This document shows, piece after piece, positions 1 through 64,000 of a stretch of 64,000 nt of DNA; the stretch's first letter is position 1; every line of letters begins with the position of its first letter. The DNA comes from an uncultured virus (IMG/VR IMGVR_UViG_3300008952_002242) (lineage: Duplodnaviria; Heunggongvirae; Uroviricota; Caudoviricetes): IMG/VR virus record IMGVR_UViG_3300008952_002242, positions 62,001 to 126,000 of that record, one strand, 5' to 3'. The translations under genes were made by a program, and so were the position numbers. A model generated the notes under the pieces. It was not told the origin of the DNA. It made no database searches and was given only the letters and a program-made list of their open reading frames with translations.

Positions 1-129
1 GATTTCACCAATAGATTTTCTTGCTCTACCACCAGCGGCTTTGTTACCTTTCTCTACGAACTTATGGTGATCGACTTCAAACGCATCCCATTGTTCTTTC
101 ATCTGAATAAATATTTCCATGCTACTCAT
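1..129 (-). CDS. Histone H1-like (Hc1-type) small basic protein, running off the window edge
   Basis: Not in ORF track; manual translation MSSMEIFIQMKEQWDAFEVDHHKFVEKGNKAAGGRARKSIGEI, with the GNKAAGxRARK signature and a GAGGA RBS upstream. Confidence 0.7.
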   Translation of the reverse strand, partial: MSSMEIFIQMKEQWDAFEVDHHKFVEKGNKAAGGRARKSIGEI

Positions 130-213
130 TATAATTTCCTCAATAATTGTTATTTCTTTCTCAACTATAACCAATGGTTTACGTGGACCAATTCCTCCAC
201 CCACAATTTATCT

Positions 214-600
214 CTAACTTCCAAATACTTTTTTCTTTTCACCGTGATACTCATATGCGTGTCCGTTCTCTTTTAATAATTCATTTACCGAAGTATCATG
301 TCCTTTAACAAACAGCTCACCAAGAACTCTACCATACTTACCAACACCATGTGATATAATTGAAAATTTACCATCATCAGAATTTTCTAAAAGGTCCTTT
401 ACATAAGCTTTTGCTGCTAAACCCTTTTTCTTTTCGTCTAAATTACGAGTTCTACTTTCCCAAGTATCAACACCATAAAATCTTATTCTCACCTTATGCC
501 ACACATTAAATCCTAAATCAACCATAGCGTCTGCAGTATCTCCATCGACAACTCTGACTAACTTACAACTATATCCATGCTTCTTAACTTGTTTGCCCAC
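214..600 (-). CDS. Thermonuclease (SNase-like) family nuclease
   Basis: RVVDGDT, RIRFYGVDTWESR and GKYGRVLG motifs. Confidence 0.85.
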   Translation of the reverse strand: MGKQVKKHGYSCKLVRVVDGDTADAMVDLGFNVWHKVRIRFYGVDTWESRTRNLDEKKKGLAAKAYVKDLLENSDDGKFSIISHGVGKYGRVLGELFVKGHDTSVNELLKENGHAYEYHGEKKKVFGS

Positions 601-612
601 CTACTTTCTCCG

Positions 613-1059
613 TTACAATCGATGATTTAAATAATCATCTCTTTCTTTTATTGCTTTTTTCACTTCCATCTTTTTCTCATTGTGTCTATCTATAAGTATC
701 TGTTCCTTAGTTCTTCTTTTCCTTTTATTTTTACTTTTAGCTTTCACTTTTGTGGGTTTCAAAGTTCCCTTCAATTTGGGTTGTTCTTTACCTTTATGAA
801 ATACATTACCATCTTTGTCTACAAACTCTGTCATCCAATGCCAACCGGCTGGTCGTCCTGTTGGTTTGTATCCCTTTGGTTCTTCAAGAGGAAACATTCT
901 AAACATTGACCTCGTAACATCGGTTGAACATCTTACTGAAACTGCATCTTCACCTACAGCAACATATTCCCCGCAATCGCATTTCATATAATAATGAGAT
1001 GAGCACATCATATATCTAACTCCTTTTTCTGTGTATTCTGGATAATCAATTTTTTTCAC
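613..1059 (-). CDS. Hypothetical protein (Cys cluster, basic C-terminus)
   Basis: 148-aa ORF with RBS and upstream promoter. Confidence 0.6.
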   Translation of the reverse strand: MKKIDYPEYTEKGVRYMMCSSHYYMKCDCGEYVAVGEDAVSVRCSTDVTRSMFRMFPLEEPKGYKPTGRPAGWHWMTEFVDKDGNVFHKGKEQPKLKGTLKPTKVKAKSKNKRKRRTKEQILIDRHNEKKMEVKKAIKERDDYLNHRL

Positions 1060-1075
1060 AACCTTAACATCCTCT

Positions 1076-1106
1076 AATATAGTTAAATATAACTATATAA
1101 GTCAAG
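1076..1106 (-). promoter_or_regulatory. sigma70-like promoter TTGACT-N18-TATATT
   Basis: Minus strand cTTGACTtatatagttatatttaacTATATT; same layout at 2678 and 36420. Confidence 0.6.
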
Positions 1107-1109
1107 ACA

Positions 1110-1292
1110 TTAAATCATTTCAAATTCTGCTTCTATTACTTTTGAACAAATAAAAAGTTTATTACCATTTCTTAAAATGGTGTCAGCCAATCTATATTGT
1201 GATTTCAATTCATCATTATCCAATTTAGTATCGGCTGACACCTCTCCGAGTATCATATAACAATCATCATTTATATGGATGATTTTTTTCAC
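1110..1292 (-). CDS. Hypothetical protein
   Basis: 60-aa ORF with a 4-nt overlap with the hsp20 stop. Confidence 0.55.
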   Translation of the reverse strand: MKKIIHINDDCYMILGEVSADTKLDNDELKSQYRLADTILRNGNKLFICSKVIEAEFEMI

Positions 1293-1765
1293 CCAATCTT
1301 AATTGAGTGTTTTTTGGGCTTTTCGGGCGCGGTCTTCGGAATATCTATTGTTAATACCCCATCTATGAACTTAGCTTTGATATTGTCACCATCAAGTAAT
1401 TCACCAAGTTCGAAAGAACGTCTGAATGAAGAAGCCTTTAACTCTCTACGAATTACTTTAGCACCTTCTTCTTCTAAAACTCCATGTTTATCACCTGAGA
1501 TGGTTAATACACCCTCTTCAACTTCTACATTGAGTTGTTTCTTATCGAGACCTGGAATCTCAGCAACTACACCAACTTTATCATCGTATTCATATACATT
1601 GACTTTTGGATATGCTGAACCTTGATATGGTTTGACACCAACCTGTTGTTCAATCTCAGGAAATTGTGCTTCCATCATTGAGTCAAACATTTTATCAAAT
1701 GGGGTTAAAAAATTATCCCTGTCGAAATGTGGGATACCGTGTGGATTAAAAACTAATTTAGTCAT
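1289..1765 (-). CDS. hsp20: Small heat shock protein Hsp20 (alpha-crystallin domain)
   Basis: YPKVNVYE, AEIPGL, SFRRSFEL, AKFIDGVLTIDIPK and C-terminal IxI; AGGAG RBS. Confidence 0.95.
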   Translation of the reverse strand: MTKLVFNPHGIPHFDRDNFLTPFDKMFDSMMEAQFPEIEQQVGVKPYQGSAYPKVNVYEYDDKVGVVAEIPGLDKKQLNVEVEEGVLTISGDKHGVLEEEGAKVIRRELKASSFRRSFELGELLDGDNIKAKFIDGVLTIDIPKTAPEKPKKHSIKIG

Positions 1766-1892
1766 TTTATTTCTCCTATGTAGTTAACTTTCGTCTAACT
1801 TAATTTACCATCCCATTTATTTGGCGATGGTATTCGATATAATATATACAATATCTATACCACTTATAAGTATATGACAAAATGACAAACTA

Positions 1893-2156
1893 TTAAGATT
1901 TTTCTATGTCAATCCAATCCCCAAATTCCCCTTCTGATGATTTTCTTGTACAAGATTCCGATATTTCATAATACCTGTCTTCTGTCATTACTCTCCATAT
2001 TTGTGTAAAATTTTCATATGAAATTTGTTTTCTCTTTACAAAATAAGTTGTTGCCCCCTTGACACCAACATCAGATGATAAATCTTTGGTATCGACTATA
2101 TTATCAAATCTATCAACAAGAACATACTTCATTACTAATCCCCTATTCGTTATCAA
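1893..2156 (-). CDS. Hypothetical protein
   Basis: ORF track; real start may be the ATG near 2132. Confidence 0.5.
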   Translation of the reverse strand: MITNRGLVMKYVLVDRFDNIVDTKDLSSDVGVKGATTYFVKRKQISYENFTQIWRVMTEDRYYEISESCTRKSSEGEFGDWIDIEKS

Positions 2157-2574
2157 CTATTTCAATATATAAAGTATCCATATAATGATGTCCATCATCA
2201 TCAGTATATCCACAATAAACCGCAACAGTATAGTCAATAAAATTTTCCCACGCAGCAAACATTACATGAGCATTTCCATTTTCATCTGTCATACTTGATG
2301 GATTAACTAAATTAACCCAATCATTTTCAATTCTATATTCATAATCAGATTGCCAAGAAAGATGTTGAGACCATCCACAATTAGTTGAAGCATCCAACAT
2401 CGTATAAGTTTGTGCTAAATCTGCATTAAACTCTAATTTATAACTCCCATCAGAATATGGTAATGTGCTTGAAATATTCAAATCACATTCACAATCTTCA
2501 ACAAATTCAGAATACATTGGGTTTTCTGAACAACCAATAACTAGCATTCCTACTATTAAAAATAACCTTTTCAT
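2143..2574 (-). CDS. Putative lipoprotein
   Basis: MKRLFLIVGMLVIG-C signal peptide with lipobox-like Cys; acidic mature domain. Confidence 0.6.
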   Translation of the reverse strand: MKRLFLIVGMLVIGCSENPMYSEFVEDCECDLNISSTLPYSDGSYKLEFNADLAQTYTMLDASTNCGWSQHLSWQSDYEYRIENDWVNLVNPSSMTDENGNAHVMFAAWENFIDYTVAVYCGYTDDDGHHYMDTLYIEIVDNE

Positions 2575-2672
2575 TTTATTTCCTTATATGTTCCTTTTTT
2601 AATTATTACAGCGTACCCCATAAAAAAATAGAAGTACAAAAATATCATTGTTAGTGTAACCATCATTTCCAT
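2571..2672 (-). CDS. Small hydrophobic peptide
   Basis: 3' part of the 2571..2753 ORF; ATG just after the promoter; one hydrophobic stretch. Confidence 0.35.
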   Translation of the reverse strand: MEMMVTLTMIFLYFYFFMGYAVIIKKGTYKEIK

Positions 2673-2677
2673 ACCTA

Positions 2678-2708
2678 AATATAACAAAGAAATGCAATAT
2701 AAGTCAAG
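2678..2708 (-). promoter_or_regulatory. sigma70-like promoter TTGACT-N18-TATATT
   Basis: Minus strand cTTGACTtatattgcatttctttgtTATATT. Confidence 0.6.
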
Positions 2709-2729
2709 CTTTATTTTCACTTTTTTAGT

Positions 2730-2772
2730 GGGCGGGTAAGTTTTGACACTCACGGCCTATAGCCTCCCGCCC
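2730..2772 (-). other. GC-rich branched RNA hairpin after the porin gene (terminator or structured element)
   Basis: GGGCGG/CCGCCC closing stem enclosing two small hairpins. Confidence 0.45.
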
Positions 2773-2784
2773 TATTATCCTTAC

Positions 2785-3561
2785 TTAAAAGGTATAACTT
2801 ACTCGTACTGAAACATCTCCATCTGCGGACAATTCTGAACGAATGTAAGAATTGCCATAATGATAACCGACACCATACATGGTTTCGGTTTCATCATCAA
2901 CAGATGAATATCCTATAAGGGCAGTGATACCTTTAGTAAAGGACGGCGAGATTACGGCTCTATACCATAAGTCCCCACTCGTTTCTTCACTAAGATCATA
3001 CTCAAAATAAGATGCAATTGAACCAAATGAATCATATGAAAATGTTCCACTTGCGTCCAATAGACGTGCTTCATCACTATTGATAGAAACCCCAGCAGTA
3101 TGACCAGCTAAACCATAAGATGTTCTCATGGAATATGATTGGTTATCGCCGTAAAATCCAGCAATACCTACACCTGCAAATTCGGTAGATGCTCCAAGTC
3201 CAACGGCATAAGCCTGAGAACTTGGTTCACTAACGAATGGATTACCTGATGGTCTGTGCCAAGGATTGGCAATACCAAAAGGAACCCTCTGTTGTCCAAG
3301 TGTAACGGAAGTAACTTTAGCATCTACATTGTAATATGCTTCTTCTACATTCACGCCACCTTCTGACAGATGCGATGTAAGTTTCCACCCTTCACCACTA
3401 TACGAAAGACCTGTATATGGTGTAGTGAAAGATACTGTATCACCAAAAGTAATATCAGTACTGAATTCACCACCCCAAGCAGGTGCTTGAGTTTCTTCTT
3501 GTGCGAAAGTAATTCCACCCAAAAAGAAGATAGTAGTTAGGATTGATTTTAGTGTATTCAT
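2785..3561 (-). CDS. Outer-membrane beta-barrel / porin-like protein
   Basis: Sec signal peptide (…GITFA-QE), alternating aromatic/Gly strands, C-terminal VRVSYTF with terminal Phe. Confidence 0.75.
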   Translation of the reverse strand: MNTLKSILTTIFFLGGITFAQEETQAPAWGGEFSTDITFGDTVSFTTPYTGLSYSGEGWKLTSHLSEGGVNVEEAYYNVDAKVTSVTLGQQRVPFGIANPWHRPSGNPFVSEPSSQAYAVGLGASTEFAGVGIAGFYGDNQSYSMRTSYGLAGHTAGVSINSDEARLLDASGTFSYDSFGSIASYFEYDLSEETSGDLWYRAVISPSFTKGITALIGYSSVDDETETMYGVGYHYGNSYIRSELSADGDVSVRVSYTF

Positions 3562-3571
3562 CGCGTCACTC

Positions 3572-3610
3572 CTATTGTGTTATAGATTCTTTTGAATAGG
3601 TAGAACCCAT
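3572..3610 (-). CDS. Possible 12-aa leader ORF (MGSTYSKESITQ) upstream of the porin
   Basis: Perfect AAGGAGG RBS 8 nt before the ATG; its TAG overlaps the porin RBS (TAGGAG). Confidence 0.35.
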   Translation of the reverse strand: MGSTYSKESITQ

Positions 3611-3648
3611 TAACCTGTCCTCCTTACTTGTATCTTGTATGTGAAATC

Positions 3649-3921
3649 TTAATCTTGCGGAACTGCATAATCATCATCACCATGTACATTAGCAGAAGTT
3701 GTTTCTTCTTCAGGTGATGTATCGGACATTCTCATAATTTTTGTTCTTTCTTCTTCTAACTTAGCTATCCACTCTGACAACAAATCGATTATTTTATTCT
3801 TAGTTACCTCATGATCATCATTGTCTAAAATTTTATCAACCCATTTTTTATAAGTTCCCAAAAAGCCAGAAAGCCATATAGCTATCTCTGACCTTTCTTC
3901 AGGCCATGATTTTTGTCCCAT
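3649..3921 (-). CDS. Hypothetical protein
   Basis: 90-aa ORF with GGAG RBS. Confidence 0.6.
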   Translation of the reverse strand: MGQKSWPEERSEIAIWLSGFLGTYKKWVDKILDNDDHEVTKNKIIDLLSEWIAKLEEERTKIMRMSDTSPEEETTSANVHGDDDYAVPQD

Positions 3922-3925
3922 TATT

Positions 3926-4036
3926 TTAATCTCCGTATACTACTTCTATTGAATATGAAGTATCGGTCACCCATTGCAGGCAAACGTCTGTATATGTAAC
4001 GCTTGGTATTGTGGAATAGTCTATAATAAATTTCAT
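3926..4036 (-). CDS. Small hypothetical protein (36 aa)
   Basis: Manual translation MKFIIDYSTIPSVTYTDVCLQWVTDTSYSIEVVYGD; GGAG RBS. Confidence 0.35.
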   Translation of the reverse strand: MKFIIDYSTIPSVTYTDVCLQWVTDTSYSIEVVYGD

Positions 4037-4099
4037 AAAAAAATCTCCAACTATGTTCTGTCTATAATTATCAAATTATAACCTGTTAAGTCTTTTTTT

Positions 4100-5317
4100 T
4101 CATAGTAAATGTGGTTTTGCTTCTATCGTTCCAGCGGATGTAACCCTAACAAATTCGCACCTCGATTGAAAATCCAATACATCACTCGCGCCAACATAAG
4201 AAAAAGATGAGCCAAGACCATCACGAATATCAGATATAATGCGGATGACTTTACCTTTATATGGAATGATTTTAGAATTTCCTTCCACATTTTTAGATTC
4301 TCCTCTGTCAGCTTTACTATCGAGAGAAGCACTTCCTCTATATTTCTTGTATAGCTTTTCATTAGGCCATTCTCCTTGTTTTATAATTTCGCCTGGCGTT
4401 TCTTTCGTCCCAGCAATAATAGAGCCGAGCATAACCGAATCAGCCCCTGCCCCAAGTCCTTTAGCCACATCACCCACATACCTAACGCCACCATCAGCGA
4501 TGCAAGGAACACTATAATTGTCAGCAACGGAACACACATCAGACAAAACAGTAATCTGAGGAAGTCCCACCCCAGTTCTGATTCTCGTTTCACATAATGA
4601 TCCGTTACCGATGCCGACTCGAATGCCATCCACCCCCCATTCACATAATGCTCTGGCAGCTTCCGGTGTCGCAATCGAACCCCCGATGACTTCAACATCT
4701 CGTCCAAATTCATTCTTTAACTCCTTAACAACATTTTTTAATAACAAATGGTGTCCATGTGCTATATCTATAAATAATACATTACATCCATTCTTAACTA
4801 ACTCCTGAGCTCTCTCTTTATAATCACCCGTAACTCCTATGGCTGCACATAGTGGTCGTTTAGACCAAATCTTTTCATCACGAATCAAAGAATCCGTCCA
4901 ATAAAATCTATCCTTTAAATCTTTCCAATCTGATTTAGTAGGTGGATGATTCCAATGTTTTACACTCTTATACCATTCATCCCATTCTTTATCTATAGTT
5001 CTTTCTTCTTCGTTATCATTACCACTCAAAGGTGTAAAGTATTTATCCCATTCATAATGTAATGATCTCATCATACGAGCTTGATCCTTAATACTCTGAA
5101 ACCTATGTATGACACCAACTCCACCCCAATCCATCATTTCCTTTGCCATATCTTCTTCACAAATGGTATCCATCGGTGACGCAACTATTGGAATAGATAA
5201 TACCGTATTCTTGGTAAACCTTGTAGTTAAATCTACTTTATCACGAGATTCCAATTCCGAATATTTTGGAACTATGTTTACATCATCATATGTCAAATAA
5301 GTTTTCATATTAATCAA
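4100..5317 (-). CDS. guaB: IMP dehydrogenase / GMP reductase family protein lacking CBS domains
   Basis: LTYDDVNIVP, ASPMDT, catalytic loop GIGNGSLCETR, IADGG, KKYRGSAS and VEG motifs. Confidence 0.9.
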   Translation of the reverse strand: MINMKTYLTYDDVNIVPKYSELESRDKVDLTTRFTKNTVLSIPIVASPMDTICEEDMAKEMMDWGGVGVIHRFQSIKDQARMMRSLHYEWDKYFTPLSGNDNEEERTIDKEWDEWYKSVKHWNHPPTKSDWKDLKDRFYWTDSLIRDEKIWSKRPLCAAIGVTGDYKERAQELVKNGCNVLFIDIAHGHHLLLKNVVKELKNEFGRDVEVIGGSIATPEAARALCEWGVDGIRVGIGNGSLCETRIRTGVGLPQITVLSDVCSVADNYSVPCIADGGVRYVGDVAKGLGAGADSVMLGSIIAGTKETPGEIIKQGEWPNEKLYKKYRGSASLDSKADRGESKNVEGNSKIIPYKGKVIRIISDIRDGLGSSFSYVGASDVLDFQSRCEFVRVTSAGTIEAKPHLL

Positions 5318-5555
5318 GCAAACTACTCCACTTCATTAATTTCTTTTTCTTCTCTAATACTCTATTATCTACATCTGTCCAACTGATGATATCGTATTCG
5401 TGTAACATATCAATCATACACATAACATCACCAACTTCTTCTACCAAATTTTCGTTGCCGTAATAATGGCTACATCGAATAGCTTTACTACATTGTTGAA
5501 TCAACTCACCACATTCTTCCATTGTGATTGTCATTAATTCTTGTAATTTATCCAC
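5310..5555 (-). CDS. MazG-like NTP pyrophosphohydrolase
   Basis: MEECGELIQ…EEVGDV motif. Confidence 0.75.
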   Translation of the reverse strand: MDKLQELMTITMEECGELIQQCSKAIRCSHYYGNENLVEEVGDVMCMIDMLHEYDIISWTDVDNRVLEKKKKLMKWSSLLD

Positions 5556-5854
5556 TACGCTTCTGCCTCTAAATTATCATTCATTTTTATTTTTATTGTT
5601 TCTATCGTTTCTTTCATCGGATCATCATCTTCCATCAAGTCTACAAATTCTTCATCTATCTTACCATCTCTAAGACCGCTCATAAACTTTGTTGCTATCT
5701 TCATTCGTCTTTGAAATTCAGTAGTCCGTTTTCTTTGGTCTTCTAACGATAGTTCTTCAAATGGTGTCTTCATTAATTTCATATAATCTTTATGTTTCAT
5801 ATCTCCCACCCCATTACTATAAAATGAAAAAACAAATACCCAGCTAAAATCCAT
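5555..5854 (-). CDS. Hypothetical protein
   Basis: ORF track; start uncertain (probably the ATG near 5800). Confidence 0.5.
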   Translation of the reverse strand: MDFSWVFVFSFYSNGVGDMKHKDYMKLMKTPFEELSLEDQRKRTTEFQRRMKIATKFMSGLRDGKIDEEFVDLMEDDDPMKETIETIKIKMNDNLEAEA

Positions 5855-5953
5855 ATGACCATTTTAACATATTCACCCCGCACATCAGCATGAGTTACTC
5901 TTTTTTTGGTATACAAATCTTCTTTAGTTACTCTTCTATTTCCAAATATATCT

Positions 5954-6109
5954 CTAGCCATACATCATCCACATCACTAATTTATATAAACCATACCAAC
6001 TAAAAAAAGCAAATACTGGCACAAACACTATCCATGCAAAAAAGTTTAACCAATTAATTCTAAAATCACTCTTAAACCAATGCAAATCTCTTTCTTTTTT
6101 ATAATCCAT
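5954..6109 (-). CDS. Small membrane protein
   Basis: 3' part of the listed ORF from MDYKKERD; hydrophobic C-terminal segment. Confidence 0.45.
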   Translation of the reverse strand: MDYKKERDLHWFKSDFRINWLNFFAWIVFVPVFAFFSWYGLYKLVMWMMYG

Positions 6110-6110
6110 A

Positions 6111-6689
6111 TTACCCCTCTTCTTCATGCCAAGGATATAATTTATCATATTCATCCTTAGTAATCGTGCCAATCTTTTTCTGTTTCTTATCTTTAGCATC
6201 CCAACCCAAATTTTCAACTACTGAATATGTTTCTTTTTCTGTGATAAATTCTCCATCTTCATCCATATGTCCTAATACTTTTGCTACTTCATAACTACCA
6301 TCAGGTCCTGTATAATAATCAGAATCATCATTTGGATTAATGCCGGCTTTATTATCTATTTCTATTTTTAACTCACATCCCAAGTGGTTAGTTCCACTAC
6401 CCACATAATCATAATCAACATCATATGTAGATTTACCACAAATTTCACATACCCAAGATTCTCTAGCCTGCTCTTCATCACATTCAGAACAATTACTGTT
6501 TAATGAATTTCCATGCCTACAAACATCGATTTGGGAATCACCATTAATTGTATTTAAATTCAAATACCAACCTTTAGATTTTATACCAGCCATAATTAAA
6601 TTAGATACCACCTCTCTAGCAGCTTCAGATTCTAAATTAGGTTGACCTTTAGACACATCTTTCAATATATCTTTTATCAATTGTTTCAT
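6111..6689 (-). CDS. Hypothetical protein with CxxC zinc-binding motifs
   Basis: CRHG…CSEC and CEICG…HLGC. Confidence 0.6.
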   Translation of the reverse strand: MKQLIKDILKDVSKGQPNLESEAAREVVSNLIMAGIKSKGWYLNLNTINGDSQIDVCRHGNSLNSNCSECDEEQARESWVCEICGKSTYDVDYDYVGSGTNHLGCELKIEIDNKAGINPNDDSDYYTGPDGSYEVAKVLGHMDEDGEFITEKETYSVVENLGWDAKDKKQKKIGTITKDEYDKLYPWHEEEG

Positions 6690-6849
6690 ATCTTATCAAG
6701 CTCTCTTTCCCATTTACTTTTAGGTGATGTTTTTTTCTTCATTTCTAACCTCCAATAATTTTCATTCAGATAACTTCTAACAGCTGCTCCCAATTGCATA
6801 TCATTAGGATATTTATTCACCAACTCTTTTATTACTTTTAATTGCGATT

Positions 6850-7092
6850 TCATTTTTTTTCTTTCCTATGTTTTCCGACTCCAAAAATTTTTTCCCACTT
6901 TTCCCCCCACTTGTTCTGTGAGATTCCTCGTCTGAGTTTATCACCTTTTCCAGCTTCGGATTTAGATTTAGATTTAGATTTTTCCACCACGTTGTCTTGA
7001 CCATCGGGCTTCTTAGTGGCCACCTGGTTGAAATCTTTGACAGTATCTTTATTGGATACAGGTATATCTTTTGTTTCATTTTTTAATCCCAT
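6850..7092 (-). CDS. Hypothetical basic protein (GKGDKxR motif)
   Basis: AGKGDKLRR…WEKIFG pattern, which I recall from small phage proteins; the overlapping frame 6813..7079 is the alternative. Confidence 0.45.
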   Translation of the reverse strand: MGLKNETKDIPVSNKDTVKDFNQVATKKPDGQDNVVEKSKSKSKSEAGKGDKLRRGISQNKWGEKWEKIFGVGKHRKEKK

Positions 7093-7598
7093 AAGGCAAA
7101 TAAATGTTCTCCTATCAATTCAAGTGAGCGCTGAGAACTCTTTGATAACCTCATTCCCAATTCCTCATCTTCGTAATCAAAATCAAGATCTTGAAGTTTC
7201 TTAGCACACTTCAAACCATAAATTATTTCGCCCAATATATTATCCCATCGTTGCTCTGCCAATACATCAGCAAAATCAGTTGGAACTGAAACTGCATTAA
7301 CGCTATCTTCATCTTTATACATTGACGATGGTACTCCCAATTTCTCCTTCTTCAATCGCTCCACCATTGGAATAAGACCACTTACTAACCAATAATCTAT
7401 TGCCCAAGCATCTTGGTCAGACCAACATCTACGACCACGCTGCATATAATATTTGATACGATACGGCCACTCTCTCAACCACCTATACGCAGTACCGATG
7501 GGTCCAATGATATACTTGACATACCATTTCTCATAATAAGAATCCCACTCTTCAATACAATCTTCCCAATCAACTATATCTGGATATTCTTTACTCAT
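7083..7598 (-). CDS. Hypothetical phage protein
   Basis: 171-aa Trp-rich ORF ending FALWD; overlaps its neighbours. Confidence 0.65.
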   Translation of the reverse strand: MSKEYPDIVDWEDCIEEWDSYYEKWYVKYIIGPIGTAYRWLREWPYRIKYYMQRGRRCWSDQDAWAIDYWLVSGLIPMVERLKKEKLGVPSSMYKDEDSVNAVSVPTDFADVLAEQRWDNILGEIIYGLKCAKKLQDLDFDYEDEELGMRLSKSSQRSLELIGEHLFALWD

Positions 7599-7866
7599 CT
7601 AATGGTGTCCACTCTTTATCTAATTTTGATTCCCATTCTTGCATAGGCCTGTTCTTTACATACTCCAAAAAATCACCACCACTCTCATACTCAGATACTG
7701 CCCTTTCCAATATCACATTCAATCCAATTTCCAAAAGTAACTGATGATACTTATCACCAATTTTACATTCCAATAATGTTTCACCAGATTTTTCATCAAT
7801 CAATTTTAATTTTTCATTGTCCCACGGTCCAGGTCTTTTTTTACTCAAATCAAGTGGTTCTTTCAT
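7591..7866 (-). CDS. Hypothetical protein
   Basis: ORF in tight operon. Confidence 0.55.
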   Translation of the reverse strand: MKEPLDLSKKRPGPWDNEKLKLIDEKSGETLLECKIGDKYHQLLLEIGLNVILERAVSEYESGGDFLEYVKNRPMQEWESKLDKEWTPLDE

Positions 7867-8290
7867 CGTATTTAGCCTTTCTTTTTTTACTTAACCAATC
7901 TAAAGTTGGCATATCTTCTTTAGTATTCCAAACAGCCTTCTCCATCAATTCATCTATTGGGTTATTTTCTTCACCAAATCTTCCATCACTTTCCCACAAA
8001 ATATATAAATCTGTATTTAATATTTGAGCAATTTCTCTCAATGTTAAATAATCTTCTGTAAGATTTAAATCACCATACCACACTTTACCATAATCAGGCA
8101 TCAATACATTTGCATTGTATACAACCAAATCCTTCGGATGAAGTTCTGAATATTGCCACTTAGACCCACCTATCATTCTACCATCATAGAAATCAAATGC
8201 TGCAAATGTTTTTTGTATATCAACAATAGTATTTGGTGGTTTCCAATCACTAGGATATTCGCCTGTAAGTTTTATTGTTTTATCAAACAC
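7850..8290 (-). CDS. Hypothetical protein
   Basis: 146-aa ORF in tight operon. Confidence 0.6.
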   Translation of the reverse strand: MFDKTIKLTGEYPSDWKPPNTIVDIQKTFAAFDFYDGRMIGGSKWQYSELHPKDLVVYNANVLMPDYGKVWYGDLNLTEDYLTLREIAQILNTDLYILWESDGRFGEENNPIDELMEKAVWNTKEDMPTLDWLSKKRKAKYDERTT

Positions 8291-8492
8291 TAATGTAATT
8301 ATCCCTAAATATTTGCATACCCTTTTCGGTTGGTTTAACTATAGGAAAACCAACATCATCACAACCTATAATTTCTACAATTCCATCTTTAAGTAATTTT
8401 TCTATTTTATCTTCTAATTTACCTTCACCTAAGTATTTTTTCATTAATTTATTTACTTCTTTTATTATTTTATTTAATTCACTTTTTTCCAT
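8283..8492 (-). CDS. Hypothetical protein
   Basis: ORF in tight operon. Confidence 0.5.
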   Translation of the reverse strand: MEKSELNKIIKEVNKLMKKYLGEGKLEDKIEKLLKDGIVEIIGCDDVGFPIVKPTEKGMQIFRDNYISV

Positions 8493-8494
8493 TA

Positions 8495-8734
8495 TTATTT
8501 ATTCATTTCTTCTGTAACTTCTTGTATAAGAAAAGGACATACGCCACACTCTGAATCATATTCCCAACATTCCCAATATGTTCGCGGAATGTCAATACAA
8601 TCATCATCAAAATCCTTACATATATGGTCTGGTACTGATTTGTAATCTATAGATGTTCTTGTCTTACCTTTTACCCAACCATAACTTGACATAAATCCTT
8701 TCATAACTGATAAATCATTTGTATCTATTTTCAT
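8495..8734 (-). CDS. Hypothetical Cys-rich protein
   Basis: ORF with ATGA overlap to def. Confidence 0.5.
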
Positions 8735-9351
8735 TTTCTCTCACAACATTTTTTATATTTTTTACCACTACCACAATGACAAGGTTCATTTCTTCCAATT
8801 TTATTTTCGTTTCTAATAGTAGTATCGATTTTCCTATCGTGGATAGTCATTCCATTTAAATGATCAATTTCATGTTGAACACATATTGCTTCTAATAACC
8901 TTTGTTCTTGGTCATGATTCTTTCCTTCCTTTTCCCAAGTCCCCTTAGCTTCTGTAGAAGATTCAGTTCCACTAAAATACCATCCACTTTCTTCTTGTTC
9001 CGTCTTAACGATAATGTTTTTATATCGTTTAGTGTGGATTCCTTTTCCAGGATAACTTAAACATCCTTCATAATAATCAATCTCATCCCATTGTTCTTCG
9101 ATAACAGGATTGATTAAGATAATTGGCTCGCGGACATTAAGTACAGCAACACTAGCATTGATCCCAACTTGATTAGCAGCCAACCCAATGCCATCTTTCC
9201 TTTCCGTGAGTATGTTGAATAAATCTTTTGCGATATGTAATCCTTCATCTACTGATACCTCCCTCAGTTTCTTGTTTATAACTGGATTATTCTCTTTGAA
9301 ACAATTTATTATTTCATGTTGATGATATGAAAATCTAATCATCTCTTTCAT
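8731..9351 (-). CDS. def: Peptide deformylase with C-terminal SEC-C metal-binding motif
   Basis: [15 protein letters not shown] and QHEIDHL motifs; C-terminal [18 protein letters not shown]. Confidence 0.93.
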
Positions 9352-9357
9352 ATGATT

Positions 9358-9386
9358 AACTTACATATAAAAAAGATAAATGTCAA
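9358..9386 (-). promoter_or_regulatory. sigma70-like promoter TTGACA-N17-TAAGTT for def
   Basis: Consensus -35 with a 17-nt spacer. Confidence 0.55.
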
Positions 9387-9565
9387 GTAATTTTTGGATC
9401 TAATTTCCTTACACAATGTTTTGGTATATTATGAAATACCTTTCCATCCAACTCAACAGCATAACTCATAGCTGTCTCATGCAAAATAGTAACTATTTGT
9501 GTTTTATGTATGACACCATCAGGACGAGCAATTTCCTTTTCAACAATACCCTTCTCTTGTTTCAT
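9383..9565 (-). CDS. Hypothetical protein
   Basis: 60-aa ORF, ATGA overlap. Confidence 0.5.
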   Translation of the reverse strand: MKQEKGIVEKEIARPDGVIHKTQIVTILHETAMSYAVELDGKVFHNIPKHCVRKLDPKIT

Positions 9566-9765
9566 TCTAATACCTTTACTTTATTTTGTTCAATTGTATA
9601 AAATTTACCCATTTTAGATTCAACTCTATATTTTTTATTTGTTTCATCATCCGAATGTAAATATACAATTTCATCTTTATATAGAGCTCCATCTGAAGTA
9701 AAATGATCTTTTAATAAAATTAGTTTTTTTCTCTTCATCAAAAATTCTTCCCAGATGGAAACCAT
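9562..9765 (-). CDS. Hypothetical protein
   Basis: ORF track; start probably the ATG near 9738. Confidence 0.5.
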   Translation of the reverse strand: MVSIWEEFLMKRKKLILLKDHFTSDGALYKDEIVYLHSDDETNKKYRVESKMGKFYTIEQNKVKVLE

Positions 9766-10274
9766 CCATTAAATGATAAAAAACAATTTGGGCATAATAA
9801 TCTCAAATTTGACATATCATAATTATCCCTATCACCATCAGCAAAATCCAAACGCAAATAAACATGATCTTTACCCAACACCATCTCATTATAAGCACAA
9901 GAAGTACATTCTTCTTCAACCCACTTTTCTCCTATCAGCCTATTTTTCAAATACTTTGAGCTCAATCTATTCTTCCGATTTTTCTTTGCAAGTATCTCAT
10001 CCAAAGGTTTTCGATATTTACCATAACCTTTCTTTATACCAAATCCATGTGGATTTAAATTAGCTTCCCATAATCCATAAATCTTAGCATATTTTCTAAA
10101 AGTTAAATAATTTATACCCAACCATCGGGAAGCAGCTGAATTTGATTTTGTTTGTGATTGAGCATCCTCAATCATTTTTTTTGTTATGGCTAATTTCTTG
10201 CCCGGTATTCTAACTGGTTTTTCAAAACTACGACTTGACATATACTTTTTCCTGTGAAGGAAATTGTACTTCAA
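9738..10274 (-). CDS. HTH + HNH-like zinc-binding protein, probably catalytically degenerate
   Basis: N-terminal HTH-like AASRWLGINYLTFRKYA; CTSC…LDFADGDRDN…NLRLLCPNC. Confidence 0.65.
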   Translation of the reverse strand: MKYNFLHRKKYMSSRSFEKPVRIPGKKLAITKKMIEDAQSQTKSNSAASRWLGINYLTFRKYAKIYGLWEANLNPHGFGIKKGYGKYRKPLDEILAKKNRKNRLSSKYLKNRLIGEKWVEEECTSCAYNEMVLGKDHVYLRLDFADGDRDNYDMSNLRLLCPNCFLSFNGWFPSGKNF

Positions 10275-10446
10275 CTTGCTCTTTCAAATCAGTCGCAAAA
10301 TTATCACTACTTTTACGATATTGCTTATCTCGACTATTAGGAAATAATCTAAAAATAACACCAGTATTTATTTCTGAAAAGAAATCCTCTTCCCAATCAC
10401 TTCCCAGGGGTGGCGGATCATATCTATCTTGTGCTGGATCATTCAT
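10228..10446 (-). CDS. Hypothetical protein
   Basis: ORF in tight operon. Confidence 0.5.
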   Translation of the reverse strand: MNDPAQDRYDPPPLGSDWEEDFFSEINTGVIFRLFPNSRDKQYRKSSDNFATDLKEQVEVQFPSQEKVYVKS

Positions 10447-10628
10447 TGTCCCATCTCCTCTAATTGTCTCAATTTATTTGCAATATCCTGTAAATAAGGT
10501 GTTACTAATTCAGATGGATTAACGGCATCTTTACTGGTATTCCCACCAGATTTTTTATATAATGTTACATTCAACACATCATATATTCCATCAACAGCTT
10601 TTCTGATTTTATCTAATTGTTCTTTCAT
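10443..10628 (-). CDS. Hypothetical protein
   Basis: ORF with ATGA overlaps. Confidence 0.5.
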   Translation of the reverse strand: MKEQLDKIRKAVDGIYDVLNVTLYKKSGGNTSKDAVNPSELVTPYLQDIANKLRQLEEMGQ

Positions 10629-10852
10629 TCTTTATTTTCTCCAAATTCAAACAATAATTGTTTTTTGTTTTCTTCCCTTTTTAATTCATCGGGTATCCCA
10701 TCAAACTCATCAACATATCTTGCCAAAAAATCCGATGTATCCGATTTTAATTTAAACAATTCTTCAAAGGCAAGTTTTCTTAAAAAAAACTTCTCTTCTT
10801 TGTCTACAATTGTCATCATTAAATTATTAATATATAAACCTAATTTGTCCAT
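10625..10852 (-). CDS. Hypothetical protein
   Basis: AGGAG RBS; ATATTTAT motif upstream. Confidence 0.6.
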   Translation of the reverse strand: MDKLGLYINNLMMTIVDKEEKFFLRKLAFEELFKLKSDTSDFLARYVDEFDGIPDELKREENKKQLLFEFGENKE

Positions 10853-10882
10853 TATAACTCCTATTACACTTATAAATATAAC

Positions 10883-12073
10883 CTATTCTACATAAACAAC
10901 ATAATCTTTTTCATATGTGTCTAACGACTTAATTTTAAATTTAAAAATATCATATTCCATTTCACCAATTTCTCCAGAATCTTTCAGCATTTCAGATAGA
11001 TTAGTTAAAATTTGAAATTTTTCATTAGTCAATTCTCTACAATCAAATTCTACCACAATATCATGATATTTTGTTAAATCAGCATTTCCATACAATTTTA
11101 TTTTTTCATCTATATCAAAATCACTATTAGGTTGTTCTTCTTTTTTATAATCATGCATATAATCTGAACCAGTATCTAAATATATCTTACTACACCACGG
11201 TTCTAATGCTCTCAATAACTCCATATTACAATTCATAGCTTTAAAACCAATGTCGTACTTTGGTGCAACAATTGGTAACATCAATGGTGTGTGTTTAACT
11301 TGTGTTCCCCACTTACGAATAAACTCCTTTGTTGAATTATTCATTAACTTTTGCCACTCTTCACTTTTTTGTGAATGTTCCTGAGTTATCTTACCATGTT
11401 GAAATTGTCCACCCCTACCAGTTAAATGATAAACCAAACTATTCCAGGGCTGTATGAACTCAAAACCAGCCAAATACAGTCTATTGAATACATCACTATC
11501 TTCTCTTGCCGAGCGAAACATATAATCATGACCACCTATCTTAAGGAACTCATCTTTGTACATCATCCAAGGTGCAAAGATACCATTAGTTATCTTATCA
11601 TCTTCCAAATGTTCAGTCACATACTCATCAAACTCAGTCTCTTTGAACTCCTCTGGCCACATCCCAAAATCTTCCAAAATCTTTTCTCCAGCATTTGGAT
11701 GAATTGGTGGCTCTATGCGAGTTGAACAAACCACAGTCTTTTTCTTCAGGTGGTTAAAAGCCTTTAAGTCCGCATATTTCCCTAACATCATATCTGCATG
11801 AAATATCATAAATATATCTGTGGTGGAATTCTCTACACAAAAATCATAAGCTCTACCTATTCCATATAACCCATCTGTATTATTTACTGAATAAGTAAAA
11901 TTATATTCATCTTTTACCGAATCCAGCCACTCTATAGTTCCATCATTATCTTCATCAACAAATACAATTATATCATGATCATCTCTATAAGCATTTTTCC
12001 TTATAGATGGAATACAAGTCTTTAAATACCGTAAGTTAGACTTACTCGGTATACAAAATGTTATCTTTTCCAT
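10883..12073 (-). CDS. Glycosyltransferase family 2
   Basis: ITFCIP start, HADM (DxD-like), AREDSD and VYHL motifs. Confidence 0.8.
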   Translation of the reverse strand: MEKITFCIPSKSNLRYLKTCIPSIRKNAYRDDHDIIVFVDEDNDGTIEWLDSVKDEYNFTYSVNNTDGLYGIGRAYDFCVENSTTDIFMIFHADMMLGKYADLKAFNHLKKKTVVCSTRIEPPIHPNAGEKILEDFGMWPEEFKETEFDEYVTEHLEDDKITNGIFAPWMMYKDEFLKIGGHDYMFRSAREDSDVFNRLYLAGFEFIQPWNSLVYHLTGRGGQFQHGKITQEHSQKSEEWQKLMNNSTKEFIRKWGTQVKHTPLMLPIVAPKYDIGFKAMNCNMELLRALEPWCSKIYLDTGSDYMHDYKKEEQPNSDFDIDEKIKLYGNADLTKYHDIVVEFDCRELTNEKFQILTNLSEMLKDSGEIGEMEYDIFKFKIKSLDTYEKDYVVYVE

Positions 12074-12746
12074 ACATAACCTCTCCTATTTCAAATTGCC
12101 ATTGATAGTCAATGTCAAATGTTTCTAACTCATCCATAACAAATAATTCTGGCTCTATAGGTGATTTAGTATCCATATAAAAATTGTCACCTACTATATC
12201 CATTCTACTAGCATATAGACAATGTGCCGCTTCAAATATCGGATCTATAAATTTACTGTTTAATCTTGTAGAACCTTTCCAATCAGTTATAGCTTTGCCA
12301 TCTTTATTCCAATAATAAGTTTTTTTCTCAAACACACCAAAACAACCTTCTTTATCGGATTCTATAAACTTAGTAAAAAAGTTATCAATTGTCTCTATCC
12401 TCAACAAAGGATTACATGCACTAACAATTATAAAATACTTATATGGCAATTCATCAAACCATTCAAATATTTCATAAAGAGGATCACCTTCCGATTTAGC
12501 AGATTTTTCTGAACGATGATATATGTTTAATTTATGTTTTCTGCCAATCTCTTCCAGCTCATCATCATACACCGAAAAATGAATATTACTTTTTGGTATA
12601 ACTTTAGATTTATTTAACTTCTCAAATAATATATCCAACAATGTAGAACCAGCAAATGGTTTAATCATCTTCTTTGGTATCCTTTGAGAACCTAATCTAG
12701 CTTGCACTATGACACAAACATCATTTATATTTTTCATAATACTCAT
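12042..12746 (-). CDS. Acylneuraminate/pseudaminate cytidylyltransferase (NeuA/PseF family)
   Basis: IVQARLGSQRIPKKMIKPF P-loop, CNPL and FDID. Confidence 0.88.
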   Translation of the reverse strand: MSIMKNINDVCVIVQARLGSQRIPKKMIKPFAGSTLLDILFEKLNKSKVIPKSNIHFSVYDDELEEIGRKHKLNIYHRSEKSAKSEGDPLYEIFEWFDELPYKYFIIVSACNPLLRIETIDNFFTKFIESDKEGCFGVFEKKTYYWNKDGKAITDWKGSTRLNSKFIDPIFEAAHCLYASRMDIVGDNFYMDTKSPIEPELFVMDELETFDIDYQWQFEIGEVMYGKDNILYTE

Positions 12747-13254
12747 CTCTTAACATGCTAAGTATGTGTGAATCCCAATAGCGGCCTTCATTAAAATAAT
12801 TTTGCCTCATCTTACCCTCATAAACAAAACCAACATGCTTATACATTTCCAATGCCTCATTATTATCATAAACCTCACACCAAATTTTATTTAAGTTTAA
12901 ATCATTAAATCCATAACCAATCAATGCTCGTAAAGTATCAGAACCATATCCACCACCACGAAAATCATCGTCACCAATATAAATGCCGAATTCAGCGTAA
13001 CTATGTAACCACTCTATATAATATAAACCACAATGTCCAATCAGCTTGCCAGTTTCATTATCATGAATTTCAAAATCAACTTGCTCATTGTTATTCAAAA
13101 CTCTATTTTCATACCACTTAGATTGATTTTCTTTTGCTATCTCTTTGTACTCTCTAAAGTATTTTCTAAGTTCTGGTAAATTTCTCCATTGTCTTAATTG
13201 CTCAAGATTCTCTCTTTCAAGTGATGAGAGATATACTTTCTTTCCTCTAACCAT
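12721..13254 (-). CDS. pseH: GNAT N-acetyltransferase, PseH-like
   Basis: LRQWRN, AEFGIYIG, RGGGYG and YKHVGFVYEG (RimJ/RimL-type GNAT) in a pse context. Confidence 0.75.
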   Translation of the reverse strand: MVRGKKVYLSSLERENLEQLRQWRNLPELRKYFREYKEIAKENQSKWYENRVLNNNEQVDFEIHDNETGKLIGHCGLYYIEWLHSYAEFGIYIGDDDFRGGGYGSDTLRALIGYGFNDLNLNKIWCEVYDNNEALEMYKHVGFVYEGKMRQNYFNEGRYWDSHILSMLRDEYYEKYK

Positions 13255-14317
13255 AATAAATCATATCCTTTAATATTATTTCATCTTCTTTGACATCAAC
13301 ATTAATTTGTTTTCCGATTATGTCAAAATATTTCGTTGCCGAAATTGAATTTTTAAGTAAAGGTCTTTTAGTAGTTATATTTTCTTCCGTTAATACACTA
13401 CCCATAAGAATATCCCTTTTAGCCACAACAGATCTTCTAGCCATACTAAAATCCTCTTCACTATCCGTATACTTTGTTTTTTTCTCACCCATCGATGATT
13501 CAACTAATCTGATATTCCTAACCATCTCTTTTAATTCATTTGGCTCTATAGCAAAAGAATGGTCTGGACCTGATAAACTTCTATCTAAAGTAAAATGTTT
13601 TTCAATAACTTCTGCACCCATAGATACAGCAATAGGTGGTATCAATATACCCTCAGTATGATCAGACAAACCAATTTTGGTATTAGCAAACCACTTATGA
13701 TAATCACAATAAGATTTCATAGATTTCATTTGTCCAAGATTTATATCTTCCATTGGTGTAGGATAAGCGTTATTACAATGTAAGTAAGTTATATCTGGAT
13801 TATCACTAAAATCATAAGTACCTAAATGCACTTCCAACACCTCATCCAAATCTAATATCCACCTTTGAATTTTAAATAAAGTATCTACATTAGTTCCGAT
13901 ACCCAATGAAATAATAAGTGGTAATTTTGTAGATGCAACATATTTTACAAATCTTGGATCAGTGCATTCAAATCCAGCTATCTTAAATCTTTTCACCCCC
14001 AACTCAAACAATTCATCTACAGCTTTCTCATCAAATGGTGTTGACATAAATTCAATTCCACTATCGTCACATTTAGACTTTAACACTTTATGCCAATCCC
14101 TTGGCATCTCTATATCTTTTATTAATTTAGTAATATTTTCATATCCAGCAAAATCAGGAGTATATTTAGAATATAATGTTTCCGAAGAATAAGTCTGAAA
14201 CTTTACAGCATCAACCTTTGCATCAACAGCCACATCTATAAGTCTCATGGCCTGAACCAAATCTCTGTTATGATTAGCACCAACATCTGCTACAATAAAT
14301 GTTCTATCCATTAACAA
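13247..14317 (-). CDS. Nonulosonic acid synthase (NeuB/PseI family) with SAF domain
   Basis: GANHNRD, AVKFQTY, MSTPFD, GLSDHT, IEKHFTLD, GPDHSFA and RRS…KRP. Confidence 0.93.
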   Translation of the reverse strand: MLMDRTFIVADVGANHNRDLVQAMRLIDVAVDAKVDAVKFQTYSSETLYSKYTPDFAGYENITKLIKDIEMPRDWHKVLKSKCDDSGIEFMSTPFDEKAVDELFELGVKRFKIAGFECTDPRFVKYVASTKLPLIISLGIGTNVDTLFKIQRWILDLDEVLEVHLGTYDFSDNPDITYLHCNNAYPTPMEDINLGQMKSMKSYCDYHKWFANTKIGLSDHTEGILIPPIAVSMGAEVIEKHFTLDRSLSGPDHSFAIEPNELKEMVRNIRLVESSMGEKKTKYTDSEEDFSMARRSVVAKRDILMGSVLTEENITTKRPLLKNSISATKYFDIIGKQINVDVKEDEIILKDMIYYG

Positions 14318-15374
14318 CCTCTATTATTTTATCTAAATCATCTTTAGTTAAATTTTGATGAATTGGTAAATTTATTATTCTATCATATAAACTTTCAGTA
14401 TTAGATAATTGTTGTTTACCTCCCCAAAATTTTGTTTTATGTAAAAATGGATAAGCAAAATCAGCGGCACACCCATTATCTCGCAATCTCTTTCTCAAAT
14501 CCTTTGAGCTAATTTGAAGAATTAAAGTTCCCAAATAATAAGAAGATTTTTCATCATGTTTTGTAAAAAAACCAACCCCCACTTTAATATTTTTCTTTAA
14601 ATAATTCAAGTTCTTTTTTCTAATTTTTATATTTTCAAAACAAGTATCAAGTTGTGATATACCCAATGTAGCATTTAAATTATCCATATAAAATTTAAAT
14701 CCATTATCTACTATATTATATGAATCACCGACATTCTCTCTGCCAAAATTTCTATACTTAGAAATATAATCATAAGCACCCATATCATCAGTTGACAACA
14801 TCCCACCACTACTCATAGACAATGGTTTTACTGGATGGAATGAAAAAAATATGTAATCTGATTCTATCGTTGGTTCAATACAATGAGCAGAATCCACTAC
14901 TATTATATCACCCCAATTAGTATCCCTAACTCTTTTAATCAAACCATCTATATTACTTACACCACCATACAATACAGGCATAAAGACAGATTTATTAAAT
15001 GTACTATTAAATTGTCTCTCCAAATGCCACTTTCTAACATTCCAATAAGATTCATAATCAACTAACAAATTATCATCAACATCAATAAAATATACATTAT
15101 GATTATTCTTTTTAGCAGCCCATGCAGGTGAAGTAAAACCTATTGATGGTGTATATACATCACAAGAACCATACTTATCATATAGATAAGCAAACAAACA
15201 ATAAGACGCAGATGATGCTGAATTTAAACCTATGTTATATTTTTTATTAGAATATTCAGAAAATCTCTCTTCAAAAACATTTACATTTGAACCGAAGGCA
15301 ATATTTCCTTCAGCTAATACATCAGTTACAGATTGTATATCTTTATTAGTTATGGTAGGTTGGAATGCTTTCAT
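14304..15374 (-). CDS. pseC: PLP-dependent DegT/DnrJ aminotransferase, PseC-like
   Basis: VDSAH and SFHPVK (PLP lysine) motifs; INLPIH. Confidence 0.8.
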   Translation of the reverse strand: MKAFQPTITNKDIQSVTDVLAEGNIAFGSNVNVFEERFSEYSNKKYNIGLNSASSASYCLFAYLYDKYGSCDVYTPSIGFTSPAWAAKKNNHNVYFIDVDDNLLVDYESYWNVRKWHLERQFNSTFNKSVFMPVLYGGVSNIDGLIKRVRDTNWGDIIVVDSAHCIEPTIESDYIFFSFHPVKPLSMSSGGMLSTDDMGAYDYISKYRNFGRENVGDSYNIVDNGFKFYMDNLNATLGISQLDTCFENIKIRKKNLNYLKKNIKVGVGFFTKHDEKSSYYLGTLILQISSKDLRKRLRDNGCAADFAYPFLHKTKFWGGKQQLSNTESLYDRIINLPIHQNLTKDDLDKIIEVVNG

Positions 15375-15377
15375 AAT

Positions 15378-16727
15378 TTACCCATGGAAAAAGTTCATTG
15401 AATAATATAGTTTTCTTTCATATATCTCTGGTTTTCTAGAAAATTGTATATGAGAACCTATCTCAGCATTATTCCAATGTGCATAGTTAGGCCCCCTTAA
15501 AATTCTATATAGTAATTTTGAATCAACTTTATATGTAACATACTTTTCATCATCAAAATCACTTTTATCTAATAAATCGTAACCACTACCATCCGCAGAT
15601 ATTTTTAACATTTTATTGTTTGGAAGGTAAAGATATATATTTGTATCAGTAGAAAAACTAAGTTCTTTTCTTTTTTGGTCATATCTTTTGTAAGCTTTAG
15701 GAATCAATTCCATTATCTGACCAACTTCTGGCTCTTCATCATATTCGTAATCATATTTGTCATGTATCAAAATCTCTTCGCAATATTTAATCTGTTCCTC
15801 TCTATCAATTGGAACATATTCTGATGAAGTCTTTTTTGTGTCTAAATCAAAATAACTTAGTGGATTTAATAAAAAACCAAAAGAATCATCACACCTATTT
15901 TTATAAAAATTCAAAGCATCATCCAATGTAGGAACAACTCTAAATCTCTCCAACTTTGCGAACTTACCACCTAAAACATAAGTCCCAGCAAAAGGCATAT
16001 AATATTTTGGTTTGGTGTGATTTATATAGTCTAACCCCATATTTAAAAAATGATTCTTTTTATCCATTCCATATTTATTTAACTTATCATCATCACTATA
16101 ATGCCAACATTGTGGATATGAACCAGCACCAGCATATCCAACTAAAAGTAAATCTATTTTATTAAATTGATTTACCACCCTATCCAAACACAACTTAGAT
16201 AACTCATATGGACAATCATTAACATTCAAAATATAATTTTCACCATTCTCTATCACAGCCATTGTATCTATTCCAGTGGATCCCCCATCAATACTTTTAG
16301 ATTTACCACAACCAAAAAAATTAAAACAAACTTCTGGATTACAATCATCAGCCGCAAAAATATGTACATTTAAATCATCTCCACAATGAAACTTTTCTCC
16401 ATGCTTTAATTCAATTACTTTTCTACCCCACCTTTCCAAATTACTTTTAACGAATTGTTCATCATATTCATGAATCAAAACAGGTATATCTTTATTTATT
16501 TTATCCAAAGTTGTTTTACTCATATGGTCTGGATGAATATGTGATATGTAGATGTAATCAACATCATCAAACATACTGTAATCAATATCTAATTTCTCTC
16601 CAATGATCGGATCACCGGCATTCCAAGAACCATAATACTCTTTACCCTCTAACCAAGGGTCACATAAAATTTTGGTATTTTTATGTTCTATTAAAACTGT
16701 TGCTGAAAGTAAATGTGTTAACTTCAT
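15378..16727 (-). CDS. MBL-fold protein resembling CMP-Neu5Ac hydroxylase (no Rieske domain)
   Basis: CDPWL, YISHIHPDH (HxHxDH), IDT…ILNVNDC, YAGAGSYP and PFAG motifs. Confidence 0.75.
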   Translation of the reverse strand: MKLTHLLSATVLIEHKNTKILCDPWLEGKEYYGSWNAGDPIIGEKLDIDYSMFDDVDYIYISHIHPDHMSKTTLDKINKDIPVLIHEYDEQFVKSNLERWGRKVIELKHGEKFHCGDDLNVHIFAADDCNPEVCFNFFGCGKSKSIDGGSTGIDTMAVIENGENYILNVNDCPYELSKLCLDRVVNQFNKIDLLLVGYAGAGSYPQCWHYSDDDKLNKYGMDKKNHFLNMGLDYINHTKPKYYMPFAGTYVLGGKFAKLERFRVVPTLDDALNFYKNRCDDSFGFLLNPLSYFDLDTKKTSSEYVPIDREEQIKYCEEILIHDKYDYEYDEEPEVGQIMELIPKAYKRYDQKRKELSFSTDTNIYLYLPNNKMLKISADGSGYDLLDKSDFDDEKYVTYKVDSKLLYRILRGPNYAHWNNAEIGSHIQFSRKPEIYERKLYYSMNFFHG

Positions 16728-17701
16728 TCTAATCCTCTTCTTATTATTGTCACCAATTCATCTACATTATCATTCGTATGTAATGATGAATTAAATTCTA
16801 ATCCTTCGTATTTTTTATCGTAATTATGTTTCTTATGAGTATATTGTGGCAAAACACACAATAGTTTATCCGATGGTTGCATTGTAAATTCTAGCTCTGT
16901 TTTGCACAACATATCCTCATGAAATTTTTCGCCCGGTCTCATTCCAATTATATCATATTCAATTGAATCCAATTTAGATATTTTTTTTATCGCTTCGATA
17001 ACAATTTCCATTTTAAATGAATTTATCTTTGGAATAAACACTTCCCCACCTTGAGCAAAGTATAATGAACTTAACACAGTATCGACTGCATCACTTAAAG
17101 TAAACAAAAACCTTGTGCAATCCATTGATGTAACTTTTATCTTTTTATTCTGAGATATTAAATTCATCCATCCTGGTATAAATGAACCTCTACTAGCAAT
17201 AACATTTCCATATCTTACTGAAGCAAATATCGTATAATCTGAATTATAATCATAATTAGTAAATATTCTCTCTGCTATAAATTTACTAGAACCATATACA
17301 TTTACAGGTTGACAAGCCTTATCTGTTGAAATTATAATACATTTTTTCACTTCATTGTTCTGTGATGCTATAGCTACATTTTCTGAGCCTAGAATATTTG
17401 TCTTAACACATTCTTCTGGATTAAACTCCATATCATCAACTCTTTTTAATGCTCCAGTATGAATAACATAATCAGGTTTGTGTCTTTTCATTGTAACATT
17501 AAGTTTAGCTAAATCTCTAATATCACCAATCACTCTAATAATGCTTGAATCATTACCAAATAATAATGCTTGTTTTGCTTCATCTCTACTATAAACTATT
17601 AACTGGCAATCAACTTCTTTTAATCTTTTTATAAGAGCTTTACCAAGTGAACCAGTACCACCAGTTATCAATATTTTTTTATCTTTATAAAAATCAATCA
17701 T
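16724..17701 (-). CDS. pseB: UDP-GlcNAc 4,6-dehydratase (PseB/FlaA1-like)
   Basis: ITGGTGSLG, YSRDEAKQ, STDKACQPVNVYGSSK, RYGNVIASRGS and RPGEKFHE. Confidence 0.88.
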   Translation of the reverse strand: MIDFYKDKKILITGGTGSLGKALIKRLKEVDCQLIVYSRDEAKQALLFGNDSSIIRVIGDIRDLAKLNVTMKRHKPDYVIHTGALKRVDDMEFNPEECVKTNILGSENVAIASQNNEVKKCIIISTDKACQPVNVYGSSKFIAERIFTNYDYNSDYTIFASVRYGNVIASRGSFIPGWMNLISQNKKIKVTSMDCTRFLFTLSDAVDTVLSSLYFAQGGEVFIPKINSFKMEIVIEAIKKISKLDSIEYDIIGMRPGEKFHEDMLCKTELEFTMQPSDKLLCVLPQYTHKKHNYDKKYEGLEFNSSLHTNDNVDELVTIIRRGLE

Positions 17702-17709
17702 AACTTCTC

Positions 17710-18498
17710 CTATTCTTTTACAAATATTAATTCAAGTGCATAATATTTAAATTTTTCTCTTGGCATAACCCTCATTTTATACCCCGTAGATTTTAATCTA
17801 TTAATTAGTTTTCTTAATTTTTGATAATAATCAAAAAATTCTTCTACACAAGCACTATTGGGTCTTTCAAATTCTGCAATAATTTGGTTAGGATAAATTT
17901 CATTATCTAACATATCATTTAATATGGGTGGAGCAGCACCTTCTATATCCATTTTTAATACATCAATATGATTATGGTTATTACTATCCATCAATGAACT
18001 CAATTGTTCACAAGAGGATTCAAACACTTTACCTCTATGTTTTAAAAACATTGAAGGTGAACCACCATACAAAGGAGAAGAAAATCTCATAGTTGTTTTT
18101 TCAATCCAAACCGCTACCTCACGAAAAATGAATTTTGGATTATTTATTTTTTTAATATGTTCAGTAGCAATAATTGAAGGATCAAACATAAAAATATTAC
18201 AACCATACTCATCACTCACTTTCTGGTCAAAATTTGTGTCATTTAACACTCCAAGAGAATAAACAATAGAATCATTAGATAAAGAATATTTGTTAGATAA
18301 ATAATAATTTCCAACTTTATAAAATTCATCTTTCTCAATAATAGGAAGAGTCTGTTCATACCGTTTAGCAATCTGTCGCTCAGGATTAAAAAAGGTTAAT
18401 AAATTAGAATGAATAATATGTCGAATAAAACGATTATAAATTTGATGGTTTATGTAATAAACAATACCTGTTCCCCCATCATGTATGTTGTACTTCAT
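17710..18498 (-). CDS. FkbM-like SAM-dependent methyltransferase
   Basis: IVYSLGV…FD…FDP and IDVLKMDIEG. Confidence 0.8.
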   Translation of the reverse strand: MKYNIHDGGTGIVYYINHQIYNRFIRHIIHSNLLTFFNPERQIAKRYEQTLPIIEKDEFYKVGNYYLSNKYSLSNDSIVYSLGVLNDTNFDQKVSDEYGCNIFMFDPSIIATEHIKKINNPKFIFREVAVWIEKTTMRFSSPLYGGSPSMFLKHRGKVFESSCEQLSSLMDSNNHNHIDVLKMDIEGAAPPILNDMLDNEIYPNQIIAEFERPNSACVEEFFDYYQKLRKLINRLKSTGYKMRVMPREKFKYYALELIFVKE

Positions 18499-19751
18499 AA
18501 TTTTTCCATTTCATTTACAATTCTTTCAGATGCCCTTCCATCATTGTATTCATCATACATACCCAATAACTCCTTATTATTTGGATTTTCTTTTGTTAAA
18601 AAATCAAAATTATCATCCCAACTTAAAGTGTTTCTCTCAACAATACTTAAAATTTTATTGTTATGTTCTTTAAATTTTATCATTCTATCTTTATCAATTA
18701 TTTTAATTAATTCATCTTCTGAATTTAAACTAAAAACTCTCATCCAAAACTCAGCAGCTATCCCAGTTTCCCCACTAGCTATGTCAGTATTTTTAACAAA
18801 TAAATTATCTAAATCAGTAAATGTATCCATACTAATTGTGCTATATAGATTTACATATTTTTTATTCAAAATCAAAGAAAAATATGATGCACTTGTAATA
18901 ATTCCAATATGAGTATTACACAGATGAACAGCATAAAATAAATCTGTATCTTCCCATAGCAACTTAACTTTTGGTATCGTAAACTCAATATCACCATTTT
19001 TAATATTGAAATATTTTGAATACCGTGGATTATATGGTTCTCCAGGCAAAGCTTTATATAATATCTCATATTCATCTCCACACTTTTTTGCAAATTTTCT
19101 CAATAAATCCATACATTCGTCCCCCGCCAAATTTATATTGGCAAACCACAATATTTTTTCTTTGTTAGGGTCTAAATTATATTTTTTATTAAAAAGTAAT
19201 GTTGATTCTAGATATGGTTTAAAATCATTTAAATTATCGTATTTGGGATTTCCAACTATAATACTTTTATCACTATTTTCAAAACCATTATTAATTCTGT
19301 TATTTAAAACAAAATCGCTATGTTCCATATAAACATCACACATATTTTGTGGGTATTGATTTCTAGAATACATCTCTAAAACACTTTCATATGTTTGAAA
19401 CAAATTAGTATTTAATTCAAGTAAAACAACCTTTGTATTAAAAATCTCCTTAAACTCTTTTATTATACTTTGCTCAGGTTCCCATCTCTCCCTTGCCAAA
19501 AAAAGAATTTCTGGCACAAATGGTAAATGTATATTGAATAATGATTTTGATAATATCCCCTTAGATAAGTCAACTTCCTCTTTATAATCATAAGAATATT
19601 GAGATAAATCAGTACTAGTAATTTCCGATTCTGTATATAAAAAAAATGAATTATGATTCCTACTAAGTAATTCGTTATGAACATTTTTCAAATAGTTCAC
19701 ATATTTTTTGTCTGACGCAAATAAAAGTATATTCATATTAAATATTCCCAC
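18495..19751 (-). CDS. GT-B fold protein (candidate nonulosonic acid transferase / glycerophosphotransferase-like)
   Basis: IIVGNPKYD and C-terminal DGRASERI motifs. Confidence 0.6.
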   Translation of the reverse strand: MGIFNMNILLFASDKKYVNYLKNVHNELLSRNHNSFFLYTESEITSTDLSQYSYDYKEEVDLSKGILSKSLFNIHLPFVPEILFLARERWEPEQSIIKEFKEIFNTKVVLLELNTNLFQTYESVLEMYSRNQYPQNMCDVYMEHSDFVLNNRINNGFENSDKSIIVGNPKYDNLNDFKPYLESTLLFNKKYNLDPNKEKILWFANINLAGDECMDLLRKFAKKCGDEYEILYKALPGEPYNPRYSKYFNIKNGDIEFTIPKVKLLWEDTDLFYAVHLCNTHIGIITSASYFSLILNKKYVNLYSTISMDTFTDLDNLFVKNTDIASGETGIAAEFWMRVFSLNSEDELIKIIDKDRMIKFKEHNNKILSIVERNTLSWDDNFDFLTKENPNNKELLGMYDEYNDGRASERIVNEMEKL

Positions 19752-20571
19752 TATTTTTTAAATCTTGTACTGAATCATATCCAAAATTAGATCTTTTTAA
19801 ATTTTTCCCTTCGTTATAATAGTTAACCACTATATGCCTATCACCATCAACTTTAACCTCAGTCCCACAATGAACTCCCCAAGTATCAAAAAGTATTAAT
19901 GAACCTTTTTTAGCAATCACTTTCACATAATTATTCAATCTATCCTCCCCAAGCTCCGATTTACTAAAATTAGTTGGATGTTTTTCTTTATGTTCAGTAT
20001 CTTCAAATTCATATCCAGGCCCCCAAACATCTTTTTTTAATCTTCTTAATTCATAATCTTTATGAGTTTTAATTATATAAGAAGTAGGACCATCTTTTTC
20101 CTCAACATCATTCAAATACAACATAGCCTTAAATGTTGAAGTTTGAAATGAATCGATATGAAGTCCTCTTGTGGGAAAATTATTAAATTGTTGCCTATCA
20201 TACATTTGTACATGAACTGAATAATCATTTACATCTCCATAATATCTTTTACATATCATTTTTAAGAAACTATCATCCTTAAATTTTAACATATCTTCAT
20301 TAAAACAATCTATATGATATACTCTTTTATCTTGTAATGGTTTAGTTGTTTTGGGACCATCATATCTTCTATAAGAACCATCCTCAAAATCCAAATCATC
20401 ACCAACTTCAGCCCTCGTCATACAGGAATTTCTAACAGAATCACAAATTTCATCTGAAATATAATTTGGTAAAATGCAAATTCCATATTCTCTGAGACAA
20501 TTTGTTATTGAAATTAAACTCTTCGAATTAGTAACCGTAACCTTACTTAATAATTGTTGATTTTTATCCAT
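19738..20571 (-). CDS. Phytanoyl-CoA dioxygenase-like 2OG-Fe(II) oxygenase
   Basis: LHIDS…YLNDV…GPT…GSLILFDTWGVH…R facial triad. Confidence 0.82.
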   Translation of the reverse strand: MDKNQQLLSKVTVTNSKSLISITNCLREYGICILPNYISDEICDSVRNSCMTRAEVGDDLDFEDGSYRRYDGPKTTKPLQDKRVYHIDCFNEDMLKFKDDSFLKMICKRYYGDVNDYSVHVQMYDRQQFNNFPTRGLHIDSFQTSTFKAMLYLNDVEEKDGPTSYIIKTHKDYELRRLKKDVWGPGYEFEDTEHKEKHPTNFSKSELGEDRLNNYVKVIAKKGSLILFDTWGVHCGTEVKVDGDRHIVVNYYNEGKNLKRSNFGYDSVQDLKNSGNI

Positions 20572-21184
20572 TACTTTTTACACAAAAGAAACTTGTACAA
20601 GCAACTCCTGGACCACCCTCACGATTGACATCTGTTATGTGGTCTACTTTCATTCTCTTTTCCTTCACGAACTCGTTAACTGCTTGATAAACCCCACATG
20701 GAAGCCCTCTCCAAATTCTCTCATCTGGAAAATAATCATGCCCAGCCAAAATTCCATTCTTCTTAATCTTTGGATACCACGCTTTACAATCTAATAAAAC
20801 CTCTTCATATGTATGTGCAGCATCAATATAAACAAAATCAAAATACCCATCAGGAAACATTTTAGCAGCCTCTATTGAAAATTCTCTGACAACCCTTACG
20901 TTTGGCAACACTCCAAACTCCATCATAAAACTATTGTACTCACCATCTAATTGTTGCTGAGACTCTCCAAGATCATTATATTCTGGTTTGCCAGGAACTT
21001 CTTCCCAACAATCCACAGCAACAGCTAATTTAGGTTTACACTTAATTAAATTACTAAAATTTATACCACGCCTCACACCAATCTCACACAATCTTTCCAC
21101 TTTAAGTTTAGATAAAGCAACATGTATATCTGGCTTAAAATTTGCATATTTCTTTAAAACTTCAATTATATAATCCCCAGTCAT
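20564..21184 (-). CDS. Class I SAM-dependent methyltransferase (Methyltransf_24-like)
   Basis: EIGVRRG, FDFVYIDAAHTY and GILAGHDY. Confidence 0.85.
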   Translation of the reverse strand: MTGDYIIEVLKKYANFKPDIHVALSKLKVERLCEIGVRRGINFSNLIKCKPKLAVAVDCWEEVPGKPEYNDLGESQQQLDGEYNSFMMEFGVLPNVRVVREFSIEAAKMFPDGYFDFVYIDAAHTYEEVLLDCKAWYPKIKKNGILAGHDYFPDERIWRGLPCGVYQAVNEFVKEKRMKVDHITDVNREGGPGVACTSFFCVKSNG

Positions 21185-21996
21185 AATAATTTTCTCGCAA
21201 TTAAATTAAATGTAGTATCATTATTCTTTATTTCATCAACAGTTATATTTTCTAACCATTCCATAGAACAAGTCTCCCAAAGATGATGTGAGTATGCATC
21301 TGAAAATTCAACAATATTTTCAAACATATCCCTTAAAGATTTTTGATGATAAGATGGATAAAAGAAACTTGTGTATGGCTCTATGTGTATATCATTGGGT
21401 ATCTCTTTTGCTAACCTCAATGGATAATATACCGAATGAGTACACCAACCATCTGTTCCTGGAGCCCCACCTCTAAATGTATCTTTGAAACCACCCAACC
21501 AATTTATTCCAAATTGCGAATTCTTTTCCGATAGAATAACAGCAGGACATAAACCCTCAATACCACCAACACCTTGCTCTCCCATAACAAAATTATTTTT
21601 CAATAAATCTGTATAAGGTTTTACACAAATGGTATCCATATCAGTATAAATTCCGCCCTCATCTATCAAAACCTGTAATCTAATAACATCTGACATATGT
21701 GCCAATTCAGTTATTGGTATACCAAATATCTCAGTTGGTGGTTTAACCATAATAACATCAACCAAATCTCTTATCTCACTCCACCACTCTCCCCTTGGTT
21801 CCTGATTACAATAAAATTTTACTGCTTCTGGATTGTTGACCTCAATAGCCGATTTAATACACAAATAATGCACCAAATGAAAGCTCTGATACATTGGATG
21901 TTTATTACCATCATGTGTTAAATAAACATATTGAAAAACATTAGGAATCATAAACACATACCAAATTATGACCCGAAGTTGGGTTGATATCACCAA
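21181..21996 (-). CDS. Glycosyltransferase, DXD sugar-binding (GT32-like)
   Basis: HMSDVIRL…GGIYTDMD and HHLW; start probably MIPN near 21951. Confidence 0.82.
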   Translation of the reverse strand: MVISTQLRVIIWYVFMIPNVFQYVYLTHDGNKHPMYQSFHLVHYLCIKSAIEVNNPEAVKFYCNQEPRGEWWSEIRDLVDVIMVKPPTEIFGIPITELAHMSDVIRLQVLIDEGGIYTDMDTICVKPYTDLLKNNFVMGEQGVGGIEGLCPAVILSEKNSQFGINWLGGFKDTFRGGAPGTDGWCTHSVYYPLRLAKEIPNDIHIEPYTSFFYPSYHQKSLRDMFENIVEFSDAYSHHLWETCSMEWLENITVDEIKNNDTTFNLIARKLL

Positions 21997-22810
21997 AAGA
22001 CTTTATCTCTTTACCCAAATCATCGATATCTAACTTATTTATTTCTTCATCATAAGCTTTATAACCTAAAGAATGTATCGTATTAATTAAATCATTAATT
22101 TCATTCTCACTCAATCCATTATAAATTTCTGTTATAATAACAGGCCTATGCTCTTCCACTATATTACCAATAGTTTTCAATATTTCTTTATCATGCCCTT
22201 CTGTATCTATTTTTATTAAAGAAATTTTATCATTATCCCACTCTAAAAAATCTTCCAATTTAACAGCCCAAACATCTATTGGAATTCTATGACCAGTATT
22301 ACCCACACCGAAATCAGTTCTTTGTGCATATCCACCATTACAAAGCCCATCATCCGAATAATGAAATTCCAATGGACCTTCTTCATCAGAAACAGCATAA
22401 TTAAATGGTACTATATTAGAATTCACTTCTACATTTTTTTCCAAAATCTCATAAGCAGCAGGATTACATTCAAATGAAATAACTTTATCAGCAAATAAAG
22501 AATAAGCTACAGACATATTACCACTCTGGGCTCCTATATCGATAACTGTAGTGTTGGGAGTTATTATTTTAGAAAGATTATTAAGTTTATCTTCCGTAAA
22601 CAATTCTGTTAATTCCCAATCTCCTTGAAAGGGGTGTAACCATCTATGATATTTTATATTATAATTCAATAAATTTAAATCAATAACCTCTGTACCATAA
22701 TGATTATTGGTTTCTTTCAAAACTCCAATAAATTCTTCTCTATAACCTTTCATATCTTGCATATCAAATTCTACTATAAAAATTATTTTGTTCAGTTTGT
22801 TTATCGACAT
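21941..22810 (-). CDS. FkbM family methyltransferase
   Basis: VIDIGAQSG, SFECNP and IKIDTEG. Confidence 0.85.
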   Translation of the reverse strand: MSINKLNKIIFIVEFDMQDMKGYREEFIGVLKETNNHYGTEVIDLNLLNYNIKYHRWLHPFQGDWELTELFTEDKLNNLSKIITPNTTVIDIGAQSGNMSVAYSLFADKVISFECNPAAYEILEKNVEVNSNIVPFNYAVSDEEGPLEFHYSDDGLCNGGYAQRTDFGVGNTGHRIPIDVWAVKLEDFLEWDNDKISLIKIDTEGHDKEILKTIGNIVEEHRPVIITEIYNGLSENEINDLINTIHSLGYKAYDEEINKLDIDDLGKEIKSFGDINPTSGHNLVCVYDS

Positions 22811-23384
22811 CTTTTGGATGTAATATACAAAATGGTTTATCTTCTGGAAGAGTAGAATAAGTTTTGTATCCTGTTATCATTTCATGAACCTTTTTCTCCC
22901 AACGAATATTAGGTCTATTTTTAAATATTCTTCCCTGCCAATCTGGAAAGTTTATCCACCCCTCTTCATTAACATTATATCTCCACATCCTGGCATGCTC
23001 CGGCGTCATACCCTCTACTGTATTAATTCTTGGCACCCAAAATAAATCGATTGTTGGATTATCTTCAATAATTGTATGAATATTTTTCATCATCCATCTA
23101 CTTATCGCCTCGTCAGCATCCAAATTAAAACTATAGTCACCATTACATATCGACTTTAAATAATTTTTTTGTGCAGCAAAATCACCCAATAAATTTCTTT
23201 GTTCAAATACTATGTCGTGAGTAGACACATAGAAATCCAATATCTGTTTAGTCTTTTCATCATCAGAATAATCATCAAGAATCACAATCTCGTCTTGTGG
23301 TTGTTTCCACTTGACTAAAAATCTTAATAATTTTTCTAATGAATCTGTTTCATTATGAGTCAATATAGAATAACTAATTTTCAT
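22764..23384 (-). CDS. Glycosyltransferase family 2
   Basis: ISYSILTHNE, LDDYSDD, LDADE and VHE. Confidence 0.85.
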   Translation of the reverse strand: MKISYSILTHNETDSLEKLLRFLVKWKQPQDEIVILDDYSDDEKTKQILDFYVSTHDIVFEQRNLLGDFAAQKNYLKSICNGDYSFNLDADEAISRWMMKNIHTIIEDNPTIDLFWVPRINTVEGMTPEHARMWRYNVNEEGWINFPDWQGRIFKNRPNIRWEKKVHEMITGYKTYSTLPEDKPFCILHPKDVDKQTEQNNFYSRI

Positions 23385-23864
23385 TTAGGTAGAAGGATCT
23401 CCTCCTGGTATATGAATCAAATCTTCAATTATACTGGTTACTTTTAAAGATGATAACATATCAACTTTATAACTACGATATGCTTGTTTAAATACATTAT
23501 CAGCACTAATGACATCCGAATAAAATCGTTCGCTTGTCAAAAATGTTGGATCTTTTGAAGTTGATATCTGTATCCTAAAATAATCTTCCTTTAATGCTAT
23601 CAAATTCTCCATACCAGTTGACCCCTTTTTAAAATCAATATAATTAAAGAATTTTTTAATCTTTGCAGGATTAATATAATTTATATTTAAACCCTCTATA
23701 ACTTTTGATTTTTTATTATGATATAAAAATAAAAGAATTGGTCTGGGATCAGTTACCCCAGGTTGAGCGTAATTAAAAGTGACTATCATTCCAGGCAATA
23801 ACTTACCAATAGGTAATGTCTGTTGTTCTGTAATTATCTTTCGATTATTATACCTCGTTGACAT
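23385..23864 (-). CDS. Possible DNA end protector (T4 gp2-like)
   Basis: FNY…DPRPILL…GLNINY…YRSY pattern. Confidence 0.5.
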   Translation of the reverse strand: MSTRYNNRKIITEQQTLPIGKLLPGMIVTFNYAQPGVTDPRPILLFLYHNKKSKVIEGLNINYINPAKIKKFFNYIDFKKGSTGMENLIALKEDYFRIQISTSKDPTFLTSERFYSDVISADNVFKQAYRSYKVDMLSSLKVTSIIEDLIHIPGGDPST

Positions 23865-24249
23865 GATTTTTTTCCATTGTTTTTACTATATTGAAAGCAT
23901 CACTATAATGGGGCATTTCAACTTTAGTTGCCTCTGTTTCCAATTTAGTTAATATATACCATATCAACTCCCCTTCTTTAACATCAGGAGTTATATAATA
24001 ATTATCACTTGTAAAAACTCCAGGAAGCCAATTCCTTCCATTAATATTCTTACATACCTCTTTAAATTTAACATCCACATCATCAGCCAATTTATCTTTA
24101 TACTCACTACTTGACGCATAACCACAATGCATACATTGCATACTTTGTCTCTCATCTCCTATTAAAATCAATGTCTCTTCTTCAACATCCCCATACTCTA
24201 AAATACAACAAGGACATTTAACCTTTAATCTTAAATCTTCGTAGCTCAT
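23848..24249 (-). CDS. Hypothetical zinc-ribbon protein
   Basis: CPCC…CMHCG. Confidence 0.55.
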   Translation of the reverse strand: MSYEDLRLKVKCPCCILEYGDVEEETLILIGDERQSMQCMHCGYASSSEYKDKLADDVDVKFKEVCKNINGRNWLPGVFTSDNYYITPDVKEGELIWYILTKLETEATKVEMPHYSDAFNIVKTMEKNHVNEV

Positions 24250-25637
24250 TGTTTTTTCAATTTTGGTAATTTTAATCTATTTGATTTTGTACTACCAACT
24301 TTTTTTAATTTAGGTAATTTCAAAGATACTTGTTGTGGAATATTTTTTATTATATCATCCAATATTTTATTAAAATCAAAAGCCATTTTTTCTAAAGAAA
24401 ACTTTTTTCTATTTTTCTTACCAAGAGATTTTGCCCTACCAGTAATTCCTTTAACATTATTATAAAACAACCGCAATTTTCTTTTAACATCGCCCTCACC
24501 AACATCATACCATTTAGACTGTGCTTCAATTATTGGTTTCCAAACCATTGCTTCTGGAACTTTCTTTAATTTTCCTTGAATTAATAATGATTCGGAAGAA
24601 TTAAGAAAGTCTAAATGCCCACTCCAATTAGAAGCAATAACTGGTAAATCACAACAACTAGCTTCTAACATTGGTCGTCCAAACCCCTCACCATGAGTAC
24701 AAGTTAAAAAAGCTTTTATCTTAGGTAAATTATATAAAATAGCCATTTGTTCTATTGTCAAATCCCCATGTAATAAATAAACATTAGGTAATTTATCAAT
24801 ACCCCCAAACTTCTTTTTTATTTCTTTTATTCTCTTAACAGTACTATATCTATCTAAAACTGAAAAATTAGACCCATTAGTTTTTATTAATAAAGCCGGT
24901 GTGGGTTCTTTAGGATCATTTGCAAAAGCCTCATAAAAAGTTTTAATCATTAAAGATATATTTTTTCTATCCTCACCATATGCACCTTTACCCCACAAAC
25001 CGACATGAAGATAAACAATGGATTCATCTTTCAAGATTTCTTCCATTTCATCTTTAAAATTAGATTTTATTTTAGTAGTATCAAATGGTTTATATACATC
25101 AACATCAATTCCCTCAGATAAAACTAATACTGGCTTCTGTAATCTATGTTCTCCAACTTTTTTCTTTTCATCACCCGCCCCTTCCGACTTATCATAAACT
25201 GTATTAAGAAATGTTTTTTGAGTAAACTCTGATGGTACTATATTCAGATTCATTTTATTAGCACCTTCTATAAATTCAGGAGAAACTATATCAGTTTCAA
25301 CCCCAGCAGTAATTCCTAAATTATATTTTCCTACTTGAGCAAATTCATTTGGAATTCGAATATCAATATAAACATCTGGTTGAAAATCTAAATTGGTATC
25401 TACAGTTAAAACATCTAACAATTTTTTATGCCTTGGTACTTTAAGATTTAAATGATTTCTTGGAGTTTCTCCCCACTTAGTATCAACACATGTTATATCA
25501 ATATCATCCCTATCCATAATCGAATAAAAAATAGACCTAGCATGATCTCCATATCCACTACGAGTATTAAAAGGTGCTGTCATAACTACTTTAGTTTTCA
25601 TATCTTCTCCACCGTATATCTTTTTGCTGGTTTCCAA
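24246..25637 (-). CDS. Glycosyltransferase family 4
   Basis: TRSGYG, RKNI and GEGFGRPMLEA…SGHLDF; start probably MKTKVV near 25601. Confidence 0.88.
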   Translation of the reverse strand: METSKKIYGGEDMKTKVVMTAPFNTRSGYGDHARSIFYSIMDRDDIDITCVDTKWGETPRNHLNLKVPRHKKLLDVLTVDTNLDFQPDVYIDIRIPNEFAQVGKYNLGITAGVETDIVSPEFIEGANKMNLNIVPSEFTQKTFLNTVYDKSEGAGDEKKKVGEHRLQKPVLVLSEGIDVDVYKPFDTTKIKSNFKDEMEEILKDESIVYLHVGLWGKGAYGEDRKNISLMIKTFYEAFANDPKEPTPALLIKTNGSNFSVLDRYSTVKRIKEIKKKFGGIDKLPNVYLLHGDLTIEQMAILYNLPKIKAFLTCTHGEGFGRPMLEASCCDLPVIASNWSGHLDFLNSSESLLIQGKLKKVPEAMVWKPIIEAQSKWYDVGEGDVKRKLRLFYNNVKGITGRAKSLGKKNRKKFSLEKMAFDFNKILDDIIKNIPQQVSLKLPKLKKVGSTKSNRLKLPKLKKQ

Positions 25638-26959
25638 TTTTTAAATGCCCCATCCATAGACTTAATAAAGTTGGCACCCATTTCTTCAGATGTCATTTGA
25701 TTGTCTTTACAGAACTGAGCTCCCAATGAACCAAGTCTTTTTCTTTCTTCTCTACCCATATCATAGAACTCACGAAGTAATGGTGCAGCATCTTCTGGAT
25801 TACATCTATCATCCCAAATATATGGTGTGGGTGGAGAACCTTGTAATGAACGACTCGCTGGATAAACAGGTTTTACCCATTCACCGTGATTTTTGTATTT
25901 ACCCCTATGGTTACTACCCAACTCAACATAATCATCTGGTATCAACAGTTCCCCATCTTCATTTCTAAATCCACATTGATCTTGTAAACCACCTGTAACA
26001 TTTACAATAATGGGTGTCTCAACTGTAAGTGCTTCAGCACTACCTAAACCAAAACCCTCATTACTAGCAAGGTTAATATAGACATCAGATGAATTAAATA
26101 ATAAATTCATTTCTTTATCTTCAAATGTTCCGCCCATATGATGTGTGTAACATACATCATAATCTGGCATCAAATGTCTACACATCCTTGGCAAATCAGT
26201 TCCATTATCATCTACTGGAGCACAATGGTATATCAATACACATTCATCTCGTTGTTCAGGAGTTAACTCATCCATAAAGTATTTATATGCCAACATAACA
26301 TCGCCTGGTTGTTTTCTTCTAATATTTCTATTACTATATAATACTCTAAATTTTTTATCCGATATTCCAAATTTATCATTAAATTCCAAAAGTTCATTAT
26401 CAGCATCATCAATTTTATAAAACCTACGAGATGAAATACCATGTGGAACATAAGTTACTTGCCAATCTTCATAATCTGGTAACAATCGTTTATTTATACC
26501 ATAAGTCTGTTTTGATATTGCCATTAACAAATTAGAACTTCTATAATAATTTGTATTGTATTGTGGATCTGGTAAATCATCCCAAATGTTATAATAAAAA
26601 ATTGGAATCTCTCTACGAATTTCCGCTTCCATCTCATAAAACCAAATCCAAAATCTTGGATCAGTATAGTGTAGTATTGCATCTGGTTTTTCTCTAACTA
26701 ATATTTCTCTTACTACTTCTGGATTACCATATCCACTTGTTGGATAAATTGTCAATTTTGCATCATTTACCCCTGATATGTCTGCTATTGCCGCATCCAT
26801 ATTCACCACCTTACCTTCTTCAGGATGTTTTATAGCACCAGCCAATTGAACCCAATCATATTTATGTAAAGTTTCAACTACAATATCTTTAGATACAGTA
26901 GCTATACCACTATGCATTCTTAAATCATCCGACATCAACAAAATCTTCTTTTTAGACAT
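25598..26959 (-). CDS. Glycosyltransferase family 4
   Basis: NRNIRRK and NEGFGLGSAEA…TGGLQDQ. Confidence 0.88.
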   Translation of the reverse strand: MSKKKILLMSDDLRMHSGIATVSKDIVVETLHKYDWVQLAGAIKHPEEGKVVNMDAAIADISGVNDAKLTIYPTSGYGNPEVVREILVREKPDAILHYTDPRFWIWFYEMEAEIRREIPIFYYNIWDDLPDPQYNTNYYRSSNLLMAISKQTYGINKRLLPDYEDWQVTYVPHGISSRRFYKIDDADNELLEFNDKFGISDKKFRVLYSNRNIRRKQPGDVMLAYKYFMDELTPEQRDECVLIYHCAPVDDNGTDLPRMCRHLMPDYDVCYTHHMGGTFEDKEMNLLFNSSDVYINLASNEGFGLGSAEALTVETPIIVNVTGGLQDQCGFRNEDGELLIPDDYVELGSNHRGKYKNHGEWVKPVYPASRSLQGSPPTPYIWDDRCNPEDAAPLLREFYDMGREERKRLGSLGAQFCKDNQMTSEEMGANFIKSMDGAFKNWKPAKRYTVEKI

Positions 26960-27121
26960 ATAACCTCACTTAACTCTAATCATTCAATAACTGTTTTTTT
27001 GATTTTTCTTTTTTAAAATTCTTTTCAATAGCGTTTAGCCGCTCTTCCATCCGTTTTAATATATCTCGTATTTCTTTCAAAATTCTATCATCAGATCTAG
27101 TTCCCATTCCTGTAGCCCTCA

Positions 27122-27322
27122 TTAGAATCTACTCCCACTTATATATAATGCATCATAAGTTTCAAAATTTTCTTTTATAATATTTTCTCTTAGATACATA
27201 TGCATTGATCTATTTACCAATTTTTGTAAATTCATTGTAGAATTAACAGTCTTTGTTTTAAAATCTCTATATAGACTTTCTATAACCTTCACGGATGTAA
27301 GTTTTACTTTCGTATCTTCCAT
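27122..27322 (-). CDS. Small conserved protein (possible ribbon-helix-helix)
   Basis: KLTSVKV strand followed by two helices; RBS and ATATTTAT upstream. Confidence 0.55.
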   Translation of the reverse strand: MEDTKVKLTSVKVIESLYRDFKTKTVNSTMNLQKLVNRSMHMYLRENIIKENFETYDALYISGSRF

Positions 27323-27360
27323 TATATAACTCCCATTATGTATATATAAATATATATATA

Positions 27361-27777
27361 TTATTCAATAATAAGAGTTTTTTTACCAAATTTTTTAGCA
27401 TAATTTATAGTAGACATCGAACCATTCGATTTAACTCCTCTTGGAATAAATGCCACAACATACTCTGAATGAATTGCAATCTGTTTATTACGGGCAAAGA
27501 AATTCCTTACACTATATGGTTTTCCATAATTTCTTTCATGTAATGGACAATATAGATTATGTGATGTGTGTGCTGGTGGATATTCTTCATATTGTAAACC
27601 CAACTCTAAAGCATATTTCTTAGCATAAAAATCGGCACCTTGTGGACACCCACCACTTACAATTACTGTATCAGTGCCCTTATCATTCTTCAGTTTAAAT
27701 ATAAACTCTTTAATCTTCTGTCGGTTTTCGTATTTACGACTACCTACTATTCCTACTTTTAAAGTATCTTTCCCCAT
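27361..27777 (-). CDS. SLOG superfamily (YspA/DUF2493-like) protein
   Basis: IVGSR, IVSGGCPQGAD and FARN…VAF…GSMSTI. Confidence 0.75.
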   Translation of the reverse strand: MGKDTLKVGIVGSRKYENRQKIKEFIFKLKNDKGTDTVIVSGGCPQGADFYAKKYALELGLQYEEYPPAHTSHNLYCPLHERNYGKPYSVRNFFARNKQIAIHSEYVVAFIPRGVKSNGSMSTINYAKKFGKKTLIIE

Positions 27778-28628
27778 TCACAATGCTCCGTATCATAGAA
27801 CTCACAAAATTTACAAGCACTACCTGGTTTTGCTGGATAATTTCTATCTATTCTATAATTTCCCTTTGAATCAAATATCAATTCACGAAATTCATGAAAT
27901 GCCTTATTAACTTTATTAAGAGTAACACTTCCATGTGAAGGTTCAAATCTCTGCATCCTACTAACAGGCCAATCAGGATCTTTCGGTATCTTTCTTTTAA
28001 GAATTAAAAACTCCACATTTATCTTATCTAATGGAACATCAAATTTATCTGAATAAAATTGTTTATATAGAATTAATTGTGATGTCTTATAAAAATTCTT
28101 CTTCTGATAATGCACCCAACCACGAGTAGCAGTTTTTAAATCTATAATCTTTATATTATCATTAATCTTATTCTTTATCACCACATCAAGAAAACTTCTA
28201 AACTCTACTCCAGGCTGCAACTTTGTAAATATAGGAAGTTCTATACCAACTAATTCATAATTATTTTTCATAAAATATTTGGCTCTATGCTTCTTAAAAT
28301 CTTTAATTATCTCAACCCCATCTTGATAAAACTCCACCATATCATCTTGACTACAAACATCAACATTATGCTCTTCTCTAATTTTAGTGAATTCTTTTAT
28401 CATCTCATTCTTCAACATCAAATCCAATGGTAATTTTTCAGCATCTTTTATAGTATTATTATAAAATTCAGTAAGATAACTTTGTATAACAGAATGCATA
28501 GCAGAACCAAATATAGTGTAAATGTTACCACTACCTATACTCAATTCATCTATATAACGAAGTTTCCACTTTAGGTTACATTCGTTATAGGATGTAAACT
28601 GTGAATGTGATATTGATTTTAAACTCAT
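27759..28628 (-). CDS. PD-(D/E)XK exonuclease (RecB/Cas4-like)
   Basis: SHSQ…C, FGSAMH, E…D…IIDLKT, QLILY and CKFCEF…C. Confidence 0.85.
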   Translation of the reverse strand: MSLKSISHSQFTSYNECNLKWKLRYIDELSIGSGNIYTIFGSAMHSVIQSYLTEFYNNTIKDAEKLPLDLMLKNEMIKEFTKIREEHNVDVCSQDDMVEFYQDGVEIIKDFKKHRAKYFMKNNYELVGIELPIFTKLQPGVEFRSFLDVVIKNKINDNIKIIDLKTATRGWVHYQKKNFYKTSQLILYKQFYSDKFDVPLDKINVEFLILKRKIPKDPDWPVSRMQRFEPSHGSVTLNKVNKAFHEFRELIFDSKGNYRIDRNYPAKPGSACKFCEFYDTEHCEWGKIL

Positions 28629-29233
28629 ACTATCTCGTCAATCATCCCATAATTCAAACAAGTCTCTGCATCCCACATTAAATCATGTTTCAATATTTCA
28701 TCAATTTTTTTCATTGGAACTTTTGTATATTTCTTATATACATTTTTTATAGTTTTCATCATCAAATCAAGATTCTGTTTCTCATCTTCAAAGTTAGCAT
28801 ATGTTCCCCAAAAATTACTACTTAACTGATGAATCAACATATAAGAATTTCTACTCATAAACCGACCATCACCCACCACAGAAATAAATGTGGCAGCACT
28901 CGCACAAAATCCATCCACATATGTTTCAACTGGAACTTTACACCTCAATATAGTATCCATAGATGAAATACCAGCAGTAATTGAACCACCTCCTGAATTT
29001 ATCAATACTTTTACAGATGGTGTGTCCACATCTAAAGTTTTTGACATCGTTAAACTTTTAGATTCTAACTCACCTACCTTTTTATTGAGTTCTACTGCAC
29101 TTTCTCTATTTACATTAGCATAATAATAAATCTTATTCTCATGAACTGATATAAATTTATCTGGTTTACTACCATTTGGTTGTGCACTTTTTGGTTTAGG
29201 TGGTTTCTTTTCACCCCAATATTTTTCATTCAT
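28625..29233 (-). CDS. clpP: ClpP-family protease
   Basis: INSGGG, CASAAT (catalytic Ser), MLIHQ and GMIDEI. Confidence 0.88.
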   Translation of the reverse strand: MNEKYWGEKKPPKPKSAQPNGSKPDKFISVHENKIYYYANVNRESAVELNKKVGELESKSLTMSKTLDVDTPSVKVLINSGGGSITAGISSMDTILRCKVPVETYVDGFCASAATFISVVGDGRFMSRNSYMLIHQLSSNFWGTYANFEDEKQNLDLMMKTIKNVYKKYTKVPMKKIDEILKHDLMWDAETCLNYGMIDEIV

Positions 29234-29628
29234 TATTTACCCCACTTTCCTCTACTGACAATTGTTGCCATAATTCCATAATTCGATACATCTAAATATG
29301 CATCTTCCATTGGTTCACCTTCAACTGCTGATTCTCGGTTATTCATTAACAAATTTTTTAATCTCTGTATCTTATCATTCATCCTAAACCATAATCCAGT
29401 AAGTGATAAATGAACCTCATCTTCTGTTTGTAATTGTGTACCTACGGAAATGTTACCAGGACCATAATCGTGTTGTTTGTGTAAAAATAATACATATTGT
29501 TCTTTTTGTATTTTCTTAAATTCCTTTGTCATTTCTGGCCATTCTTCTTCCATCTGTTCAACTATGTGATTTTTTTGATTCAATTCTTTTGGCATATAAT
29601 CTGTTAAATCTGTTTCTTTTATATCCAT
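29233..29628 (-). CDS. Nucleotide-modification-associated alpha-helical protein (DUF1599/Nmad1-like)
   Basis: KQHDYG…RMNDKIQRL…DAYLDVSNY. Confidence 0.75.
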   Translation of the reverse strand: MDIKETDLTDYMPKELNQKNHIVEQMEEEWPEMTKEFKKIQKEQYVLFLHKQHDYGPGNISVGTQLQTEDEVHLSLTGLWFRMNDKIQRLKNLLMNNRESAVEGEPMEDAYLDVSNYGIMATIVSRGKWGK

Positions 29629-29644
29629 AATATAACCTCTATAT

Positions 29645-30271
29645 TTATTTATTCAAAGACTTTATTTTTCTCTTAATTTTTTTATTCAAATAATACACAT
29701 ATATATTTTTTGAATCTCTATCTTTAAAAAAGATATTTTTGTCGCCACTATCATAGCGCCTTTTTATCTCTCTACTATATGGCCTTTTCCTCTGATTCAT
29801 AGATCTACTATGCATTTCCTTACCATCAACCATCAATATAATTCCTTTAGAAGTTTCTCCTAAATATTCAAAATTTGTAGCCCTATATATCACACCGGTG
29901 TGCCCATAATGTTTATCAGCAAAAGAAACTACCACCTCCATATCTGTATTTTGTTTTAACCACTTAAATGTTTGTCCAATAAAATAACTCTCTGTATTCT
30001 TAAATGTGTCGTCTACACATACTAATCTTCTTAATTCTAAGCACTTATTAGGATTGATAGGATTATACTTAGCTGCCGTTGCTGGCATAGACGGATAAGC
30101 ATACATCATAGCCCCTATCATTGTTGGCAAACCAAAGTTACCTTCTCTAAATAATCCAAAGTGGTATAACGATTGAACCCCATTTACATTATGTGAATAA
30201 TGGTGTTTTTCAATAAACTTAACAATACTTTTTCTTGGTATTTGTTCAACCGTATATTCTGTAACCGACAT
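29645..30271 (-). CDS. Mom-family DNA adenine-modifying GNAT enzyme
   Basis: KHHYS, LELRRL, KNTESYFIG, VSFAD…GHTGVIYRATNFEYLG. Confidence 0.75.
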   Translation of the reverse strand: MSVTEYTVEQIPRKSIVKFIEKHHYSHNVNGVQSLYHFGLFREGNFGLPTMIGAMMYAYPSMPATAAKYNPINPNKCLELRRLVCVDDTFKNTESYFIGQTFKWLKQNTDMEVVVSFADKHYGHTGVIYRATNFEYLGETSKGIILMVDGKEMHSRSMNQRKRPYSREIKRRYDSGDKNIFFKDRDSKNIYVYYLNKKIKRKIKSLNK

Positions 30272-30628
30272 TCATTTTATTTGTTCTAAATTAGTAAGTT
30301 GTATTAAAATAATACATAATGCTAATATTAAAGAAATAATAGTTTTCATTGTAGGTATCTCATCTAAATAAAGCCAAGCCAATAGTCCAAAAACTATAGT
30401 TCCTATACCAAAACCAATTAATCTAAAATTCCAAAAAAATCCAAAATGTTCAAAAGACCATTTTGTTGAATACCAAAGAGCTGGGGCAATAAAAGCACTC
30501 AAGAATATAACAAACCATTGTTCTTTAAACCACTTAATATTAGGCCAAACATAATGTCCTTGTAATTGCACAAATGCTATTATATTAGCAAAAAAACATG
30601 CAATAAGAGCATATAACAATTTACTCAT
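30272..30628 (-). CDS. Small 4-TM membrane protein (DMT/SMR-like)
   Basis: Four hydrophobic segments in 118 aa. Confidence 0.6.
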   Translation of the reverse strand: MSKLLYALIACFFANIIAFVQLQGHYVWPNIKWFKEQWFVIFLSAFIAPALWYSTKWSFEHFGFFWNFRLIGFGIGTIVFGLLAWLYLDEIPTMKTIISLILALCIILIQLTNLEQIK

Positions 30629-31520
30629 TTACCAACTCCTCTCTTATATATTCTATTATATCACCTTTAGGATTCCAATCTAATATCTCATTAGCTGTAC
30701 CATCTGTGCATAAAGTTTCTCTCATCTCTCCTGATTTAGCATCAATATATTTAGTTGGATATTCACCACTACCCATAGGCGTTATGATTGAAAACGCCTT
30801 AGCTATTTCATTAATTGAATAATTTTTTCCAGACCCTAACTCAAATGACCAACCAGAAAATCTCCTATCCACAACACCATGCATAGCCTGCATACACCTT
30901 ACCATCCCATCTACTACATCTTCAACATGAATAAAATCTCGTCTTTGTTCTCCATCACTCGTAATAGTTAATGGCTTACCTTCTCTATATTGTTTTTCAA
31001 AGACTCCAAGAACATTACAATAAGCCCCTTCAGTAGTCTGCCCTGGCCCATAAACATTATAAAATCTACAAATACAACTTGGTATATCAAATAACTCGCT
31101 ATACATTTTTACTATCTCTTCAGCTTGCCACTTTGTAAATGTATATGGATTAATATATTTATCACCATGCACAGATGATGTTCCAGCATATACAACAGGT
31201 ATTTGATTTCGTCTCGCATCTTCCATTATATTAACAGTAGAATATATATTAGATTTAAATGTTTGTTCTGGATCATCAAACGATGGTTGAATACGAGACA
31301 ATGCAGCTAAATGAAAAATCACAGAAGGTTTGTCTTGAAAAAACGAATAATACTTTACCTCTGATAAATCGACTTCAAAATATTGACAACCATCCACTTC
31401 ATTTTCTTTCTTACCAGTAGAATAATTATCCAATGATACAACCTTGTGCCCATCACTTACCAATCGCTTAATTAAGTTAGAACCAATAAATCCAGCACCA
31501 CCTGTAACTAAACACTTCAT
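30621..31520 (-). CDS. NAD-dependent nucleotide-sugar epimerase/dehydratase
   Basis: VTGGAGFIGS, YxxxK (YTFTK), RFYNVYGP and RDFIHVED. Confidence 0.9.
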   Translation of the reverse strand: MKCLVTGGAGFIGSNLIKRLVSDGHKVVSLDNYSTGKKENEVDGCQYFEVDLSEVKYYSFFQDKPSVIFHLAALSRIQPSFDDPEQTFKSNIYSTVNIMEDARRNQIPVVYAGTSSVHGDKYINPYTFTKWQAEEIVKMYSELFDIPSCICRFYNVYGPGQTTEGAYCNVLGVFEKQYREGKPLTITSDGEQRRDFIHVEDVVDGMVRCMQAMHGVVDRRFSGWSFELGSGKNYSINEIAKAFSIITPMGSGEYPTKYIDAKSGEMRETLCTDGTANEILDWNPKGDIIEYIREELVNE

Positions 31521-31951
31521 TTTAATCCCATTGTTTTCATTTCTTTTTTAGATTTTCCATATTCCCTCAATATAGATTTTAAATCACTATTGTTAAATAA
31601 ATCATAATAATCTAAAGCTTGGCGAGTACTTACTTCAAAATAATCTACCAAATAGCCAATCAAATCTTTATTCACTTTTCTTTTATTACCACTCATATAT
31701 TTTAAATAAACCTTTTGCTTTGGCAAAAGATTACAGTAGAAACGATACACAGCACTATGTGGCATCGTTAGAATTGTAAATTTCTGAAAATGATTGACTA
31801 TTGGTAAATAATCTTCCTTCATACTTAAATATCGATTAATCATAAATGGACTAAAGGTTTTTTTATCATCATCGGTAAATGTATTCCAATCCCTCTTTCC
31901 AACAAATAATTCGTTAATCCACTTAAATAAGTTCATCCATTTCCCCACCAA
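31517..31951 (-). CDS. Clamp loader small subunit (gp62-like)
   Basis: FSPFMINRYLS motif; position next to the clamp loader and clamp. Confidence 0.7.
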   Translation of the reverse strand: MVGKWMNLFKWINELFVGKRDWNTFTDDDKKTFSPFMINRYLSMKEDYLPIVNHFQKFTILTMPHSAVYRFYCNLLPKQKVYLKYMSGNKRKVNKDLIGYLVDYFEVSTRQALDYYDLFNNSDLKSILREYGKSKKEMKTMGLK

Positions 31952-32171
31952 TATTTAATATCTCACCACAGTTTCCACAATTAAAAACTTGAACTGGAGC
32001 AATGACTTCTTTTCCGGTAGGTGAAACTATAGCCGATATTCTTTTTACCACATAACCTTGTATAAAAATTTTATTTTCACACTCAGCACATGTCATAGTT
32101 TCAGCAGTTGTTAAATCAACTTGTACTTGTTGTTGTGGTTGTTTTATTGGTTTTTGTGCTTTCATATTCAT
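31923..32171 (-). CDS. Hypothetical zinc-ribbon protein
   Basis: CAEC…CGNCG. Confidence 0.65.
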   Translation of the reverse strand: MNMKAQKPIKQPQQQVQVDLTTAETMTCAECENKIFIQGYVVKRISAIVSPTGKEVIAPVQVFNCGNCGEILNIGGEMDELI

Positions 32172-33079
32172 TATATTTTCCTTAACATATTTGAAATTGT
32201 TGCTATAAAATTTATCTCTTTATCGGGCACTAAAATATCTTGATAAAGGCCATTTGAAATCTCTGCTATGGCTTCAGCGATTCTATCATCAGCAAAATTT
32301 TCTACTTCATCATACATCAACCTAAATAATTCTGTAAAATCAGTAAAATTATTATTAGCCACCAACTGTCTAATTGTCCGTATATCATCACGATTTTTTA
32401 ATGATTCAATAAACAATAATTTAAATTCATTATTCAACATTCCTTGTTTATCAACTTTCAACTCACCATCAATACATTGTCTTTGTAAATCATTGATGAT
32501 TTTTCTCAAATCTGGATAACCAGCAGTTACTATTAATGCTAAATCATCCAAATCAAAATCAATATTTTCTTTTTCTAAAATGCCTTTTACATGAAGTGCC
32601 ACCTCTTTCTTTGATGGTGGTATTATCTTATAAGTCTGACATCTACTTTGTAATGGATCGATAATTTTTTCAACATAATTACAAGTCAATATAAATCGAC
32701 AATGAACAGAAAATGTTTCCATTAAATTACGAAGAGCTGGTTGAGCAGAATTGGGATTTAGGTAATCAGCCTCATCCAAAATAACAATCTTATTTGGTTT
32801 AAAACCAATTGAAGAAGCAAATGTCTTCAACTTGTCTCGAACCAAATCTATGTTTCTTTCATCCGATGCATTAATATAAAGATAATCACACTCAACATTA
32901 TTAACAATAATTTTAGCAAGTGTGGTTTTACCACCACCAGCCTTTCCATAAAGAAGCAATTGTGGTACATTTTGCTCCTCTATAAATCTAGCAACCTTAA
33001 CTTTTAAATTGTCATTACCTACATAAGTTGATAGGTCTTGAGGGCGATATTTTTCAACCCATAATCCATGTGATTTCAT
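32171..33079 (-). CDS. Clamp loader AAA+ subunit (gp44/RFC small)
   Basis: WVEKYRP, GKAGGGKT, LDEAD and SRC motifs. Confidence 0.93.
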   Translation of the reverse strand: MKSHGLWVEKYRPQDLSTYVGNDNLKVKVARFIEEQNVPQLLLYGKAGGGKTTLAKIIVNNVECDYLYINASDERNIDLVRDKLKTFASSIGFKPNKIVILDEADYLNPNSAQPALRNLMETFSVHCRFILTCNYVEKIIDPLQSRCQTYKIIPPSKKEVALHVKGILEKENIDFDLDDLALIVTAGYPDLRKIINDLQRQCIDGELKVDKQGMLNNEFKLLFIESLKNRDDIRTIRQLVANNNFTDFTELFRLMYDEVENFADDRIAEAIAEISNGLYQDILVPDKEINFIATISNMLRKI

Positions 33080-33080
33080 A

Positions 33081-33794
33081 TCAAGTCTGTTGTGATACTA
33101 AATAGTATTTTGCAACAAAATTATCTATCTTAAACTCTATATAAGCAAGACCTTTAGAAGATACTTTAAGAGTAGCTTTAGAACATTCTTTATTAGCACT
33201 TAACACTTCTTTAAATAAATCAGCATTAAATATAACAGGATTTTCTAAATCAACAGCACCACTTTGTACAGCAATACTAATCCTATTAGAATTCATATCT
33301 GAATATCCAATTGTGAATTCAACCCCACCACTAACAGGAGTAATTGCAAAAGTTTCTACATCAGCCAAAGCACCTTTTCCACGAATGAAAGAAGTAATAA
33401 ATTGTGAATTTAAATTCAACGAAGTACCAAACTCAGGTATCTTTTTCATTTCCGGCACATCAGGTATAACCCCTGTAGCAGCTAAAACATAATCAACAGA
33501 AAGTGTTGTATCTGTAAAATTAAAATTAACCGGCTGATTATCCACTTCGTTAACTTTAAAATCCACCTTATCTGAAAGTGTGGATAGCATTTTAAATAAC
33601 AAAGTGGTGTCATACACCCCAACTTCGAATTCTGGTAATTTTTGTTTAGCTAAAGAAAGTTCACCAAGCAAACTCTTATCACCTGAAATGAATCTAGTAG
33701 CTAATGTCGTTCCATCAGAATTCCATGTAACTGAATTTACATTACCACCAAGATGGTATTTCTGAATAAAAGCATTTAATGATAGTTTATTCAT
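33081..33794 (-). CDS. Sliding clamp (gp45-like)
   Basis: 237 aa, between polymerase and clamp loader; beta-rich with a KYYL C-terminus. Confidence 0.7.
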   Translation of the reverse strand: MNKLSLNAFIQKYHLGGNVNSVTWNSDGTTLATRFISGDKSLLGELSLAKQKLPEFEVGVYDTTLLFKMLSTLSDKVDFKVNEVDNQPVNFNFTDTTLSVDYVLAATGVIPDVPEMKKIPEFGTSLNLNSQFITSFIRGKGALADVETFAITPVSGGVEFTIGYSDMNSNRISIAVQSGAVDLENPVIFNADLFKEVLSANKECSKATLKVSSKGLAYIEFKIDNFVAKYYLVSQQT

Positions 33795-33823
33795 ATAATC
33801 TCCTATGATTTATATTATTGTTT

Positions 33824-33852
33824 AATTTACACATTTTTTTTCAATTTGTCAA
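33824..33852 (-). promoter_or_regulatory. sigma70-like promoter TTGACA-N17-TAAATT
   Basis: Consensus -35 and TG-rich spacer end, upstream of the clamp gene. Confidence 0.6.
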
Positions 33853-36387
33853 CTAAAAAAATCTTTCTACTGTATTTTGTTTATCTACGGGCATATCCCA
33901 CTTCAAAGCATCGTAAAACATTTTTATTTTCTTTGTTAATGCCCTATCAAATAATTTATCCCTATCTATATATTTAGATATAAAATCCATAATCTCATCT
34001 GGATCATCATACCCCTTATATGCAATAGTATCTAAATGAAATGGATTACTTTTTAAATATACCCATTTAATTTTACTATGATTTCTAATTGGTTCCAAAT
34101 GATTAGCATTAAAATGTCTCAATAAATCATTATAAGATACCGATGCTTTTACATGTACTGGAGCTCCAGATTTCATCTTTGTAAAGATATCACCTTTATT
34201 TGATTTATAAGAATACTTCTTAATCCCCTTTACACCACTTGGTAACGATATGTCAATAATTTCATTAGTATCTAACTTCTTCTTAAAACCTAATATGAAA
34301 TTATCAATCTTTTCCTTATCAATATCATGAAGAATAGCTTTCAATATATTTGTCATAAACTTCTGAAATGCTGGTGGGAAAGAACTTCTAACAATATCTA
34401 ATCCCTTTACATCAAGTTTCTCACATGTAGTACCACCATCATTGATAATCCATTGACCGTATCGTTTTTTAGTTACCCAAAAAGCACTCTTAGCAATAAC
34501 CTCTTGTTTAATGTCAAACCGATGTTCTTCCTTAATATTCAAAAATTTACTTGAAAAATAATCATAAGATTTATTAATATAATCTTGCACTTCACTAGCG
34601 ATATCCAAAATCTGTTTTGTCATAAACTTTACATCACCAAAATCAGCATCAGGAAATCTTTTGTTAATCAATGGAATAGCAGAATAAAAAACCGAATCTG
34701 TATCAGTATATATACAATAATCTTCATTTGTTTTTAAAATTTTATTATAATAATAATTAGCTATTTTCTCTGTAAATTGAATCAATGTAACACCAGTTGT
34801 AGTAGTAGCTTCAGCATTATCAATATCATAAAATCTAAATACTGGTAACCCCAATACACCATAAAAACTATTCAAAAGAATCTTTTGGACATATTGCCTT
34901 CTATCAAAATAATCATGTAATTCATTATTACCATCTTTACTATATTTCTTAACCAATCCTCTGTATTCAACTCTTTCATTAAACCACTTTTCAAGTATTG
35001 CTGGTATAACACCTTTTCTATCTAAATGATATAACACTCCATTAGAAGAAATTGATACCTTATTCTTATTTAAAAAATCTTTCAACTCACCAGTACTAAA
35101 TCTACGAATGACTTTCTTCCCCTTTTTTACTGTATAAGTTTTTTCATCCCCTCTCAAAAATTCTTCAGCATCCCAACCATTTAATCTTCCAATTTTTGTT
35201 TCAGGTGATATATTCAATGACATAATAACAGATGGATACATAGAAGTTAAATCCAAATCAAACACCCATTCATATTTACCAGGATTAGGATCCTTCACAT
35301 AAGCACCACTAAACCCAACGCGAGAATTATCATAACTCACATCATATCTTTTACTTGGAGCAACTAAGTTGAGACTTTTCAAATAGGTTAACATGGCACC
35401 TTCAATATATCGAGAACTAAAATATACTTCTTCATATGGTATTCTACCCATATGAGATACAGCTTTAGCCAAATCAATTAATTTTAACTTCTTCTCTAAT
35501 GCTACAATAATCTTAACATCAACTAAGTTATATTCAATAAACTTTTCAATGTTATTTTCTAACAATTGGTCTAATGTACCTTCATACTCAACCTTACCCA
35601 TACCAACTTCTATCTGACCTATATAATCCAATCGATAACTAGATCGACTTATAAAAGTAAATTTCTTATACAACTCCAAATAATCTAACGAACTAACACC
35701 AGCTATCCTATATCTCTTTTTATTCTGATTATAAACAACTTTACCTATTGGTGAAAGAGCATTAGCCATATCCATTCCCAAAAACTGAGTCATCCTATTA
35801 TATAGATAAGGAACATCAAATTTATCTATATTCCACCCCGTAATTATTGTTGGTTTTATTTCAACCCAATACTTCAACAATGCTTGTAATAATTCATACT
35901 CCGAATCAAAAATTCTTACATTGTTTTTTGAAATCGATAAATTTTTAGCTTCACTCCTGAAGTCTTGTGTGTTTCCTAATACATAAACTTTATATTCTTC
36001 ATCAATGTTATTATAAAGTGCGACAGAAGTAATTTTATTCTTTGCTTCCTCCGGCAGGGGAAATCCATCTGTAACTTCAACCTCAATATCAAAATATAAT
36101 TCAACATGATCTTTGGATGGTTCATCAGAATCAGGATATCTATCCATTAAAATGCGAGTATCCAATGGTATATCAGACTCAAAAACTTTACCGGTTTTAA
36201 AATCTTCTTCTGACCAATAATTTATTTTTTTTAACTTATCACCATAAATGGAGCGATATTGACCACCTCCATCTTTTACATAGGCATAATTCTTAAATAT
36301 AAAATTCTGATAACCAGCTACATCATCCCATAAGTGAACTTCAACTTGATTATTCGCTCTTTTCTCAGACCAAATATTCTGATACAT
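33853..36387 (-). CDS. DNA polymerase family B (gp43-like)
   Basis: FDIE exonuclease motif, DLTSMYPS, KILLNSFYG, YTDTDS and KKRY. Confidence 0.97.
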   Translation of the reverse strand: MYQNIWSEKRANNQVEVHLWDDVAGYQNFIFKNYAYVKDGGGQYRSIYGDKLKKINYWSEEDFKTGKVFESDIPLDTRILMDRYPDSDEPSKDHVELYFDIEVEVTDGFPLPEEAKNKITSVALYNNIDEEYKVYVLGNTQDFRSEAKNLSISKNNVRIFDSEYELLQALLKYWVEIKPTIITGWNIDKFDVPYLYNRMTQFLGMDMANALSPIGKVVYNQNKKRYRIAGVSSLDYLELYKKFTFISRSSYRLDYIGQIEVGMGKVEYEGTLDQLLENNIEKFIEYNLVDVKIIVALEKKLKLIDLAKAVSHMGRIPYEEVYFSSRYIEGAMLTYLKSLNLVAPSKRYDVSYDNSRVGFSGAYVKDPNPGKYEWVFDLDLTSMYPSVIMSLNISPETKIGRLNGWDAEEFLRGDEKTYTVKKGKKVIRRFSTGELKDFLNKNKVSISSNGVLYHLDRKGVIPAILEKWFNERVEYRGLVKKYSKDGNNELHDYFDRRQYVQKILLNSFYGVLGLPVFRFYDIDNAEATTTTGVTLIQFTEKIANYYYNKILKTNEDYCIYTDTDSVFYSAIPLINKRFPDADFGDVKFMTKQILDIASEVQDYINKSYDYFSSKFLNIKEEHRFDIKQEVIAKSAFWVTKKRYGQWIINDGGTTCEKLDVKGLDIVRSSFPPAFQKFMTNILKAILHDIDKEKIDNFILGFKKKLDTNEIIDISLPSGVKGIKKYSYKSNKGDIFTKMKSGAPVHVKASVSYNDLLRHFNANHLEPIRNHSKIKWVYLKSNPFHLDTIAYKGYDDPDEIMDFISKYIDRDKLFDRALTKKIKMFYDALKWDMPVDKQNTVERFF

Positions 36388-36419
36388 TTAGATTATAAAA
36401 TCCCCATTTTCGATATGTA

Positions 36420-36450
36420 AATATAACAATAAAACCCTATATAAGTCAAG
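36420..36450 (-). promoter_or_regulatory. sigma70-like promoter TTGACT-N18-TATATT for the polymerase
   Basis: Minus strand cTTGACTtatatagggttttattgtTATATT. Confidence 0.6.
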
Positions 36451-36451
36451 A

Positions 36452-37609
36452 TTATTTTAATAAAGTAACTATAACTACCTCACCATAATTAACCAAAGCA
36501 TACATACCACTTGATAATTTACGAGTATCCCAAATATGATGCCCATTTAAATGATTATTATATACTTCTCTACCTAACATATCATATATCTGAACATGTC
36601 CATAACCAGTAATATTCATAACACTATTTGATGGATTAGGCCACACAAGTACTTTGGGTGCCTCTACCATAAATAATTCTTGTGTCAATTGTTTGAATTG
36701 AATTGGATCCAATATCTGTTGTAAGTATTGCATAGCTTGTTGCTGATTACCACCTAATATAATTTGAACCAAACCTATGACATCCAATACATTCAAATAA
36801 CCATCTTGTGTTATGTCTCCTGCTTCTTCTGCACAAATATATGTATCAGTTCCCAACAACATATCTACTAAAAACATCACATCTAAAATATCTATAGTAC
36901 CATTACCATCTACATTCCCACCTGTAAATACTAAATTGTCACATTGATCACACGCGTCACCCATACCATCCCCATCAGTATCTAGTTGGTCATAGTTCTG
37001 TATGTCTATGCAATTATCTATAGAATCCAGTATACCATCTTGGTCTAAATCTCTCGGTATATAAGATAATCCTAATTCTATAGCAGCCAATATAGCACCT
37101 TCAGAATATCCTGAAGCTGTATAGAGAACTTCGTAGTTATGATCTAATACTACATTATGTGGTATGTATCCATCTCCATAAAGTGTCCAAGCTTCACCAC
37201 CACTTGTACCACCATCTAATATTGGATAACTTATCCCAAATGCATCTGCCCATCCCTCACAACTATAGGTTGACCAATCAAATCCATTTGCAATTACATT
37301 AACATATGTTTCGTTTTCTGCGATAAATCCTTGCCAAATACTTTCTGTTTGCGGAGCCTCCGTTTGACAGGATGGTCACCAAGATGTAAATAGATTAATC
37401 CAAGTAACCTTATTAGCTCCTTCTTCATATAGGCTCCAATAACCATCTTCTGTGTTATCATTAACACAAACTGGTGCTTCGAAATCAGGTGAAATATCCC
37501 CGACCTCTAATTGTCCATATACTTTATTACCACATAATATTATTGCGGCTAATATCCAAATTACAACAGACCACCATTTAGGTGATAAGTCTCTTAATAG
37601 TGTTTTCAT
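36452..37609 (-). CDS. Putative secreted selenoprotein (385 aa): signal peptide, redoxin/TlpA-like domain with UxxC, TSP3 repeat, dockerin-like repeats, T9SS C-terminal sorting domain
   Basis: The two listed ORFs are in the same frame, and 37091..37375 is stop-free on manual translation. The only interruption is TGA at 37376-37378 in FTSW*PSCQTEAP, at the first Cys position of CxxC. Confidence 0.85.
37334..37375 (-). promoter_or_regulatory. Candidate bacterial SECIS element
   Basis: UGA-CCAUC-CUGU-CAAA-CGGA-GGC-UCCG-CAA-ACAG…UGG: hairpin whose G-containing apical loop lies 16-17 nt after the UGA. Confidence 0.65.
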
Positions 37610-39594
37610 ACTTGACCTCCGATTGGAATTTCACATACATCATTATTACAAAATTTATCTATTTCTGCTTCTTCACCTTCAACACCAACAAAACTCAAAT
37701 ATCCAAGTTTCTCAGTTTCAAAATGATATGTTTTTTCATCTATTGCTTCATATGGCATCTGTTTGTAAGCTCCACCATTTTTTCTTGGTAATAACGATAT
37801 ACCTTTTAATCTATATTGAAAATAATTTAATACATGTGGCAGTTCTTCAGCTTCTGTTTCAGGATTGAATGTTGCTGTACAACTAACTTGGTTATCTGCC
37901 CAATGTCGTTGTAAGAATGCAGCTAAACTGAATTGTTCCCAAATCGAAAGTTCAGCCGCAGTTCTTATACCCTCCCCCGCATCAACGGGCACATCTACTA
38001 CAACTGTGGAATCTTCTGAACCATATGCTGGTTCTACATTATATCCAGCTTTCTTTAATGGTTCTATTAACTCCGAATGTTTTGATAGTCTCATCCTACG
38101 GATATAAAATCTTGACTCTGGATAGTGCATTCCAGGAGTTGCTCCTACTAAGAGTGAAACCGTACCACTTGGTTTAACTGATGTTGTTTTAATTGACTTT
38201 GGTACTGCTAACCAATCACTATATTGTTTATCCCATTCTTGAATTGTATCATATCCATCTTCTAACCAATTTTTTAATTCTTCTAAACCATGTTTAGTAA
38301 CAAACTGTGCAACACCGCTTACTGAACATCCAATTCGTCTATTTCTTAACATAACTCTATTGGTTTCACTCCAATGAGTCTTTCCAAGTGTTACCGTTTT
38401 GGCATACAAATAAGCATATTTAAGTGTCCTTTTATAGTCCTCTAATGACTCATGGTTATTTGGAAAAGTTTCTACTAAACAACATAACTCATATGATTCA
38501 AGTGATTGTTCAAGACAAGGATTACCACCCGCGACTCTATGGTCTTTATTATCACCACCATTTTGCATACGAGAAAATTTTCTCATATTATCCAACCATG
38601 CAAATCCTGGTTCACCATTATCATTAATTCTCTTACAAACATCAGTATAATCCATACCGAGTTCTGCAAATATAGAATTATTTGAAGTCCAACCATATTG
38701 TTCCCTATGTGGGTTTACTTCATAATTTTTAAGATCTAAATACTCATCATCCTGTGGATCACCAAATACAATTTCTGCTGTCCTTCTTACATTACCTGCG
38801 ACAACACATTTACCAATTAGGTTCATTATATCAACAATGGTTGTTGTGGTTATAGGATTTTCTACATTTCTATTTAATACTTTTCTTATCTCTTCATGAA
38901 TTTCTTCTAAAGGTTCATGTCCACTTGATACACCACCGAAACCTTTGATTGGTGCGCCTGCTGGTCTAATCTTTGTGTAATCAAATTGAATTTCTGATGT
39001 TCCATGAAAATAACTCTCTAACAATAACTTTAATGATTCTACCCATCCTTCTCGTGTATCTGGTATCTCATATTCTTCTATACCTCTATTTGGATTAGGT
39101 AATTTAATCATAACCTCACCAGCACCTTTTGTATCGAAACCAACACCAACACCTAACATACTTGCATCCATTAAAAAACAGAATGGTTTTGAATAATCAT
39201 CCTTAATAGTTCCAGTTGATACAAATGCACAATTATTAAGTGCGGCATATAAACCTTTTTTCTCAGTAATTGGTGTTCCCATAGCCCAAAGACCTCGACC
39301 AGGCGGTAAGAACTTCATATTGAACATTCGGTCATACATTTCTTGAGCTGATGCTTGTGCTTGCCAAGGATTCCAACCCAATTGATGAGAATCTATCCAA
39401 TTTTTTTGCATTGAATATGTCCCTTCTACAACCCTCTTGATGGTTTCCCACCATCTTTCATTTTTACCATTTTTTTTAACACGAGAATAAGTTCTCATAT
39501 AGACCAATTCACCCAGACCATTAAATCCGAATGGTGGTTTTTTTCTTTTGTATTTGGAAACAAAATTTTCCGATAATGTAAATTTTTTACTCAT
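37606..39594 (-). CDS. nrdJ: Class II (adenosylcobalamin-dependent) ribonucleotide reductase, monomeric RTPR type
   Basis: PPGRGLW, ALNNC, GNVRRTA, NPCLEQ, ELCCLVE, KPSGT and C-terminal FCNNDVC. Confidence 0.95.
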   Translation of the reverse strand: MSKKFTLSENFVSKYKRKKPPFGFNGLGELVYMRTYSRVKKNGKNERWWETIKRVVEGTYSMQKNWIDSHQLGWNPWQAQASAQEMYDRMFNMKFLPPGRGLWAMGTPITEKKGLYAALNNCAFVSTGTIKDDYSKPFCFLMDASMLGVGVGFDTKGAGEVMIKLPNPNRGIEEYEIPDTREGWVESLKLLLESYFHGTSEIQFDYTKIRPAGAPIKGFGGVSSGHEPLEEIHEEIRKVLNRNVENPITTTTIVDIMNLIGKCVVAGNVRRTAEIVFGDPQDDEYLDLKNYEVNPHREQYGWTSNNSIFAELGMDYTDVCKRINDNGEPGFAWLDNMRKFSRMQNGGDNKDHRVAGGNPCLEQSLESYELCCLVETFPNNHESLEDYKRTLKYAYLYAKTVTLGKTHWSETNRVMLRNRRIGCSVSGVAQFVTKHGLEELKNWLEDGYDTIQEWDKQYSDWLAVPKSIKTTSVKPSGTVSLLVGATPGMHYPESRFYIRRMRLSKHSELIEPLKKAGYNVEPAYGSEDSTVVVDVPVDAGEGIRTAAELSIWEQFSLAAFLQRHWADNQVSCTATFNPETEAEELPHVLNYFQYRLKGISLLPRKNGGAYKQMPYEAIDEKTYHFETEKLGYLSFVGVEGEEAEIDKFCNNDVCEIPIGGQV

Positions 39595-39643
39595 TGACTA
39601 CCTTATAAACCTTAAAATCTTATAAATATAAATATGAAAATAA

Positions 39644-41008
39644 TTACTCATCATCCATTAAATCATCATAACGAGCAGATAATATAGCTTTAGTCTGATT
39701 ATCACGATTTTTAATTTTATGTTGAACATCTTTACCTTGTACTGAACTCGATTCAAATATCTCTATCTTACCAATATTTGTATTGATGCGAGCAGGATAA
39801 GTCAAACCATCAGGACCAAACCGATTCTTAATCACATGAAAACGACCAGTATTACTTATCTTATCTTCTATCTTACGACTTAACGACACCACAAAGTCCG
39901 CCGTCATAACTTTAGCGTAAGATTCAGCAACTTTACTGGCTTCAATCACATCTTCATCCAACGCACTTCTGTTAGCTTGGCTTGCTGTCCATATCGGTAT
40001 TTGCATTTCACCAGCCAATCCTCGTAAATCCTCATAGATACTTCCCAAAGCGTGTCTCATCTCTGTATGTTTATTTGTATCTCTCATAATATCAGCATAA
40101 TCGACCAATACCATATCTACCTTTTCACCAAATGTAATGACCTTTTTCAAATGAGCAGATAATGTATTAACTGTACAGGATTTAGTTGGATAATACTTGA
40201 TAGTTAAATTACCATCCAATTTAAATAACTTCTCCATCACTTCTTCTTTATGATATTTTAAATTTTGACCTTCAACACCACTAAAAATACTATCGTACCG
40301 TAATCCAACATAGGCTTCATTTAACTCCAATGTATAATGTACAACATTCAATCCTTTAGAAATTCCATAAGCACCCATGGCAGCCAATGTCCAAGATTTA
40401 CCAATACCAGCTGGAGCAACTACAACTCCCAATTCACCAGCACCCAATCCACCTTGCATTAACTCATTTATTATATCCCACGGCGTAGGTGATGTTATTC
40501 TTGCCGATTCTTCATATCGTCTATCTATATCTTGTAAATAATCGTGCCCTAAATTTCTCTCAACCCCAGCTTGCATAGCAGTATCAATAATAGACTTAAT
40601 TTCATCAGTATCACCATCAACTTCTAATATTTGAGCTGATTTAATTATAGCATTCTTCAATACTTGTGATTTATGAAAGTCCAATGCCTTATCTTTAATA
40701 TAATCTAAATCAATTGCTTCTGTATTCTTATATACTTCTTTTAAAATTTCCTTTACATTTAATTGTAATACATCAGAATCAATTTCTTGTACTTTAATTT
40801 TAAATACATTCAATGTAATAACATCTTTATAATCTGAATAATATTGATGTATTTCTTTTAATACCCATTGAAATGCATCATTTCCTAAATATTTCTCATC
40901 CAATATATCATGTATTTGTTCAAGAAATAATTTGTCTTGCATCAAACAAACTAAAAACTTAATTTGGAAGGAATATCCGTATTCTGATATTGTTTTTTCT
41001 TTGCTCAT
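39644..41008 (-). CDS. Replicative DnaB-like helicase (gp41-like)
   Basis: APAGIGKS, LELNE, VDYAD, TASQANR and KNRFG. Confidence 0.92.
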   Translation of the reverse strand: MSKEKTISEYGYSFQIKFLVCLMQDKLFLEQIHDILDEKYLGNDAFQWVLKEIHQYYSDYKDVITLNVFKIKVQEIDSDVLQLNVKEILKEVYKNTEAIDLDYIKDKALDFHKSQVLKNAIIKSAQILEVDGDTDEIKSIIDTAMQAGVERNLGHDYLQDIDRRYEESARITSPTPWDIINELMQGGLGAGELGVVVAPAGIGKSWTLAAMGAYGISKGLNVVHYTLELNEAYVGLRYDSIFSGVEGQNLKYHKEEVMEKLFKLDGNLTIKYYPTKSCTVNTLSAHLKKVITFGEKVDMVLVDYADIMRDTNKHTEMRHALGSIYEDLRGLAGEMQIPIWTASQANRSALDEDVIEASKVAESYAKVMTADFVVSLSRKIEDKISNTGRFHVIKNRFGPDGLTYPARINTNIGKIEIFESSSVQGKDVQHKIKNRDNQTKAILSARYDDLMDDE

Positions 41009-41182
41009 TTATTCATCCAAAAAAGATGGAGTACCTTCTCTAATCCATTCAATATTTTGATAACCTTTCTTTAATACCAATTCATGCACTTCTTTTTTAT
41101 TTTCCCTATATAACCAAAACTTAATCTTACCCATAGCTTTATGTTTTGGATGTGTGGCTTTGATTTCATACCATTTCTTCAT
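41009..41182 (-). CDS. Small hypothetical protein (57 aa)
   Basis: Not in ORF track; MKKWYEIKATHPKHK…FLDE exactly fills the gap, with an ATGA overlap. Confidence 0.55.
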   Translation of the reverse strand: MKKWYEIKATHPKHKAMGKIKFWLYRENKKEVHELVLKKGYQNIEWIREGTPSFLDE

Positions 41183-42228
41183 TTCTTATTATTCCAATAA
41201 TGTCGTAATAACATAAATTCAGTTATCCAATTATCAAAATTAGGTATGTGTCCCCATAATTTATCTTCAACTAATAATCTCTGTAGTTTATACTTAACAA
41301 TTGTTGGTTTATATTCTCGTATAGCATCTGTTATTTTCAACTTTGTATGATTTGGTATATCGGGATCATACAATTGCATCAAAATATAATTTCTCTTTAT
41401 AACCATTTGACTATCTTTAATAATATTTGAAATTCTTGTTGATTTAGAATTAGCACTATCTATTAACATTTTAACATCAAACTTTTGATTTTCGCTTAAC
41501 ATAGGATATTCCTTAATCATTGTTTTAGCCCCAATTCCTCTTACCCCCGTTATATTGTCCGACTTATCACCTTCTACAGTTCTACAAGTTAACATATTTT
41601 GTGGGTAAACTCCAAACTCTTTTTTTACCAATTCCTCATTATATGTAATTTTCTTTGTGGGTGAATATAACTCAACTCTATCAGAAACTAATTGTAGAAA
41701 ATCCTTATCAGTTGACATAATAGTGCATTTAGAATCTTTTAATGTAGTGTTAGTTAAATAACCAATAACATCATCAGCCTCTACACCATCAACCGAAATT
41801 ACTGTTATTGGTAAATGTTCTAAATACTCCACCAATCTAACTAATTGAATTCTCATAGATTCAGCTTCATCAGTTGGTGTCATTGTCCAATCAACAGTAC
41901 GATTTAATCTGGAACTAACTCCTCTACCAATTTTATATTGTGGATATAATTTGCGGCGCTTTTTAGAACCATTTTTCCCATCAAACACTATAACACAGCG
42001 TGTTGGTTTAAACTTATTTATCCCAAAACGAATTGATTTAAGAAAACCAACTATCCCACCAATATGACTACCATCCTCATTCATAGATGGATTTACAGCA
42101 AAAGCCCTAATAAAAGTATTTAAACCATCAGAAATGAATATATGATCATCCGGCTTTCTACTAATTGGTTTTGTGACTATATCTGATTCATATTCTTTAA
42201 ATAATTTAGAAAGTGATTTCTTACTCAT
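41179..42228 (-). CDS. 5'-3' exonuclease / RNase H (FEN family, T4 rnh-like)
   Basis: DGLNTFIR, FDG, EADDVI, STDKDFLQL and GDKSDNITGVRGIG. Confidence 0.92.
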   Translation of the reverse strand: MSKKSLSKLFKEYESDIVTKPISRKPDDHIFISDGLNTFIRAFAVNPSMNEDGSHIGGIVGFLKSIRFGINKFKPTRCVIVFDGKNGSKKRRKLYPQYKIGRGVSSRLNRTVDWTMTPTDEAESMRIQLVRLVEYLEHLPITVISVDGVEADDVIGYLTNTTLKDSKCTIMSTDKDFLQLVSDRVELYSPTKKITYNEELVKKEFGVYPQNMLTCRTVEGDKSDNITGVRGIGAKTMIKEYPMLSENQKFDVKMLIDSANSKSTRISNIIKDSQMVIKRNYILMQLYDPDIPNHTKLKITDAIREYKPTIVKYKLQRLLVEDKLWGHIPNFDNWITEFMLLRHYWNNKK

Positions 42229-43330
42229 CTACAAGTTCATCTGAAGTAGACACATCATCGATACCGAGTTTAGCAGAATCGTATTTTAGTATTACTTTAT
42301 CACATATCAAATTATATACATATTTTTGTGTATCTACATCAGCCATCAAAGAACCCCAATCTTTAGATTGGAACTTATGTTCTTTTCCATCTTGGTCTTC
42401 AAATGTATACCAAGCACCAGCCTGTTTGAGTAATTTATGATCTTTCAATATACCCAACCAACTACCAAAATCATCAATACCTTTATCAAAGTACAGTTGA
42501 AAGTCAGCACTTCTCAAAGGTGGACCTAATCGATTCTTAATGACTTGTGCCCTAATCTTAATACCAACAGTATTTTTTTTGGTATCTTTTATCTGTCCAA
42601 CATTCTTTAATCTTACACGAGTAGATGCATGAAATGGTAATGCTTTTCCACCACTTGTAGTCCAAGGGTCTCCAAACATTACACCAAGTTTTTGTCGAAG
42701 TTGATTAGTAAATATCAAACACACTTTTTGACGAGCAATCATCTGAGTTACTTTTCTCATAGCCTTAGATAAAATAATTGCCTTTGATGTAGCCCAACCA
42801 TCTTTATCATAGTCGGCATCCATTTCCATCTTAGTGGAAGCAGCTGCTAAACTATCAACTAATATAGTGACTAATTTATCTTTACTTGATTCTCTTATTT
42901 TTGTAATAATTGTTTCTATTGTATCAAATATTTCTTCAACGGTTTCTAAATGAATATATAACATACTCTCTGTATCTACACCAATTGCTTGTAAAAATTC
43001 AGATGAAACAGAAGATTCAGTATCTATATAAACAGCAAGTCCATCTTTCTTTTGAGTAGATGCAAGAGCATGTGCTCCAATCAAAGATTTACCACTACCT
43101 TCAAGTCCATTTAATTCTGTTATTCTTCCAGCAGCCAATCCACCAAGTGGTTTATTTGATACAGCCAAATCCAATAAAGTAGAACCTGTAGAAATCCAAT
43201 CCGTGACATCAGTTGGTGTTTCTTGCACCCCATCTAAAAAATAAGCAACCTGGTGTGTCTTAGATTGTTTATTTAATTCATCCGCTATAACAGTTGCTAA
43301 ATTATCACGATTTTCAGTTTTACTTACCAT
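42221..43330 (-). CDS. recA: RecA/UvsX recombinase
   Basis: GLEGSGKS, VDSLAA, FTNQLR, TTSGGKALPF and KNRLGPP. Confidence 0.95.
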   Translation of the reverse strand: MVSKTENRDNLATVIADELNKQSKTHQVAYFLDGVQETPTDVTDWISTGSTLLDLAVSNKPLGGLAAGRITELNGLEGSGKSLIGAHALASTQKKDGLAVYIDTESSVSSEFLQAIGVDTESMLYIHLETVEEIFDTIETIITKIRESSKDKLVTILVDSLAAASTKMEMDADYDKDGWATSKAIILSKAMRKVTQMIARQKVCLIFTNQLRQKLGVMFGDPWTTSGGKALPFHASTRVRLKNVGQIKDTKKNTVGIKIRAQVIKNRLGPPLRSADFQLYFDKGIDDFGSWLGILKDHKLLKQAGAWYTFEDQDGKEHKFQSKDWGSLMADVDTQKYVYNLICDKVILKYDSAKLGIDDVSTSDELVDE

Positions 43331-43349
43331 AACTTATTCCTAATAAAGT

Positions 43350-43388
43350 AGGGGTGATGAATAAAAAGGAGGAAAATCCACCACCCCT
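43350..43388 (-). other. Strong intergenic stem-loop between ssb and recA with a CCUCCU loop
   Basis: GGGGUGGUGGA/UUCAUCACCCC stem (G-U pairs work only on the minus strand). Confidence 0.55.
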
Positions 43389-43410
43389 TTGTTAATCCGT
43401 TATACGGATA

Positions 43411-44160
43411 TTAACTATTGAACAATTTATCAAAATCATCTTCTACTTTAGAAGATGCTTTAGTCGTAACCATTTCAGCTTCTGGTTCAGCTTTGTCTTC
43501 ATTAGCAGCCGATGGATTAAGAAAATTATGAAGATGTTCTTTCAACTCATCATAAGTTGGTTCTGTAAAGAGCTCTGCATAATTAGGTTGTTCTTCCAAC
43601 AGATTTTTCTGCATTTTGGAATCTTCAGCCAAATCAGTTTGATTTGGTTTAACACGAATTGTTGTCTTACCATACTGATTTCCAGCTTCTGCTGGAGTCT
43701 GTCTTTCAACAACAATGTCACGGCCTGTCATAGGATCAGAAATATCACCGTAATCTGGATCAGCGATGATACCCAACAGTTCTTGATATACTGTTTTACC
43801 GAATCCCCAAAACTTCACACCTTCAGATTCTTCCCCACGAACCACAACTGGTGCGAATGTTCTCATCTTTGGTTCAATTCTTTTGCCTTGAATCCATTCA
43901 TCTTTATCGCCGGACGATTTAAGTTTATCAGCAAATTGCTGTACCGGATCAGGACGACCAAAAGATTGTGGTGATAATACAGTTTTGTTTGGTACTAAAC
44001 TGTAATGAAAAAACAATTCAATAAATGGATTGTCTTTTTCATGTTTATACGGAACAATTCTAACTTGTGTTTTTCCTGGTTGAGGTTTCCAAATAACAGA
44101 AGCAGTTGTGCTTGTGTTTTGTAACTGGCTTAGTCTAGATTTTATTGCATCAATATCCAT
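43411..44160 (-). CDS. Single-stranded DNA-binding protein (gp32-like)
   Basis: VRIVP…FHY…DPV, FGKTVY, D…GRD and acidic tail ending DDFDKLFNS. Confidence 0.85.
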   Translation of the reverse strand: MDIDAIKSRLSQLQNTSTTASVIWKPQPGKTQVRIVPYKHEKDNPFIELFFHYSLVPNKTVLSPQSFGRPDPVQQFADKLKSSGDKDEWIQGKRIEPKMRTFAPVVVRGEESEGVKFWGFGKTVYQELLGIIADPDYGDISDPMTGRDIVVERQTPAEAGNQYGKTTIRVKPNQTDLAEDSKMQKNLLEEQPNYAELFTEPTYDELKEHLHNFLNPSAANEDKAEPEAEMVTTKASSKVEDDFDKLFNS

Positions 44161-44232
44161 GTTTATTCTCCTAGTTATGTTTAAGGTTTATTATCTATTA
44201 ATAAATATCAATAGATGTTGTTTATGTTTTAT

Positions 44233-44261
44233 AATATACCACTTTTTTACTAAAAAAACAA
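44233..44261 (-). promoter_or_regulatory. sigma70-like promoter TTGTTT-N17-TATATT
   Basis: Intergenic, upstream of ssb, with TGG-extended -10. Confidence 0.45.
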
Positions 44262-44267
44262 GAGGTT

Positions 44268-44663
44268 TTATAAATTTATTATTTTTAATATCCTGGTTGG
44301 AATTACTGATAATCCTTCTTTATTGGTTATCAATATTTTATTACTATAGACATCCCATGGTATTTGTAGAGTTTGATCAAGTATACCATTGTTTATGTTT
44401 TTAATTATTTCATTTAACGCATTAATTGTATAAAGTGTATTGGTTAATTTTTTCCTATGAAGTGATATAGTTTTCTTAACCAAACCAAAATCCAATTGTT
44501 CATTATTCTCTACATTATAAGTACAAATTAATTCATGATTTTTTTCTTCGTTCTGTAGAACATAAATTTTATCATATACAATCGTAAAATGTTTAGTTAC
44601 ATCATGAGTTGTTTGTTCAAGATCCTTTTTATTTGTAAAGGTACACAATAATTGAGTTTTCAT
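44268..44663 (-). CDS. Conserved hypothetical phage protein
   Basis: 131-aa ORF with LLCTF and HRKKLTNTLYTINALN. Confidence 0.65.
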   Translation of the reverse strand: MKTQLLCTFTNKKDLEQTTHDVTKHFTIVYDKIYVLQNEEKNHELICTYNVENNEQLDFGLVKKTISLHRKKLTNTLYTINALNEIIKNINNGILDQTLQIPWDVYSNKILITNKEGLSVIPTRILKIINL

Positions 44664-46792
44664 TATTTCATCTTCTTAATCCATCCCAATGCAGGATTGT
44701 TGTGTTTCATCCGACTTGAATATACATTAGTTGGTGCTATATAGCCAGTATCAGAAACCGAATAACCTTGATCTGCATCAAAACCAACCCAAACTACAGA
44801 ATTCACTCCGTCTGAATGTACTCTCTTAATCCATTTCTTTTCTTGATTTGTTCCCTTTACATCATAAACAACATAATCTGAATTAGAAAAGGCTTGACTT
44901 TTAAGCCCTCTTTCAGGATGATTATGAACCATAGTAGTTACCCATTGATTGTAATGATATATCTGACCTCTACGAATAGCATCTTCTTTACTTTCCCCCA
45001 GTTCTCTTTTAGCTTTTGGTGTTCTTTCCCATTGTGTTTTAGCCTTTCCTCTACAGTATTCCCACATTTTATCAAGCTCAGCTTGTTTATTAGGATAATC
45101 TGATTCAGGATAAAATTCTTCAAATACAGCTTCATTATCAGTTTTATATTTATCAAAATCTTCAGAAGAAATAGGAGTTGGTGTATTTCCATCAGCCGGA
45201 TAAAGTATACTATAATAACTCATTAATCCATGCAAGACTTCTTTCGTACCCTTTCTCTTTTCACCATTCACTTCAATAGTTACATCTTTATCTTTAAATG
45301 TTGAATTATCAACTTTATTTGGCATTTGAGAAGCACCACCCCCAGCAAATTTAACAGAAGATCCTTCCATTTCATATTCTTGTGGTGGCGCAGATTTACC
45401 ATCGACTGTAGTTACAATTGATGTTGGTGCACCACCCTTGAGAGCCAAAACATCCGAAGTCTTAAAATTACCTGATGATGGTATATATGTTTCATAACCT
45501 TCATTTAAATTACGCATAGCTTCAACTGTTTCAGCCATATATGCTGTCATATTGGTAAATTCGTTTTGTTCATATACTTGTTTACCTTTACTATTCAAAA
45601 CACGATTACCCTTTTCATCAAATTTAGGATTCTTATTCTTAGTTAATGCCAACATCTCATTACACGCATTAGCAAAAGCTTCAGTATCCTTAGGATCAGC
45701 ATTCTCCAAATCACGAATTTCATCAAGTTTTTGAGTAACATCTTTGATTATCTTGCGATTAAATTTATCCTTTTTATTTAAATTTGTATTTATTTTAACT
45801 AACATATTAGCAAGATTTTCTGTGGCATTCATAATACAATGAGTTCTTCCTTCAGGAGTAGTAGCATCATTAATATCACAAAATTCAACTTCTCCCACAG
45901 GTAAACCTTCTAATCTCATCTGTGAAACTGGATCATTAGGATCTGCCTTTAAAACAAAAGATCTTTCCGAAACTTCACTACCATCTTCTCTTTTTCTAGC
46001 AGGTATTGTCACTTTCCTACTACCATCTTTTCCTTCTGTTACAGTTCCAGTTACTCTTTTTCTATGAAGTTGCTGTGGTGACATAATAGTTCTACTCATC
46101 CCACCAGGCCTCATTGGAATTGGAACTCCAGTACTCTCTATAGTTTCAATCCATTTACCAATCCCCTTCTTTGGTTCTTTTTTCCCACTAAGATATCTGG
46201 CATGATCTCCAACATAAACTTTTCCATAACCTTCCTTATCGTCTTGTAAATAAAGTGCTCTTGATAATTTATATTTTGTTATTAAATTTTTAGCAATTTT
46301 TGCAGCTTTGATTTTGGATTTTTTATCACCTTTAGCCATTAATTGTTCAATATCTTTAACTGCTTCTATAACCTTTGGTTGTACAAACTCTACCGCATCA
46401 CTATGATCCATTTTATCAACATGTGGTTCTTGAGATTGAGTCTCAACATCACTATCACCAGAAGCGTCATCAGCAGTATCTACCGCACCACCCTTTTCTT
46501 TTCCTCTAGTATAAATCTTAGACTTTAATGTACCATCGGGCTTAACCGAAGCATAAGTCTCACCTTTTTCAGCCTTCGCTTTAGCCTTTTTTACAGTTGA
46601 AGCTGTTTTATCAGGTTTAGAAGCTTCTAAAGCCAATATAACATTATCTATTACTTTATTATCTATTCCATTTGCTAAACATATCTCTTTCAATATAACA
46701 ATATGACCAGCATCCTTTGGATCTGGAGATCCAGTATGTACCTTAACTCTCCACTCTAAAAATAATGATTCAACTAATGGATGTATTTCCAT
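44663..46792 (-). CDS. Large hypothetical protein (709 aa)
   Basis: Long Lys-rich ORF with no recognisable catalytic motif. Confidence 0.7.
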   Translation of the reverse strand: MEIHPLVESLFLEWRVKVHTGSPDPKDAGHIVILKEICLANGIDNKVIDNVILALEASKPDKTASTVKKAKAKAEKGETYASVKPDGTLKSKIYTRGKEKGGAVDTADDASGDSDVETQSQEPHVDKMDHSDAVEFVQPKVIEAVKDIEQLMAKGDKKSKIKAAKIAKNLITKYKLSRALYLQDDKEGYGKVYVGDHARYLSGKKEPKKGIGKWIETIESTGVPIPMRPGGMSRTIMSPQQLHRKRVTGTVTEGKDGSRKVTIPARKREDGSEVSERSFVLKADPNDPVSQMRLEGLPVGEVEFCDINDATTPEGRTHCIMNATENLANMLVKINTNLNKKDKFNRKIIKDVTQKLDEIRDLENADPKDTEAFANACNEMLALTKNKNPKFDEKGNRVLNSKGKQVYEQNEFTNMTAYMAETVEAMRNLNEGYETYIPSSGNFKTSDVLALKGGAPTSIVTTVDGKSAPPQEYEMEGSSVKFAGGGASQMPNKVDNSTFKDKDVTIEVNGEKRKGTKEVLHGLMSYYSILYPADGNTPTPISSEDFDKYKTDNEAVFEEFYPESDYPNKQAELDKMWEYCRGKAKTQWERTPKAKRELGESKEDAIRRGQIYHYNQWVTTMVHNHPERGLKSQAFSNSDYVVYDVKGTNQEKKWIKRVHSDGVNSVVWVGFDADQGYSVSDTGYIAPTNVYSSRMKHNNPALGWIKKMK

Positions 46793-47954
46793 TCATATCT
46801 CCGTAATTTTTGCCAACTCTCAATTTTGTCACAAAACCATTTTGTTCAAGAATTTTTCTAATATTCGATAAAATATCTTTCCCATCTTCTTTTGAATAAT
46901 CAAATAAAAAACTATCATAATTGTACAAGACAATTTCAGTCCCCTTATCTAATAAATAGTTATGTAATTCTTTTAACAAAGTAACATTTCTTTCAGTTTC
47001 ATAAGACTGAATATAGTAATTAAATAACTTTTGTGGATTCATATCAGTTAAATTTTCACTTCTCAATGGCCTTTTATAAATATGTGTCTTTTCAAATCCT
47101 TTAGCATTCCAACCTTCCCACATATAAGCAATTGTATCCTTTGTATCTCCAAGAAACTTAACTTCTTCCGCAACCTTTTTTGGTATCCCACCATATAGAT
47201 ATTGAAATGTCTTATTCTTACCCTCTTTTACATCAACACCATACTTATCTGACAAATACTCATGCACTGGTGTCTTTGGAAATTTATATCCTATCATATC
47301 AGCTATTAATCTTGGATGATAAGCATCAAAATCAAATTCCACAAATATATCATTCTCAGGTATAAAACATTGTCTTTGTGTTGGTGTTAAAGCTGCATAA
47401 TTAATGTTATTTATAGCATTTGATGGTCTTGAAGTAATAGTAAAAAAATTATAATTCTGATACACTCTATCTTTATGAATTATATCTGATTTACAATTAA
47501 ATGTATTTATAAACTTCTTCCTATCAACCTTAATACCATTCTTTTCAATTCCATAAAAAGCTTTAGTAAAATCATCATGAAATTTTTCAAAAGCTTTTAA
47601 ATTTATCATACCATCAACTTTATCAAATTTTATCTCCTTAGATTGTTCAACCATTTTTTGTAAAGGATAGAAATATGGAAAATCATCACTTTCAGAGTAA
47701 AAGGTATCAAATTCAAATTTATATTTTGGTACATTATGTTGCCAATAATTAAAAACATTCATATCAGCAAATTTTATTCTATGTCGCAAAAAAGTTCTAT
47801 AGTCAAAACCAAGATACATATTATCTTTATCTATAACATCAATAATTCTCTCTCTATGATTCGCATATATAGTTTTATCATCATACATAAAGATGAGTTT
47901 ATTTAATGGATGACATTTTGAAAAGTTTGGGTATTTTGTTACAGTTATCCCCAT
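46770..47954 (-). CDS. Family A DNA polymerase-like protein (polymerase domain only)
   Basis: TSRPSN, motif A FDFDAYHPRL, motif B K…FQYLYGG, NYYIQS and motif C YNYDSFLF. Confidence 0.75.
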   Translation of the reverse strand: MGITVTKYPNFSKCHPLNKLIFMYDDKTIYANHRERIIDVIDKDNMYLGFDYRTFLRHRIKFADMNVFNYWQHNVPKYKFEFDTFYSESDDFPYFYPLQKMVEQSKEIKFDKVDGMINLKAFEKFHDDFTKAFYGIEKNGIKVDRKKFINTFNCKSDIIHKDRVYQNYNFFTITSRPSNAINNINYAALTPTQRQCFIPENDIFVEFDFDAYHPRLIADMIGYKFPKTPVHEYLSDKYGVDVKEGKNKTFQYLYGGIPKKVAEEVKFLGDTKDTIAYMWEGWNAKGFEKTHIYKRPLRSENLTDMNPQKLFNYYIQSYETERNVTLLKELHNYLLDKGTEIVLYNYDSFLFDYSKEDGKDILSNIRKILEQNGFVTKLRVGKNYGDMNGNTSIS

Positions 47955-47999
47955 ATCCTAATATAACCATTTTTCATAAAAAAACCAAGATATACTTAA

Positions 48000-50900
48000 C
48001 TATTTTCTCCTCTTAACTCCAGTTGAAAGATTTTTACCGGATTGGAAAATACCGCTCATATATGTATTAAGTGCTTCAGTCAATGGGGGTTCAATTATCT
48101 CATAAATATCTAACATACGATCTATAAAATTATGTGGAGTTACTCCTTTATTTAAAGAAAATCCAACAGCTGATTGTGGTAGAATAAAATCAGTAATTCC
48201 CCAAGTGTTCCATCCTTGTCTGGGTGTTATAGTATAATAAATTCTTTTTGGACTTTCAACAGAACCAATAAAATCATCACTATTAGAGGAGTAGGGGGCC
48301 ATCCCTTTCGCCATACTAAAACTCACCCCCAATAATAATCTAGGAACTCTTACACCTTCATAATCATCAGCATCCAAATACTTCTTAACAGCAGGGGGCC
48401 AGTGAGTTTCATCCCACCATTTATTAATACCATAGTTGAAACCCAAAACAGGAGATCCACCCTCTCCATCAGTTCCGTCACCTACCCATTTAGGAAGACC
48501 CAGTAAAGTATCCCATTTTTTTCCTATTATTCTACCAAATTCTTTATACAAAATCAGTTCATTTTTATTCAAAGATCCTATTACATGAGGTAATGCTTCA
48601 TCCATATCATCAATAATACCCCTTACAGATTCCATAAAGAACTTTGGCGGAAGGTTTCGATACGCGCGTCGCCCACCCCAAGCATCCACATCACCCATTG
48701 AGTCAGCAGGTAATGGTGCATGAGGCCACTTTGTAAACTGTGACGATAATAAAGTGAATTGATATGCATAGATTAATGCAAAACCCGCACCGTTTTTGGG
48801 TATATTAAACCTTTGAAAAAGATTTCCATCATCCCATTGCCCCAATTCATCTTCACTATTTACATCATAGAAATTTGTTAGAATTTCAAACCCACGATGA
48901 TCATTCATTTTAGTAGTACTACTAATTCCATCCAAAAGCCCTTTAGGTTGATTACTTTGTTGTTTTTTGGAATAATGTTCACCCATTTTTATAATAACAG
49001 TTTCCGGATCTACACTAATTTTACTCAATTCATCTGGATTAGGTCTCATCATTGAATTATATGTTGTCTCCCAACCAGCACTACTAACTTTATGATCAAT
49101 CCCCATAGTTTGAAAATAAACTTTATTTTTATAATGTTCTGGTAAATAATTAATATCAAATACATCACCAATATGTAACAAATTATTTCCATAAGTTGTT
49201 AATTCTAACTCAACTGGTAAAATAGGAGACACATCATTTGATCTATAAGATGACATATTAGCCTTCTCGGCCAGTGCCAAAGAATACTCAGAAGGAGAAT
49301 TAGCAATAAGTACTATCTTATCTTCTTCAAATATTTCTTTTGCAGTACTATATGCATTTTTTTCTTTATCATCTACCTCTCCATCTCCATCCTTATCCTT
49401 TAATATTCTTTCAACTTCTTTATTATATGCTTCTAAGGCGCCCCCTATCTTTTTATTATATATATCCGTTGCTTTCGCCCCATCAACTGATTTTGTTTTA
49501 CCGGTAAAATCAGTCAGATCAACATCTATAACTTGATATTCCTTTATAGTAGGATCTGGATTTCCCATATCGGGTAAACTCTTAAAATATATTTTCTTTC
49601 CCTGACTTTTATCATCTAATAGTTTAAGCAAACTTAATTTCTTATAAGCACTCTCCTTAAAAAAAACTTTATCATAAGACATATTACTTATTGCTATCAT
49701 ACTAGCCATACCTGCCTTTGGGGTTTGAAATTTTATATCAGCACTCTTTACAAATCCATTTCCACTAGTTAAATCAAATACAAGTTCTACTGGTTCTTTA
49801 ATTGATTGATTTATATCATAAAAACCTATTTGTGACTGAATATCCACTAACCTCACTTCGGATGCATCTCCTGATGTATTCTGCTTTGTAATTAATTCTT
49901 TTTTAGGGCTAGCCATTTTTATTTTCCATGCTCCCTTTGATTCTTCACTTATTTTATCCCAAATATATTCCAATGCATCATTTACATTTTGTTTTTTCTG
50001 AAAAGCTTCACTTATCAAAGCTGTCTTTATAAACAATTCTCTAAGTGGCATCAACCCATTATTGAAATCGTTAGCATAAATTTTTTCTTGTTCTTCTTTT
50101 GTTAGATGTTTCGAATTATAAGATTTTGTCCAATCTTTTGGCATCATAAATACATGTAATCCCTCGTTTTTAAATTTTGGTTGCCTTTGTATTTCATATA
50201 AATTTTCATTCCATTGTATTTTAGATTTTCTAGAATCAAAACCATAAGTTAATGATTCACCATCGGATTTTGATGTCACACCCTCTTCATCATCCACCGT
50301 CCAAACACTTTTAACAAAATTATTTAAAAAAACATCTTCAAATAAACCATATGAAACATATAAAGCCTCTGCCTCTGCACCTACTTCATTTTCTACATTA
50401 GATGAATAATCGAACCACAAATACGCATTTTCATCTGTTACATCTGCATAATAAATACCTCTTATTAAATCATTTGCAGTTAACTTTCCCCATTGTTGTT
50501 CCCTTGCCACAATTAAAGTATCAAAAAACTTTTTATTAGCTTCTTTCAAATTAGGATGAGAAAATGGATTTTGAGTAAGATTATGAAATTCCATTAATGG
50601 ATTTTCTTCCTCAAATCCAGCCCTTGTAGTTAAAATCCTAATTAAAACCTGATCAATCATATTAGCAAAAATAAATTTTAAAGAATTTTCTTCTGAAATC
50701 TCAGCATCTAATAATGAATAATTTCTAGAGACTATTTCTACTGTACATTTAAAACTTCCTAACTCCGTTATACTAGCATCATACTTCCTAACAATCCCAA
50801 TAACAACTTCTAAGTCACCCAAATTATCTCTAACTTTCTGTTGAATCTTCATATCAAAAGATTCCATTGTCATATTATCTTTTATTATTGCTTGTGGATC

Positions 50901-51446
50901 ATATAATTTAAAATTACCAGAACTCCACCCAAAATCAACACAAATCAAAGCCCCAGGCCTCAAAAAGAAAGGCAAAAATATTGTTTCAAAATCTCTCTTA
51001 TTATGAACCTCAAATTCAACACTAGTTGTTCTTAATGCACCCAATGCCCCTTCAGATTTTGAAGAAATAGAAGTTATTCCAGAAGTAGGTTTAAAATATG
51101 GATTTTTTTCATTTTGTACTCTGTAACTACCGTTTACTGATTCAGATGGTGATGGTGTTTCTTTATAAGAAAAATTCCTATTTTCATTTACCGAATGAAA
51201 AACCTTAACAGTATCGGAACCAGTTATATGAGAACCTGATGGAACCATAGCAGTTGCTGTCCACATTCTAGCAAATGGCGTTTTTCCACCAAGATAATCA
51301 TCAAATACTGGATCTCTAGAAGATAAAAAATCTTTATCTTTTTTCGTAGAAAAAGATCCAGTTTGTTTTTGTAATAAATTTAACTTTTTTAAAATACTAG
51401 GAGATGGATTTCCTCCAAATATTCTTTTCTCTACATTTTCGGACAT
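48000..51446 (-). CDS. Baseplate hub-like virion protein (1148 aa)
   Basis: Sits after the tape measure and LysM genes; DFGWS and LPVELELT…GIDHKVS…WET hub-type segments. Confidence 0.6.
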   Translation of the reverse strand: MSENVEKRIFGGNPSPSILKKLNLLQKQTGSFSTKKDKDFLSSRDPVFDDYLGGKTPFARMWTATAMVPSGSHITGSDTVKVFHSVNENRNFSYKETPSPSESVNGSYRVQNEKNPYFKPTSGITSISSKSEGALGALRTTSVEFEVHNKRDFETIFLPFFLRPGALICVDFGWSSGNFKLYDPQAIIKDNMTMESFDMKIQQKVRDNLGDLEVVIGIVRKYDASITELGSFKCTVEIVSRNYSLLDAEISEENSLKFIFANMIDQVLIRILTTRAGFEEENPLMEFHNLTQNPFSHPNLKEANKKFFDTLIVAREQQWGKLTANDLIRGIYYADVTDENAYLWFDYSSNVENEVGAEAEALYVSYGLFEDVFLNNFVKSVWTVDDEEGVTSKSDGESLTYGFDSRKSKIQWNENLYEIQRQPKFKNEGLHVFMMPKDWTKSYNSKHLTKEEQEKIYANDFNNGLMPLRELFIKTALISEAFQKKQNVNDALEYIWDKISEESKGAWKIKMASPKKELITKQNTSGDASEVRLVDIQSQIGFYDINQSIKEPVELVFDLTSGNGFVKSADIKFQTPKAGMASMIAISNMSYDKVFFKESAYKKLSLLKLLDDKSQGKKIYFKSLPDMGNPDPTIKEYQVIDVDLTDFTGKTKSVDGAKATDIYNKKIGGALEAYNKEVERILKDKDGDGEVDDKEKNAYSTAKEIFEEDKIVLIANSPSEYSLALAEKANMSSYRSNDVSPILPVELELTTYGNNLLHIGDVFDINYLPEHYKNKVYFQTMGIDHKVSSAGWETTYNSMMRPNPDELSKISVDPETVIIKMGEHYSKKQQSNQPKGLLDGISSTTKMNDHRGFEILTNFYDVNSEDELGQWDDGNLFQRFNIPKNGAGFALIYAYQFTLLSSQFTKWPHAPLPADSMGDVDAWGGRRAYRNLPPKFFMESVRGIIDDMDEALPHVIGSLNKNELILYKEFGRIIGKKWDTLLGLPKWVGDGTDGEGGSPVLGFNYGINKWWDETHWPPAVKKYLDADDYEGVRVPRLLLGVSFSMAKGMAPYSSNSDDFIGSVESPKRIYYTITPRQGWNTWGITDFILPQSAVGFSLNKGVTPHNFIDRMLDIYEIIEPPLTEALNTYMSGIFQSGKNLSTGVKRRK

Positions 51447-51447
51447 T

Positions 51448-51729
51448 TTACTTCAATTTTGCTTGTTCTGTAGATATAGGTATTCTTAATTGTGTTCCAG
51501 CTTCTATGTTATTACCTTTTAAATTATTAACAGTTGCAATAAACCACCACAAAGAAGAATCCTCATAATATTGTTGTGCTAACATATCACATCTATCTCC
51601 TTGAGTAGCTATTAATAATAAATCCGAATTATCTTCTTCTACTTCTGGCAAATAAGATGTAGTTAACGCTAAACCTACGCGTTTTTCATCTTTTATTTTT
51701 ATTCTATGTGTTTGCTCGTGTCGTTCCAC
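51448..51729 (-). CDS. LysM-like baseplate protein
   Basis: GDRCDMLAQQYY…LWWFIA…N…GTQLRIP. Confidence 0.8.
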   Translation of the reverse strand: MERHEQTHRIKIKDEKRVGLALTTSYLPEVEEDNSDLLLIATQGDRCDMLAQQYYEDSSLWWFIATVNNLKGNNIEAGTQLRIPISTEQAKLK

Positions 51730-53815
51730 TAAATATACCTAATTTTTTATCACCATAGAACTTATCCCTATTAAGTCCTGGCGGTTTTTGATTCAATATC
51801 TGATAACTAATAGACACATCAATTAATTTAGCTAAATTAGTATCAGCATCCCAATCACCTGCTTCACTAACTGTATAGGTTAATGTTTTTATAAATCCAA
51901 ATTGACCTTTGTTTCTACTTCCAATGTGTGCTACATGCAGTTCTGTAAATGGAGCTTTCATTCTAATCATAGCTTTATTATTATCTTCTGCCATATATTC
52001 AGGATAAGCCAAACTAGTCAAATATTCTATTTTTTCATACATAGCAAGCAACTCATCTTTATTATTAGGATATAACCTCAAATTAAAACTTAAATCTCTT
52101 TCGGCTCTTTCATAAAGATATACAGGCTCACTTCTACCAATGTAATTAGTTGATGTGAATGTTGGATTAACATTTTCTGTCAAACCAGTCACATAACCTC
52201 TAAAGTAAAGTAATTTATTATTTCGTAAATCTTTAATCTTTACATAAAAATCATTACTAGCAATATCAAGCTCTTCTCTACCAGTTGGTTTCTGTGAAGC
52301 TATTTTATCATTTGAAATTAAGTCGATTTCCTTATTTAACCATTTAGGTTTCACTTCCGCAGTATTTGCTACTAATTTTAAGAATGGCAATGCTGGATTT
52401 TGAGTAACCGCATCTTTAACAGCAGTAAAATTTTTACGATTCGTAATAGCTTCTTTTACCGTTACAGGTTGCCTCTTTGGTAGATTAAATTTTCTAACCT
52501 TCTTACCAGCAAGAGGATTTAATTCATCTATAAGATTAGTAAATACACCCAATTGATAAACTTTAGAAAGATCCTCAAATCCAGATTTAACCAAATTACT
52601 ATACTGAAATGCTATAGTTCCAGGTCTTCTTATACTACCACCACCTAAACCTTGAAATGATGAATTAAGAAAATTTAAAAATCCAGTATTACCCCAACCA
52701 GGCATTGGAAATGGTGGTAAATGTATATTAGTAGCCAATAAACGAACATTAGATGTATTTACTAAACTTCCAAGCAGATCAGCAAATGTATCACGAATAT
52801 ATTTTTGAATAACAGCTATTGGTTGACTCCAATCAATCTTTCCTGGATAACCATCCCAAATTTTTGTTGGTGATATAGTGAACATAGATGAAAACATAGC
52901 ACCTGTAACATTTTCTTTTACCATAAAGGAAGTGCCGATAGGTGTATCGAAATAAAACTTAGATAATCTTGACCAATCTTCTTTTGACTGATTAAATGGT
53001 AATAAATCTCTATTATCTCCTGATCTTATTGTTCCTTGTTCTACCGAACCTATATCGTTAACAACATAAGGTTCATTTCCTCTCACACCATCTGGAGTAC
53101 TTCTTATATCCATATTACTCCACGCTTGACCTATACTCCACGCCATAGTATTTATAGTAACCTTTTTACCATCCCCAGTTGTTCTGCCAGTATCTATTAA
53201 TATTCTATCAGTTTTTGCTGTTTGATTTCTATTATAAAGAGTATCGAAAACAAAATCACCTTCACCCAATCGGTTGTTCTTTCCTAACTCAGTACTTACT
53301 TCTACTTTCCTAATATCAGGATCAATCATCTTCCCAGAATGTTCGCCATAAAGTTTTAAATCTGTTTCTCCGAATATATTAGGTTTATGTCTAACATCAA
53401 TACTTCTTCTAGCCAAAGTAGTAAATTCACCATCTAATACATCTCTAGCTATTGGACTATCTATTTGCCCCTTTCCAATCTCATTTATTAGAATTAACTT
53501 ATCATGTTTACCTTTACTACCAAATGTATGTTCATCATCTTTTATTAAAGATTGATGTGTTGTTAATTGAATAGATTTATTAGCAAAAACCGAATCCATT
53601 ATTGGATTTGGAGAAAATCTTCCAAAACTATTAACATCCCCATGATAATCACCCACCAATGTATTTGCCGATGTTACCCTTTCCATATAATTTTTACTTA
53701 TATCTCTATAGCCAGATTGATTTCCTATATCAGGACTTACAAGTGGTTCATTATCAGCTAAAGCATTTTTGCTTAAGTCACTAAATACTGATGTTAAATT
53801 TTCTAATCCTGGCAT
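51704..53815 (-). CDS. Baseplate / tail-tube initiator-like protein
   Basis: C-terminal FRGYVTGL…YIGRSEPVYLY…ERDLSFNL; follows the tape measure. Confidence 0.6.
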   Translation of the reverse strand: MPGLENLTSVFSDLSKNALADNEPLVSPDIGNQSGYRDISKNYMERVTSANTLVGDYHGDVNSFGRFSPNPIMDSVFANKSIQLTTHQSLIKDDEHTFGSKGKHDKLILINEIGKGQIDSPIARDVLDGEFTTLARRSIDVRHKPNIFGETDLKLYGEHSGKMIDPDIRKVEVSTELGKNNRLGEGDFVFDTLYNRNQTAKTDRILIDTGRTTGDGKKVTINTMAWSIGQAWSNMDIRSTPDGVRGNEPYVVNDIGSVEQGTIRSGDNRDLLPFNQSKEDWSRLSKFYFDTPIGTSFMVKENVTGAMFSSMFTISPTKIWDGYPGKIDWSQPIAVIQKYIRDTFADLLGSLVNTSNVRLLATNIHLPPFPMPGWGNTGFLNFLNSSFQGLGGGSIRRPGTIAFQYSNLVKSGFEDLSKVYQLGVFTNLIDELNPLAGKKVRKFNLPKRQPVTVKEAITNRKNFTAVKDAVTQNPALPFLKLVANTAEVKPKWLNKEIDLISNDKIASQKPTGREELDIASNDFYVKIKDLRNNKLLYFRGYVTGLTENVNPTFTSTNYIGRSEPVYLYERAERDLSFNLRLYPNNKDELLAMYEKIEYLTSLAYPEYMAEDNNKAMIRMKAPFTELHVAHIGSRNKGQFGFIKTLTYTVSEAGDWDADTNLAKLIDVSISYQILNQKPPGLNRDKFYGDKKLGIFSGTTRANT

Positions 53816-56055
53816 TATACTAAATTCCTCGGTGTACCATGTGCAAGTTTATTAGTTATAGATATTTGTGTATTGTCATGTGATATTTCATTTTTAAGTT
53901 CAAAGGCTCCAGCAAATTTAAGCAAACTATTGTCAAAAACGTCAGCAAATTCGGATTTTGTTAATCCAAATGACTTTTGCATAGCACTCTCTCTTCCAAA
54001 GTTTGGAGCTAAAGTTGGTTCAACATTATCATCTGCAATACTTAATAATGATTTTTCTTTCATAATAATTTCAGGATCTGCTGAACCACCTTCTATATCA
54101 ACATTAGCAGTTGGGGAAACTGCTTGAGCATAAGATGTCTCACCCAAGTTATGAAAAGATTTTGCCTTCGCTGCTTGTGCTGCCATCATACCACCAAAAC
54201 CGATTATAGCAGGGATCCAGAGTGCTGGATGTTTGAGTGCAGCAATTAGTGATCCTACTCCTTTCACATAAGCCTCTGTAAAAGCGGCTTTAGCAGCTAT
54301 GATTAACTTTCCAGCCAAAAATCCGAGAGCAGCACCCACCATTGGTAACAACCAACCCATTTCATCTAAAGCACCCACTAAATCATTAAACACACCAAAT
54401 ACTGATGTCACTATTGGAATAATACTATTTAAAATAGGACCAAATGTATTTGTAAGTTCAACACCAAGTGATTTTATTTGACCAGTCAAAACGGCTAAAT
54501 TAGAAAGTCCTTCCTCTCCTAATAAATCTCCAAAACTATTTGTAGCTAAAGCACCAGCTAATGTCAACTTCTCTGTTTGATCAACCATCTTAGCTAACTC
54601 TGCGGAACTAACTCCAATAGACTTAGCCAATGCTTCTCTTTGTATTAAATTTAAATTATTAAATTCTTCCTCTGAACCCAATTGGCTTACTATTTCTCTA
54701 GTAGCACCAGCAATATCATTACTAAGTGCCAATTCCCTAGCTTTTTGATAATTTAATTCCCTACCCAACAATACCGAAGCTTCCACTTCAGCAGCTACAG
54801 AACTTTCGAAATCCAATAAACCTTCAGCAATTTTTGCAGCAGTATCTAATGATAATCCCATCCTTCTAGCCTGCACAGCAGCTTCAGCAATATTATTACC
54901 ACCATCCTTTGTAAACTTAGCAATAGCTTCGGTAGAACCAGCTATATCTTGCATTACAACAGATGGAGCAACTCCACTTTGTCTAGCTAATTGAAAAGTA
55001 CTCTCTGCCAAATATTCTGCTTCATCTGAAGTGAGATTACTAAGTTGCATGAAATTACCGATTAACTTTGCAGCCTCATCAGTTGATAAGCCGATTGCTT
55101 TACTTGTATCAAATATTGTAGCAGATAATTTGGAAGCCTCATGCAAAGTAACTCCAAAATCTGAAGCCAATGTACTTGTTATAGAAGCAACATCCTCTAT
55201 ACTACCACCAATTTTACTTACTTCTACTTGCGATTCTAATAAATTATCTTTAAAATTATCACTATATCCAACTAAACTACCAAATTTCTTTCCAATTTCA
55301 TCTACTGTACCACTAAAAGAAATAAGCATTGCAATTATTGGTGCAAAACCTAAAGTTGCTAGCCCTAATGCTTTATTGAAGGCCAACATCTTCTCCGTCA
55401 CTTCGCTTTGAGCAAGTGCTTCCTTTTCAACCGCTTCAAGCAGATCAAAATGTGCCTGACCAAGACCTTCAATCTTTCTTCCGTTCTCATCTTCAATTTC
55501 ATTAATTTGAGCCTGAATATCCGCTTTTTGATACAAACCATCATTCACACCCTTCAACAATTCCCTCAGCTTTAATTGTTGTACACCACTCAATTGATCA
55601 AAACCTGCCATTTCTTTTCGACCAGCCTGTAAATCGTCATGCAAATCAACTCTTTCTTTGGTGGCTTGTAATACCTTTCTTCCAGTAAGTAAAGCTAATG
55701 ATTCAGCAACATTTCCTTTTACTAATTGAGCTGCTATATCACCTAATGATGTTTGTTGTTTTTTCAGTAAATTTGTTCGAGCTTTATCTGCCCCAGCAAT
55801 AAGTTTAGCAGTTTTAAATTGTTGAACTAATGATAACCCTATATCATCAGATGTAGCCGCCTGCTTTTCTTTTACACTAGCAATATAATCTTCTAAATCT
55901 GCTTCTCTTTTCTTTAATTTAACTAATTCCTTTGAAGCCTCTACACCCAATTTACCTTGATTATTATAGCGTGCTTGATTTTCTGTAATTTTTAACTGAT
56001 CGTCTTGAATCTCTCTAAGTAATTTTTTTAATTCTTTTTGTGATTCATTAGCCAT
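53815..56055 (-). CDS. Tail tape measure protein
   Basis: Long helical Ala/Leu-rich protein with hydrophobic segments, LLDFESS…ARELAL block; follows the chaperone. Confidence 0.8.
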   Translation of the reverse strand: MANESQKELKKLLREIQDDQLKITENQARYNNQGKLGVEASKELVKLKKREADLEDYIASVKEKQAATSDDIGLSLVQQFKTAKLIAGADKARTNLLKKQQTSLGDIAAQLVKGNVAESLALLTGRKVLQATKERVDLHDDLQAGRKEMAGFDQLSGVQQLKLRELLKGVNDGLYQKADIQAQINEIEDENGRKIEGLGQAHFDLLEAVEKEALAQSEVTEKMLAFNKALGLATLGFAPIIAMLISFSGTVDEIGKKFGSLVGYSDNFKDNLLESQVEVSKIGGSIEDVASITSTLASDFGVTLHEASKLSATIFDTSKAIGLSTDEAAKLIGNFMQLSNLTSDEAEYLAESTFQLARQSGVAPSVVMQDIAGSTEAIAKFTKDGGNNIAEAAVQARRMGLSLDTAAKIAEGLLDFESSVAAEVEASVLLGRELNYQKARELALSNDIAGATREIVSQLGSEEEFNNLNLIQREALAKSIGVSSAELAKMVDQTEKLTLAGALATNSFGDLLGEEGLSNLAVLTGQIKSLGVELTNTFGPILNSIIPIVTSVFGVFNDLVGALDEMGWLLPMVGAALGFLAGKLIIAAKAAFTEAYVKGVGSLIAALKHPALWIPAIIGFGGMMAAQAAKAKSFHNLGETSYAQAVSPTANVDIEGGSADPEIIMKEKSLLSIADDNVEPTLAPNFGRESAMQKSFGLTKSEFADVFDNSLLKFAGAFELKNEISHDNTQISITNKLAHGTPRNLV

Positions 56056-56096
56056 TAATTTGATTCCTTAATATATTAATAAATATTCAAAAAGGA

Positions 56097-56327
56097 TTAT
56101 TTCTTTGGATTGAATCGCCGTGGAATAGTAGGTTGTTCTTTTTGATTAGATTTTTTTATTTCATCATTCTGTTTTTTAACAAATTCAGTATGTTCTTTGA
56201 AATAAAAATTTCTCAAATGGACTGGCATACTATATAAATCATTATATGTAAAGCCAGGATTGGAATGTATAAAGTAAAAAAGGTTTTTATGTAAATTTAA
56301 TTTATCGGATGGACTTTGGCCAAAAAA
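56097..56327 (-). CDS. Tail chaperone C-terminal extension (gp51-like), probably made by frameshift
   Basis: Open +1 frame FFGQSPSDKLNLHKNLFYFIHSNPGFTYNDLYSMPVHLRNFY…NPKK starting at the T7 run; not in ORF track. Confidence 0.65.
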   Translation of the reverse strand, partial: FFGQSPSDKLNLHKNLFYFIHSNPGFTYNDLYSMPVHLRNFYFKEHTEFVKKQNDEIKKSNQKEQPTIPRRFNPKK

Positions 56328-57054
56328 ACTCTACAGTCAGCGGAATTGACACGCTAACTGTTTGACCTCCCATTTCGACTTCCGATGTCAAATCAATATC
56401 GGGTGATATATCACTAATATAATTTCTAAATGCGGCCGAATCTCTAGCCAACATATTCTGTGAAAATTCATTAATAGTTTCTTGTTTTGAATCTCCATCA
56501 ACTTCTGTAATTGTATATCTTAATCTAGTAGATATATCTGTGCTATATCCAACTTTTTTAGATTGTTCTAAATCTTTTAAAATCATGCCCTCTTCTTTAC
56601 CAGTCAACAATCTAAATTTAATATCTGTTTTTCCTACTGGTGTAGTATATTCAAATGAATTATTTGAATAATCAACATTTTCAGATAATTCTTTAAATGG
56701 ACATTTAGATAAATCAAATGTATATTCTATTTTTTCATCAACATCATTTGGATTTCCTATTTCTACTATATATTCTGGTCCATAAGCCAATATACGGGCT
56801 GCAACCAATACAGCATTCTTATCACCCAAAACTAAATCTTTTTGACTAACTCCTTTAGTAACAATTAAACTATCTAATAACTTATCAATAACTACACCCT
56901 TCTTAATGAGATTTTCAGACATCAATATGTCTTCTTCTCGTGTGGTCATATATTTTAATTCCAATTTTCCATTGGCTACTGGTGAGTCTTTTGAATACAC
57001 CTTGCCTTGTGATGGTAAATCTATTATTTCAGTAGGAAATTTATTCTCTGTCAT
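56302..57054 (-). CDS. Baseplate hub / tail assembly chaperone (gp26-like)
   Basis: IDLPSQG, MTTREEDIL, GDKNAVL…RILAYG and C-terminal FFWP. Confidence 0.8.
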   Translation of the reverse strand: MTENKFPTEIIDLPSQGKVYSKDSPVANGKLELKYMTTREEDILMSENLIKKGVVIDKLLDSLIVTKGVSQKDLVLGDKNAVLVAARILAYGPEYIVEIGNPNDVDEKIEYTFDLSKCPFKELSENVDYSNNSFEYTTPVGKTDIKFRLLTGKEEGMILKDLEQSKKVGYSTDISTRLRYTITEVDGDSKQETINEFSQNMLARDSAAFRNYISDISPDIDLTSEVEMGGQTVSVSIPLTVEFFWPKSIR

Positions 57055-57083
57055 AACCTTTAACCTCTTGTTTACTTAATAAA

Positions 57084-57248
57084 CTATTTCTTTTTCGATA
57101 CCATTGAGACAACAGCCTGCCAAATTGGTGTAATTATAGTATCAAAGATAATATCATCTTGCTTTGAAGGCGATAATTTAACAATCTTTTCTAACGTATA
57201 AAAACCAAGCAGACACCATTCCCAATTTTCTGATAGCCATTCAACCAT
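57084..57248 (-). CDS. Small membrane protein (holin-like?), 54 aa
   Basis: Not in ORF track; MVEWLSENWEWCLLGFYTLEKIVKLSPSKQDDIIFDTIITPIWQAVVSMVSKKK, directly after the tube stop. Confidence 0.55.
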   Translation of the reverse strand: MVEWLSENWEWCLLGFYTLEKIVKLSPSKQDDIIFDTIITPIWQAVVSMVSKKK

Positions 57249-57740
57249 TTAGAATTCCAGTATTGCGTAATCATAACGCAGTGTTAGTGTAATTTCAACT
57301 GCTTCAGATGCGGAAAAGTCTAAATCCCCAAATGTAGCATCTTGAATCCAAGAACCATAAAGTGTCCATTTCTCTACAATGTCACCAACAGGTCCTAATA
57401 CTTGCATTGTAATATTCTTCTTATAAAAATCTTGATATCCATCACGACCAGTAGCAGATTCATGATGTAATCTAACCCATTCAATTACTGCAGCAGAAGC
57501 CGATGGAACAATTGGATCATACATCGTAATCTGTAGAGTTTGCCAACGACCTTTACCTTTAACATACTTAGTAATATTCATGTGTTCCAAAGGTACTTCG
57601 TCAAAAGTAATCTGAGGTCTTTGAGTCGTTTTTACCATAAAAGCGGGGATTCCACCTATTTCCATGATAAACCGATTTTTTAGCTTCGGTTCATATGGTG
57701 TGTAAAATACTTTACTCGCTTCTAATAATGTGTTAGCCAC
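57249..57740 (-). CDS. Tail tube protein (gp19-like)
   Basis: Follows the sheath; GKGRWQTLQIT, YKKNI, WTLYGSW and LRYDYA. Confidence 0.9.
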   Translation of the reverse strand: MANTLLEASKVFYTPYEPKLKNRFIMEIGGIPAFMVKTTQRPQITFDEVPLEHMNITKYVKGKGRWQTLQITMYDPIVPSASAAVIEWVRLHHESATGRDGYQDFYKKNITMQVLGPVGDIVEKWTLYGSWIQDATFGDLDFSASEAVEITLTLRYDYAILEF

Positions 57741-57782
57741 TTAATTTCTCCATATAATAATAAATATCAAATTTCTAATTTT

Positions 57783-60044
57783 TTACTCTGGAAATTCTGC
57801 ACCAGTTGGTTGTACAACGAAATCCAGCACAATAAACTCAGCAGTTTTTGTTGGTTGTAAGAATATCTGCCCAATCAACATATTTCTATCAATAGTATCT
57901 GGTGTATTATTTGTATCGTCCATAATAACTCTGAAAGCATTTAATCCACTATTTGCCTGTACTTGTTCCATATACGGATTAACAACATTCAAAAATTGAT
58001 TCCTTAAATCTGTTGTATTTTGTTCAAATACCAATGATTTTGAAGATCTAGCAACAAATTTCTTAACATCAATCAATAATCTACGAACATTTACTCGATC
58101 CAAAGCACTTGCTTTCTTCTGTGTTGTCTTTTGTCCAAAAGCCGTAACACCTTGTCCTGGAAATGTAGCAATCGGATTCATATTTGAGTCATACAAGTCA
58201 TCTCGTTGACTTTGACTTAATTTCTTATATGCCTGAACTGCACTATCAATACCACCTCTATTCAATCCAGCAGGAGCGAACCAAGGTTGTCCAATCACAT
58301 CATTAAAATGATAAACACCAGCCATAACAACTGAAGGCGGAACATATCGATAAACACCTAAAGATGCATCTTGAATCTGTACCCAAGGAAAGTATGTAGC
58401 AGCGTAACTTGAATTACGAGCCTCTGTATTTGTTTTAGCAGTAGCTACAGTAGATGTTTTTGAAGTGTTGTCATAAACTAAGAAACAATCACCTCTATCT
58501 TCACAAAGTTGAATAGCATCACCTATAATTCCATTATGATGAGCACCCAATTGATCGATTATTCCAGGTAAAAATAATAAATTAAAATCATACTGATCTT
58601 TATTTTTCAATAAACTAATAGCAGCACCATATCCACCACCAACAGAAGCACCAGATGGTTTAACAGCTGAATCAACCATCTTCACACCTTGTACATTAGT
58701 ATTAGTTATATTATCATAAAATTTAAATGGATGTTCTATAGAATCTCCAAAATCACCAGCAGTTTGTTTAGTACCACCTTTTACATCACCAAAAGCACCA
58801 TCATAACTTCCACTTCCCAATGCCGGAAGAAAACTACTTGGATTATCTGAATATTCTTGTGTTATATTTCCAGCATTATCTAAATAATTTGGTGTTTTTA
58901 CATTAAGAGCTTTAACTCTAACATACTTAGATTTATTTGGAAATTCAGAATCAGCCTCATCTCTAAGATAAACCACACCATCTTCAGCATAAAGTTCTTC
59001 TTTATAATTACCAATTCTTTTTAAAATGTAATCTGGACTTTCATTATCAAGTGACAAATTAGTATATGTTTCAATTACTTGTTTAGAATTGTGAGAATCA
59101 TTACCTGCACGAATTAATAATGTAAATGTACCTTTATTTGTATTTCTTTGAGATATTTCCCAACGATAATTAGTAGCTCTTCCACCAAAACTTCCGGAAG
59201 TCCAATGATCGTTTGTAGCAGCAGAACTCGTCAATTGTGTTAAAATATTATTTGTAGCACCAATAGAACCAGTATTATTAAATGCAGGACCATCACCCAA
59301 AGCCTCTAAGGTGAAGAATGAAGTATCAGTTCCAGCAACACCAGTTACACCAGCAGTTGCAGTTCCAATCGTTGTGTTATGTGTACCAGTACCTGCTATT
59401 ACTATATCATTACCAGTAGTAGCAGCATCAGCTTCTACTGTAATTACACCACCATCATTAGTTGCAGTCATATCACTTATACTATTTACTAATCCAGTTA
59501 TATGTTCAGCAATAGATTCAGCGAAATTCTCATCAAGAAAATTATCAACATAAACATCAGCTTCATTACCGGTAAATGTTAACTCATTTGTTCCCGCACC
59601 ATCTATAAATTTTATTCCTTGTGCTGTAGCGCCACCAACTTTAAATGTAACTGTGGAAGTGGTAACAGGATGAGTAGCACTAAAGGTAATAGTATTTGAC
59701 GATTTTACTGCAGTAACACCACCCGTTACGGCCCCACCAACAACAGCAGTTGCTCTATTTGTATTTGGTTTACTTACCCTAACTATTGTACAGGGTCCAC
59801 CCTGTTTTAAATATTCTTTAGCAGTATGTGATGTTAAATACTGATAAGAATCAGACCCACTTATTATAGCCTCTCCAAAAGTCTGAACATATTCCGAATA
59901 TGAACTAACTACGGTAGGTGTTAATACCGGCCCCTTTACAGTTGGACCAACAATAGCCGCCCCAATAGGACCAAGCGCTGCGGGTAAAAAACTCTGGTCT
60001 ATCTCATTAGTATAAACACCAGGACTTACAATTTTTTCAGCCAT
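57783..60044 (-). CDS. Tail sheath protein (gp18-like)
   Basis: SPGVYTNEID, WFAPAG, GQKT, RVNVRRL and AEFIVLDF. Confidence 0.96.
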   Translation of the reverse strand: MAEKIVSPGVYTNEIDQSFLPAALGPIGAAIVGPTVKGPVLTPTVVSSYSEYVQTFGEAIISGSDSYQYLTSHTAKEYLKQGGPCTIVRVSKPNTNRATAVVGGAVTGGVTAVKSSNTITFSATHPVTTSTVTFKVGGATAQGIKFIDGAGTNELTFTGNEADVYVDNFLDENFAESIAEHITGLVNSISDMTATNDGGVITVEADAATTGNDIVIAGTGTHNTTIGTATAGVTGVAGTDTSFFTLEALGDGPAFNNTGSIGATNNILTQLTSSAATNDHWTSGSFGGRATNYRWEISQRNTNKGTFTLLIRAGNDSHNSKQVIETYTNLSLDNESPDYILKRIGNYKEELYAEDGVVYLRDEADSEFPNKSKYVRVKALNVKTPNYLDNAGNITQEYSDNPSSFLPALGSGSYDGAFGDVKGGTKQTAGDFGDSIEHPFKFYDNITNTNVQGVKMVDSAVKPSGASVGGGYGAAISLLKNKDQYDFNLLFLPGIIDQLGAHHNGIIGDAIQLCEDRGDCFLVYDNTSKTSTVATAKTNTEARNSSYAATYFPWVQIQDASLGVYRYVPPSVVMAGVYHFNDVIGQPWFAPAGLNRGGIDSAVQAYKKLSQSQRDDLYDSNMNPIATFPGQGVTAFGQKTTQKKASALDRVNVRRLLIDVKKFVARSSKSLVFEQNTTDLRNQFLNVVNPYMEQVQANSGLNAFRVIMDDTNNTPDTIDRNMLIGQIFLQPTKTAEFIVLDFVVQPTGAEFPE

Positions 60045-60123
60045 TTATTATCTCCAAAGGTGATTTTGTACATTTTAATTCATATATAAATATAAATCTA
60101 AAATTGAAAGACAATCTATGTGT

Positions 60124-60399
60124 TTATTTTTTTGCTTCTTCTGGCGAATCAACTGGAGTAAATGTACCAGTTGAAGGATCTAATTGACCAGGACCATACT
60201 TTTCAGTAATATCATTAAGTACCGTCTGTTCACTTTCACGAACTTTAGCCAATTCATCCATCAAATCCTGTTCTTGTTTTTCAATATTAAGTTGTGTTAT
60301 TTTCATTTGTCCAAAAAGATTTGTTATCCTTAAATATTCTTGTTGTAAAGATTGAACTTTTTCTAAATCTTCTTGTTTAAATTTTACTTCTTTTGCCAT
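60124..60399 (-). CDS. Hypothetical coiled-coil protein
   Basis: 91-aa ORF ending KYGPGQLDPSTGTFTP. Confidence 0.65.
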   Translation of the reverse strand: MAKEVKFKQEDLEKVQSLQQEYLRITNLFGQMKITQLNIEKQEQDLMDELAKVRESEQTVLNDITEKYGPGQLDPSTGTFTPVDSPEEAKK

Positions 60400-60436
60400 T
60401 TTATAACCTCATGTTTAGTTGTATATACATATATAA

Positions 60437-61279
60437 TTATAATATTTTTTCCGAAAACGATACTTTTTTTGATGAATATTTTCTCACCATTTCTGATGTT
60501 TTACCAAATACATTATCAGTAAACTCTGGTATCATATATCCTTTAATTTCGATACTTAATTCATTTCTTATCATTCTTTCACCAGCATCTTCCATTTGTT
60601 CTTCATTCGATATATCGCCTGATAATGCTGATAAAAACCTATAGCTTGTTGGATCACCCCAATATGTTTCTAAATGTTCAATCCATATTGTATTTAAATC
60701 ATTCATTTGTTCCATATAAGATGTCATCATTACTATATTATAAGTACATAATACAAAATCTGGCATACCTGTTTTTACAAATTCTTCAACTGGATTCTGA
60801 CCAGTCAATACTGAAAATCTATCATAACGGTTATTTTTACTCCAACCATTACTTGCCCTAACAACACTTATAAATTTACCTTTCACATCCATATCAAACG
60901 ATAAAGGCATATCAGGATTCATAGTAAGTGAAGTCCTTTTAACCACCATCACAGGTAACATTACTGCACCATTTCTATCTCTAAGAGAAGTATTGTTTCT
61001 TATAGATTTCCACCTTTCTTCATTTCCCCATAATACAGGAACTTTAACTCTCTCGTTAGCCTCTATAACAGTAGGTTTCATTATATTTCTTATATGACTT
61101 AATACAGCTGTATCAATATCCTTTAATCCTATTGCAAAACCCTTACCTGCATCTTTTCCGCCTGGTTTTTTAATAACAACTTTAGCATTACCTTTATCAC
61201 TACGAATACTCGTTTGTTCGGCTCGATTAATTGTCGATTCGTTTACTGTATTTGTATTAGTTACGGGTTTAATTGCCAT
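60437..61279 (-). CDS. Tail terminator / sheath stabiliser (gp15-like)
   Basis: Position between neck and sheath; KVPVLWGNEERW…LPVM…MEQMN. Confidence 0.65.
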   Translation of the reverse strand: MAIKPVTNTNTVNESTINRAEQTSIRSDKGNAKVVIKKPGGKDAGKGFAIGLKDIDTAVLSHIRNIMKPTVIEANERVKVPVLWGNEERWKSIRNNTSLRDRNGAVMLPVMVVKRTSLTMNPDMPLSFDMDVKGKFISVVRASNGWSKNNRYDRFSVLTGQNPVEEFVKTGMPDFVLCTYNIVMMTSYMEQMNDLNTIWIEHLETYWGDPTSYRFLSALSGDISNEEQMEDAGERMIRNELSIEIKGYMIPEFTDNVFGKTSEMVRKYSSKKVSFSEKIL

Positions 61280-61712
61280 TTCTTAACTTTCTCAATTTAT
61301 CTAACTTATTATCAATTGTATTATCAAACTCTTCAGATTCCAATGCATCAGTAGAAACTTTATTTATAGCTATCTGTTTTTTTACATCCACATCAACTAC
61401 TTCTAACTCACCATTACTCTCTATAGAATTATTTGATTCATCATAAATATTTTTTGTTTTTAATAGATCAAGTATTTCATCCATCTTACCGTCCATTTTA
61501 CTGGCACTATCATCGATTGGTGGTGTACCAACCTTTTGATTTAATTGATGTGGTTGTAATGAACCTTGACCAAGAACAATCTCCCCAGTTTCTTCATTAA
61601 CCCATAATTCTTTTTCTATTTTTTCAATTGCCATTTTCACTAATGGATGTTCGTAATCATCCCTTACAAGACTTTTCGGTTCTTGCTTACCATCTTTTCC
61701 TAACTGATACAT
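61269..61712 (-). CDS. Hypothetical protein
   Basis: 147-aa ORF in the structural operon. Confidence 0.6.
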   Translation of the reverse strand: MYQLGKDGKQEPKSLVRDDYEHPLVKMAIEKIEKELWVNEETGEIVLGQGSLQPHQLNQKVGTPPIDDSASKMDGKMDEILDLLKTKNIYDESNNSIESNGELEVVDVDVKKQIAINKVSTDALESEEFDNTIDNKLDKLRKLRNGN

Positions 61713-61721
61713 ATACCATTC

Positions 61722-62198
61722 TTATTTTGTTCGTTGTTCAATTTGTAAATTTGACATCCTACTACGATGAGCAGTTGCTTTTATCGTATGATTAAAATTT
61801 GGATGTCCTCCAATTAATTGTGGTTCAGTCACTCCATTCAATTCCCAATAAGTATCATTCCAATCACATATATCACCAGCTTCAGGATAAAAATTCAAAC
61901 TACCACTCGCTAAATTATTTCTCTGTAACATCAAATCAATCGATGAATTCACATCTGGCCCCACTTCATTAAATTGACCAACTTCTGGTGGATTAAATCT
62001 AATCAAACAATTAACTCTAAAACCAACATTATAATACTTTATAGTGGATTCTCCATAAATATTTTCATCAGTATGTTCAACATTTACTTTATATATATCA
62101 ACACTTTGTCCAACCATTTCATCAATCAACTCTTCATTTAAATGATCGATTAAATTTATTTCTTTTTGTGTTATAAAAAATGGTCTTGTTAAAGCCAT
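61722..62198 (-). CDS. Head closure / neck protein (gp14-like)
   Basis: NIYGES…PEAGD…YWEL; follows the gp13-like gene. Confidence 0.65.
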   Translation of the reverse strand: MALTRPFFITQKEINLIDHLNEELIDEMVGQSVDIYKVNVEHTDENIYGESTIKYYNVGFRVNCLIRFNPPEVGQFNEVGPDVNSSIDLMLQRNNLASGSLNFYPEAGDICDWNDTYWELNGVTEPQLIGGHPNFNHTIKATAHRSRMSNLQIEQRTK

Positions 62199-62202
62199 CT
62201 GT

Positions 62203-63384
62203 TTATCCTATATAAATTGGTAATGGTACTTTTGCCAATACTTCTTGTTGAGCATTTGCTTCTTCTGCCTCATTTCTAAATTTCTCAGTTAAAGATACAG
62301 ATTCTAAAAATTCTTTTATTTCTTCTAACAATTGTGTTTTTTCTTCACGACCTTCTGCTTTCAACCCCTCACCATCAAGAGTAACTTCAGCATCTGGTAT
62401 AGGCATAGCACTATACTTACTTCGTATAATACCCAATAATTCTTTTGCTAGAGCAGCAGTAAACTTCCTAATCCATTGACGACCTGGCGCATTTATTTCA
62501 TTATAAGTTATAAATTTATACGGAACATTTGAAGGATCTGATACCCCACCTTGCATTCCTCCACTTGAACGGTTTGTATTCTTTATATCATCTTTAACAT
62601 AATATTCAAACCATAGTTTATTTCCTGTATCACCTGATTGTGGTCTTGGAAAAATTCTTAAGTTATTATTATGTAATTCAAAACTATAAGCACTTTTTCT
62701 AATCAAATCCGATGTTTCTATTTGATTTGCTCTAACTATATCTTGCGATATTGGTCTTAAAATAAATGATATTGCAGGCGATACATTTCCAAAACCAAAG
62801 GAATCTAACATAGTTCTTTGATCAAAAGATCCAGCATATGGATCATAAAATCTAGTTATAGCAGCAGGTCTATCATTAAATACTCTTTGTACTTCTATTC
62901 GTTTATAACTTTCACTCACATCAGCCCAAACTTCTTGTAAATCATAATCTTGAACCGAACCACTTAAAGTAATATATCCTCTTTTCAATTCCACATTACC
63001 ACCAACATTAGCCAATGTTCCATATTTTTCTGATAATTGTACTGATGGACCAGTTGAAGGTGTTACAGGATTAGCAGAACCAGTACTCATAGAACCAGAT
63101 ATTCTATTTTTCTCTCCATATTGATTCCACATCCAATTTCTAATATTGTAATTATTAATATGTTGAGAATATTCACTTATTGATTCTTCAAAACAAGCAT
63201 AAATTGAACTTGATGGAATTTCTAATTGTAAAACAGGATATCCCAATCTACGAGCAACCCATTTAGTTACCGATACAATATCTGAACGAAAAGTTATGTC
63301 AGCATCATATGTACCATATGGTGTTTGATTAGATCCATCTTCATAAGTAGTAGGATCAGTATAAGCATAATCTAATTTTGGCAT
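62203..63384 (-). CDS. Neck / head-tail adaptor protein (gp13-like)
   Basis: RRLGYPVLQLE, WIRKFTAALAKELLGIIRSKY, VTLDG and IYIG. Confidence 0.8.
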   Translation of the reverse strand: MPKLDYAYTDPTTYEDGSNQTPYGTYDADITFRSDIVSVTKWVARRLGYPVLQLEIPSSSIYACFEESISEYSQHINNYNIRNWMWNQYGEKNRISGSMSTGSANPVTPSTGPSVQLSEKYGTLANVGGNVELKRGYITLSGSVQDYDLQEVWADVSESYKRIEVQRVFNDRPAAITRFYDPYAGSFDQRTMLDSFGFGNVSPAISFILRPISQDIVRANQIETSDLIRKSAYSFELHNNNLRIFPRPQSGDTGNKLWFEYYVKDDIKNTNRSSGGMQGGVSDPSNVPYKFITYNEINAPGRQWIRKFTAALAKELLGIIRSKYSAMPIPDAEVTLDGEGLKAEGREEKTQLLEEIKEFLESVSLTEKFRNEAEEANAQQEVLAKVPLPIYIG

Positions 63385-63420
63385 TTACATTTTCTCCTAC
63401 CTATAAATATTAAGATAATA

Positions 63421-63457
63421 AAAACAAAAAAGGGGAAACCTAAGCTTCCCCTTTTTC
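63421..63457 (-). terminator. Rho-independent terminator after the major capsid gene
   Basis: Minus strand AGGGGAA-gcttaggt-TTCCCCT followed by TTTTTGTTTT. Confidence 0.8.
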
Positions 63458-63483
63458 AGGTTATTTAGAGTTTAAACTCTAGA

Positions 63484-64000
63484 TTAAAGCGTATCTAAAC
63501 CAGAACACTTAATCAAAGCATAAAACTCAGGACGAATCATCTTCTTAGCATAACGCGTCATCACACCTTTACGTGGAGTAAAATCGGAAGGATCATACAC
63601 CAACGGAGTTGTGATAAGCGGTACATAAGGACTGTAGACAGCACCTGTTTCTAAGAAATTACTTCCACGGAATCCAACCAAGATTTGGTTTTCAGTCATG
63701 TAAGGGTTCTTATAAACTGTGAATCTTCCAGCGGCTTGACCGACTTTAGAAATACCCATTGAAAACTGCTTAGCAGCGGCATCACCATCACCAGGTTGCG
63801 ACATATATCCAGGAAGTGATTCAAGGATTGTGGCAACTTTAGGTGAAACAACAACAAAGTTAGCACCACCACGAAGTGTCAAACGATGAATTTCGTTTGA
63901 TACTTTTTGGATTTTAGCAACAAGTGTTTGATACCATTCGAAGCGAGTACCATAAAAAGTACCATCTACGAAACCTTCAGTTGCAGCATCATAGTCCTGT
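63484..64000 (-). CDS. Major capsid protein (gp23-like), C-terminal part; starts beyond the window
   Basis: RGGANFVVVSP, VYKNPY, GAVYSPYVPL and FTPRKGVMTRYA. Confidence 0.95.
   Translation of the reverse strand, partial: QDYDAATEGFVDGTFYGTRFEWYQTLVAKIQKVSNEIHRLTLRGGANFVVVSPKVATILESLPGYMSQPGDGDAAAKQFSMGISKVGQAAGRFTVYKNPYMTENQILVGFRGSNFLETGAVYSPYVPLITTPLVYDPSDFTPRKGVMTRYAKKMIRPEFYALIKCSGLDTL

What the first reader, a model, noticed from the sequence alone, without database searches (positions are those of the whole stretch)
36452..37609. Hidden phage-encoded selenoprotein: UGA read-through joins two ORFs into a UxxC redoxin
Seen: the 77-aa ORF ends at TGA 37376-37378 and the same frame stays open for 95 more codons into the 212-aa ORF. 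The joined sequence reads …SPDFEAPVC…TWINLFTSW-*-PSCQTEAPQTESIW…NVIANGFD…ISYPILD…IPHNVVLD…, a complete thioredoxin-like TlpA/redoxin fold with the stop exactly at the nucleophilic first Cys of WCxxC. Established: UxxC in thioredoxin folds is the most typical selenoprotein signature. Inference: the phage makes a 385-aa selenoenzyme using host SelA/SelB/tRNA-Sec (none seen in this window). Phage selenoproteins are rarely described, and gene callers split this one.
Basis: partly seen in the sequence, partly recalled or inferred. Interest (0 to 1): 0.92.

Follow-up and report, generated by a model that had tools for sequence, protein, structure and literature searches.

The report
Phage gene encoding a selenocysteine redoxin
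A large marine phage carries a gene for a secreted thiol-redox enzyme whose internal "stop" codon is almost certainly read as selenocysteine by the host's machinery; the enzyme family is already known from ocean bacteria, but carriage by a phage appears not to have been reported.

Summary
A minus-strand frame (37609..36452) is open for 385 codons except for one TGA (37378..37376), inside W-U-P-S-C.

The selenocysteine reading is strongly supported.
- TGA sits at this site in all 52 motif-bearing homolog frames, phage and Marinimicrobia.
- Two distant cellular homologs have Cys there.
- A hairpin 12-26 nt after the UGA is conserved, with compensatory changes. It uses rare codons and is absent from the Cys forms.
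- dN/dS is well below 1 on both sides of the TGA.
- TGA is an ordinary stop elsewhere in the phage.

The 131-kb phage record has no selA, selB, selD or tRNA-Sec. Two Marinimicrobia genomes with the closest cellular copies have all four, so host machinery is inferred.

The product is a ResA/TlpA-type redoxin. It has a signal peptide, thrombospondin-3 and dockerin-like calcium repeats, and a T9SS sorting tail.

The protein family was already listed as a selenoprotein family in 2008 (GOS Prx-like 1 and 3). Only the phage carriage seems new. The gene is a mosaic: host-like catalytic head, phage-like tail.

This scan reached the same reading before on other DNA (e1-5736073, e1-6107824, e1-3581071).

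The parts
36452..37609 (-). Whole gene: 385 codons (one of them UGA = Sec) plus the TAA stop at 36452-36454
   Evidence: frame. (Pfam AhpC-TSA 36-160, Por_Secre_tail 322-372). (313 database homologs at E<=0.001).
37616..37620 (-). GGAGG Shine-Dalgarno-like motif 6 nt before the ATG. The ATG overlaps the TGA stop of the upstream RNR gene (ATGA at 37606-37609).
   Evidence: Read directly; ORF ends. No promoter-like site lies directly upstream, so co-transcription with the RNR gene is inferred.
37511..37609 (-). N-terminal signal peptide or anchor (residues 1-33: basic start, hydrophobic stretch 12-25, then ..YGQ)
   Evidence: By inspection. The AF2 model has a lone helix at 10-25. Homologs have equivalent leaders ending in GQ/AQ. 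No signal-peptide predictor was run.
37061..37510 (-). ResA/TlpA-type thioredoxin-fold redoxin domain (residues 34-183)
   Evidence: Pfam. AF2 block pLDDT of about 78-96. Foldseek to ResA, DsbE and CcmG, TM 0.74-0.82 on the target. phmmer to StoA and ResA.
37376..37378 (-). In-frame TGA = predicted selenocysteine codon (residue 78)
   Evidence: TGA at the aligned site in 52 of 52 homolog frames. Cys there in L263 and L268. Aligns with the first Cys of WCPPC (3erw) and WCKPC (4nmu).
37367..37378 (-). U-P-S-C redox motif (U78, C81), just before helix 79-97
   Evidence: (U78 and C81 invariant in 40 rows).
37345..37370 (-). Predicted bSECIS element, numbered with the U of UGA as nt 1. Lower stem is nt 9-12 with 31-34. 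Upper stem is nt 17-20 with 24-27. Apical loop is GGC at nt 21-23. The family core hairpin is nt 15-29 (37350-37364).
   Evidence: MFE -6.7 kcal/mol with this structure. (covariation; 90.7% of cells paired against 21.5-42.6% when slid; 0 of 500 shuffles as high). (GGAGGCTCC in 44 of 45 distinct Sec forms, absent from both Cys forms).
36935..37057 (-). Thrombospondin type-3 calcium-binding repeats (residues about 185-225)
   Evidence: Pfam TSP_3. The profile matches COMP and thrombospondin-2 repeats, E 1e-38. NCBIfam NF045500 and MtsC give partial matches.
36740..36934 (-). Dockerin-like (EF-hand pair) helical region (residues about 226-290)
   Evidence: Pfam Dockerin_1 is weak (E 0.026). The same family is precomputed for many homologs. 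AF2 helices at 241-285.
36455..36646 (-). T9SS type-A C-terminal sorting domain (residues 322-385)
   Evidence: Pfam PF18962, 32.9 bits against cut-off 27. TIGR04183, 29 bits against 23. AF2 beta-sandwich 321-383, pLDDT 83-95. It is the only such domain in the 131-kb record.
37606..39594 (-). Upstream neighbour: B12-dependent (class II) ribonucleotide reductase, ending in an ordinary TGA stop
33853..36387 (-). Downstream neighbour: family B DNA polymerase

Best explanation
The two ORFs are one phage gene for a 385-residue selenoprotein.

Decoding (inferred). In an infected cell the host's SelB, loaded with Sec-tRNA(Sec), binds a small hairpin whose GGC loop begins 17 nt after the UGA. This delivers selenocysteine at codon 78, so translation continues.

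Product (by homology). It is a ResA/TlpA-type thiol-disulfide oxidoreductase with a U-P-S-C redox centre, the ResA-type Glu (E84) and the cis-Pro (P150). A signal peptide precedes the catalytic domain. Thrombospondin-3 and dockerin-like calcium-binding repeats and a T9SS C-terminal sorting domain follow it.

Location and role (inferred). The protein most likely leaves the cytoplasm by the Sec translocon and is handed to the type IX system, ending on or outside the outer membrane. There it reduces disulfides or oxidised thiols, or possibly peroxides.

Origin (inferred). The gene was taken from the host lineage, most likely Marinimicrobia/SAR406. It serves as an auxiliary gene that keeps or adds an envelope redox activity during infection. 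The benefit to the phage is unknown.

Shown here: the TGA, its conservation, the Sec/Cys pair, the hairpin with covariation, the fold and domains, the phage context, and the presence of Sec machinery in related cellular genomes. Inferred: actual Sec insertion, the export route, the substrate and the host identity.
For: 1. TGA is conserved. It is present in 16 of 16 viral-contig homologs at 42-100% identity, in 24 of 24 motif hits, and in 52 of 52 after 30 cellular loci were added. The 26 best matches in 301 genomes of the phylum of G001 all hold an in-frame TGA.

2. There is a Sec/Cys pair. L263 and L268 read W-C-G-P-C at the site, and solved ResA and StoA structures have Cys there.

3. A hairpin follows the UGA. 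GGAGGCTCC occurs at nt 18-26 in 44 of 45 distinct sequences. Pairs 15-29, 16-28 and 17-27 change on both sides: 33 cells against 11.8 +/- 2.4 in shuffles, 0 of 500 shuffles as high. 90.7% of cells are paired, against 21.5-42.6% when the partner is slid. The 22-row test agrees. The stem uses codons that are uncommon in this phage: GAG is 25.9% of Glu codons and CCG 6.5% of Pro codons. The Cys forms keep E-A-P/T but with other codons and no hairpin. The recognised Omp28-related selenoprotein genes beside cellular homologs carry a like-sized hairpin with a G-first triloop at a similar distance.

4. dN/dS is 0.045-0.25 upstream and 0.10-0.40 downstream of the TGA in 9 phage pairs.

5. TGA is a normal stop. 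It ends 18 of 59 long frames, including the RNR gene 230 nt upstream. In-frame stop junctions are not enriched for TGA (3 of 18). The record holds no suppressor-type tRNA.

6. The phage lacks selD, selB, selA and tRNA-Sec. G001 and G002, which hold cellular homologs, have selA and selB adjacent to each other, a selD that itself holds a TGA, and, in G002, a tRNA-Sec at 63.9 bits.

7. Fold and domains are supported.

8. The context is phage. Neighbours are PolB, RNR, DnaB, RecA and a tail sheath. The locus is identical in a second viral record. Other viral loci place the gene among HNH, PhoH, Hsp20, peptide deformylase and endolysin genes.

9. SprA, the T9SS translocon, is present in 5 of 5 Marinimicrobia genomes tested.
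Against: - No direct evidence exists for selenium insertion or for the full-length protein.
- The hairpin is thermodynamically modest. It folds at -6.7 kcal/mol with z -1.36 (14 of 200 shuffles fold as well). The 76-nt context gives z -0.91.
- In this phage the upper stem has only 4 pairs, because pairs 15-29 and 16-28 are mismatched.
- No Rfam family matched, but bacterial SECIS elements are poorly covered there.
- The host is not identified. The phage record is about 70% complete, so sel genes could lie in the missing part.
- G001's best tRNA-Sec match is below the cut-off (38.4 bits).
- GldM was not found in 5 Marinimicrobia genomes, though the control was silent too.
- Four viral copies (L007, L013, L015, L016) lack the T9SS tail, so surface display is not universal.
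- E-A-P is conserved as protein in ResA relatives too, so part of the nucleotide conservation is due to the protein.
Confidence: 0.85

Rival explanations
1. The gene is a pseudogene or an artefact. The TGA is a recent nonsense mutation or a sequencing or assembly error in a Cys-redoxin gene.
For: Gene callers split the gene. Most database homologs are truncated forms of 277-295 aa.
Against: The same TGA is in 52 of 52 homolog frames down to about 40% identity. The gene is identical in an independent viral record. dN/dS is below 0.41 on both sides. No TGT or TGC occurs in any close homolog.
Confidence: 0.01
2. The phage or its host reads every TGA as an amino acid (code 4, Trp, or code 25, Gly), so the residue is Trp or Gly rather than Sec.
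For: 15 of 15 full-length database proteins that I aligned have W at the site, and 5 of them run past the usual C-terminus with a W. They were evidently called under a TGA=W code.
Against: TGA ends 18 of 59 long frames in the window, including conserved genes such as RNR. In-frame TGA junctions are not enriched (3 of 18). The only tRNAs in the record are two tRNA-Gly(TCC). For P0108 the W corresponds to a TGA in L014. Trp or Gly in place of the nucleophilic Cys of CxxC would leave the redox centre without its nucleophile. The hairpin with covariation would have no purpose.
Confidence: 0.03
3. The TGA terminates translation. The phage makes a 77-residue secreted peptide, and the downstream part is made separately by re-initiation or not at all.
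For: Sec insertion competes with RF2 termination (abstract of PMC4513850, seen in the listing). Some truncated product is therefore expected in any case.
Against: The TGA splits a single thioredoxin fold, and Pfam and the AF2 model span it. The first start codon after the TGA is 95 codons downstream, inside the fold. The downstream part has no signal peptide of its own but carries a T9SS tail that needs one. Both parts are conserved in one frame.
Confidence: 0.05
4. The UGA is read through without Sec. A near-cognate tRNA inserts Cys or Trp, for example in a host without Sec machinery or at low selenium, and the hairpin merely slows the ribosome.
For: The host is unknown and the phage has no Sec genes. 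The hairpin is weak.
Against: The cellular homologs with the same hairpin sit in genomes with full Sec machinery. The family was predicted as selenoproteins independently. Cys codons would be the simpler route to Cys, and they do occur in the distant homologs.
Confidence: 0.05

Closest known systems
GOS marine 'Prx-like 1' and 'Prx-like 3' UxxC selenoproteins (Zhang and Gladyshev 2008, PMC2398784)
   Same: Same protein family. The paper's supplementary file 3 holds 'SWUPSC' 19 times and 'TWUGPC' 7 times. The 'SWUPSC' passages shown lie in the part of the file headed Prx-like 1, the 'TWUGPC' passages in the part headed Prx-like 3. The reads shown there resemble the window's redoxin domain by eye. 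The Pfam families (PF00578, PF08534) and the UxxC motif are the same.
   Different: Those are unassigned metagenome reads treated as microbial. No phage origin, T9SS tail or mosaic structure is described. I saw passages and supplement hits, not the whole paper.
ResA / StoA / TlpA / CcmG (DsbE) extracytoplasmic thiol-disulfide oxidoreductases
   Same: Same fold, with TM 0.74-0.82 on the target. W-C-x-x-C aligns at the start of helix 1, followed by the conserved Glu and the cis-Pro. Both have an N-terminal signal or anchor.
   Different: Sec replaces the first Cys. This protein adds TSP3, dockerin-like and T9SS modules and two further invariant cysteines (C48, C117). It is probably located at the outer surface rather than on the outer face of the cytoplasmic membrane, and the substrate is unknown. 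It is not linked to cytochrome c maturation genes here.
NCBIfam NF045500 'Omp28-related selenoprotein'
   Same: It shares the TSP3/dockerin-like C-terminal module (model positions 255-376). It lies next to the cellular redoxin homologs in L081 and L160. It has a UxxC motif and a similar small hairpin after the UGA.
   Different: Its N-terminal catalytic part is unrelated. The score is 99.9 bits against a cut-off of 200, so this protein is not a member.
Selenoproteins of eukaryotic viruses (glutathione peroxidase of molluscum contagiosum and fowlpox viruses; recalled, and mentioned in the abstract of PMC8310308 only in general terms)
   Same: A virus carries a host-derived redox selenoprotein gene and depends on host Sec machinery.
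   Different: Those use eukaryotic 3'-UTR SECIS elements in animal viruses. Here a phage gene carries a bacterial in-ORF hairpin.
tRNA-Sec genes reported in huge phages (PMC10747093; passages seen)
   Same: It links phages with selenocysteine decoding.
   Different: That paper reports tRNA genes and only speculates about selenoproteins. Here the selenoprotein gene is present and no tRNA-Sec is found.

Membership tests
Bacterial selenoprotein gene (UGA-Sec with in-ORF bSECIS) | In-frame UGA conserved among homologs | tested here: met
   52 of 52 motif-bearing frames in 55 loci. 16 of 16 viral loci.
Bacterial selenoprotein gene (UGA-Sec with in-ORF bSECIS) | Cys-containing homologs align Cys with the UGA (Sec/Cys pair) | tested here: met
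   L263 and L268 read WCGPC. ResA and StoA have Cys aligned there.
Bacterial selenoprotein gene (UGA-Sec with in-ORF bSECIS) | Stem-loop just downstream of the UGA with G in the apical loop (the distance and loop rules of bSECISearch are recalled, not looked up) | tested here: met
   The GGC loop begins 17 nt after the UGA. Covariation in 3 of 6 pairs, 0 of 500 shuffles as high. The single-sequence energy is unremarkable.
Bacterial selenoprotein gene (UGA-Sec with in-ORF bSECIS) | selA, selB, selC and selD available in the translating cell | tested here: inconclusive
   Absent from the phage record. Present in two Marinimicrobia genomes that hold homologs. The actual host is not identified.
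Bacterial selenoprotein gene (UGA-Sec with in-ORF bSECIS) | Selenium found in the protein | not testable with these tools
   Needs 75Se labelling or mass spectrometry.
ResA/TlpA/StoA/CcmG-type redoxin (Pfam PF00578 / PF08534) | Thioredoxin fold with CxxC at the N-terminus of helix 1 | tested here: met
   PF00578 at 29.5 bits, cut-off 26; PF08534 at 24.1 bits, below its cut-off of 26.6. U78 precedes helix 79-97. Foldseek E 5e-9, TM 0.74-0.82.
ResA/TlpA/StoA/CcmG-type redoxin (Pfam PF00578 / PF08534) | Conserved Glu after the CxxC (ResA Glu80) and cis-Pro | tested here: met
   E84 and P150 are invariant in 40 rows and align with E and P of 3erw and 4nmu. The role of Glu80 is recalled; the entry title 'ResA E80Q' appears.
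T9SS cargo with type-A C-terminal domain | C-terminal domain match over the curated cut-off, plus an N-terminal signal peptide | tested here: met
   PF18962 at 32.9 bits against 27. TIGR04183 at 29 against 23. The signal peptide was judged by inspection only.
T9SS cargo with type-A C-terminal domain | The host has a type IX secretion system | tested here: inconclusive
   SprA is over the cut-off in 5 of 5 Marinimicrobia genomes. GldM was found in 0 of 5, with a silent control. The host is not identified.
NF045500 Omp28-related selenoprotein | Full-length match over the cut-off (200 bits) | tested here: not met
   99.9 bits, covering only model positions 255-376 of 377.
GOS Prx-like 1 / Prx-like 3 selenoproteins | PF00578 or PF08534 homology with a UxxC motif, and likeness to the listed reads | tested here: met
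   Motif strings found in supplementary file 3. The 'SWUPSC' passages lie in the part headed Prx-like 1 and the 'TWUGPC' passages in the part headed Prx-like 3. No formal alignment to those reads was made.

The most novel reading that the evidence does not exclude
Marine phages of SAR406/Marinimicrobia carry, exchange and remodel selenoprotein genes. That would make this family the first described bacteriophage selenoproteins and the first auxiliary genes whose expression depends on the host's UGA-recoding machinery and selenium supply.

The phage copy joins a recently host-derived catalytic head to a phage-lineage display tail. This suggests that the phage re-arms a surface-displayed redox enzyme to match its current host. 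The purpose could be to protect the infected cell's envelope from oxidants, to block superinfection, or to time lysis: the gene sits directly after the endolysin gene in two phage lineages.
Probability: 0.45. Interest if true: 0.85.

Novelty: new variant of a known kind. Interest (0 to 1): 0.72.

Why it matters
If the reading is right, selenocysteine decoding is a host service that phages exploit. Selenoprotein genes would then move between marine bacteria and their viruses.

That adds selenium to the trace elements that phage auxiliary genes depend on. It also gives a sequence-based clue to the host of an uncultured phage group, because only Sec-competent cells can express the gene.

It exposes a systematic annotation error as well. 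Most of the several hundred database homologs are truncated after the TGA, and every full-length one that I aligned carries a false Trp at the active site.

The enzyme itself is a known kind, so the biochemical surprise is modest.

Tried and rejected
- Rfam scan of the window: no family at gathering score. This is uninformative for bacterial SECIS elements.
- Single-sequence folding: z -0.91 and z -1.36. Not significant alone, so I relied on covariation.
- Sliding-window synonymous-site conservation: strong codon bias gives 0.59 identity overall, so the SECIS region (0.66-0.76) does not stand out. I dropped it in favour of the rare-codon and Cys-form controls.
- Public runs: contigs only.
  - X4 matches exactly but comes from the same study as the likely source.
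  - An RNA-library contig (X20) covers 37330-37413 with 11 of 84 letters different. It comes from a relative and does not show transcription of this phage.
  - No difference at 37376-37378 is among the 40 rows shown, but 125 rows are not shown.
- Number of host-to-phage transfers.
  - The AU test rejects the 14 IMG/VR rows as one clade (p 6e-58). It is confounded by rows of unknown origin that sit among them, such as L162, which is nearly identical to L010.
  - Holding the window with the 18-row clade is not rejected (p 0.178). The number is therefore unresolved, and the mosaic structure explains the conflict.
- Synteny: only L001 shares the PolB and RNR neighbours, so there is no conserved position across phage lineages.
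- GldM search in Marinimicrobia: 0 of 5, with a silent control. No conclusion can be drawn.
- Promoter and terminator scan: fewer promoter-like sites than in shuffles. Nothing usable.
- L259 gave no motif-bearing frame and was left unresolved.
- Literature searches for a phage selenoprotein found none in the held library. [quoted passage not shown] Subscription journals are not covered.
Full report
**Observation**

On the minus strand, an ATG at 37609 opens a frame. A GGAGG lies 6 nt before it, and the ATG overlaps the TGA stop of the upstream ribonucleotide reductase gene. The frame runs 77 codons to a TGA at 37378..37376 and then a further 307 codons to a TAA at 36454..36452.

**What the protein is**

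- Pfam AhpC-TSA matches residues 36-160, across the TGA, above its curated cut-off. Por_Secre_tail (the T9SS sorting domain) matches 322-372. TSP_3 and Dockerin_1 give weaker hits between them.
- NCBIfam adds ResA, StoA and DsbE partial matches. It also gives a partial match (99.9 bits, cut-off 200) to the C-terminal third of NF045500 'Omp28-related selenoprotein'.
- An AlphaFold2 model built on a 40-row alignment has mean pLDDT 80.5. Block means are about 78-96 over the redoxin domain (34-183) and 83-95 over the C-terminal beta-sandwich. Residue 78 sits immediately before helix 79-97.
- Foldseek finds ResA, a DsbE-like protein, CcmG and related thiol-disulfide oxidoreductases: E about 5e-9, TM 0.74-0.82 on the target.
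- In phmmer alignments the TGA position aligns with the first Cys of WCPPC in StoA (3erw) and WCKPC in ResA (4nmu). The following Glu and the cis-Pro also align.
- The middle module matches the calcium-binding type-3 repeats of COMP and thrombospondin.
- U78, C81, E84, A85, P86 and P150 are invariant in the 40 rows, as are two extra cysteines, C48 and C117.

**Is the TGA a sense codon?**

*Conservation.*
- Of 80 loci returned from viral contigs, 16 cover the redoxin domain at 42-100% identity, and all 16 have TGA at the site.
- With genome and metagenome loci added, 24 of 24 motif hits have TGA.
- A search of 301 genomes of the phylum of G001 found matches at E <= 1e-20 in 69. G001 is the genome labelled as a Candidatus Marinimicrobia MAG. 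The 26 best matches all contain an in-frame TGA.
- After those loci were fetched, 52 of 52 motif-bearing frames in 55 loci had TGA.
- Four loci gave no motif hit. L163 was a pattern miss whose TGA is seen. L259 is unresolved. L263 and L268 are Cys forms.

*Sec/Cys pair.* L263 and L268 (39% and 32% identical) read W-C-G-P-C.

*Selection.* In nine pairs of phage copies, dN/dS is 0.045-0.25 for the 45 codons upstream (two pairs saturated) and 0.10-0.40 downstream.

*No general recoding.*
- TGA ends 18 of 59 long frames in the window.
- Stop codons flanked by 70 or more open codons on both sides number 11 TAA, 4 TAG and 3 TGA in the whole record.
- The record's only tRNAs are two tRNA-Gly(TCC).
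- The 15 full-length database homologs that I aligned all show W at the site, and five of them run past the family's usual C-terminus with a W. About 22 such rows were among the 120 listed. For P0108 the W corresponds to a TGA in L014. These are gene calls made under a TGA=Trp code, not real tryptophans.

**The recoding signal**

The 45 nt from the UGA onward align without gaps. GGAGGCTCC occupies nt 18-26 in 44 of 45 distinct sequences. The exception, L008, has a different hairpin at the same place.

The stem is nt 15-20 with 24-29 around a GGC loop:
- 90.7% of cells are paired, against 21.5-42.6% when the 3' partner is slid.
- 33 cells change on both sides, against 11.8 +/- 2.4 in shuffles.
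- 0 of 500 shuffles reach the observed paired fraction, covariation score or double-change count. The earlier 22-row test, which included a lower stem, agrees.
- Pair 17-27 takes C-G, U-A, U-G and A-U. Its 3' member is the synonymous third base of a Pro codon.

The stem is written in codons that this phage otherwise avoids. GAG is 25.9% of 1255 Glu codons, and CCG is 6.5% of 674 Pro codons. The two Cys forms keep the residues E-A-P/T but use other codons and form no such hairpin.

The Omp28-related selenoprotein genes next to cellular homologs have a comparable five-pair hairpin with a GUU loop at a similar distance from their UGA.

Against this, the hairpin is small:
- In the window it has four upper pairs plus a four-pair lower stem.
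- It folds at -6.7 kcal/mol with z -1.36; the wider context gives z -0.91.
- Rfam reports nothing.

**Machinery**

- The 131-kb record is about 70% complete. It has no selD, selB or selA and no tRNA-Sec.
- None of 15 related viral records has a tRNA-Sec above the cut-off, and none of 14 has selD. All of these records are fragments.
- G001 and G002 have selA and selB adjacent to each other, and a selD that itself contains a TGA. G002 also has a tRNA-Sec at 63.9 bits, while G001's best match is sub-threshold.
- Use of host machinery is therefore an inference. Marinimicrobia as host is inferred from gene likeness, the shared hairpin and the T9SS tail.

**Phage context and origin**

- The neighbours are PolB, class II RNR, DnaB, a 5'-3' exonuclease, RecA and, further on, a tail sheath protein.
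- A second viral record has the same locus.
- Other viral records place the gene among HNH endonucleases, PhoH, Hsp20, peptide deformylase and polynucleotide kinase. In L008 and L014 it lies directly after an endolysin gene.
- A tree rooted on the Cys forms places the phage copies inside the cellular diversity. The number of transfers is unresolved.
- The reason is that the gene is a mosaic:

| Segment (residues) | Identity to closest cellular copies | Identity to best phage copy (L002) |
|---|---|---|
| Redoxin head (34-180) | 73-76% | 65% |
| Repeat region (181-290) | 53-58% | 69% |
| Tail (291-385) | 9-32% | 79% |

**Export**

The T9SS tail is the only one in the record. SprA is present in 5 of 5 Marinimicrobia genomes tested. 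GldM was not found, but the control was silent. Four viral copies (L007, L013, L015, L016) lack the tail.

**What is known**

- The 2008 Global Ocean Sampling selenoproteome (PMC2398784; passages and supplement searched) lists Prx-like 1 and Prx-like 3 UxxC families.
- Its supplementary file 3 contains 'SWUPSC' 19 times and 'TWUGPC' 7 times, in the parts of the file headed Prx-like 1 and Prx-like 3. The reads shown there resemble this protein by eye. The protein family is therefore not new.
- PMC10747093 (passages) reports tRNA-Sec genes in huge phages and only speculates about selenoproteins.
- Five full-text searches found no description of a phage selenoprotein. Subscription journals are outside the library.
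- This scan has reached the same reading on other DNA, including a near-identical sequence (e1-5736073). I treated those notes as leads only.

**Verdict**

This is a real phage-borne gene for a UxxC ResA-type selenoprotein, copied from and still exchanging with a Marinimicrobia-type host. It is read through at UGA by host SelB via a small conserved hairpin (confidence about 0.85). The enzyme class is known; carriage and remodelling by phages is the new element. Selenium insertion, export route, substrate and host remain to be shown.

Noticed in passing
window 36452-37609, compared with L002 and L081/L159/L240-L242: The gene is a mosaic. The redoxin head (residues 34-180) is 73-76% identical to cellular Marinimicrobia copies but 65% to the best phage copy. 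The repeat region and T9SS tail are 69% and 79% identical to phage L002 but 53-58% and 9-32% to cellular copies.
   Followed up: partly
window 36425 / 37624: One contig of run X5, from a different study, joins 36425 to 37624 and so skips the whole redoxin gene. A related phage may have PolB next to RNR without it. Only 43 letters lie on the shorter side, so this is a weak hint.
   Followed up: no
database proteins P0002, P0006, P0010, P0046, P0108 and others: Public protein collections hold this family either truncated after the TGA (277-295 aa) or full-length with a false Trp at the Sec site. Some of the full-length forms also read through a terminal TGA. They were evidently called under a TGA=Trp code.
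   Followed up: partly
L081 2221-3600; L160 580-1900; L168; L170: Omp28-related selenoprotein genes (G-L-L/N-U-P-Y-C) lie just upstream of the cellular redoxin homologs. Each has a CGCGA-GUU-UCGCG hairpin about 15-27 nt after its UGA. L168 and L170 hold two such genes each.
   Followed up: partly
L167 1279-3093: One metagenome contig carries two more distant UxxC redoxins in tandem (S-W-U-G-P-C and S-W-U-P-S-C). Their post-UGA hairpins differ in sequence but lie at a similar distance.
   Followed up: no
L163 1156-1560: An ORF shares the leader and first mature residues of the redoxin (..GQTYTVGDT) and then continues into a CxxC segment that looks like a metal-binding domain. It is followed by a complete redoxin gene with its TGA at 1707. 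This may be reuse of the leader module.
   Followed up: no
L008 3510-3983 and L014 3517-3990: In two viral lineages an endolysin gene (phrog_315, E 4e-51 and 2e-48) ends within about 30 nt of the start of the redoxin gene.
   Followed up: no
L007, L013, L015, L016: Four viral copies replace the T9SS tail with a short, unrelated C-terminus that ends at a TGA.
   Followed up: no
G000 C1 34254-34326 and 52695-52766 (outside the window): The phage record's only tRNA genes are two tRNA-Gly(TCC).
   Followed up: no
G001 C103 11649-12575; G002 C34 25008-25934: The selD genes of both Marinimicrobia genomes contain one in-frame TGA, so SelD is itself probably a selenoprotein there.
   Followed up: no
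window 37320-37421: In the runs laid, summed contig depth peaks over the 100 nt around the Sec codon and hairpin (X8 2377-3588, X5 162-176). This fits unusually high nucleotide conservation there among many relatives, though contig depth is a poor measure.
   Followed up: no
window residues C48 and C117 (37466-37468; 37259-37261): Two further cysteines are invariant in all 40 aligned homologs. They could form a structural disulfide or a second redox pair. Their distance in the model was not measured.
   Followed up: no
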